Assembly (NCBI GenBank): GCA_024679065.1
Contig: JAGIQG010000009.1
Span: 91,202,001-91,266,000 of the forward strand
Direction of reading: 5' to 3'
Length of the DNA stretch: 64,000 nucleotides
From: Sphyrna mokarran
Lineage: Eukaryota
The notes beneath the pieces were generated by a model, which was given only the letters and a program-made list of their open reading frames with translations, did no database searches and was not told where the DNA came from. Positions 1 through 64,000 of the stretch are shown piece after piece; position 1 is the stretch's first letter, and every line of letters starts with the position of its first letter. A program made the position numbers and the translations under genes.

Positions 1-1545
1 GGATGTGGGAGGAAACCAGAGCTCCCGGAGAAAACCCACGCAAGCACGGGGAGAATGCGCAAACTCCCACAGACACAAGCCAAAATCCACGTATCTGCAC
101 AGCACAGCGATAGTCACTGAGCTGTTGTGTTGCCCATCAAATGGTCCAGTCAAGCATACACTAACGACGTGAAGCACTAGGATACTCTCAAAAAAAAAAA
201 TCCAAGAGCAGCTCTCTCACGACCTATCACGTGTATGCTCCTTGTTGGACAACAAGGTGGACCAAAGCACCTGTAGGATAAAAACAAGTACATCAATATC
301 ATCATCTATTTACACACTTCACAGGGACTTCCAAGGCTCATGATCCCTATTTTAAATCAGTTTTCTATACCCCTCCATTCCCATTCTGTTCATGTGCCCA
401 TCTAAGTATTTCTTAAATAACTCAGAGTACCTGCCTCCACCACTTTACTTGGCAGCGCATTCCATACCCCCACCACCCTCTGTGTGAAAAAACTCCCTCT
501 AGCATCCAAGTTATACCTTACCCCCCTCACCCTAAGCCAGTGACCCCTCGTGCTATTCGAGTCCATCCTAGGAAAAAGCTTAACCCTGTTTACTCTATCT
601 ATACCCCTCATAATCTTGTACACCTCTATCAGATCTCTTCTAAGTCTACGTCTTTCTAAGGAAAACAGTCCCAATTTGCCTAACCTCTCCTTGTAACTCA
701 GACCTTCTATACCAGGCAGCATCCTGGTAAACCTCCTCTGCACTCTCTCCAGAGTCTCCACGTCCTTCCGGTAGTAAGGCGACCAGAACTGGACGCAGTA
801 TTCCAAATGAGGTCTAACCAAGGTTTTATACAACTGCAACATTAAAGGCCAGCTCTTGTACTCTATACCCCTTCCTATAAAGGCTAACATACTATATGCT
901 TTCTTCACAACCTTCTCCACTTGCTCTGCCACCTTCAGAGACTTGTTCACCTGCACCCCCAGCTCCCTCTGCGTTTCTATACTCTTAATAGGTCTACCCT
1001 TTAATATATACCTCCCCTCTACATTCTTTCTCCCGAAATGCATCACCTCACATTTATCAGGATTGAATTCCATCTGCCATCTGTCTGCCCAAGCTACCAG
1101 TCTATCTATGTCCTGCTGCATTGCCTGACAATGCTCCTCACTATCCGCAAGTCCAGCCATCTTTGTATCGTTTGCAAACTTGCTGATCACTCCACTTACT
1201 CCCTCTTCCAAGTCATTTATATATATTACAAATAGAAGAGGTCCCAGGACCGAGCCCTGCGGCACCCCACTAGTGACTGACCTTCAGCTAGAAAAACACC
1301 CTCCCACTATTACTCTCTGTCTCCTATTACCAAGCCAGTTACTTATCTATCTAGCTACCTGTCCTTGTATCCCATGAGCCTTGACCTTTTCAACTAACCT
1401 CCCATGAGGGACTTTGTCAAACACCTTACTAAAATCCATATAGACGACATCAACGGCTCGCCCTTTGTCCACCGTTTTCGTCACCTCCTCAAAAAATTCT
1501 ACAAGATTTGTAAGGCACGACTTCCTCTTAACAAATCCATGCTGC
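1..1545 (-). mobile_element. 5'-truncated CR1 LINE (RT C-terminal half) with composite SINE-containing 3' UTR (subfamily A); runs off the left edge
   Basis: ORFs 1347-1547 and 402-1265 contain CR1 RT motifs ([56 protein letters not shown]). Near-identical to 39328-40680 in the opposite orientation. Confidence 0.95.
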
Positions 1546-1829
1546 ATAAGTGCACATTAGTGCCCTCTCACATTTATGCATACTTCTAGCCATAGAGCCT
1601 AGCTGGGTGAAGTAGTACTTCATTAGTCTTATTCTGTCTTCATGTTGCTGGGTTATTACTGCCGCTTGCATTCCATCATTTTCATGACAAAAAAGTGAGA
1701 TCTAGCAAACCTAATGCTGAAGCCTTTACCATTTTAAATTTCTCCCATTCTATTTTCTCACTGCTAGTTTTGACTCCTTTGTTTCAATCTTGAGGGTTTA
1801 GCAAGCACTGCATAGTTTTCCACAAAGTA
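1545..1829 (-). mobile_element. Endogenous retrovirus pol fragment (RT thumb/connection domain), degraded
   Basis: Hand translation of the minus strand gives FVENYAVLAKP...KIEWE...ASALGL...FCHENDGMQAAVITQQHEDRIRL...YY.TQL..MARSMHKCERAL. It joins 2194+ in frame (NYCRYFVENY) once the CR1 at 1830-2193 and one AAAGTA copy are removed. Confidence 0.75.
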
Positions 1830-2193
1830 ATTTTACCTTATTGAAACATATAAGATGATTAGAGGTTTAGATAGGGTGGACTGTGATAGCCTTTTTCCTA
1901 GGATGGAGAAAGCTAGCACGAGGGGACATAGCTTTAAATTAAGGGGTGGTGGTTTTAGGACAGATGTCGGAGGTATGTTCTTTACCCAGAGGGTGGTAAA
2001 GGTATGGAATGCCTTGCCTGCGTCAGTTGTAGATGCGCCAAGTTTGGTGGCGTTTAAGAGGTTAGTAGGTAAGTTTATGGATGAAAGGGGAATGGTTTAG
2101 GTTAGAGGGTCACTGCTTGTTCCTAATTGGTAGGCGCAACATCGAAGGCCGAAGGGCCTGTTCTGTGCTGTAATGTTCTATGTTCTATATTCT
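1830..2193 (+). mobile_element. CR1 LINE 3' fragment inserted in ERV pol, 6-bp TSD AAAGTA
   Basis: ORF 1855-2100 (TRGHSFKL...FFTQRVVKVWNALP) and a (TGTTCTA)n tail. AAAGTA at 1824-1829 and 2194-2199. Confidence 0.92.
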
Positions 2194-2839
2194 AAAGTAC
2201 CTGCAATAGTTAAAAAGCCCCAATATTTCTCTTACTCCTTTTACAATAAGTGGTCTTTGCATGTTTGACATAACTTTCTTTTGATTCTTGGGATTTCTTT
2301 TTTGCCTTGAGATATAACATATCCTAGGTATGTTACTTGTTCCTGTCCCAAATGAGCTTTACTCGGATTTAGCTTAAAGCCTGCTTCCTGAGTTGCTTGA
2401 ATCACTCTGTGTACAGCTAAACATTGTGCACTGAACTGTCTGATGAAATTAAAATCTTGTCCACAGACTGAAAAATGGTGGTTCTTATGTATTCTATAGG
2501 TTCAATTATCTGTGCCATGTATTTGTGAAAAATTACTTGATTATTATGGAATCCCTGTGGCAAACAGGAACAACTGTACTGCTGATTTCCAACTGTGAAT
2601 GCAAACTTATACTGATGTTTTTCAACTATGGGAATTGACCAGAATCCATTAGCTATATCTAGTACTTTAAATATCCTCCGTTCTATTCCAATTGTGTTCA
2701 AAATACTTGTAGAATTCGCCAATATAGGGTATTCTCGAGTTGTGTAACAATTTAAAGTATTATTGAGCTAAAACTGCTATCTGACTTTTTGTTTTGGCCA
2801 GACAGGTGAATTAATCTCTGAAGTTTTTCATTACTACCT
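2194..2839 (-). mobile_element. Endogenous retrovirus reverse transcriptase core, degraded
   Basis: ORF 2417-2722 reads FKVLDIANGFWSIPI...QYKFAFT...QQY...LPQGFHN...QSVDKILIS (decayed YVDD). Flanking NSPVWP, VTYLGY and GLFNYCR motifs on the minus strand. Confidence 0.9.
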
Positions 2840-5800
2840 ATTGTTGCAGATTTAGGAAAACAATACTTTCAAGGAGATGAATGCATGGCTCAGGATTGGT
2901 ATGGGAGGAATTGGTTTGAACTTGAGATATTGGCACCAGTATTGGGGCAGATGGGACCTATTCAGATGGGATGGTCTTCGTCTGAATCGTGCTGAGACCA
3001 CAGTCCTGGTGAATCATATAACTAGGGCTGTAGATAGGGCTTTAAACTAATTAGTGGGGGGAAGGGGGAGGTTGCAGGGATGGGGGAAATTACAAAATCT
3101 GACGTAAAGGAGAGGGTATATGTGCAGGTTAATGTTGAGGATGTTCCACTAATTAAAGGAGTAGGGGACATGAAAGAGCTTAGTAGCATTTCTATAAATA
3201 AGGTCCAGATAAAGGCAGGTATAAAGACACTTTACCTGAATGCATGAAGCATTCAGAACAAAGTGAATGAGCTGACGGCACAAATCAGCCCAAATAGGTA
3301 TGATCTAGTGGCCATTACAGAAACATAGTTGCAGAGTGACAGGGATTGGGAACTGAATATCAAGGGATATCAGGCATTTAGGAAGAATAAACGGGAGGTA
3401 AAAGGAGGTGGGGTAGTTCTGTTAATAAAGGATAATATCAGGGCAGTAGTAAGAGAAGATATAGACTCCAAAGAGCAAAATGTGGAATCGTTGTGGGTAG
3501 AGATGAGAAATAGTAAGGGGAGAAAGATGCTGGTGGGTGTGGTCTATAGGTCCCCAAATAATAACTTTGAGGTGGGGCGGACTACAGACAAACAAATAAT
3601 TGATGCATGCTGAAACAGAAAGGCGATAATTATGGGGGATTTTAATCTGCATATTGATTGGATGACCCAAGTCAGATGCAGTGGGCTTGAGGAAGAGTTC
3701 TTGGAATGCTGTCGGGATAGTTTCCTTGAACAGTATGTAACAGAACCTATGAGGGAGCAATCTATCTTAGATCTGGTACTGTGTAACAAGGCAGGTAGAA
3801 TTAGGGATCGTTTTGTGAGGGATCTTCTTGGAATGAGAGATCATAGTATGGTTGAATTTCTGATGCAGATGGAGGATGAGAAAGTAGGGCCCTGAACCTG
3901 TGTCCTCTGTTTGAACAGAGGGGAGTATGATAGGATGAGGGTAGAATTGGCGAATGTAGGACAGCTGAGGAACAATGGAGGATTTTTAAGGAGATCTTTT
4001 TCAGTACTCAGCAGAAATATATTCCAATAGTAAAGAAGAACTGTAAGAGAAGAGATAACCAGCTGTGGTTAAAAAACAACAAAGAATGACTAAGAAGGTG
4101 ATAAAGAAAGGAAAGGTAGAGTATGAAGTTAAACTGGTTCTAAATATAAAAAATGATAGCAAAAGTTTTTACAAATATATAAAGAAGAGGAGACTGACTA
4201 GGGTGAATGTTGGGCCCTTGGAGTTCAAGAGGGGGGATTTAGCAGTGGATGACGAAGAAATGGCTGAGGCTTTAAATAAATTTTTTGTGTTGGTCTTCAC
4301 AGAGAGGACATAAATAGCTTATCGAATATTAAAGATAGAAGGATAGTAGGAGTTGAGGTCCTTATTGCAATTACTGTCACTAGAGAGGTAGTGCTTGGTA
4401 GACTAACAGGACTGAAGGTAGACAAGTCCCTGGAACTGGATGGAATGCATCCCAGGGTTCTGAAAGAAATGGCAGAGGTGATAGCGGATGCCTTAGTAAT
4501 TATTTATCAAAATTCACTGGACTCTGGGGAAGTGCTGGAAGATTAGAAAATGGCTAATGTTACACCACTGTTTAAAAAATGTAGCAGACAAAAGGCAGGG
4601 AATTATACGCTGGTTAGTTTAACGTCTATAGTTAGAAAAATGCTACAATCCATCATCAAAGAAGAAATAGCAAGACACCTAGAAAAGAATGATTTGATCA
4701 AGCAGACACAGCACTGATTCGTGAAGGGGAAGTCGTGTTTAATGAATTTATTGGATTTCTATGAGGATGTGACTACTGCAATAGACACAGGGGAACCGGT
4801 GGATGTGGTATTTTTAGATTTCCAGAAGGCATTTGATAAGGTGCCTCACAAAAGGTTACTGCAAAAGGTTAGGGTGTACGGAGTTGGGGTAAAGTGTTAG
4901 CGTGAATAGAGGATTGGTTGTCTAATAGGAAGCAGAGAGTTGGAATCAATGGGTGCTATTCTGGTTGGCAGTTGGTGACTAGTGGAGTGCAGCAGGGATC
5001 GGTGCTGGGGCCTCAACTGTTTACCATTTACTTAGACGATCTGGAGGAGGGGGCTGAGTGAAGGGTAATGAAATTTGCTGATGACATGAAGATGAGTGGA
5101 AAAGTAAATTATGTGGAAGGCGCAGAAAGTCTGCAGAGAGATCTGGATAGGCTGAATGAGTGGGCGAGAGTCTGGCAGATGGAGTATAATGTTAGCAAAT
5201 GTGAGGTTATCCACTTTGGTAGAAATAATAGTAAGAGGGATTATTATTTAAAGGGTGAAAAGCTGCAGCATCTACGATGCAGAGGGATCTGGGGGTCCTT
5301 GTGCACAAATCGCAAAAACCCAGTCTTCAGGTGCAGCAGGTAATCAAGAAGGTGAACGGACTGTTGGCCTTTATAGCGAGGGGGATAGAATATAAAAGCA
5401 AAGAAGTCTTGCTGCAACTGTACAGGGCACTAGTGAGGCTGCAACTGGAGTACTGTGTGCAGTTTTGGTCACTGCATTTGTGAAAGGATGTATTGGCCTT
5501 GGAAGGAGTGCAGAGAAGGTTCACTAGGCTGATACCAGAGATGAGGGGGTTAGCTTATGAGGACAGATTGAATAGACTGAGCCTGTACTCGTTGGAGTTG
5601 AGAAGGCTGAGGGTGGATCTTATAGAAAAATATAAGATAATGAAGGGGCTAGATAGTGTAGATGTAGAGAGATTCTTCCTGCTTAGAAAAGGTAGCAGAA
5701 CTAGAGGGCGCAGCCTCAAAATAAGGGAGGAGCGGGCAATTTAGATCAGAGTTGAGGAGGAACTTCTTCACTCAAAGGGTGGTGAGTTTCTGGAATTTCC

Positions 5801-8634
5801 CTGCCTGTTGAAGTGGTGAAGGTTACCTTGCTGAATATGTTTAAGTTATGGATGGATAGGTTTCTGATAGACAAGGAGAGAGAGAGAGAGAGCAACACAG
5901 CACGGGAAACAGGCCCTTCGGCCCAATGAGCCCGCGCCGCTGTCATAACTATATAGTAACAGTTCCATTATCCTATCCTAATTTTAGGTTATTCCTAATA
6001 TAGAAGAGTCTAAATGTAGGGACAATTTGTTTCCCAATCAGCCTAAGAACGAATTTTTGGGATGTGGGAGGAAACCGGAGCGCCCGGAGAAAACCCACGC
6101 AACCACGGGGAGAACGCGCAAACTCCCGCAGACACCGGCCCAATTCCAAGTGTCTGCACAGCTACAGCGATAGTCACTGAGCGGTCATGGTGCCCTTCAG
6201 ATGGTCCAGATAAAGCACTCATTTACGACATGAAGCACCAGGCAACCCATGAATCAACATCCAAGAGCTGTCCTCGCACCACCTGCCGAATGCATGCTCC
6301 TTGATGGTCAAGTATGGACTGAATTACCTGTGGAAAAAAAGCCATAGTTAAACAGTCCTACTATATCCCTCTATCTGCATAACGCTCATGTGGCTGTCCA
6401 AGAGACCCTTAAACACCCCTAGCGTGCCTGCTCCCACCACCTTACTCGGCAGTGCATTCCACACCCCCACTACCCTTTGTGTGAAAAACTGCCCTCTAAT
6501 ATTCGTCTTATACATAGCCCCCCTCACCCTAAGTCCATGACCCCTCGTCCTATCCATTTCTGAAGGTGGAAAAAGTTTACCACCATTTACTCTATCTATA
6601 CCCCTTATAATCTTATACACCTCTATTAGATCCCCTCTAAGCCGACGTCTTTCAAGGGAAAACAACCCCAGTCTATTTAATCGTTCCTAATAAGACAGTC
6701 CTTCCATACCAGGCAGCATCCTGGTAAACCTCCTCTGCACTCTCTCCAAGGACTCCACATCCTTCTGATAGTACGGCGACCAGAACTGGACGCAGTATTC
6801 CAAGTAAGGCCTAACCAACGTTCTATACAATTGCAACATCAAACTCCTACTCTTGTATTCTATACCCTTTTCTATGAAAGCTAACATACTATACGCCTTC
6901 TTTATCACCTTCTCCATCTGTGAGCACACCTTCAGAGACTTGTGAACCTGCACCCCCAAGTCTCTCTGTGTCTCTATGCTCCGTATAGTTTTACCTTTTA
7001 TCCTATAACTCTCTTCTACATTTTTCCGGCCAAAATGCATCACCTCGCATTTATCCGGATTAAATTCCATTTGCCATCTATCTGCCCAGTCTACCAACCT
7101 ACCTATGTCCTGTTGTATTGCCTGACACTGCTCCTCTGTACCCGCCAATCCAAGCATCTTGGTGTCATCAGCAAATTTGCTGATCTCACCACCTACCCCA
7201 ACTTCCAAGTCATTTATGTAGACCACAAATAGAAGAGGACCTAGTACTGAGCCTTGTGGCACTCCACTAGTGACAGGCTTCCAGTCGGAAAAAGAGCCCT
7301 CCACTACTACCCTCTGTCTCCTCCTCCCGAGCCAGTTCTCGACCCATCTACATACCCGACCCTGTATCCCATGCGCCTTCACCTTGTCTATCAGTCTACC
7401 ATGAGGAACCTTGTCAAACGCCTTACTGAAATCCATGTAGACGAAATCAACAGCATGTCCTTCATCAACTGTTTTTGCCACTTCTTCAAAAAATTCCACT
7501 AGATTTGTAAGACAAGACTTCCCCTTGACGAAGCCATGCTGTGTATCCCTGATCAGATCGCAGCACTCCAGATGCTCATACATCCTGTCCCTAAGGATCC
7601 TCTCCATTAGCTTACCTATAACTGAAGTCAAGCTCACCAGCCTATAGTTCCCTGGGTGATCCCTCTGACCTTTTTTAAACAATGGTACTACGTTTGCTAT
7701 CCTCCAGTCCTCTAGGACCTCACCTGTGTCCAAGGAAGAGACAAAGATTTGCGTCAGAGGCCCAGCCAAGTCTTCCCTCAACTCCCTTAGCAGCCTGGGT
7801 AAATGCCATCAGGCCCCGGAGCTTTATATGTCTTTAAGCTGCCTAACAGCCCCAACACCTCTTTCCTCGTAATCCTTATTTCCCTCAACCAATCTTCAAC
7901 TTTGTCCACATCAGGCACAGACATCTGTCCAGTCTCCTGCGTGAATACCGACGCAAAGTATTCATTCAGGATCTCCCCCATTCCCTCAGGCTCTAAGCAT
8001 AGATCCCCTCCACTGTCCCTAAGAGGTCCAATCTTGCCTCTAACCATCCTTTTGCTCCTCACATAGGTGTAAAATGCCTTTGGATTTTCCTTAATCCTAC
8101 CTGCCAGAGCCACCTCGTGGCCCCTTTTTGCCTTTCTAATACCCCTTTTAAGATCCCGTCTACACTCTCTATAAGCTTCCAGCGCTGTCTCAGTCCCCAG
8201 TTGCCTAGATCTAATGTAAGCCTCTCGCTTCTTCCTGATCAAGTCCTCAATATCCCTGGTAAGCCACGGTTCTCTAATCCTACCTTTCCCATCCTTCCTC
8301 CTTGCCGGCACGTATCTTTCCTGCAGAGAGTTTAGTTTTCCCTTGAACGACTCCCACATGTACCTCGTCGACCTGCCCTCGAAAAGCTTATCCCAGTCGG
8401 TATCTTTAAGATCTTGCCTAATCTGGCTGTATCTAGCCCTCCCCCAGTTAAACACCTTCCCTTTTGGGCCAGTCTCGTCCTTTTCCATTAATATCCTAAA
8501 GCAGACAGAGTTGTGATCACTATTAAATTAAAGGTTATGGGGATAAAGCGGGAAATTGGAACTGATCCACTGAATGGCGGGGCAGGTTCAAAGGACTAGA
8601 TGCCCTATTCCTACTCCTATATCATATGTTCATA
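2840..8634 (+). mobile_element. Long degraded CR1 LINE (ORF1 end, APE endonuclease, RT, 3' tail) inserted in the ERV with 7-bp TSD ACTACCT; interrupted at 5879-8522
   Basis: Endonuclease motifs (GGGVVLL, VGVVYRSP, MGDFN) and RT motifs ([16 protein letters not shown]). The tail resumes at ~8525. ACTACCT at 2833-2839 and 8635-8641. Confidence 0.92.
5879..8522 (-). mobile_element. Young CR1 LINE (subfamily B), nearly intact RT, composite SINE-containing 3' UTR, nested in the 3' end of another CR1
   Basis: ORFs 7787-8488, 6687-7781 (364 aa, KFADDTK) and 6348-6665, broken only by a frameshift and a stop. The host CR1 is continuous across it. Near-identical to 60673-61940. Confidence 0.95.
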
Positions 8635-10520
8635 ACTACCTCCGTTACTTCTAGTCTGAGATGATATCGCTTATATGGGGGATGATCTTCGCCAGAATCG
8701 TTATTGGAGGGACATCTAAATACCCACAATCTTGTTTGTGTTAGGCCCAAACCTGAGAGTATTGTGCTGCCAAATTTCCCCATGTTATTTCACTTTCCCA
8801 ATTTTGTTGGAGTGTTGCTATTCTAGAATTTTACAACCTTTCATCTGTCCCCATCAGTTTCACTTGTATGACATCTGTCATCTAAAATTACTTGATTTGG
8901 TGTTGATGATAACTCCCAATTGTTCTAACAACTATATTTCTAAAGTATTCTCTTCCTTTGTTGGACATATCCAAATCTGGACCTGCTCCTCTTTACCCTC
9001 AATCTCTAGTGTAATAGATTCACTTAATGCAGTCTTAATTCCTCCAGTTATTCCTTGCAATCGTATCATCTAATCAGTTATCGGCAAATTTAGATGTATT
9101 GTACATATTGATACCCTGATGTCTATCAACATGATGCAATTTTGTCCCCCTTACGCTGCTTTTACATACATTTGGGAATTTTTACCTTTAGTCTCAAGAG
9201 CTGTTAATTGTCATTTCAGACCCAACAATCTCTGCAATTCCTCTGCTGCCATCTGAATTACTATTTGATGATTGCTGTGGTCTTGCTTGATTTTGGGGTT
9301 AAGCTTCAGGATTTGCCATGCTGGGACCCTGTCCTTCTGTACCTCCTCCCTTTGCCTAACAGTTTTTTATATCATAACCTATTTTACCACAATTGTTGCA
9401 TTGCCTTTTAGGATTTTGTTTTCTGAGGGTTTACTTCGGCTGTTTTCAGCAATTTGTCCTTTCCTTCCACACAATTAACACATCCTATAAATTTTGAGTG
9501 ATGACTGACCAACTTGTATTGGAGTCATTTTGGGATTTTTCAGTTGATAAGATTCTGTTTGCATTGTCCAATTCACAAAGTCTCAAAAATTATTTCCTAT
9601 AGGGATACCCATATATCCAATTTCAGCCAAAGCCAACTTAACCCTTCTCTGAGCATACCCAAAAACAGCATCATCCTTAGTGGGGTTCTCAATCCATCCA
9701 TTGTCTTCATAAGCTCTGAATTTTTTTTCTGTGTAGTTTTCCATAGTTTTGCCAACATTTTGCTTTACTAAAGTTACCTTAAACCAATTAGCATGAATCT
9801 TAACTATGGCTTGTCCTATCGCCCATTTAAATTGCTGGTATCTTTTATCCTTAATTTCTTCTCTTGCCAATATCCAATCTCTTTTTTTCAAAGCCTTTGG
9901 TAACAATTCCCATGTTGGTCCAGCCAATTTGCCCTTTACTAAAGCTCTTATATCATCCAAAGTCAAATGGTGAATCTCTCTTAAATCATCCATACATTTC
10001 CAAAGAGCTGAATTTTAGTGATGTTGCTTTAACGGGCCTAATTTATCCATTAACATCTGTTTCTCCATCATTGATAGCAGCACTTCTTTGGTCAATATAG
10101 AAATTAGTCTTCCCTTTCTTAATCAGCTGATGCTATTTTAGTACAGAGTGGTGCGACCGGAATGAGTGGTTCTGTTTTACTACTGTTAGGGAGATCTGTA
10201 ACCCTTCTGGGATTGCAGAATATAATGAATTTGTTACCATCCTTCCTACAGGCTCATTTTCAGAATTTTCTGAAATTGCTTTTACAGAGACTGGCTGTAT
10301 GTTAGTTGCTTCCTCTTGAAAGTAATTTCTCATCATAGCCATAAGAATTACTGTCACCATTTCTGCTTTATTTTTACTCTGACTTTTCCACCACGACTTT
10401 TGCTCAGGTTTGGAAGAATCTGGATCATATCACTTCCCAACCATTTTCCTAATTAATTTGCTATTTTCTACAACCACGGTTTGAATTAAATATTAATCCT
10501 TTCCTCAAGTGCCGTTTTTA
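8635..10520 (-). mobile_element. Endogenous retrovirus gag-pro(-pol start), degraded
   Basis: Capsid-like ORF 9583-9993. Two decayed CCHC knuckles: C*LCGRKGQIAENS (~9440-9480) and CNNCGKIGYDIKNC (~9360-9402). Decayed protease site MLIDIRVSIC (~9105-9135, cf. LIDTGA). Collinear with the RT at 2194-2839. Confidence 0.8.
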
Positions 10521-10824
10521 CACGTCTGTACGAAGGCACTTTAGACTTGTATAATCTCTCTCTCTCTCTCTCAGGACGAGCTTTTGAGTTCTGTCTGTGG
10601 TTTTTTTATGTGACCCATTTTTCTCAATTCCAGACACCTCTGTAAGAATTTTCCTAAATTTTTAAGAGAGTATAACTGTTACTTTCTAACTTCTACAGTG
10701 AGGATTTCTACCAAATTTTTCTCCCCAGTAATTTGAACAATACTTCAGTCTCCAACCCCCAAAGGACAATTTTGAATGTCTAGGCTGACCATCACCCATC
10801 CCTCCAAGTGGTCTTAATCTGAAT

Positions 10825-13800
10825 CTAGGGAAAATGTTTGCTAAAGCAGTTGGAGAGGGTTTAAACTAATATGCCAAGAGAATGGGAACCTATACAGGGA
10901 GTCCGAGAACGAGAGAACAAGAACAAAATGTGAGGACAAGGTTCCAACTATATCAAAAATCAGGAAAAAAGTTAAAAGGAAGGAGAACTCAGGGATGTTA
11001 TAAATGGAAATGTTAGAATTCAAAAAGGTACAAAAACTAGCATAAGGCCACTCTATCTGAATGCTTATAGCATTCAAAACAAGGTAAATGAGTTAACAGT
11101 ACAAATCATTGCGAATGAGTATGATTTGGTGGCCATTACAGAGACATGTTTGCAGGATGGTCACGACTGGGAATTGAATATCAGGGGGTATCAAACTATT
11201 CGGAGGGATCAACAAGAAAGTAAGGGAGATGGTGTAGCTCTGATATTTAAGGGTCATATCAGTGAAAGATGATATAGGTTCTATGGCAAAAAAGGTTGAA
11301 TCCATTTGGGTGAAAATTAGAAATAGTAGGGAGGAAAATTCACTAATAGGCATAGTCCATAGGCCACCAAATAATGACATCATGGTAAGGCGAGAAATAA
11401 ACAAAGAAATACTGATGGATGTAAAAATGGTACAGCAATTATCATGGGGGATTTTAATCTACATAGCAATTTGTCAAACCAGGTCAGTCAAGGCAGCCTT
11501 GAGGAGGAGTTCATAGAATCTATCTGCGATACTATATAATGGAACCGATAATGGAGCAAGCTGTCCTAGATCTGGTCCTGTGTAATGAGACGAGAATAAT
11601 TAATGATCTTGCAGTTAGGCATCTTCTTGGAAGAAAAATTCAACCATACTGTGAATTTAAAATACAGATGAAGTGTGAGAAGGTAAAATCCAATACCATG
11701 TCTTGTGCATAAACAAAGGAGACTATAAAGGAATGAGGGAGGAGTGGTTAAGGTAGACTGGGAGCAAAAACATTATGGTGGGACAATTGAGGAATAGTGG
11801 AGGACTTTCAAAGCGACCTTTCACAGTACTCAGCAGAAGTATATACCAGTGTTTAGGAAGGACTGCAGAAAAAGAGATAATCAGCCATGAATATCTAAGG
11901 AAATAAAAGAGGGTATCAAACTGAAAAAAAACTGCATACGAAGTGGCAAAGATTAGTGGGAACCTAGAAGATTGGGAAATCTTTGAAGATCAGCATAAAG
12001 CCATGAAAAAAACTATAAAGAAAGCTAAGATGAATTATGAGAGTAAATTAGTTCAGAATATAAAAACAGCTAAAGTTTCTACAAATATAAAAACAAAAAA
12101 GTTGTGAAAATAAACATTTGTCCTTTAGAGGACGAGAAGGGGTATGTAATAACTGGAAATAAGAAAATGGCTGAGGCATTGAACAGGTATTTTGTGTTGG
12201 TTTTCTCAGTGGAAGACACAAATAACATGCCAAAAATTGATGACAGGAGGGCTATGGTAAGTGAGAACCTAAAAACTATCATTTAACACGAGATAATGTT
12301 GGGCAAGTTAATGGGGCTAAAGGTAGACAAGTCTCCCGGTCCTGATGGAATGCATCCCAGGGTACTGAAAGATGTATCAGGAGAAATAGCAAACATACTA
12401 GTGGTAATTTACCAAAATTCGCCGAACTCTGGGTTGATTCCTGAAGATTGGAAAACAGCAAATGTGATGCCACTGTTTAAAAAAGGAGACAGACAAAAGG
12501 CAGGTAACTATAGGCCAGTTAGCTTAACTGCTATAGAAGGGAAAATGCTTGAATCTATCATCAAGGAAGAAATAGTGAGATAAATGGATATAAATTGTTC
12601 CACTGCTAAGACTTAGGTTCATGAGGGGCAGTCATGTTTGACTAATTAATTAATTAATGCTTAGGTTCATGAGGGGCAGTCATATTTGACTAATTTGGTG
12701 GAAATCTTTGAGAACATTACATGCGCAGTGGACAATGGGGAACCTGTGGATGTGATGTATCTGGATTTCCAGAAGGCATTTGACAAGGTACCGCACCAAT
12801 GACTGCTACACATGATAAAGATGCACAGTGTTACGGGTAATGTATTAACATGGATAAAGGATTGGTTAACTGACAGAAAGCAAAGAGTAGGAGTAAATGG
12901 ATGTTTTTCTGATTGGTGATCAGTAACTAGTGGTGAGCCTCAGGGATCAGTGTTGGGACCACAATTGTTTATGATTTACATAGATGATTTGGAGTTGGGG
13001 ACCAAGTGTAATGTGTCAAAATTCACAGGTGGCACTAAGATGGGTGGAAAAGCAAAGTGTGCAGGAGGTGCTGAAATCTGCAAAGAGATATAGATAACCT
13101 AAGTGAGTGGGTGAGGTTCTGGCAGATAGAGCACAGTGTTGATAAATGTGAGGTCATCCATTTTGTTAGGAATAACAGCAAAATAGGCTATTATTTAAAT
13201 GGTAAAAATGCAGCATGCTACTGTGCAAAGGAACCTGGAAGTCCTTGTGCAGGAGTCTCAAGGAGTTGATTTGCAGATGTAGTCGGTAGTGCAAATTGAA
13301 GGCAAATGGAATTTTTCCCTTCATTGCTGGAGGGATGGAGTTTAAAAACAGCAAGATTATGTTGCAGCTGTATAAGGTGCTGGTGAGGCCACATCTGGAG
13401 TACTATGTTCAGTTTTGGTCTCCTTACTTGATAAAGGATATACTGATACTGGACGGTTTGCAAAGGAGATTCACTACGTTGATTCCAGAGTTGAGAAAGT
13501 TGGCTTATGAGGAGAGACTGAGTAGACAGGGGCTATACTCATTGGAGTTTAGAAGAATGAAGGGAGATCTTATAGAAAGATATAAGATTATGGAAGAAAT
13601 AGGTAAGATAGAAGGAGGGAAGTTGTTTCCACTGGCAGGTGAAATAGAACTAGAGGACATAGCCTCAAAATAAGGAAAAGCAGATTTAGGACTGATGAGG
13701 AAGAACTTCACACAAAGGGTTGTGAATCTGTGAAATTCCCTGCCCAGTGAAGCAGTTGAGATTGCCTCATTGAATGTTTTTAAGGCAAGAATGGATACAT

Positions 13801-13940
13801 TTTTGAACAATAAAGGAATTAAGGGTTATGATGTGTGAGCAGGTAAATGGAGCTGAGTCCACAAAAAGATCAGCCATGATCTTATTGAATGGTGGAACAG
13901 GCTCAAGGGGCCAGATGGCCTACTTGTTCTTATGTTCTTA
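10825..13940 (+). mobile_element. Degraded CR1 LINE (endonuclease, RT, tail) inserted in the ERV leader region
   Basis: ORF fragments ESIWVKIR..IGIVHRPP, KSPGPDGMHPRVLK, GNYRPVSLT and [15 protein letters not shown], plus a (TTCTTATG)n-like tail at ~13925-13940. Confidence 0.92.
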
Positions 13941-26309: not shown

Positions 26310-27214
26310 CTAATTTAGTGACAATCATCACTTTGGCCCGGGGAAATTGCGGTCTCTCCAAGTGCATCACCCGTTACCTGGTAACAATGGCAGCCGCTGA
26401 TCTCATGGTCCTGATATTTGAAATAACTCTGTATGTGACCAAAGATATAAACTTTACATATTCGTTCCTGAAATACACTCCTGTTTGCAGTTTCAATCAA
26501 GTCGTGATGTTTATTTCCATCGATTGTTCTGTCTGGTTAACTGTAGCTTTCACTTTTGACCGATTTATCGCTATTTGTCACCAATCGTTACAAAGAATAT
26601 ATTGTACAGAAAAAACTGCAACTGTGGTGACAGCAACGGTGAGCCTGTTGTGCATTATAGAAAATATTCCAATATCCTTCATATACGAGCCTCGAGAAAT
26701 AATTGATAACATACCATTTTCTTGCAAAGTGAAATCAAGCTTCTACATCTTGACGATATGGAAAGCGTTCCTGTGGCTGGAAACCATTTTAACTCCTTTT
26801 GCGCCATTTGTGCTGATCCTGTTGCTCAATTTACTTACAATCAGACATATTATCATGGCCAATAGAGTTCGCAGTGGACTCAGGAAAAATGCTGATAGCC
26901 ATAATCATACCGATCAAGAGGTGGAGAACCGCAGGAAATCTATCATTTTACTTCTCGCAATTTCTGGTTGTTTCTTACTATTATGGACGGTTAATTTTAT
27001 ATTTTTCGTACTTGTGCAATTTACAGATATTCAGTTTTTAACACGAAATTACAACGATCCCAGCACAATTGCAGAACAGTGTGGGTATATGCTTCGGGCT
27101 TTGAGTTCTTGCACAAATACATTTATTTATGGAATCTCCCAAAGCAAATTCAGGGAAGAGTTAAAGAATATGATCAAGTACCCAAAGACAGTGATTAATA
27201 ATTTAATTAAATAA
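26310..27214 (+). CDS. Exon 2 of GPR139/GPR142-like class A GPCR (spliced product 324 aa)
   Basis: TTGCAG acceptor ending at 26309. Open frame with 7TM pattern: ANLVTII, YLVTMAAADL, TPVCS, SVWLTVAFTFDRFIAICH, PFVLILLLN, RRKSIILLLAIS, SSCTNTFIY..SQSKFREEL. Stop TAA at 27212-27214. Confidence 0.93.
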
Positions 27215-28235
27215 ATTTCTAGCACTTTCATGAAAATTCTAATGAAGGGAGATGCTGCCGTATCTTGGAAGCATGCATCTTTTCCGCAATAATCACACTC
27301 TACTACCAAGTTACAATTTATCAAACGCGACAGCATTCTTCCATAGAAAGTACAATATATCCGATATAACAAAATCTGGAAAACTAATAAATATCGTTAT
27401 CTGGTCGCAGATTTGATGTGTCATCATGATTGGTAATATCACCAAGAACTGCCTTTTTTCAATTTTGAATTTAACTGACCTGGTTAAAACGTTTGTTATG
27501 TTACCATATTTAGTTTAAAAATCTATTCACTTCATTCCAAAGCCACACCCTATCACTGTTCCATATATGCAAATATTGAAAAGCAGCAATTCTGGAAAAC
27601 TCAGTTTTTCTTTCCGTAAATAATTAGACTGGGTTGTGTTTCCATCAGAGACAGCATCGTGATATTTTGTCATTGATATTTTACCACTCATAATAGGAAA
27701 TAATGAATTGTTCAAAAGAAATGATCATTTTGCTTGAACAAATTTGTTCCACAACTTTAGGAATTAACTCATTCCAAATCGATTATTCCACATGCATTTT
27801 TTTTTGCATTGTACAGGTAGCTCCCGTTGCCTGCTATAACTATCCTGAAATGAGGTATGTGATGTCTGGAAACAACATATCGATTCCTTCCTGACATGTT
27901 TCTTGTCCCGTCTATTACTGACTGCGGACATTGCTTCTTAACAACCACTAACCTTCTTCCAAGGCCTCGGGAACATTTGATAAAATCACTGCAGGTACTC
28001 TTGTCCGTAATGTTGAGCAAAATGGGCAAATATCTGCTACTTTCTTTCAAGCTCACCCCACTAATCCAACGAAACTCTATTACACTGAGTACAGAAACCT
28101 ATCCTCACCAACTTAACTTCAAATCCGTACATCGTTTGGTTCGCTGTCAGTATCTTGCTCTTTATCACGTAGAATATGCGAGACATTGTTATTTTATGAC
28201 TAACGAAGTTGCAACTTCGATAGCTCGTTGCTTTT

Positions 28236-29846
28236 AAATCATAGAACTCTACAATGCAGAAAGAGGCCCTTCGGCCTACCAAGTCTGCACCGAATACAAT
28301 CCCACCCAGGCCCTACCCCATATCTCTACATATGATACCCACTAATCCCTCTAGACTTCACATCCCTGCATACTAAGGGGCAATTTCTTAGAACATAGAA
28401 CATTACAGCGCAGAACAGACCCTTCGGCCCTCGATGTTGCGCCGACCAATTAAGAAAAAGCAATGACTCTCTAACCTAAACCGTTCCCTTTTCATCCATA
28501 AACCTATCCAGGGACTTCTTAAACGCTCCCAATCTTGGCGCATCTACAACTGCAGCAGGCAGGGCATTCCATACCCTTACTACCCTCTGGGTAAAGAACC
28601 TACCTCTGACATCCGTCCTATAACTACCATCCCTTAATTTAAAGCTATGTCCCCTCGTGCTAGCTTTCTCCATCCGAGGAAAAAGGCTATCACTGTCCAC
28701 CCTTTCTAAACCCCTGATCATCTTGTATGTTTCAATAAGGTCTCCTCTTAGCCGCCTTCTTTCTAATGAAAACAACCTCAAATCCCTCAGCCTCTCTTCA
28801 TAAGACCCTCCCTTCATACCAGGCAACATCCTGGTAAACCTCCTCTGCACCATCTCCGATGCCTCCACATCTTTCTTATAATGTGGGGACCAGAACTGTA
28901 CACAATACTCCAAGTGCAGCTGCACCAGAGTTTTGTACAGTTGCAACATGATGTTGTGGCTCCGAAATTCAATCCCCCTACCAATAAATGCCAAGACTCC
29001 GTATGCCTTCTTAACAACCTTATCGACTTGATTGCCAACTTTCAGGGATCTATGCACATATACACCTAGATCCCTCTGTTCATCAACACTATTAAGAGTC
29101 CTACCATTAGCCCTATACTTTACACATTTGTTATTCCTGCCAAAGTGAATTACCTCACACTTTTCCGCATTAAACTCCATTTGCCACCTCTCGGCCCAGC
29201 TATGCAACTTGTCCAAGTCTCTCTGCAAACTATAACACCCCTCTTCACTATCTACCACTCCTCCGACTTTGGTGTCATCCACAAATTTAGTAATCCATCC
29301 TTCTATACCCTCATCCAGATCATTTATAAAAATTACAAACAGCAGGGGCCCCAAAACAGATCCCTGAGGTACACCACTTGTAACTGAACTCCATGATGAA
29401 TAATTCCCATCAACCACCACCCTCTGTCTTCTATCAGCTAGCCAATTCCGAATCCAATTAGCTAAATCACCCTCAATCCCATACATCTGCATTTTCTGCA
29501 AAAGCCTTCCATGGGGAGCCTTATCGAACGTCTTACTAAAGTCCATATATACCACGTCAATTGCCTTACCCTTATCCACCTCTTTGGTCACTTTTTCAAA
29601 AAACTCAATAAGGTTAGTAAGGCACGACCTACCCTTCACAAAAACTATGCTGACTATCCCCAATCAATTCATTAACCTGCACATCTTTGGACTGTGGGAG
29701 GAATCCGGAGTACCCGGAGGAAACCCACGCAGACAAGAGGAGAATGTACAAACTCCACACAGACAGTGACCCGAGCCGGAAATCGAACCCAGGATCCTGG
29801 AGCTGTGAAGCAGCAGTGCTAAACCACTGTGCTTACCGTGCCGCCC
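28236..29846 (-). mobile_element. HE1-type V-SINE split by a CR1 insertion (head and V domain 29660-29846, tail 28236-28387)
   Basis: tRNA-like head with A/B boxes (minus strand GGGCGGCACGG...CAGTGGTTTAGCACTG...GGGTTCGATTTCC) and V-domain GGAGTTTG...CCTCCGGGTACTCCGGATTCCTCCCACAGTCCAAAG. The tail resumes beyond the CR1. Confidence 0.85.
28388..29660 (-). mobile_element. Young 5'-truncated CR1 LINE with uninterrupted 395-aa RT frame
   Basis: ORF 28476-29663 contains SCLTNL, YMDFSKTFDKAPH, PQGSVLGP, KFVDDTK and FFTQRVVRVWNALP, with a (TGTTCTA)n tail. Same family as 1830-2193. Confidence 0.95.
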
Positions 29847-31204
29847 TCAGTCTAATCAGTCGATCAGCTGACTGTATGATATTGCAATTGATGGACAGGT
29901 GATCTTGTGAAAATCTGTTTGGTCAGTCGGTTTTGATTCAGTCTTCCTGTAAATAGCAGATTAACTAAATTATAGTTAATTACTAAAAGTAGTAAAAGTA
30001 GCACTAAAAGTAGCCAGATGCCTTTAGGGAGGGCCTTATTCGTCTTGTACTCTCTCAAAATTAGTATTCAGAACCGAACGCGGTGGAAAATGTTGGTTAC
30101 TTCAGACACCCATGGTTTTTAGCTGACCAAAATGTGTAATATGGAAAGAGAAAACAGACATGTTTTCAACAGGATTGACCGGATAAACCCCCGGCTGAAG
30201 AATACGAGTGTACACCAATGACCAAAACAACATATCGTCATGCATTATACCGGAAATAAATATTAATGATTCCTTTCAGTTAGTGAATTATAGAAGTTAG
30301 ATCCTGAAATAATATCTGTTGTTATTTTTTAGGCAATGTATAAAAAAATCAGTTATTCTTTTCACGAACAGGGCATGCTCAGGTTTAAGTTATCGCCCAG
30401 CAAAGGCACAGATACATGCAAAGTCAGCAAACTATTCGCTGGATTTTTCAGTTTACCCAGACGGACTGATTTATAGACGTACCATCTTCACAGCAGTGCA
30501 AAAATATTCTTTTCTCACTGACACCGCCTGGGTCAGCTTTTCAATTCCTATCTGAAATCACGCAAATCCTAAAACCAAATCTTCAATTTCATCGCGGGAA
30601 ACTAATAAAAATCCGCACGTGCATTGACTAATACAAGGAACATGGATATGGACTTTTCAAAACGGAGTTTATTTGATATAACGTACCCAAACGAGCCGAG
30701 GTGATTTATTATCCCTGAATACCTGTCCAATAATAAGGATGCTTCATTCAGTAACACGTTTGTCTAGAAAATTAGAAACTTTAAGACGATGATTAACTGT
30801 CTCCAATTGAATAATGTAACTTTCATATAAAATTCTTCTATTGATTCTTGCCATCCAACCATCCAGCCCCACACCACATCTGAGCACGAGGCGAGTATCT
30901 GCTGATAGGACCATCGTAAACCCTGGAAGGAGACTTAATATCGCAATTATATGACCCAGCAGAAAAAAACAATGCTTCAATATCCACAAAGATGATGTAT
31001 TATCATTAAAAAAAAACTGGGATGGAGCCATCCGCCCAAATTTAAACAGGTTCCGCATGAAATCAAGGCAACTGAGCCGCAGGAAATTTCCCTCTTCCAG
31101 CTCTCGAATGTTATCAGCAGTACTTGAGGTCATCCTTCAAACGGCTATTGCGCTGTTTACACATTTATATTTCCCACGGTCCGATCCTAACAAGGTCCAA
31201 TTTT

Positions 31205-31472
31205 AAATCATAAAAACTCTACAGTAAAGAAGGAGGCCATTTGGCCCATCGGGTATATTTCGACCACAATCCCACCTAAACCCTAATCCTCATCTAACGT
31301 TGCTAATCATTAGGGTCAATTTAGCATGGCCCAATTCGCACATCTTTGGAGTGTGAGAGGAAACCCACGCAGGCACGGGGAGAATGTACAAACCCGACAC
31401 AGACAGTGACCCAAGCCGGGAATCGAGCCCGGTTCCCTGGCGCTGTGAGGCAGCAGTGCTAACTATGCCACT
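31205..31472 (-). mobile_element. HE1-type V-SINE (internally deleted)
   Basis: tRNA-like head (CCGGGCTCGATTCCCGGCTTGGGTCACTG on the minus strand), part of the V domain, and a LINE-like tail. Confidence 0.85.
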
Positions 31473-31899
31473 GGTAATTTATTATTTATGTAATTATCCT
31501 CTCCCGGAAGCCTGTGGAACGTCAGGTGCAGAATTTTTTTGATTCCTGGATTTTTACAAGCTGTTATCCGAACTTCCGTTAATATTAGCGAAAGCTTTTT
31601 GATTTCGGTCCGTCGAGCAGCCTCCTTATACTGACATTATTGAGAATATATGTAATTAAAAGTAACAGAAAGGAAAATAAATTATCGTGCACCTAATACC
31701 CAGGTGCTGCTAAAATTCAAAGAGATACATAATTTTACCAGATCTATTCCATATACTTAATTGAACTTCAGGAATCTGTAGATGTATTCTCGGAATTCTC
31801 TTTTCAAAAAGATAGGACTACAACTGTAATCCTTCCAGTTCTTCGGATTGCTATCTAAAACGCCCCATTCACTAACCAACGTTAAATAAAAACGGATGA

Positions 31900-32015
31900 A
31901 ATAAAAACAGAACATACTGGATAAAATTCTATGGAAGGGTCATTCGGACACGAAACGTGAACTCTGTCTCTCCACAGATGTTGCTGAGCTTTTCCAGCAT
32001 CTTCTGTTTTTATTT
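31900..32015 (+). mobile_element. Short PLE-derived inverted-end fragment with decayed hammerhead-like core
   Basis: ATAAAAACAGAA..CTGGATAAA and TTTTCCAGCATCTTCTGTTTTTATTT inverted ends flank CTATGGAAGGGTC...GACACGAAACGTG. Related pieces at ~36400-36540, ~48540-48610 and ~57580-57650. Confidence 0.55.
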
Positions 32016-32307
32016 GTACTTTTAAACGTTGTTTTCAGTAAAAATGCTTGAATTATTACAAATATGAAGCAAGACTTGGCGAGATTACGTTTATCTCAGG
32101 TCTAAACTCGACTTTATTTGATTACCAAAGCAATGATAACATCGTTATAGCACATTGTTTAGCATTGCAGAAAGGACAGCTTTTAAAAATCCCTTTGGAA
32201 AGCAGTCACTGTCCTAGTCCCAGAATAGTCGGTGTTCATGATATACTGCTTGCAACTGATCAATCTTCAAATAAAAATTCCAGCCAAATTTTATATTTTC
32301 ATTTAGA

Positions 32308-34740
32308 TACAGGGAGGTATTCTGTAGGGAAGGGAGTGTGGGCAGTATGTTATTTAATTACCCAGTGGTGCTGTAGGGAAGGGAGTGTGGACAGTGTGTT
32401 ATTCAGTAACAAGGAGGCGTGGTTTAGAGAAGGGAGTATGGATAACGTGTTATTTAGTTACAGGGAGGTGTGCTGTACGGATAGTGTGTTCTGCAGTCAT
32501 AGGACAATGTGCTGTAGCAACGGAAGTGTGGGCAGTGTTAGTTACAGGACGGTGTGCTGCAGGGAAGGGAGCGTGGACAGTGTGTTATTCAACTACAGTA
32601 CGGTATGGTTTAAAGAAGGTAGTGTGGAGAGTGTATTATTTAATTACGGAGGTATGCAGTAGGGAAGGCAGTGTAGAAAGTGTTATTGTTACAGAGAGAG
32701 ATGTGCTGCAGTGAAGGGAGTGTGGGCAGTGTATTATTCAGTCACAGCAAGTGTACTGTAGGGAAAGGAGTGTGGACAATATGTTACTCAGTTACAGGGG
32801 GTGTATTGTAGAGGAAGGGAGTCTGGACGATGTGTTAGTTACACGACTTTGTGCTGTTGGAAACGGAGTGTGGACAGTGTGTTATTCAGTTACAGAGAAG
32901 TGCGGTTTAGAGGAAGGAGTGTGGAAGGTGTATTATTCAGTTACAAAATGATGTGCTCTAGGGAAGGGAATGGGTTAACAATATGTTATTCGGTCACAGG
33001 ACGTTGTGCTGAAGGGAAAGGAGTGTGGCCAACGTGTTATTAAGTTGACAGCAGTGCTGTTGGGAAAGATGTGTGAACATGTCTTCTTGAGTTACAGTGG
33101 GTGTTTTGTGAGGAAGGGAAGGTGGACAGTCTGTTATTCAGTGACGGGAGAATGCGCTGGAAGGAAAGGAGTACGGACGGTGTGTTACTCAATTACTTGA
33201 CGGTGTGCAGTGGAGAAGGGATCGTGGACAGTGTTATTCAGTTACAGGGAGATGTGCTATAGGGAACGGGCGTGAGGACAACGACCCATCGCATGTATGC
33301 CCCTTGTTAGACAACAAGGCAGACCAAAGTACCTGTAGGATAAAAACAAATACATCAATATCATCAACTATTTACACACTTCCCAGGAACTCCCAAGGTT
33401 CATGATCCCTATTTTAAATCAGTTTTCTATATCCCTCCATTCCCATTCTGTTCATGTGCCCGTCTAAGTATTTAAGGAGCCTTGGTGAATTCCTGCAGTG
33501 CATCTTGTAGATGGTATACACTGCTGTCACTGTGCATCAGTGGAGGGAGTGATTGTGTGTGAATTGAAGGCCAACCAATCGGTTGTTTTGCCCTGGATGA
33601 CCTTCTTGAATAAAGCTGGAGTTACATCCATCCAGGCAAGTGGAGTTTATTCCATTACACTCCTGACTTGTGCATTGCAGGTGGTGATCAGGTTTTGGAG
33701 AGTCAGGAGGTGAGTTAGCGGGATTATTAGACTCTAACATGATTAGGGAGGAATGCTGTAGGGAAGGGAGTGGGGACAGTGTGTTATTCAGTTACAGGAT
33801 GCTACGCCGTAGGAAAGGACTGTTGATGATGTGTTATTCAGTTACAGGGAAATGTAGGAACAGGAGTGTGGACTTTATATTATTCAGTTACAGGGAGGTG
33901 TACTGCAGGGAAGGGAGTGTAGACAGTGTGTGTCGTTCAGTTATATTTACTCGGAGGTATGCTGTAGGAAATGGAGTGTTGAAAATATGTTATTAAGTTA
34001 TAGGACAGTGTGCTATAGGCTAGGAGTGTGGACAGTGTTGTTCAGTTACACGGACGTGTGCTGTAGAGAAGGGAATGTTGATAGTGTGTTATTCAGTTAC
34101 AGGATTGTGTGCTGCTCGAAGTAAGAATAGACAATGTGTTATTCAGTTGCAGGACAGTGTGCTGTAGGTAAGCGAGTGTCGATGTTATGCTATTTAGTGA
34201 CAGGACAGTGTGCTGTAGGGAAGCAAGTGTGGACAGTGTTATTCAGTTGCATGTAAATGTGCTATAGGAACAGGAGTGAGGACAACTTGCAATTTACTCT
34301 GTTTTGTTCTGTAGGGAAGGAAATGTAGACAGTGTGTTTATCAGTTACAGAGTGGCATGCTGCATCAAACGGAGTGGAGACAGTGTGTTATTCATTTACA
34401 GGATGCTGTGCGTAGGGAAACAAATGTTGATGGTGTGTTATTCAGTTACAGGGAAATGTGCTGTAGGAATGGGAGTGTGGACATTGTATTATTTAGTTAC
34501 AGGGAGGTATACTGTAGGGAAGGGACTGTTGATAGCACATTATTAAGTTACAGGACAGTATGCTGTAGGACAGGAGTGCGGACAGTATGTTGTTCAGTTA
34601 CACGGAGGTGTGCTGTAGAGAAGGGAATGTTGGTAGTATGTTATTCAGTTACAGGATTGTGTGCTGCAGGAAATTAGTGTGGACAGTTGCAGGATAGCAT
34701 GCTGTTGGGAAGCGAGTGCAGACAGTGTATTTTTCAGTTG
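32308..34740. repeat. Minisatellite, ~51-bp unit (TTATTCAGTTACAGGGAGGTGTGCTGTAGGGAAGGGAGTGTGGACAGTGTG-like), interrupted at ~33280-33740 by LINE fragments
   Basis: Anchors TT(C/T/A)AGTTAC at 34441, 34492 and 34543 are spaced 51 bp apart, with dozens of degenerate copies. Confidence 0.93.
33280..33472 (-). mobile_element. Fragment of the subfamily-A CR1 composite 3' UTR
   Basis: Matches window positions ~220-411 (AACAAGG..ACCTGTAGGATAAAAACAA...TCATGATCCCTATTTTAAATCAG). Confidence 0.85.
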
Positions 34741-37579
34741 TAGGATTATCCAGATTAACACATATGGAAAGAAAATTAGCAATTTTATCAATTACAAACA
34801 AGAAAAAATTCCATGATATTATATAACCTTTAACAAATATGCAATATTCCAATCAAATAAATTTCCTCATAAACAGAACCCTTGCCACAGGTTTAACACC
34901 ACAAACATAAATGCTCATGTGATGCCAGAGCTTTGTCTTTTGGTTGGGTGCTGCTGTTCTCTTGAGACACACATAGACAAGTTTGGAGTGAGAACAGCTT
35001 CCCAAAATACCAGCCAGAGAGACACTCCAGTTACTAGCTAGTGAACCACTAACAGCAGAATTTTCACTCCAGAAAGGCTATAAGCCTTGCGTTCAGCTAG
35101 CCAACTGAATTGCCATTACTAGGGAGATGGAGAGAAACACTGCTTTGCATGTGACAACCAGGACACTTCTGATTCTAAAACCAAAACTGAAGATGAATCC
35201 TTAGATTTTCCTAGGAAGGAACCACTGACTTTGACTTGTCAATCAATCTTCCTTCTCATAATGCAGGGTCATAAAAGATCCCAAAAAGTACCTGAAGCTC
35301 AGAGTAAAAATAAACAAAACCCCATTTAAACCATTGAAGCAGTAATAATAGAACTTCTAAGGAAGAAAATCCAAAGATGCTTAACTGGAGAAGGCATAAT
35401 TTAAAAAACTAACAGCACACATTTGCCAGGACAGATACCTAGTTTGCATGGATGGTGAGTGGGATCAGTGAGATGATGAGGACACGACCCACAGGGGAAA
35501 TCAAGATGTTTTTGATGGAGCGAGTGGTGATGTCTATTGAGCTGTCAGTGAGATCCATTTGGAAGTGCAGAGGGCATGTGGATTTTGAGAAATGAAACTA
35601 ATAAGTTACCAAGACAGAATGGAAATTGCTCATCACCCGTTAACAATCCGGCATGAATCCCATGGCCTCTCATTTTTTTCCTCTAAGTGGCTTACAATGC
35701 GATGGAAAATGCTGCCATCACTGTTGATTGTAGCATGATGCTAGCAATGAAACACATCTTTCCCTCAAACACCTTTCAGCATTCTGCAAGGGCTGTTCCT
35801 CTTCCATCACACTCAGCTCCTCATCCCCTTCCCAGGCACTCACAGAAGATGTGACACCCTGCGCCTTTACATCCTCCCTCTTCACTGCTCAAGGCCCCAA
35901 ACATTCCTTTCAGGTTCAGCATTTCCTTCAGTTTGATTTAAATTTATTCACCGCTCCCAATGTTGCCTCTTCTACTTTGGGAAGATTAATCGCAGAGTGA
36001 GTGACTCCTTTGTGGAACACCTTCACACATTCTGCAAGCATTACTCCAACCTTCCTTGCCATTGTAACTCACCACCTTACTTTCATGCCTACTGTGATGT
36101 TCCAGTGAAGCCCAACGTAAGCTGCAGAGACAGCACCTCATCTTCTGATTAGGCCTGTTACAGCATTCTGGACTCAACATTGAGTTCAACAACTTTAAAC
36201 TGGGATCTTTCTACACCATCTTAAACTCCTTTTTAAAAATAAATCCCATACATTTACTGTTTGAATACAATAATCCTCTCTTTCCACCCTCTCCACCTCA
36301 CTCTCACACCATACAATCTTCTCATGTTCTGGAGGTTGCTACATCTTGTTGCAATCTCTCACAGTTACAGTTTAATGTCATTCCTTCCACTCTTTAGTTC
36401 TGATGAAGCACCAAACAGACTCAGAATGTTGAAAAGCAGATGTCACAATCTGTAACAAAAACAAAAACTCAAAATGTTGTTTTATCTCCCAACAGATGCT
36501 GCTAGACCTGCTGAATTTCTCCAGCGTCCTCTGTTCTAGGTCCTTTCCCACTTTCACACACACAAACATGTACAGTTCATGTTTAAATGAGGAACAATAT
36601 CCTGAGATGGAAGACACATAGGGAAATGACAGGACCAGACTCCACGTGGGTCTCAGTGTGGGGAGCAGCCTCAGGTGGAGTTTGTAATCCAGCTAATGCT
36701 TCTATAACTCTAACTGGGATTGGAATCTCAAGTTTTGCAACCGTTTCATTGTAAGTTTTTATCCGCGGAGACTGGCTCCCCAAAGTGAGTCCACCATCTC
36801 TGAGGCACAAGTCAAAAGTGTGATGGAACATTCTCCACTCGCCTGGACTAGTGGCAGCTCAAGCAAATAGTTATGAATCTCAATGATCTCCAGCTCTAAC
36901 TAACCCTTTCGACTGGCACCCATCCATCATCCTAAACATTCACTTCCTCCACCACTCACACACACTGGCTGCAATGTGCATCATCTACAAGATGCTCTGC
37001 AGTGACCCAACACAGCTCCTTCACTGGGTCAGGACCCTGACCTCTCTTCCTAACAGCACTGAGGGTTTACCTACACCTCAAGGACTGCAGCGGATCCAAA
37101 AGGTAGCTCAGCACCACTTCTCCAGGACAATTAGGGATGGGCAATCAATGCTGACCTCGAATGAAGAACAAAAAAAACCTTCTAACACCTCGCCCCGCTG
37201 ATTCCTGCCACTTAGACAGAAATGAGCAGCAGCCAAATGGGGACAGCAGTTCCTGGAAATTCCCCTTCCAGTCACTGACCATCCTGACTTGGAATTGAAT
37301 CATTCCTAATCTGTGTGAAAATACACATGGACACCTAGGCCTCTCTATTCAGCTACACTCTGCAAAATTATCCCCATCTATAGCACCTAATCACCCATTA
37401 TGATGAACTTCTCTGTGATCTTGTTGAACAATTGAAGCAGGTTTGTTCCTGGTGTTTTTTTGAAGAATTATTTAGTCTCCATGGTGTGAAGCCCCTGGCA
37501 CGAGGCGCGTTGGAAGCAGCCTCTCACTGGCTGTGAACTACATTACCCATGCAGTCTGGTGGTGCTGTGTGGAGAACAC

Positions 37580-37715
37580 CTCATTCACCTGACAAAGACC
37601 AGTGGCTCAAAAGCTTGTGAGTTTACTATCAAATAAATCAATTGGATTTAAACCTGGTGTTGTCAGACTTCTTACTGTGTTTACCCCAGTCCAACGCCGG
37701 CATCTCTACATCGTG
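37580..37715 (+). mobile_element. PLE terminal-repeat fragment
   Basis: CCTGACAAAG...AAAGCTTGTGAGTTTACTATCAAATAAATC..TTGGATTTAAACCTGGTGTTGTCAGACTTCTTACT..CCAGTCCAACGCCGGCATCTCTACATC matches 23464-23588. Confidence 0.8.
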
Positions 37716-37837
37716 TTGTGTGGAATGAGGAGCTGCCCTGATGCACGCTGGCAGTTGTAATTCTGACACTCCGAGTGGCAGTTGGTGCACAAATTTGAAT
37801 TGGAGAAAAGCACAAGCAGCTGTCATGCGGGAAGCGG

Positions 37838-39150
37838 CCGTTAAACCCCCGAACCCTACCCTCTCCCCCCTGAATCCCACTCCCTCCCCCCGAACCCCAC
37901 CCCTCCCCTCAGAGCCTCAATCCTTTTCCCCTGAACCCCAACCCCTTCTCCCTGAACCCCAACCCCTACCACAGAAACTCAACCGCTCCCCAACCCTAAA
38001 AACTACCTCCCCACCCCGTCCTCAAACCTCACTTGCATCCCCACCCTTCCCCCAATTTCCATCCTCTCCCATCCTCAACTTCACCCCTATACAGACGCCT
38101 AACTTTACCCCAACTGCACTCCCACCCCCATGCCAACTTCACCCCCTACCCTACCTCCCCTAACATATTTCTCGAGTGATATGGAGTAACAAGCCCCAAG
38201 AACCATGAATGAACAGAGATATTCACGATATTTGAGAAAAGAACAAGCAGGGGTCACGGAGGACAACCGTTAAACTCCCTGAATTCCCTCCCCCCACCTG
38301 CATCCCTTACCCCTCCCCCACTCCATCCCCAACTTCACCTCTTCTCAAAACCCTAACTTCACTCCCCTCCTTATCCCCAACTTACCCCATGCCCTAACTT
38401 CATCTCCACTCCTATCATCACCCCTTCCTCTAACTTCACCCCCACCCACTTCACCCCCACTGACACACTCTTCTTCACCCTCTCCCACACCCCTAACTTC
38501 ACCCTCTTCCCTACCCCAACTTACCCTTCCCCCAACTTTACCCCGACTCCCATCATCATCATCGCTTCCCTCAACTTCACCCCCACGCACCCTCCAATTT
38601 CGTCCCCACCCACAATTTCACTCCCACCCAATTTTACCCCCTCCCCAATTTCACCCCACTCCCATCATCACTCCTTCCCTCAACTTCACCAGCACCCGCC
38701 TGCAACTTCATCCCACTCCCAAATTCACGCCCACCCACAACCCTAACTTTACCCATACCCCCAACTTCACCCCTCCCACACTCCCAACTTCACCCCCAAC
38801 TTCATCTATCTACATCCCAACTTCACCCCCCTCCCATTGTCCCAACATCATTCCTCCCCAAGCTGCACACTGTATCCACCATCATAACAAATCCCACTCC
38901 CACCTTCTTCACCCTCTTCTCACCCCTAACTTCAACCCCACCCTCACCCTCTTCCCCACCCTCAATTTATGCTCTTGTCCTTCCCCAAATTTACTCCCAA
39001 ACCCAACTTCATCCCCTCCCCATCCCAACTTACCCCCTCCTCCCTCCCCAAATTTACCCCTCCCCAAATTTACCCCCTTCCCCAACTTCATCTCCTCCTC
39101 CAAATTCACCCCTTCCCCTATCCCCAGCTTCCCCCATGCCCAACTTCCTT
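37838..39150. repeat. C-rich low-complexity/minisatellite (CCCCAACTTCACCC-like) in two blocks
   Basis: Repeated CCC(C/T)AACTT(C/T)ACCCC. Both blocks start CCGTTAAAC (37838, ~38267) and end in the same CR1 fragment (~38170, ~39150). Confidence 0.88.
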
Positions 39151-39327
39151 CTCAAGTGATAGGAAGGATTAACAAGCCCAGAGAACCGTGGATGACCAGA
39201 GATATTCAGATATGATGAGAAGTATGAGGAACGCTTTTAGCACATATAAGGTGAACAAATCAGCGGAGGCATTGGTGGAATACAGAAAGTGCAGGATGGA
39301 GCTTAAGAAAACAATCAGGAAAGTAAA

Positions 39328-40854
39328 TATGGATAAGTAACTGGCTTAGTAATAGGAGACAGAGAGTAATAGTGGAAGGGTGTTTTTCTAGCTGGAGGTC
39401 AGTCAGTAGTGGTGTGCTGCAGGGCTCGGTACTGGGACCTCTTCTATTTGTAATATATATAAATGACTTGGAAGAGGGAGTAAGTGGAGTGATCAGCAAG
39501 TTTGCAGATGATACAAAGATGGCGGGACTTGCGGATAGTGAGGAGCATTGTCAGGCGATGCAGCAGGACATAGATAGGCTGGTAGCTTGGGCAGACAGAT
39601 GGCAGATGGAATTCAATCCTGATAAATGTGAGGTGATGCATTTCGGGAGAAAGAATGTAGGGGGAGGTATATGATAAAGGGTAGACCTATTAAGAGTATA
39701 GAAATGCAGAGGGACCTGGGGGTGCAGGTGAACAAGTCTCTGAAGGTGGCAGAGCAAGTGGAGAAGGTTGTGAAGAAAGCATATAGTATGTTAGCCTTTA
39801 TAGGAAGGGGTATAGAGAACAAGAGCTGGCCTTTAATGTTGCAGTTATAGAAAACGTTGGTTAGACCTCATTTGGAATACTGCGTCCAGTTCTGGTCACC
39901 TTACTACCGGAAGGATGTGGAGACTCTGGAGAGGGTGCAGAGGGGGTTTACCAGGATGCTGCCCTGATATGGAAGGCCTGAGTTATGAGGAGAGGTTAGG
40001 CAAATTGGGGCTGTTTTCCTTAGAAAGACGTAGACTTAGAGGAGATCTAGTAGAGGTGTACAAGATTATTATAGGGGTATCGATAGATTAAACAGGGTTA
40101 AGCTTTTTCCTAGGATGGACTCAAATAGCACGAGGGGTCACGGGCTTAGGGTGAGGAGGGTAAGGTATAATTTGGATGCTAGAGGGAGTTTTTTCACACA
40201 GAGGGTGGTGGAGGTATGGAATGCGCTGCCAAGTAAAGTGGTAGAGGCAGGTACTCTGGAATTATTTAAGAAATACTTAGATGGGCACATGAACAGAATG
40301 GGAATGGAGGGGTATAGAAAACTGATTTAAAATAAGGATCATGAGCCTTGGGAGTGTGTAAATAGATGATGATATTGATGTACTTGTTTTTAACCTACAG
40401 GTGCTTTTGTCCACCTTGTTGTCTAACAAGTGGCATATACACGATGGGTCGTGAGAGGGCTGCTCTTGGATTTTTTTTTGAGATATCCTAGTGCTTCACG
40501 TCGTTAGTGTACGCTTGACCTGGACCATTTGATGGGCAACACGACAGCTCAGTGGCTATCGCTGTGCTGTGCAGATACATGGATTTGGGCCTGTGTCTGT
40601 GGGAGTTTGCGCATTTTCCCTGTACTTGCGTGGGTTTTCTCCGGGTGCTCCGGTTTCCTCCCACATCCCAAAGATGTGCTCTTAGGCTAATTGGCAAAAC
40701 AAATTCTCCCTAAATTGTCTCAAATTTGGTCTTTAATCCATAGATCTATAAACATGGACAGGGGTCACGGGTAGAGGTGGGAACATCAGGATGGTGGCAC
40801 GGGCTTGTTGGGCTGAAGGGCCTGTTTCCCATGCTGCTTTGTTCTTTGTTCTTT
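39328..40854 (+). mobile_element. CR1 LINE subfamily A with complete composite 3' UTR; possible TSD GTAAA
   Basis: RT motifs QGSVLGPLLF and KFADDTK. The UTR has an acceptor-like motif (AG 40399-40400), an embedded SINE and a (TTTGTTC)n tail. GTAAA at 39323-39327 and 40855-40859. Confidence 0.93.
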
Positions 40855-41048
40855 GTAAAGAGGAGATTTGAGAAAACTCTGGCTGGTAAAAGGAAGAAAA
40901 ATCCCAAGATACTCTGAGTATATCAGTGAAAAGGAGAGGATCATGGAAAGAATAGGCTCATTCTGGACCAGGGGACAATCTGTAGCCGGAAACAGAGAAC
41001 ATCAGTGGAGTGTTGAGTAAATACTTTGCCTCTGTTTTCACCCAAGAA

Positions 41049-42533
41049 AACATGTCAATCTCCCCCGTTCCGCAGACCTTCCTAGTGTCATGGCACTTAT
41101 TGAATACTTCCTTGTCAAATTACTCCTTCCAAAGTATATCACCTCACACTTTTCAGGGATAAATTCTATCTGTCGCTTATCTGTCCAATTACCTATGCCT
41201 TCTATATTTCTTGTAGCCTAAGGCACTCAATCTCTATGATAACTACCCAGCCAATCTTTGTATCACCCCTGAGCTTACTAATCTTACTCCCCACATAATC
41301 AACTATGCTGCTTATATAAATGATGAATAATAAGACAGATTCCCCCTGGAATTCCACTGGACACTGGCTTCCAGTCACTAAAGCAGCCCTCTATCATCAC
41401 CCTCTGTCACCTATAACAGCCAATTTTAAATCCACCTTATCAAATTACCCTTATCGAAGGTTTAGCTGAAATCCATATAAATCATATCAACTGCACTATT
41501 ATCACCTAAATAACTCATCACCTCCTCAAAAACTCAATCAAATGTTAGGCATGACATCCTAGTGATAAAGCTATTTTGACTATCCCTGATCAAACCTTGT
41601 CTCTCCAAGTGGAGAAAGATTCTCTCTTTCCTGAATTTCCGCATCTGAAAATGCGGATGAAGGTGTGGAATTCAGGGAAAGAGACTGAGGTTGTTGAATA
41701 AATTGACATAGGGAGTGACAAGATATTGGAGGTGTTGGCAGGCTTAGAAGTAGGCAAATCAGCTCATAGGCTGCTGTGGGAAGCAAGGGAGGAGATTGCA
41801 AGGGCACTGACCCAAATTTTTAATTCCTCGTTGGCCATGGGGGAGATGCTAGAAGGCTGGAGAACTACTAATGTGGTTCCACTGTTTAAGAAGGGTTGTA
41901 GAGTGAAACCTTTGTCACATCAGGGTAGGGTAACTATTGGAAAAAATTCAGGAAAGAGAGAATCTTTCTCCACTTGGAGAGACAAGGTTTGATCAGGGAT
42001 AGTCAAAATAGCTTTATCACTAGGATGTCATGCCTAACATTTGATTGAGATTTTGAGGAGGTGATGAGTTATTTAGGTGATAATAGTGCAGTTGATATGA
42101 TTTATATGGATTTCAGCTAAACCTTTGATAAGGGTAATTTGATAAGGTGGATTTAAAATTGGCTGTTATAGGTGACAGAGGGTGATGATAGAGGGCTGCT
42201 TTAGTGACTGGAAGCCAGTGTCCAGTGGAATTCCAGGGGGAATCTGTCTTATTATTCATCATTTATATAAGCAGCATAGTTGATTATGTGGGGAGTAAGA
42301 TTAGTAAGCTCAGGGGTGATACAAAGATTGGCTGGGTAGTTATCATAGAGATTGAGTGCCTTAGGCTACAAGAAATATAGAAGGCATAGGTAATTGGACA
42401 GATAAGCGACAGATAGAATTTATCCCTGAAAAGTGTGAGGTGATATACTTTGGAAGGAGTAATTTGACAAGGAAGTATTCAATAAGTGCCATGACACTAG
42501 GAAGGTCTGCGGAACGGGGGAGATTGACATGTT
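41049..42533. repeat. Near-perfect 590-bp inverted duplication (41049-41638 / 41944-42533), 305-bp spacer
   Basis: The arm ends match as reverse complements (AACATGTCAATCTCCCCCG / CGGGGGAGATTGACATGTT and TCTCTTTCCTGAATTT / AAATTCAGGAAAGAGA). Only about 2 mismatches were noticed. Confidence 0.92.
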
Positions 42534-42619
42534 AGTAGGGTGGTGGGAAAGACATTGTGGATACTTACCTTTATCAATTGAGCCATAGATTACAAAAGCA
42601 GGGAAGTCATGGTGTTTCA

Positions 42620-42905
42620 TGGGGCAACACAGTGCCACAGTTGTTAACACTTTACCTCACAGCGCCAGAGATCCAGGTTCGATTCCCGGTTTGGGTGACT
42701 GTCTGTATGGAGTTTGTACATCCTCCCCGTATCTGCATGTGTTTCCTCCGGGTGCTCCACAGTCTGAAAGACCTGATGGGGTTAGGTGCATTGGCCACCT
42801 AAATTCTCCCTCAATGTACCTGAACAGGAGCTGGGAATGTGGTGACTAGGAGCTTTTCACAGTAACTTCATGTAAGTCTACTTGTGACACTGATAAATAA
42901 TAAAT
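42620..42905 (+). mobile_element. V-SINE (variant tail)
   Basis: GGGGCAACACAGTGCCACAGTTGTTAACAC...CCAGGTTCGATTCCCGG head and V domain. The tail is shared with 62683-62965. Confidence 0.85.
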
Positions 42906-44084
42906 AAAATTTAAAATTTTAAACTTTAACTGAGTTGTATAGAACTTTGGTGAGGCCACAGCTAAAGTACTGTGTGTAGTTCTTGTTGCTATATTATGAA
43001 AGGATGTGATTTTAATGGAGGGGCTGCAGAGAGATTCACCAGGATGTTGTCTGGGGTGGAACATTTAAGAGGAGAGGTTGGATAAGCTTAGGTTGTTTTC
43101 ACTGGAACAGAGAAGATTGAAGGGCAATCTGTTGGAATTGTATAAGATTATGAGGGACATGGACAAGGTGGATAAGGAGCAGCTGTTTCCCTCAGTTGAA
43201 TGGTCTTTGAAAGGTGTACCTTCTCCACCTGAGATGCCACTGTCATGACCTATGTACCTGTACACCCAGATCCCTCTACCTATCAATACTCTTAAGGGCT
43301 CTGTCCTATGTACCTAGTGGTTTGATTGTCAGCAAATGTCTAACTGCCCTTTTACACTTGCTAATGTGTTCTGGAGCATTTCTGGTTTTCAGTTGTCTGA
43401 GCTTGAATTTTGTAAAAGCCAGTCTCCAGGCACAATTGTCTTCGTGTGTTTGGACTGAACTATTTCTAGCATACCGTGTTTATTGGTCAATTTTTATGCC
43501 TTGTTTTTATTTCACCTGCTGTGCTTATATTTCCGGCTTCACCGTTGTTGGTAGTTGGTTCCTCTTTAATGATTCTATTTCACTCCAGCAGGCACAGGCT
43601 GGTATAGAGGGAATATCTAAGCCATAGTGACAATATTATAATATTGCTTAAGATCATCACTGAAGAAGAATTAAAGACAACAAAGATCAGGGTAATTGAT
43701 TGAAGAAATTGATCTTGAGAAGCCACTATTGTTTGCTCTTGAGCACTTGCACCTTCAAAGTCACTAGAATGGGCCCCATCTATCTAAGTTAGAGGCTTGG
43801 CTGAGATGCTGAGATTTACTTTGGTGTATCAGTCCCTCTGATAACTCCTCATTCATGCCCAGGACACTTGTTGCCTCCATCATTTCCTCATGTGGGTGTG
43901 ATGTTCCCTCACCACAGTGCAACTCGGACTGAGCCAACTTGTTATAGCTCACCGACATGCCTGATTCTACGCAGGTGCTTCAACAGAGCTGATGTGACAT
44001 TGCTTAGTGAATCTGTATGTCAGTTAAGAACATCATCACTAAGTATCTGTGTAAGAATGACGGTTATTTGCCAAAACAGTGTTA

Positions 44085-45600
44085 GTCATAGAGTTTTAGA
44101 CATTTACAGCATGGGAACAGTCCCTTCCACCCAAATTGTCCATGCTACTCTCTTTTTTTAAAACTCCTAAGCTAATCCCAATTGCCTGCATTTGGCCCAT
44201 ATTCCTCTATACCTATCATATCCAAGTGATTATCTAAATGCTTTTTAAAAGACAAAATTGTACCCGCTTCTACTATGCCGTCTAGCAGCTTGTTCCAGAC
44301 ACTCACTATCCTCTGTGAGAAAAAATTGCCCCTCTGGACACTTTTGTACCTCTCCCCTTTCACTTATACCTTTGCTGTCTAGTTTTATACTTCCCTATCT
44401 TTGGGAAAAGATATTGAGTATCTAGTTGACCAATGCCAGTCATTATTTTAGAGACCTCTATAAGATCACCCCTCGGCCTCCTATGTTCCAGAGAAGAGAG
44501 TCCCAGTCGATCCAGTCTCTCTTTATTATTCAATCCATCAAGTCCCAGTAGCATCATTGTAAATCTTTTCTGCACTCTTTCCAGGTTAAATAATATCCTT
44601 TCTATAATAGGGTGACTAAAATTGCACACAGTATTCCAAGTGACCTTACCAATGTGTTGTACAGATATTCCAACTCTTATATTCGATATTCTGACCAATG
44701 AAACCAAGCATGCCTAATGCTTTCTTCACTACTCTGTCCATCTGTGACTCCGCTTTCAAGGAGCTATGACTATGAACCCCCAGATCTCTTTGTTTTGTAA
44801 CTCTCCCCAACACTCTACAATTAACTGAAAAGTCCAGCCCTGGTTCAATCTATCAAAATACATCACCTTGCATTTGTCTAAATTAAGCTCCATCTGCCAT
44901 TGGTCAGCCCTCTGGTCCAATTGGTCAAGATTCCATTGTAATTGGAGATAATTTTCTTCACGTCCACTACGCCACCAATCTTAGTGTCATTTGCAAACTT
45001 ACTAACCAAGCCTCCTACATTCTCATCCAAGTCATTAATATCAATGACAAATAACAGTGGATACAGTCCTGATCTCCGAAGTACACTGCTGCTCACTGGC
45101 CTCCAGTCTGAAAAACAATTCTCTACAACCACCCTCTGGTTTCTGTCAAGAAGCCAATTTTTGTATCTATTTGGATATCTCACCCTGGATCCTGTGAGAT
45201 TTAACTTTATGCAACAACCTACCACATAGTACCTTGTCAAAGGTCTTGCTAAAGTCCATGTAGACAACTTCAACTGCACTGCCCTCATCTACCTCCTTGG
45301 TTACCCCTTCAAAAAACTCAATTAAATTTATGAAACATGATTTTCACTCACAAAGCCATACTGACTGTCCCCAATCAGTCCTTGCATCTCTAAATGCCTG
45401 TAGATCCTGTCTCTCAAAATACTTTCCAACAATTTATGCACCACAGATGTGAGGCTCACTGGCCTTAGTTCCTAGGTTTTTTCTTGCAGTCCTTTTTAAA
45501 CAAAGGCACAACATTTGCCACTCTCCAATCTTCAGGCACCTCTCCCGTGACTATCAATGATTCAAATATCTTGACTAGGGAACCCGCAATTTCCTTCCTA
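44085..45600 (-). mobile_element. Degraded CR1 LINE
   Basis: PEDWRVANVVPLFKK, VSKFANDTKIGG, LERVQKRFT and FFSQRIVSVWN. Confidence 0.9.
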
Positions 45601-45864
45601 CTGTTATGGAATATTTTAAACCAACACTCACAGGGTCTTTTGTACAAATGTCAAGCAGCCTTTATTCTTTTATACTGTTGGGGAGGCAATCTCCACGAGT
45701 AAACTAGGAAACTTCTCCAACATAACAGAGTTTCAAAACAGTTTATGTTCTATTCTTGTTTTGTTACAATCACAATGACACCTACAATACTATCAAAGGT
45801 ACACCACAGGATAACCACCACCATGTTAACCAGTTAAAAAAATGAGCAGGCCATTGTGATTGCT

Positions 45865-48150
45865 TGATTTTGATTTATTATTGTTACATATATTGGTATA
45901 CAGTGAAGAGTATTGTTTCTTATGCTCTATACAGATAAAGAATTCTGTTCATCAAGTACCTTGGGGAGAAGAAAAGGACAGGGTGCAGAATATAGTGTTA
46001 CAGTCATAGCTATGGTGTAGAGAAATATTAGCTTAATATATGGTAGGTCTATTCAAAAGTCTGATGGCAGCAGGGAAGGAGATGTTCTTGAGTGATCTCA
46101 GACATTTGTATCTTTTTCTGGCGGAAGAAGGTAGAAGAGAATATGGCTGGGGTGCACGGGGTCCCTGATTACACTGGTTGTTTTTCTGAGGGATGGAAAG
46201 TGGAGACAGAGCCAATGGATAGGAGGCTGATTTGTATGATGACTGGGCTATGTTCACAACCCTTTGTAATTTCTTGTGGTCTTGGTCAGAGCAGTAACTA
46301 TACGAAAAAGTTGTGATACATCTGGAATGGTGCACCTGTAAAATTGGTGAGAGTCATAGCGGACATGTCAAATTTCCTTAGCTTGCTGAGAAAGTAGAGG
46401 CGTTGATAGGTTTTCTTAACTATAATGTCAGCATGGAGAGATCAGGACATGTTGTTGGTGACCTGGATACCTAGAAGCTTGAAGCTCTCAACCATTTCCA
46501 CTTAATCCCCATTGAAGTAAACAGGCTCTTTCTCCAACTGGAGGTGTGTCACTAGTGGTGTGCCACAGGGCTCAGTACTAGGACCTCTTCTATTTGTGGT
46601 TTATATAAATGACTTGGAAGAGGGGGTAGGTGGTGTGATCAGCAAATTTGCTGATGACACTAAGATGCTTGGATTGACGGGGACTGAGGAGCAATGCCAG
46701 GCAATACAACAGGACATAGATAGGCTGGTAGACTGGGCAGATAGATGGCAAATGGAATTTAATCCGGATAAATGCGAAGTGATGCATTTTGGCCGGAATA
46801 ATGTAGAGGGGAGTTACAGGATAAAAGGTAAAACTATCCAGAGTATAGAGACGCAGAGAGACCTGGGGGTGCAGGTTCACAAGTCTCTGAAGGTGTCAGT
46901 ACAAGTGGAGAAAGTGATAAAGAAAGCGTATGGTATGTTAGCCTTCATAGGAAGGGGTATAGAATACAAGAGTAGGAGTCTGATGTTGCAATTGTATAGA
47001 ACGTTGGTTAGGCCTCACTTGGAGTACTGCGTCCAGTTCTGGTTGCTGTACTACCGGAAGGATGTGGAGGCCTTGGAGAGAGTACAGAGGAGATTTACCA
47101 GGATGCTGCCTGGTATGGAAGGGCTGTCTTACGAGGAAAGATTGAACACACTAGGGTTGTTTTCCCTTGAAAGACGTCGGCTGAGAGGGGATCTATTAGA
47201 GGTATATAAGATTATAAGGGGTATAGATACAGTAAATGGTGGGAAGCTTTTTCCACCATTAGAAATGGATAGAACGAGGGGTCATGGCCTTAGGGTGAGG
47301 GGGGGCTATGTATAAGACGAATATTAGAGGGCAGTTTTTCACACAAAGGGTAGTGGGGGTGTGGAATGCACTGCCGAGTAAAGTGGTGGGAGCAGGCATG
47401 CTAGGGTTGTTTAAGGGTCTCTTGGACAGCCACATGAGCAGTCTGCAGATAGAGAGATATAGCAGGACTGTCTAAATATCTTATTTGTTTCCACAGGCAA
47501 TTCGGTCCACCTTGTTGACCAACAAGGTGCATGCATTCGGCAGGTCGTGCGAGGGCTGCTCTTGGATGTTGCTTCAGGAGTGGCCTAGTGCTTCAAGTTG
47601 TTAGTGTATGCTTAAATTGGACCATCTGATGGGCAACATGACAGCTCAGAGACTATCGCTGTTGCTGTGCAGACACATAGATTTGGCCTGTGTCTGCGGG
47701 AGTTTGTACGTTCTCCCCGTGGTTGCGTGGGTTTTCTCCGGGTGCTCCGGTTTCCTCCCACATCCCAAAAATGTGCTCTTAGGCTGATTGGGTAACAAAT
47801 TGTCCCTATATTTGTCCCTATATGGGAATCTTCCACAATAGGCATAGCCTAAAGTCATGGATATGTCATTAAGACGTTAGGACAGCGGCGCGGGCTCGTT
47901 GGGCCGAAGGGCCTGTTTCCCGTGCTGTGTTGCTCTCTGTTCTTTGTTCTATCCTTCACTACGCTTCCTCAAGTCGGTGACAATTTCTTTTGTTTTACTG
48001 ACGTTGAGGGAGAGATTATTGTCATTGCACATTTCACCAGATTCTCTATCTCTTTCCTATACTTCATCTCATTGTTTGATATCCAACCCACTATGGTGGT
48101 ATCATCAACAAACGTGAAAAGGGAGTTGGAGCAGAATTTGGTCACATAGT
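45865..48150 (-). mobile_element. Rex1/Babar-type LINE fragment (45865-46525 and 47952-48150) split by a CR1
   Basis: FTFVDDTTIVGWISNN..YRKEIENLV, KKLQRVVNIAQS and FPAAIRLLN. Same family as 21150-21680. Confidence 0.85.
46526..47951 (+). mobile_element. CR1 LINE (B-like variant) with complete composite 3' UTR
   Basis: ORF 46560-47315 (251 aa, RT C-terminus). The UTR has TTTGTTTCCACAG, a structured segment, an embedded SINE and a GGGCCGAAGGGCCTGTTTCC tail. Confidence 0.95.
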
Positions 48151-49095
48151 TACAAGTTTCAACCAAAAAAAGTGATCCATTTACCCCTGACATGGAAGGA
48201 GAGAAATCTTCACATAAATATCAACCTTGGAGGGACAACTCATCGTCCATTGTTTTCAGTTAGGAAATAACATTAGCACTAATGTCTGTCTGAGTCAAGG
48301 TGGGTGCTAAGGATGCCAAGGATCATCCAACAGAATGTCCTCAGGAGAAGTGTTTGTGATGTTGTTTGCTGAAGCAAACTGTGTGACTCACACGACTGCA
48401 CTTTATCAGCTTAGTGTGCAATAATCATTATAATCCCAGAATTGGAAGCCCCACTTCAATAGGTGCATGCCTGTCTTCACTGTGAATGGCCAACCAAAAT
48501 GAGTATTCAGTTCTATAGCTGGCTTATGGGGACCCTGAACTTTAATTCTGTTTTTCTCTCTCCACAGATGCTGCCAGACATTCTGCATTTATGCAGCATT
48601 TTCTGTTTCTGGGTGTTCAGGATTCAAACTTCTCATTGAAGATGCCAGGATTCTGCCCTTTCTCACACTCCAGTTTCTCATCTGTCTACTGCACTCTTAT
48701 CGTCGTCTGAGACCCTTGCCTCTCTCAGACCCGTGAGTCTTCTTCATCACTTGCATTCCATGTCCTGGATATCCATCTCAAACCTGGACAGGATCTGGGT
48801 GCTGGGGACTCTACCATCTGTTTGTGGGGGCTCCAGTACCTTTTTCCTTCTCTTCTCCTGAACATAAACAAATGCATTCATTAGTCCATTCTCAAACTGC
48901 AACACCATTCTAGCCTTGTGAGCCATGCATCCTGAGAGCCAGCTTGAGTTGCTCATCATATTGGCACTCATTTTATACACAAAGTGAAAGGCAACGCCTC
49001 TCAGTCTTGGCAGATAGATGGACATGTGGCTGTTCACAGTATGCATTTCACACCCCTGAGTGCTGCAATATATGGTCACCATCCAAGCCATCTTG

Positions 49096-49412
49096 CTGGC
49101 ATAGTGGTTAACACTGTTGCCTCACAGCGCCAGGACCCGGGTTCAATTCCGGCCTTGGATAACTGTGCAGCATTTGCACAAGCTCCTGTTGTCTATGTGG
49201 ATTTCCTCTGGGTGCTCCAGTTTCCTCCCATAAGCCAAAGATGTGCAGGTTAGGTGGATTAGCTGTGCTAAATTGCCCCTTAGTGTCCCAAGATTAGCTG
49301 GATTGGCAGAGTAAATGTATGAGAGGTTGGTTTGGGTAAGATGCTCTGTTGGAGAGTTTGTGCAGACTCAATGGGCCAAATAGCCTCCTTCTGCACTGTA
49401 GGGATTCTATTA
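49096..49412 (+). mobile_element. HE1-type V-SINE
   Basis: TGGCATAGTGGTTAACACTGTTGCCTCACAGCGCCAGGACCCGGGTTCAATTCC head, V domain and tail. Confidence 0.88.
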
Positions 49413-50287
49413 AATCTATACTCAGTTCCATGCCATTCTTGTGGAGTGCAGGGGCTCATTGAAGTATGGATCCATGTGTACCATACCACATTATGTCCAC
49501 TCTCCTGGACAGTCACCTCCATCCAGGCCTTGTTTGTATGGTTGAGTCACTTCTTGTCATCCTGTGACATTAGTAGTTCATGCTGAACACTAATTGTCTC
49601 CATCAGAGTATGCAGACAGTTGTAGGAGAATCATAGGTCAGAGTGGCCACCAGCATTGAAATCCCACCTGCCACGCCCACTGGGTGCTGAGACTATCAAT
49701 TGTGCCAGATTTTCCATTCATTCATTGACAGCTTGCTTAAGCCCCTTCGCAGCCTTTAGGGAACTGGCTGGGCTCATTTTATATCCCACACTGAGTCACT
49801 ATTTAACCCAGCGCTCGTCAACCTCCTGCCCTTGCTGGAAGTATCAATGTCCAGTGTTTCAAGCTGGCCAACCTTTGATTGGGCAGTCAGTTTTGAAATC
49901 AGGCATTTTTGTCATATGCAGCTGGAAGCAGACAAAGTGGCCTGATTTCTATCTAAGTTACAATCTGAAAGGCTATCTTTGACATATATTGTTATTTGAC
50001 TTTATTCCCTGGGTTTGTTGTTGGTTAGTGGATAAGTTAGGCTGTAACTTTTGCTCTTTCACTATAAGAGTGTTCACAAGACTATGTGCAATTTCAATAA
50101 TTCTTCTGACTTCTTGGAACTTGTCTTGAATATTTTGTAAAAGCAGCTAATGCTGTCTCACTGTCAGACTTCATGGCTACACTTTGATACAGCACAGTAA
50201 ACAATTATGCACAACATCCTCAATATCTCTTTTTTCTTATTTAATAGTCTATGTTCATCTATTACTTTTATTTATGATCGCAATTCA

Positions 50288-50600
50288 GAAATAGAATCCC
50301 TAAGTAAGAAGAAGGCCATTCAGCCCATCAAGCCTGCACCGACAATAATCCCACCCAGGCTCTAACCCTGTAATCCCTCGTACTTACCTGATTCCCCTGA
50401 CACTAAAGGCCAATTTATCCTGGCCAACGAAACTAATTGCACATCTTTGGACTGTGGGAGCAAACTAGGGCACTCAGAGGAAACACAGACACTAAGAGAA
50501 TGTGCAGACTCCTTGTAGGCAGTCACTTGAAGCCAGAATTGAACCTGGGTCCCTGGAGCTGTGAGGCAGCAGTGCTAACCACTGTGCCATCTTGCCACCC
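50288..50600 (-). mobile_element. HE1-type V-SINE
   Basis: Minus-strand head GGTGGCAAGATGGCACAGTGGTTAGCACTGCTGCCTCACAGCTCCAGGGACCCAGGTTCAATTC, followed by V domain and tail. Confidence 0.88.
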
Positions 50601-52849
50601 TTCTGTAATAGCCTCCAATCCAACAACAGTCCATCTTCAAACTGTCTGGCCTGATGCAAATATTTTGTGTATCTCCTTCTCCTATCACATACCATCTGGA
50701 GCTTTACTTTAGATCTTCATTTCTTCTCCTCCTCTAAGATACTTACTGAAATCATCTTCTTTTGACCAAGCTAATGGGCATCCTTCCAAATATTTATTCT
50801 TTTTAATTTGACAACAGTTTATTTCTGTGAATCATCTTTGGTCATTTTTCTTCATTAATGGTGTTATGTACATGCAAGTTGTTGTGCCTGGTCTCCAACT
50901 TGACAATCTCCTTTGACCACTATTGATGACACCCATACAACTTTTACAATAGGTGTGTAATTTTGCAGTGGGATGGCATCTCATGAGGTCTGAGACCTTA
51001 TTGCTTGTGTGCTGCCAGCTGAATGCTGCAACCCTTGCTAATTGCTCCTTTCATGGGCAGGGCCCGAAAGCCCAGTAACCAGACACTGCAGGAGAGTGAG
51101 TGATGATGGCTTGCAATGAGGACAGTGCAATACCCTGCGTATCTCCTGCAATGATACGACTTCCACCTGACAGAAACCTGAGCACGGGTTCACTGAACAG
51201 GGTGATCTGCGCATGATTACATCAAACTGGATGAGTAATTTACCATGTAATTTTATATTATCTATCATGTGCCTGCTGGTGGTACAGCTGAAGGACTCAA
51301 CATTAAGCTGCAATGTGAAGGGCTACTGATCCCACTGATTTATTTAGAGCCTGAACCATATCAAATTATTTAATATCCATTCTAGCATTTTTTTACATTT
51401 GTTCTGCTTCTGGCTTATCACAAATTTGATAAATATTTTTAAAATTAATTTTTCGTAGTTTTGAAGTATGTCTGAGTCTCTTGAGGAATGAATGTGCCTT
51501 GGAATCTTTTAGCATTTAAAGAATTTCTACATGCATAGAAAAGGTCAGTCAATACTGCATAGGGCTATCAGATATTTTCTAAAGCACGGTTATCTATTGA
51601 AGGTGTTATGTGCCTTGTTTAGCTTGCTGTGCTTGGCAAGCCAGTGCATTATGGAATTACAGAATCCAGGTTGTTTGTTAGTATAGTTGCTGAAGTAAAA
51701 TAAAAGGCAATAAGAGTGTTTAATTGTCTTCGTGTGTAATGATTAATCTAACAGTATTAAAATGTAACAAATTAGCAATGAGGATGACAGACCTTTGTGG
51801 TAATGCCACGCTTTAAGTAATACGAAAGTAAGGAAATTTTTCAGTTCTAACTGTAAACAATATGTTGGGATTTTATGGCCTTCCTTGTCTGGAAACCATA
51901 AAATCCCACCAAAGTCAACAGACCTTCCCATCCTCTGCCCCTTGCCTGCTCTGATTCCCATGGAGAATGAGGCAGTAAAATTCCAGCCAACACTGAATTT
52001 GAACTGCACTGCAGAAAAATACCATTAGTAGTAGGATAGTTCTGCAAAAAAAAATTGCAGAACTAAAGCAAAAAATAAGAACTTGTAGAATTTGGTGGCA
52101 GGATTCTCTGCACTGATTTAATTGTTTCAAATAAAAAAAAGTTCTCAAACTTTAAAAAAAGTAACCAGGGTCACAAAGATTCCAACAGGATGCAGGAGGA
52201 TCGGGATCATAAAGCTGACAGACTGACAACTAATCCGAAGTTCCGAATAAGCAGGAAGCTTCAGGGTTCACAGAAGAAACTGAGATTGCTGCAAGTTTTA
52301 AAAAGGAAAATGTTCAATAAAAGCAAAACAGCCACATTTCTACCAAAACCCAAAAAGTGCAGGAAATGTGCAGCAGCAGAAAGTTGATAGCTACAGTGGC
52401 AGCTTGAACTTAAAAAAAAAATTGGTTACTATCTTAAAGTCCAGAAAGTTAGGAATTCTCATGTCTGGGATGCACTTGCATTATCAGTACAAATAGTACC
52501 CTATTCATAAGATAGCATTGGGAGCCATAGTGTTCCTAGTATTTGCTGGTAAAAATATACACATTCTGTGGACTCATTAGGTGGGATTTTACAACCTCGT
52601 CATGCCAGTTTTATGGCAGAAGAGTGTCTTAAACTTGAACATAGAGTGGCTCATGGGAATGATGCACATTTTCAGACTTATTCCCATCTAACCATGGAAA
52701 AAAATTGGTGTGATTGGGAGCCAAAATGGGCGAGATGTCAATTTATGTGTTTTTGCATACACCGCAACGTCAGTATCAGCTTTGCTCCCAATCGTTGCAG
52801 CTCACCTGCCTTTACAACTTTGTTTGCTGCAGCGGGATGGTCTGGAAAG

Positions 52850-53770
52850 CGCCCTCATCTATGAAAGCTCCAGCTCCGAAAAGAGACAGTGCGAAACTTG
52901 TATCATTTGTTGCAGAACCTGGCACCTTGGGGCACAGTGGTGCACTCACTCCTGTGGCTGTGAAAGTGATGGTCACCTTAAATTCTTATGATATTTGATC
53001 CTTCCAGATCGTCAGTGGAGACCTTTGTGGCATTTTCCAATCATCCATCCATAAGTGAGTTAAGGAGGTCATGGATGTCCCGTATGCCCAGGCTGGACCT
53101 GGACCAAACCCAGCAGGAAGCACAGGCTGCAGGAGTTGCAGCCATCGTGAATGTGCCGAATATGCAGGGGGCTATAAACTGCACCCACATTGGCCTCAAG
53201 GCCCGGACAAGAATCCAGGAAAATTCATGAATAGAAAGAGCTTCCATTCAATAAATGTGCAGTTGATATATGACCATTAGCTGAATGTAATGCACATCTG
53301 CGCCAGACACTGCAGCAGCACGCATGATAGTTTTATCTTAAGAGGTTCCGATGGCCAGGATGTCTTTGAGGAGGAGCCCAGAATACAGGGATGGCTTGTA
53401 GAGGACATTGGACTACTTGCTTCTGACTTGCCTTTGCGGAGGCCTGAGACTGTGGAGGAGGCCCAATATGATGAGGCCCACGTTGCCACCTGTAAAATAA
53501 TGAAGTGGTGCATAGGGCTCCTCAAAATGCGGTTCAAATGCCTGGACTACTCTGGTGGGACCTCCCTGATTTTGTTCCTCATTGTGCTGATGTGCTGTTC
53601 CCTACACAACCTGGGCGCACCAGTGAGGAGATGTTTTGGAGGAGGAGGACTGGGAGGCCACTGGGGAGGAAGTCACCCAACAGAAGGAAGAGAGGGAGAA
53701 GACGGTGAAGAGCGACAGCACTCAGGTGCTGGACGGCTGGTGGTAGCAAGGCTCATGCGAGGACAGTGAG
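52850..53770 (+). pseudogene. Harbinger (HARBI1-like) DDE transposase, inactivated
   Basis: PNMQGAINCTHIGLKA (cf. GAIDCTH), FMNRKSFHSINVQLI, STHDSFIL, GWLVEDIG (cf. GDxGY), YDEAHVAT and IGLLKMRFKCLD, with stops and frameshifts. Confidence 0.88.
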
Positions 53771-54699
53771 GGAAGTTTTAGGCATTAGGGGCCTTTGTTG
53801 CTACATGTGGGTTTCATTCCCCCTGCCCCACCAACCACCAACTTGCGCTCCTACAATCTCCTACAACATGTGTAATACCAGAATGGTGAGTCTGTGTACT
53901 GTGTCAGTGAGGTTCTGTGGCAGGCAGGAGGGTGATGGTGACTTGCTATGCACCATTTTGATGATAGTCTGGTGCAAACTAGTTTGACTCCTACCTGAAT
54001 TCTGCATGCATGCTAACACTAGACCCATGCCTGTACTGAGTGAGGGATAACTAAACTCTCATGCAGGGTCCTGAGGTGGGTGGGGTCGGGCACAGGAAGA
54101 GAATCTTCCGTATGTTCTGAAATGCCATGGGAAATGCTGGAAGTCACTGCCAATGCATGCTACTCATTTTAGCCAGTGATTTATTTGAGCACCTTCATTT
54201 TCTCAATGACAGGTTGTTGAGGGACCTCCCCTACAAACTTCAACATGAAGATCTCTCCAGCGATTATCGGGGTAAGTACATTCCTGTTAGAGGCTAGTCA
54301 CATGTGGGTGAAGTAATATTTATTGGTGCCAATAAAAATGTCTTAAAGATAAGTGATACCATGTGAACATCGGACTTTATAGTGCCTAAATATTTTATTT
54401 AACTAGTGCTGCCCTTCACCCATGCTATTTTAGTGCTGTCACAACTTCTTAACTTTACATGGCTTACCATCATGTCTCGGTGTCTCCACAGGATGTACAT
54501 TGGTGGTGGAAGTGGCCAGCTGCCTGTAACACTCTGTGGCCTGTGATGCCCTTGGCGATCGTCCTCTGGAGGACCTGGCTGGCTTCCAGGTATCTATCCT
54601 GCTGCTCCTGAAATGCCCTGGTATCAGGAAGGGGGCAATCACAGCCACAATCTCTTGGGTGGAAGGGCCAGCATAGGTTTGAGCCCTTCCTCCTGCCAT

Positions 54700-56265
54700 G
54701 AGGTTTGTTTGGGCCCCTGGGTTACTCCATAGTTGGCAGTGCTTCTACAATGTGCTGCAGAAGCTCCGTCGTCACCAGGCCCTGTCAGTTCTGGAAGACC
54801 ACCTACTTTGTTGGAATGGTGGCCGAGCCCTCTGCAATGGCATTCTGAGTTGGCAGCCGCCTGTCAATGACAGCAGAAAGCATCCTCTGAGACTGAGCCA
54901 AGCTCTGCAGCCCCTGAGCTATGACCTTCTGTGACAGGGCCATGTTCTCAAAGACTGCTTGCAGTGTTGGCCTGGAACCACACAAGACAGGCAATAGTTG
55001 GTTTACCTGAAAGCTTTGGGGCTCCTCCCAAAGGCTTTGAAGTCGATCCATTGTAGCCATCAGTCACTCCTGCATTCCTTGGCTCTGTTGCTGCATTCCC
55101 TGCAGCTGAGGGAGAAGTGATCTTAGAGGCCCAACATATAGCCTGGGACCAACTGAGTCCTTGCCACTGGCAGGCTTTTGCGTGCCAGAGGTCTCAGACA
55201 TTCCTTCCTCCACCTGATGTACATCAGCAGATGTGTTGTGTGTACCAATGAGTGACCCAGATGTTTCAACACTATCTTGATCCATTGATATCAGGGTCTC
55301 TTGAATGGTGAACTGTGAGGTGGAAGCTGATGTAAATCTGGTGCTGGCCTCAGAAGTCCCTTTATTGGATTCATCTGAGGTGTCTTCCAAGTTATCAGGT
55401 CTCAAATGGGTGCGAGCAGCAATGGGGACTGCAATGGGTCGCTTCCTGCAACACAGGACAAAAGGTTAAGTGCAAGAGAGGAAGAACGTAAAGTGGAGGA
55501 TTGGCAGATGTTCTCTTCTATGCTCCAGCCAATCATGCTGTCACTGATGGTTTGCATCTGTTCCTGTTCATCAAATGGGCTGAGAACCTGGATTTCAGAC
55601 TCACCACCCTCTCCCGGAGTTTACGGCCATTCTTCTCTTGGAGATGCTGATATTGGCCTGGGATTGGCACAATAAAAAGTCTCATAACACCAGGTTAAAG
55701 TCCAACAGGATTATTTTGGTAGCCTCACTGGCTGATGAAGGAGAAGTGTTCCAAAAATTCGTGCTACCACATAAATCTGTTGGACTTTTCCTGTGAGGAC
55801 AGAAGGAGACATGTAAAATCTGATGGCATGAGTCTTATAGGGTATCAGGGGATGGCCCTCAGAGGATAAGTGTTGTGATACTCTTGGATGGAGGGGAGAG
55901 TGGTGCCGAGAGATAGAGGCTGGAAGCATGCAGTGTGCTGGGGTTGGAGAATCTGGGAGTCATTTAGTGGAAAGATGCCACATGAGGTTAAACATTCACT
56001 CTTGAATGCCCAGATTAGGTAAGTCAGTTTTTTGCGGCACTCCTTCCTGGTTCTCCTGGCCAGTGCCCTGGCGCTAAAACATGCTGCCACTGCCTACCAA
56101 GCTGCATTTCCATCGCTTCCTCTGGAGTGGCATCCTGCTGGGGGAAGAGGAGTCCCGCCTCACCTCCACTGCCTCCAGCAACCTGGTCAGATCAGATCCT
56201 GAAAATCACATAGCTGTCTTCCCGGAGAATAATCTTCCTCCACTGCCTGCCTCTCTGTCCATGAA
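54700..56265 (-). pseudogene. Harbinger partner Myb/SANT-like DNA-binding protein, degraded
   Basis: Minus strand ~56260-56000 reads FSGSDLTRLLEAVEVRR...SARALARRTRKECRKKLTYL (trihelix/Myb-SANT pattern). Downstream are S/T-rich and coiled-coil-like ORFs (55064-55405, 54803-55060). Confidence 0.65.
55670..55800. mobile_element. PLE-derived short inverted fragment inside the Harbinger
   Basis: ACACCAGGTTAAAGTCCAACAG and CTGTTGGACTT form an inverted pair around CTGATGAAGGAG..TTCC. Confidence 0.65.
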
Positions 56266-58763
56266 GCTGCTCCTTGTTCAGGCAGATCAGCTGCAGACAA
56301 TTTGAGTGGGTTACCACCCGTTACAGTATTTCAGCAAGTTTAATGAAGTTTGCCTTGAACACATGAAGGGGAAGCCAAGTCAGCACTTGCAGGTGTGCTA
56401 ATCCCGGGGGAAGCTGGGGGTGGGGGGAGGCGCAGGGGAGGGTGGAATTTGTTGATGGGGGGAATTTGTGCCTCTATGGTGAGGCAGCGAAGAGAAAGGG
56501 TCATGTCACTCAGTAATCAGAGCCGGGGTAGTGATGAAGGAACAATATGCAAGGGGGTCCAATGGGGAAGGATGGGGGTGTAATGGGGTCAGTAATATTC
56601 GGGGGGGGGTGGTGACCTCCAATGTCCATGATGGAGAGGGGGAGACTATATCTTGGCCAGAGATTGGGGTTCTGCCAGGAGATCTGCTTTATTTTTTGCT
56701 TTTTATGTGCATGCGCAATTTGTAGCTCCAATCTGAGCTGCAGGCTGACTGGTGAATTAAACCCCATCCACTGCATCTTTTGGCCAGAAATGGTCCAGCC
56801 CAAATTTTCAGAGATAGAGTGCATAAGATTGGAAGAGAAAACACGCCCAAAAGATGGATCAGGAACTCTTGTATTTTTCATGCTCATCAAAAAAAATCAC
56901 GCAGTCGGCCTTGTCCACATAACCCCATGAATACGATATTTCATATTGAATTATAGAAAATGCTTAATGATTTATATGTTAATAGGACTGTCAACAACCT
57001 CAAATATAAAACAAAAACAATATTGACATTTTGGACAGAGAGAGAGTGCATGGCTCTCGCATTCAATGATGTGAACAATCAGTATCCAGCCTTTGATTTA
57101 CGTGCATATCACTTCAGTCGTGCCAGTAGAAAAACACCATGCAGACAGAAATCAGCAGATTGTGGAAATCTTGTGCATGAGTAACAGTCTGCAAAATTCT
57201 CACGGGCTGCACTGAGAAGCCGGGGGGATTGCATGTGGGCCTGGAGTCTCAGATTGCCCACCACTGATCTACATCCTGCATAAGTCCTGTGATCCTGGAA
57301 CTCCAGTTGATGTTTTTCTTGCATCTGCCACTGCCTTCCCTATGGCGCTGCTGAGCACAAGAGCTGCTGGCCTCTGATTGGCTTCAGTTAGCCTATTTCT
57401 CTTCCACTGGTGCCTCAATTCCAAGGCCAGGCCTGCCAGTGGACTTGGATTGTACTTCAGCAGCCTTCACAACAAGAGGCACCTGGGATCTCTAACTGAC
57501 CCCAGCTGGTTAACAAGACCCCTCTCACTCTGGCACTTCTTGATTAATTCATTCAGTGTTTCAGAACTGCCGTGAACCTGAACTCCTTCTCTTCACAGAT
57601 GCTGCCTTGGCTGTCGAACATTGCCTGTATTTTCAGTTTTAATTTCAGATTTTGTGTTACAGAAAGTCAGCATGCAACAAGCAGTTAGAAAGGTAATTAC
57701 TGTCTTGCTTTTTATTGGTTTAGAAAAATAAAGAAATATTTCAACAATGGTGCAGTACTTCAGAGAGACCAGACCCAGAGTGCTGCCTGCAGTGCTGGGT
57801 TCCACGTGCAGAGTTTAACATCAGTGGGAATTTTCTCTCCCACCAAAGCCAATGGACCTTAGAAAAGCTGGCTTAAAGCCCCTCCTCTCAAGGAGATAAA
57901 ATTCCAGCTCACATTTCCAAATTCTTCTAAAATCAAAAAGCAAATTCTTGCTACAATATACCCTTCAGGGAAGGAAATCTGTCATCCTTACAGAGTCTGG
58001 CCTACGTGTAACTCCAGAACAACAGTAATGTGCTTGACTCTGAACTGACCCTTTGAAATGGTCTAGCAAATCACTTAGTTCGAGGGTGAATAAGGATGGG
58101 CAATAAATGGCCAAATGAGTGATGCTCACATCCCATGAAAGAATGAAGCAAAAAATGATCTATATTTTCTGGGGTTTGGAAGAATGGGAAGAAATGTTCT
58201 GACAGGGTGGACACTGAGAGATTCTTCCTGGTAGCTTGGGAAGCTACAACACAAAGACACAGTCAAAGATCATAACGAAGTGAGAAGGCACTGAATCTAT
58301 GCAACTTGCTACCGAAGAAGGTTGTGAATGTTCAATGATTGAATATGTTTATGTCTGGAATTGATACATTCCTCATCCCTCTGGGAATCGAGGGATATCC
58401 ATGGAAGAGGACAGAGAATTAGAGCTCAGCCATGATCATATTGAATTGTGCAGTATGTTTGAGGATTTGTATGGTCCATCTCATTTGTTTTCTATTTTTA
58501 GGACTCATTTCTATTTCTTAACAATATAGTTTCCAGCCAGTTGTTGCCTATTTAATCTGAGTTTCAGTTTTACCAACAAACTGGTCACATGGTGCATTCT
58601 TCTCTTTAATGACCAAAGGAATAAGATCTGTTGCTGCTTATTTTATTCCAGGGGTTTCAGTTTTGCTGAAAATTCTATCACAAAATAATTTCTCCACTTT
58701 ATTGTTTAACAAAACAATGTTTCTAATCTTTATAGAAATTGATCATCATTTGCTCTCTGACGA

Positions 58764-59029
58764 GAATTCACATTTTCCAATCAATGCAGATTGTGGAGGT
58801 CACTGAAGGTGGCTCCATTAAGAGATCAATGAGTTTTGGATTTGATGGAAATGTGTTAGAGCCAGACGGAATGAGATGGGTTATGTCCAATCATTTTGCA
58901 ATGAAAACTAAGGAGAATGGAATTTGGATCAATCCTGGAACAAGTTTTGGAAATGGAGTTTAGAGGAAGTAGGTGTCCAGAATTTAAAAACATATTTCAA
59001 AGCTGGAAGGGGATATTTTGAACGGAAGG
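58764..59029 (+). pseudogene. MHC class I-like alpha2 exon (copy 1), frameshifted, acceptor mutated
   Basis: Reads IHIFQSMQIVEVTEGGSIKRSMSFGFDG---LEPDGMRWV...KTKE/WNLDQSWNKFWKWSLEEVGVQNLKTYFKAGRGYFERK with a phase-1 GT donor at 59030. There is a 1-nt frameshift near 58915, and the acceptor is TGACGAG versus TGACAGG in copy 2. Confidence 0.85.
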
Positions 59030-59146
59030 GTATTGATTTCAGTTTTGAGCCCATGTTCTGCTCTAACTTCACTGATTTATCAAACTGTTCTCCCATTCTA
59101 TTCAGTGTGGGTTTATTGTTTGTGTTTTCACCCTTTCCCATTACAG

Positions 59147-59268
59147 TTCAGCCTGAAGTCTTCATCTCCAGAAGTGAGCTCAATAGTCAGTACAAGCCCC
59201 TCACTCTCTCCTGCCTGGTTACTGGCTTTTATCCTGTAGACATCGAGGTGAACTGGCTAAGGAAAGAA
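59147..59268 (+). pseudogene. MHC class I-like alpha3 (C1-set Ig) exon, 3'-truncated
   Basis: TTACAG acceptor, then VQPEVFISRSELNSQYKPLTLSCLVTGFYPVDIEVNWLRKE (C...GFYP.DI.V.W signature). The sequence then switches to a CR1 tail remnant (~59290-59520). Confidence 0.9.
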
Positions 59269-59769
59269 GTAATATTTGAAATAATAAAAGGCTTGTGAAT
59301 CTTAGTAATTCTGTTTACCTCAGAGTATTGTGGACATTTTACCACTGAATATCTTTAAGGTGAGAATTGACAAATTTTTGGTTACTTGGACAATCAAGTG
59401 ATATGACGTACTGCTGAGAAAATGGAGTTGAAGCAAAAGATTAGCTAAAATTATATTGAATGTTAGAGCAGGATTGTGGAACTGTATGACAAATTCCTGC
59501 TGCTGTTCTCATGTCTGTTTATTCTTTAGTCTTTTTATCCCTTAACCAAATTAATATATATTCTGTTGTTGTCTACTTTACCCTGGGTATTTCAATTTTG
59601 CTGACAAATCCATCACAAGATATTTTCTGTCCATATTAAACAAGACAATAACAATTGAAATTCTTTAGTTCTCTTGCATCATTAATTTCATGTCCTCTTT
59701 TTCCTCTGATTGGAATGTGTGTGATTTTCATTAACAATGGATTACTGATTCCTTTTTGGTTTCTGACAG

Positions 59770-59900
59770 GAATTCACATTCTTCAACTGATTTGGTTTGT
59801 CAGTGTCACTGAAGACGGCTCCATGAAGAGATGGATATGGTTTGAATTTGATGGAAAGAATTATATTAGTTTAGAGCCAGATAGAAAGAGATGGGTCACA
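59770..59900 (+). pseudogene. MHC class I-like alpha2 exon (copy 2), 3'-truncated
   Basis: Intact acceptor TTTCTGACAG (AG 59768-59769), then GIHILQLIWFVSVTEDGSMKRWIWFEFDGKNYISLEPDRKRWVT. Similarity to copy 1 is lost after ~59900. Confidence 0.85.
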
Positions 59901-60672
59901 CAGCAATTGATAAACTTCACACCAACTGTTCTGGGGAGACATTGGTCATGGACACTTAGAAGACCTTATCTATCAAAGGCCCTTTGTTCTAGTCTTTAAT
60001 AACACAAAGATTAAATCAGGATGGGAGAACCTTGTAGACAGGGAGATTTTTAAATAGATAACATGCATGGATAGATTTTTGTTCTGTATCAAGATTAAAA
60101 TGCAGGAGTTGTGCACACTGACCATCTGATATTAGGAAGCATAGCATGTTTATTATTTTTTATGACTACAGAAGGGCAAGTTGTTCTGATTGAATAATGT
60201 GATTCCATTCTTACCCAGCATCCACTTGCTGTCTAATAAATTTTTGTCTGGCCTTGACTTAACCAAGCGATTCTCAGACTTCCTTTGAAAAGACTGGAAA
60301 TATGTATTTGGTGGTTTACTTAAAAGCCACAATTATCCAGTTCCAATCATTGGACTTGTAACTGATGGTGGAAAATTAGTTTATATGCTTCACAAATGCT
60401 GTAATTGCCAATCTTTCTACTCTTTTTAAGCATAAATTTATAAGACAAAAGAATCCACTTTGGAAACAGTCAGGCACATTAGTGTTGTAGTCATTTGCTG
60501 CTATGTGTTATCAGCATGAATGAAAATGTATGATGTATCAGTTGAGTGACTGTTGCTGGGCTGGAGCCTTTTCTCTCACCATCTCATCACTTACCTGATA
60601 ACAATTGAATGATGCTTGTAGAGGTTTGAAAATTGAATGTCAGATTTAAAGTAAGGCAGAAATTTTTTTTTT

Positions 60673-61940
60673 AGAGCAACACAGCACGGGAAACAGGCCC
60701 TTCGGCCCGACGAGCCCGCGCCGCCGTCATAACTATATAGTAACAATTCCATTATCCTATTCCAATTTTAGGTTATTCCTAATATGGAAGAGTCTCAATG
60801 TAGGGACAATTTGTTTCCCAATCAGCCCAAGAGCGAATTTTTTGGGATGTGGGAGGAAACCGGAGCGCCCGGAGAAAACCCACGCAACCACGGGGAGAAC
60901 GCGCAAACTCCCCCAGACACCGGCCCAATTCCAAGTGTCTGCACAGCTACAGCGATAGTCACTGAGCTGTCATGGTGCCCTTCAGATGGTCCAGATAAAG
61001 CACTCATTTACGACATGAAGCACCAGGCAACCCAAGAATCAACATCCAAGAGCTGTCCTCGCACCACCTGCCGAATGCATGCTCCTTGTTGGTCAAGTAT
61101 GGACCGAATTACCTGTGGAAAAAAAAGCCATAGTTAAACAGTCCTACTATATCCCTCTATCTGCATAACGCTCATGTGGCTGTCCAAGAGACCCTTAAAC
61201 AGCCCTAGCGTGCCTTCTCCCACCACCTTACTCGGCAGTGCATTCCACACCCCCACTACCCTTTGTGTGAAAAACTGCCCTCTAATATTCATCTTATACA
61301 TAGCCCCCCTCACCCTATGGCCATGACCCCTCGTCCTATCCATTTCTAAAGGTGGCAAAAGTTTACCTCCATTTACTCTATCTATACCCCTTATAATCTT
61401 ATACACCTCTATGAGATCCCCTCTAAGCCGACGTCTTTCAAGGGAAAACAACCCCAGTCTATCTAATCGTTCCTCATAAGACAGTCCTTCCATACCAGGC
61501 AGCATCCTGGTAAACCTCCTCTGCACTGTCTCCAAGGACTCCACATCCTTCCGATAGTACGGTGACCAGAACTGGACGCAGTATTCCAAGTGAGGCCTAA
61601 CCAACGTTCTATACAACTGCAACCTCAAACTCCTACTCTTGTATTCTATACCCTTTTCTATGAAAGCTAACATACTATACGCCTTCTTTATCACCTTCTC
61701 CACCTGTGAGGACACCTTCAGAGACTTGTGAACCTGCACCCCCAAGTCTCTCTGCATCTCTATGCTCCGTATAGTTTTACCTTTTATCCTATAACTCTTC
61801 TACATTTTTCCGGCCAAAATGCATCACCTCGCATTTATCCAGATTAAATTCCATTTGCCATCTATCTGCCCAGTCTACCAACCGATCTATGTCCTGTTGT
61901 ATTGCCTGGCACTGCTCCTCTGTACCCGCCAATCCAAACA
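60673..61940 (-). mobile_element. CR1 LINE subfamily B, 5'-truncated, composite 3' UTR
   Basis: ORF 61134-61757 encodes the RT C-terminus. Near-identical to ~5890-7150. Confidence 0.95.
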
Positions 61941-62682
61941 ATCCAAGCCAAAATTGTTTCTGTAAAAATAAATGAAGTGTGTTTTTGGCATTATTTAGCA
62001 CGATTGAATGTATTTTGATCTTGTAGATCATTTAGTAAGATCCATCATGAAGCTTACCAATCTCAATCTTTTATATGCCAACTCTTTCTTTTCCTATAAA
62101 TTTGATGAAAGACATGAATGCTGAAGAATAGACTATTTCCAATTTCAGGCACCTAGTGTGAACGTAGAGCATTCTCAGTTGAAGAATAAGGTATAATGAC
62201 TTTGACATTCTCAATTAATGTTATATTAAAAGCAGAGTTCTGCTGTGGGCTTGTGTGTTAGAAACAGATCAAGATTACGAGACTCATTTCATGTGGGACT
62301 TTTCTTTTACAAAAGATAAAAATTGGAGACTCTCATCCTATTAGTTTGATTTGATAATTAGCACTCTCACTGAATGAATGCCAGGCAGTGAGCACCTCCG
62401 ACCAGAGAGAGTTAACCATCTCCCAACAAATTTAATTGCATTGTCGTCATCAAATCCCCTATCATTAGTGTCCTGAAGTGTCACTATTCACTCGAAATGA
62501 GTACCACATGAACACTGTGGCTATATATGCAGGTCAATGACTGCAATTCTGTAGTGGGTGATTCATTGCTTGACTCCCCAAAGCATTTCCACCACTTTTA
62601 AGGCACAAGTCAGGACTGTGATGGAATATTCTCCACTTATATAGATGAGTGCAGTGTCAACAAGACTCAAGAAGCTCAATAC

Positions 62683-62965
62683 TGGGGTAGCACGGTGACA
62701 CAATGGTTAGCATTGCTGCCTCACAGTGCCAGCGACTCAGATTCGATTCCTGATTTGGGTCACTGTCTGTGCTGAATCTGAATGAGTTTTCTCAGTGTAC
62801 TTTGGTTTCCTCCAGGTATTTCAGTTTCCTCCCACACCCCAAGAGACGTGTTGATTAGGTGCATTCTCAGTGTACCAGAACAGATGCCGATGTGTGGTAA
62901 CGAGGGGATTTTCGCAGTAACTTCATTGCAGTGTTAACATAAACCTGCATGTAACACTAGCAGTT
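62683..62965 (+). mobile_element. V-SINE (variant tail) inserted in an old LINE fragment
   Basis: GGGGTAGCACGGTGACACAATGGTTAGCATTGCTGCCTCACAG...GATTCGATTCC head and V domain. Confidence 0.85.
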
Positions 62966-64000
62966 TAAGCCATCCAGGACAAAGCAGCACACCCACAGTT
63001 TAAACATTTACTTCCATCTCTATTGACATATGGCAGTACTATTTACCATTTATAAGATGCATAGCAGCAGCTCACTAGGGCTTCTTCAACAACATACCCA
63101 TGACTCTAGCACAGAGAGGAACAAGCACAACAGGCACATAAGAACCTCACATCTCCGTCTTCCCCTCCAAGTTAAGCAACGTGCTCATTTAGAACTATGG
63201 AATATATCACAGTTATGGAACTCTTTATCTAACAGCATTGTGTGAGTAACTTTGCTAAACTGCAATGCCCCAAACAGGCAACTCACAGTGACCTTCACAA
63301 GAGTAATTAGGGATGGACAGTAAATGCTGGGCTTGCTAGTGATGCCCACAATCTATTAATTATTTAAAAAATTCAAACCCAAGCCAGAGACGTGAATAAA
63401 CAGTGTATTAATAATCCACTGTGCTACTTGGTCTCTGATTTATTCATGCTTGGGGAAATACAGGATGTCTGAGTGTGAGTTATGAGACTGCAATTAAATT
63501 GAAGCAGTTCAGAAGCTATACTAAACCACAAGATATTGTTTGAATATTTCATGAAATATCAGAATATTAAGATTGAATTAATTTCCTTCACCGCAGGTAG
63601 AAATTTATAATATATTAAAATCTTATGATTACGTGCAATTCCTGTATTTTTTTCTGTTGTAATTTTATAATATATAATTAATTTATAATGTTTATGTAAC
63701 ATGTCAAATGGAGTTGTACTCTTTATCATCAATATGTAGCCTGTTAATTGCATGGCCTCTTCAAGATTGTTGTGCAGTTGCATAAGTGCATGTCTAAAAG
63801 AACTCTTTCTAAGATACTGCTTGCTTGTTCCTGCTGCCCTTGTGCATCTTTGAAGGAACATTTGGTATGTTAGCATATACTGCAGTGGAACTTCTTTGCT
63901 CCAATCATTCTGGATCTCTTTTCAGAAATAGTCATATGTTTTGCTGTTTAACTTGAAATGTTATACAGTCAATACATAGAATATGCAACTTTAAATCAGG

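Follow-up and report, generated by a model that had tools for sequence, protein, structure and literature searches.

The window analyzed here is a stretch of 64,000 nt from Sphyrna mokarran (assembly GCA_024679065.1, contig JAGIQG010000009.1, positions 91,202,001 to 91,266,000 of the forward strand). It contains copies of a CR1 LINE that carries, 3′ of its ORF2, the head and V domain of a V-SINE. The parts of one such copy are listed first below, followed by the other copies and two elements for comparison (window positions).

46523..47475, + strand: 3′ part of a CR1 ORF2 (reverse transcriptase end) with one frameshift, in a 5′-truncated subfamily A copy; stop codon at 47473-47475; Pfam RVT_1 and endonuclease families were matched on a full-length relative.
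47476..47496, + strand: pyrimidine tract and AG, a 3′ splice site immediately 3′ of the stop codon; top score among the 480 AGs of the subfamily A consensus, and joined to a GT donor in locus L142.
47497..47630, + strand: 134-nt segment, origin not found, that forms the start of the 3′ exon; same length in all subfamilies, no Rfam match.
47631..47689, + strand: tRNA-like V-SINE head in remodelled form, without the B-box region, which was deleted; in the predicted fold, the 3′ part of the head base-pairs with the beginning of V.
47690..47807, + strand: V domain block; 99 of 118 aligned positions equal the free SINE consensus, and A and C differ at 8/118.
47808..47884, + strand: variable spacer from V to the tail; about 35% different between A and C, 65-138 nt across subfamilies.
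47885..47950, + strand: CR1-type tail stem and 7-nt terminal repeats; 0/45 differences between A and C, terminates all 30 fetched loci.
5887..7559, - strand: subfamily B copy of the LINE-SINE unit, by alignment.
60673..61940, - strand: subfamily B copy of the LINE-SINE unit, by alignment.
39330..40856, + strand: subfamily C copy of the LINE-SINE unit, by alignment.
1..1544, - strand: subfamily C copy of the LINE-SINE unit, interrupted by the window edge; a normal tail was found just outside the window.
33281..33473, - strand: subfamily C fragment with the ORF2 end, spacer, acceptor and first part of the unique segment, by alignment.
29673..29850, - strand: free V-SINE (head and V), by alignment, for comparison.
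28389..29666, - strand: plain CR1 without the cassette, by alignment and by the ORF2-end tree, for comparison.

The initial annotation, made from the letters alone, described one common order of parts after the ORF2 stop in five CR1 copies and in a fragment at 33280, and all of them align in that order. It counted at least two to three subfamilies; the window copies form three, A (47473), B (5890 and 60673) and C (40330, 1-360 and 33280). The unique segment between acceptor and head, put at about 120 nt, measures 132-135 nt. Other CR1s of the window were thought to run straight from the stop codon to the tail. Those at 1835-2194 and 28389-29666 do lack the cassette, but a short UTR precedes their tail. 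At 28389-29850 the plain CR1 adjoins a free V-SINE that is cut directly after V, a chance SINE-then-LINE junction whose order is opposite to that of the cassette. An Rfam search of the window found no family at its cut-off and a single chance-level match in the UTR; no known RNA family or ribozyme was found. Elsewhere, the window holds a 590-bp inverted repeat (41049-41638 and 41944-42533, 99.7% identical, 305-bp spacer), which is a recent event or an assembly artefact, and degenerate tandem arrays of 21-nt, 51-nt and C-rich units (17769-18548, 32300-34740 and 37850-39150).

We searched the genome with the unique segment, which gave 40 scored places among 419 candidates, and fetched 30 loci on 16 contigs, the window locus included. 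All 30 align without a break from ORF2 to the tail, with 90-97% identity (100% for the window itself) and unrelated 3′ flanks, and all present the ORF2 stop, acceptor, 134-nt segment, SINE head, V domain and tail in this order. Because the fetched loci are the top-scoring matches, the sample favours young copies. Constancy of the LINE-to-SINE junction had been proposed as a check of the unit, and the junction is identical in every one of the 30 top loci, which lie on 16 contigs and differ in their flanks. In the 20 longer fetches the 5′ ends are staggered. The unbroken alignment, the unrelated flanks and the staggered 5′ ends confirm that the chimeric CR1/V-SINE unit is real and is mobilised as one, as had been suggested. 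Target-site duplications flanking the whole unit, which had also been expected, were not clear in any of 53 copies: a shared word of length at least 7 was found in 9 of the 53, compared with 236 of 2756 control pairs. Target-site duplications are often missing from CR1s. At arbitrarily sampled places, the unique segment occurs in 9 copies per 400 kb, and the scaled copy number of the tail end of the unit is ~60,000 genome-wide (rough range 30,000-120,000). RNA contigs from runs labelled as two organisms (A and B) contain the unique segment and the head, so the occurrence of the unit extends beyond a single data set.

The host LINE is a two-ORF CR1. From 20 loci fetched via the end of ORF1 we derived a consensus of 4.6 kb, in which ORF1 encodes 302 aa and ORF2 is open. 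Pfam families PF03372, PF14529 and PF00078, found on copy L138, identify an apurinic endonuclease and a reverse transcriptase. The ORF1 matches a solved LINE ORF1 protein (PDB 4c1b, E 7e-5) and is of the esterase type; a Pfam search on a frameshifted ORF1 copy gave no match. The hallmarks of the CR1 clade are present, namely short tandem repeats at the 3′ end and frequent 5′ truncation. In a FastTree phylogeny of ORF2 ends taken from this genome only, copies with the cassette group in one clade (support 0.995), surrounded by families whose UTRs are plain. Outside that clade lie one heavily truncated labelled copy and two mislabelled plain copies. The cassette is thus held by a single ORF2 clade whose related CR1 families lack it, in agreement with the earlier proposal that a single LINE captured the SINE.

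The 5′UTR of the element consists of tandem monomers, ~200 nt long in A and 170 nt in C (L263, L277, L282, L214, L230; G000:C2:30558869-30559493). A TATA-like box lies near the monomer end, ~30 nt upstream of the next monomer start, which is where full-length copies begin. In section 15 of a survey of the CR1 group (PMC13343379), 5′ repeats are given only for ORF1-less elements. Four copies (L209, L258, L279 and L317) have an intact 5′ end and tail with large internal deletions, and keep ORF1 partly or wholly. At the other end of the element, single copies of related plain CR1s match the tail at 46-53 of 70 nt; the count is 46 for the free SINE consensus and 48 for two SINE copies. The initial annotation had the LINE using the tail of the SINE; by these counts the tail may stem from either the SINE or the LINE. 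A search upstream of the acceptor for a remnant of the original LINE tail gave no significant match.

Starting at its first base, the head is colinear with the free V-SINE consensus; among 2000 shuffles none scored as high, in A and C alike. Both the tRNA-derived head and the central V domain are present, and the source of the cassette is a V-SINE. We take the V block to be the same as the published V consensus. Across subfamilies, the head matches the free SINE at 37-52 of 60-78 positions (about two-thirds). The B box of the window copies had been described as eroded; its region was instead removed by an 18-19-nt deletion. One old copy still has the B-box stretch, and a search with this stretch recovered an old subfamily. 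In all 30 fetched loci of this old type the head is complete (79 nt) and its B box is mutated; 13 of them still have ORF2 upstream. The deletion is present in a second old group, in some copies preceding later neighbouring C-to-T changes, and the younger subfamilies lack 18 nt at the B box. The B-box deletion thus forms a series from an old mutated head through an intermediate to the fully remodelled states of later groups. Copy-to-consensus differences across the groups in age order are 7.6%, 5.9%, 2.9% and 1.5%, values that are biased low by hit selection. The cassette lacks an intact pair of Pol III A and B boxes, the B box being mutated in the oldest subfamily and deleted in the rest.

Because the oldest subfamily has a full-length tRNA-like head that decayed over time, the direction of transfer was from SINE into LINE. 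In 400 kb of random sequence, all eight matches to the remodelled head come after the unique segment, so no free SINE of the remodelled type was seen there. The head has diverged from the free SINE yet is nearly fixed among the LINE subfamilies, which argues that it is not refreshed from SINEs. Free V-SINEs themselves have two tail types, with 34 of 75 carrying a CR1-type tail and 27 of 75 another tail that ends in AATAAA repeats (random loci L081-L120; window 42633-42900 and 62680-62930). The latter is presumably L2-like.

We compared subfamilies A and C part by part. They differ at 88 of 254 fourfold sites (35%), whereas the head (4/59) and V (8/118) together are ~7% different. The unique segment differs at 28/134 positions, the variable spacer at 24/68 and the tail at 0/45. 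Fisher tests on these divergences gave p values of 6e-6, 1e-9 and 0.005. The initial annotation held that V was kept while the subfamilies diverged, and the comparison of V with the fourfold sites and with the V-to-tail spacer bears this out; it missed that the remodelled head is as conserved as V. Across subfamilies, V is identical to the free SINE at 96-102 of 118-120 positions (81-86%).

Lengths follow a similar pattern. Among five consensus sequences, the spacer between stop codon and AG measures 170, 165, 81, 21 and 21 nt (81 in C, 21 in A and B) and the V-to-tail spacer 138, 90, 81, 76 and 65 nt. While both spacers shrank, the unique segment, V and the tail kept a constant length. For each of the five consensus sequences, and for the free SINE as well, the prediction includes a stem that pairs the end of the head with the start of V and spans the former B-box site. 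Folding z-scores for the whole region are -2.8 and -1.8. Covariation is thin, with a term of -2.27 kcal/mol and two-sided change in 9 of 76 pairs. Given these values, the fold is a prediction. We infer that V may benefit the LINE RNA. A micro-ORF of ~30 codons in the unique segment was considered and rejected: B has an internal stop, an A sub-lineage has no stop codon, only 12 of 43 C copies have a T run that preserves the frame, and an ATG is missing from the old consensus.

Divergence shifts from free to constrained exactly at the acceptor. This post-stop acceptor scores first of 480 AGs in A and first of 345 in C, on a rough matrix with approximate frequencies. Every subfamily consensus keeps the branch-point-like word, the pyrimidine tract and the AG, with turnover of the letters within the tract. 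A strong GT donor lies 46-47 nt into full-length A elements, counted from the 5′ end; its counterpart in C is weak. That the acceptor is a genuine splice site is shown by one genomic copy, L142, in which it is joined; this copy has the element 5′ end, the whole 46-nt first exon, an exact GT-AG join and a normal tail, with both ORFs absent. A probe for the first exon with a non-intron continuation matched twice, at L142 and at one mutated donor. By comparison with the one clear spliced copy, the unspliced donor form has 122 exact matches, tandem repeats included. A probe for either junction found only two matches in the genome, L142 and L316. In L316, which is C-type, ~15 nt of the C first exon are joined at the homologous position. 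It is a weaker case for a second spliced copy, as a deletion followed by mutation would also fit.

Deletions at microhomologies also terminate at the acceptor (L315 and L318; L317 and L321 are ambiguous). The GT was lost in ~25 of 29 variant 5′ ends, so the donor is dispensable. None of 29 matches has a short 5′UTR intron removed in a genomic copy. A search with other donors found one spliced copy among 14 matches, and the 50 loci examined of 119 matches contained none. More spliced copies may exist, since a further donor search had 159 matches, of which 100 were listed and 50 examined. In RNA contigs of four runs, with a full-length copy as target, the 15 of 29 joints listed included no donor-acceptor join, and V was not covered. 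Because contigs drop rare forms, a missing join in RNA is no evidence of absence. One RNA run (X21, organism H) left the UTR bins uncovered, a gap that is uninformative taken alone.

The reading we prefer, with a probability of roughly 0.6, is that an autonomous CR1 lineage copies the acceptor, the 134-nt segment and the V-SINE head and V as one unit, which is likely kept for helping to process or copy the LINE RNA. The unit would have arisen in a single capture, most simply when read-through or a template switch took in a host intron-exon junction containing a SINE. This is the simplest route because the acceptor and a foreign segment sit 5′ of the head. The Pol III promoter would then have been silenced by point changes and later deleted. 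With this promoter lost, the LINE copies presumably do not act as SINE source genes or make competing SINE RNA. Acceptors can mark a last exon for 3′-end processing and export. Here, the acceptor probably works mainly as such a last-exon signal, and complete splicing would be a rare by-product. V and the stems may act on RNA stability or on engagement of the reverse transcriptase.

The exact join in L142 also suggests a regulated switch, in which the 5′UTR donor would be spliced to the post-stop acceptor in some cells, destroying the coding RNA and releasing a 500-nt ORF-less V-SINE-like RNA made by Pol II, with selection on the acceptor for this outcome. The L316 candidate, at the homologous position in another subfamily, would fit, as would the survival of the acceptor through every spacer deletion and the turn from free to constrained divergence right at the acceptor. 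However, a sub-lineage spread in spite of having lost the donor, subfamily C has a weak one, and spliced copies make up less than ~1% of 5′ ends and were never amplified. In human L1, according to the accessible text of PMC5860796, spliced copies are uncommon dead ends, and the splice sites are maintained for different reasons. We therefore consider selection for such a switch improbable. We also find it unlikely that the parasite has turned into a terminal exon, in which case both ORFs would be intronic and a regulated splice would toggle between the coding RNA and a short structured Pol II-made V-domain RNA, itself copyable into the genome, so that V would act on RNA fate and not on Pol III transcription.

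The cassette could also be a neutral passenger of a one-off insertion. Its low divergence would then be due to exchange, either with SINE RNA or among LINE lineages, and the acceptor would be a relic that is sometimes mis-used. Free V-SINEs are abundant (~100 V matches in 400 kb), so templates for exchange exist, and the weak covariation is consistent with this idea. Nevertheless, the head has drifted from the free SINE (37-52 of 60-78) but is fixed among the LINE subfamilies. Fast spacers flank the conserved block, and a swap of 3′ ends would bring the downstream spacer too. Both spacers also shortened, whereas the lengths of the unique segment, V and the tail were kept. These features make a neutral passenger quite improbable.

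It is very improbable that V-SINEs derived from the 3′UTR of this LINE. Other groups do provide cases of SINE bodies made from LINE parts (PMC5786205, in the part available), but here the full-length tRNA-like head is in the oldest subfamily and decays later, the cassette is absent from related CR1 families, and V-SINEs range from vertebrates to cnidarians (PMC4824008, in the part available). Independent SINE insertions next to LINEs, or segmental duplication, might be expected where both LINE and SINE are dense, as in this genome, but are refuted by the identical junction at 30 of 30 loci on 16 contigs with unrelated flanks and staggered 5′ ends.

Several known systems resemble the captured unit that we favour, and the comparisons below draw on the accessible text of the sources. 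The V-SINE HE1 and its partner LINE HER1 are a shark and ray pair (tabulated in PMC3747384). Free SINEs of such a build, with a tRNA-like head, V domain and CR1-type tail, fill this genome. In contrast to that pair, here the head and V lie inside the LINE's own RNA, 3′ of intact ORFs, and the B box is gone. MER6/MER6A likewise represents a V-SINE captured and spread by another mobile element (PMC6887750). However, MER6 is a non-autonomous DNA transposon, whereas here an autonomous retrotransposon passes the captured piece through RNA and the piece is constrained between subfamilies. The SpIREs of human L1 share a 5′UTR donor, rare spliced genomic copies and conserved splice sites (PMC5860796). 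Their acceptors lie in the 5′UTR or ORF1, while the acceptor described here is 3′ of the ORF2 stop; splicing to it therefore takes out both ORFs as intron and leaves a SINE-like RNA. Bipartite LINE derivatives also join a LINE 5′ end to a 3′ end, as the spliced copy does (PMC5786205). There, and in LINE-derived SINE bodies, the changes are described as internal deletions and the flow is from LINE to SINE, whereas we observed a GT-AG join and a flow from SINE to LINE. The accessible text of the 2026 CR1-group survey (PMC13343379) does not mention splicing and has the word SINE once, in a reference title. In the main texts of the openly accessible literature, we found no CR1 with an internal V-SINE or such a splice; the consensus may be present in supplementary repeat libraries (for instance that of PMC13343379).

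The persistence of SINE central domains like V across animals is treated as an open question in the accessible text of PMC4824008 and PMC6887750. In the present LINE, constraint on V acts within an RNA that lacks a Pol III promoter and provides proteins of its own, and this suggests a role in RNA handling or in reverse transcription. The five subfamilies provide a stepwise record of domestication, and a single element combines V, the head stem and the splice site, each of which can be removed separately. Control of a dominant LINE by the host or by itself would gain an unusual handle in an acceptor able to remove both ORFs, and host splicing could be trapped by the tens of thousands of strong acceptors in the genome.
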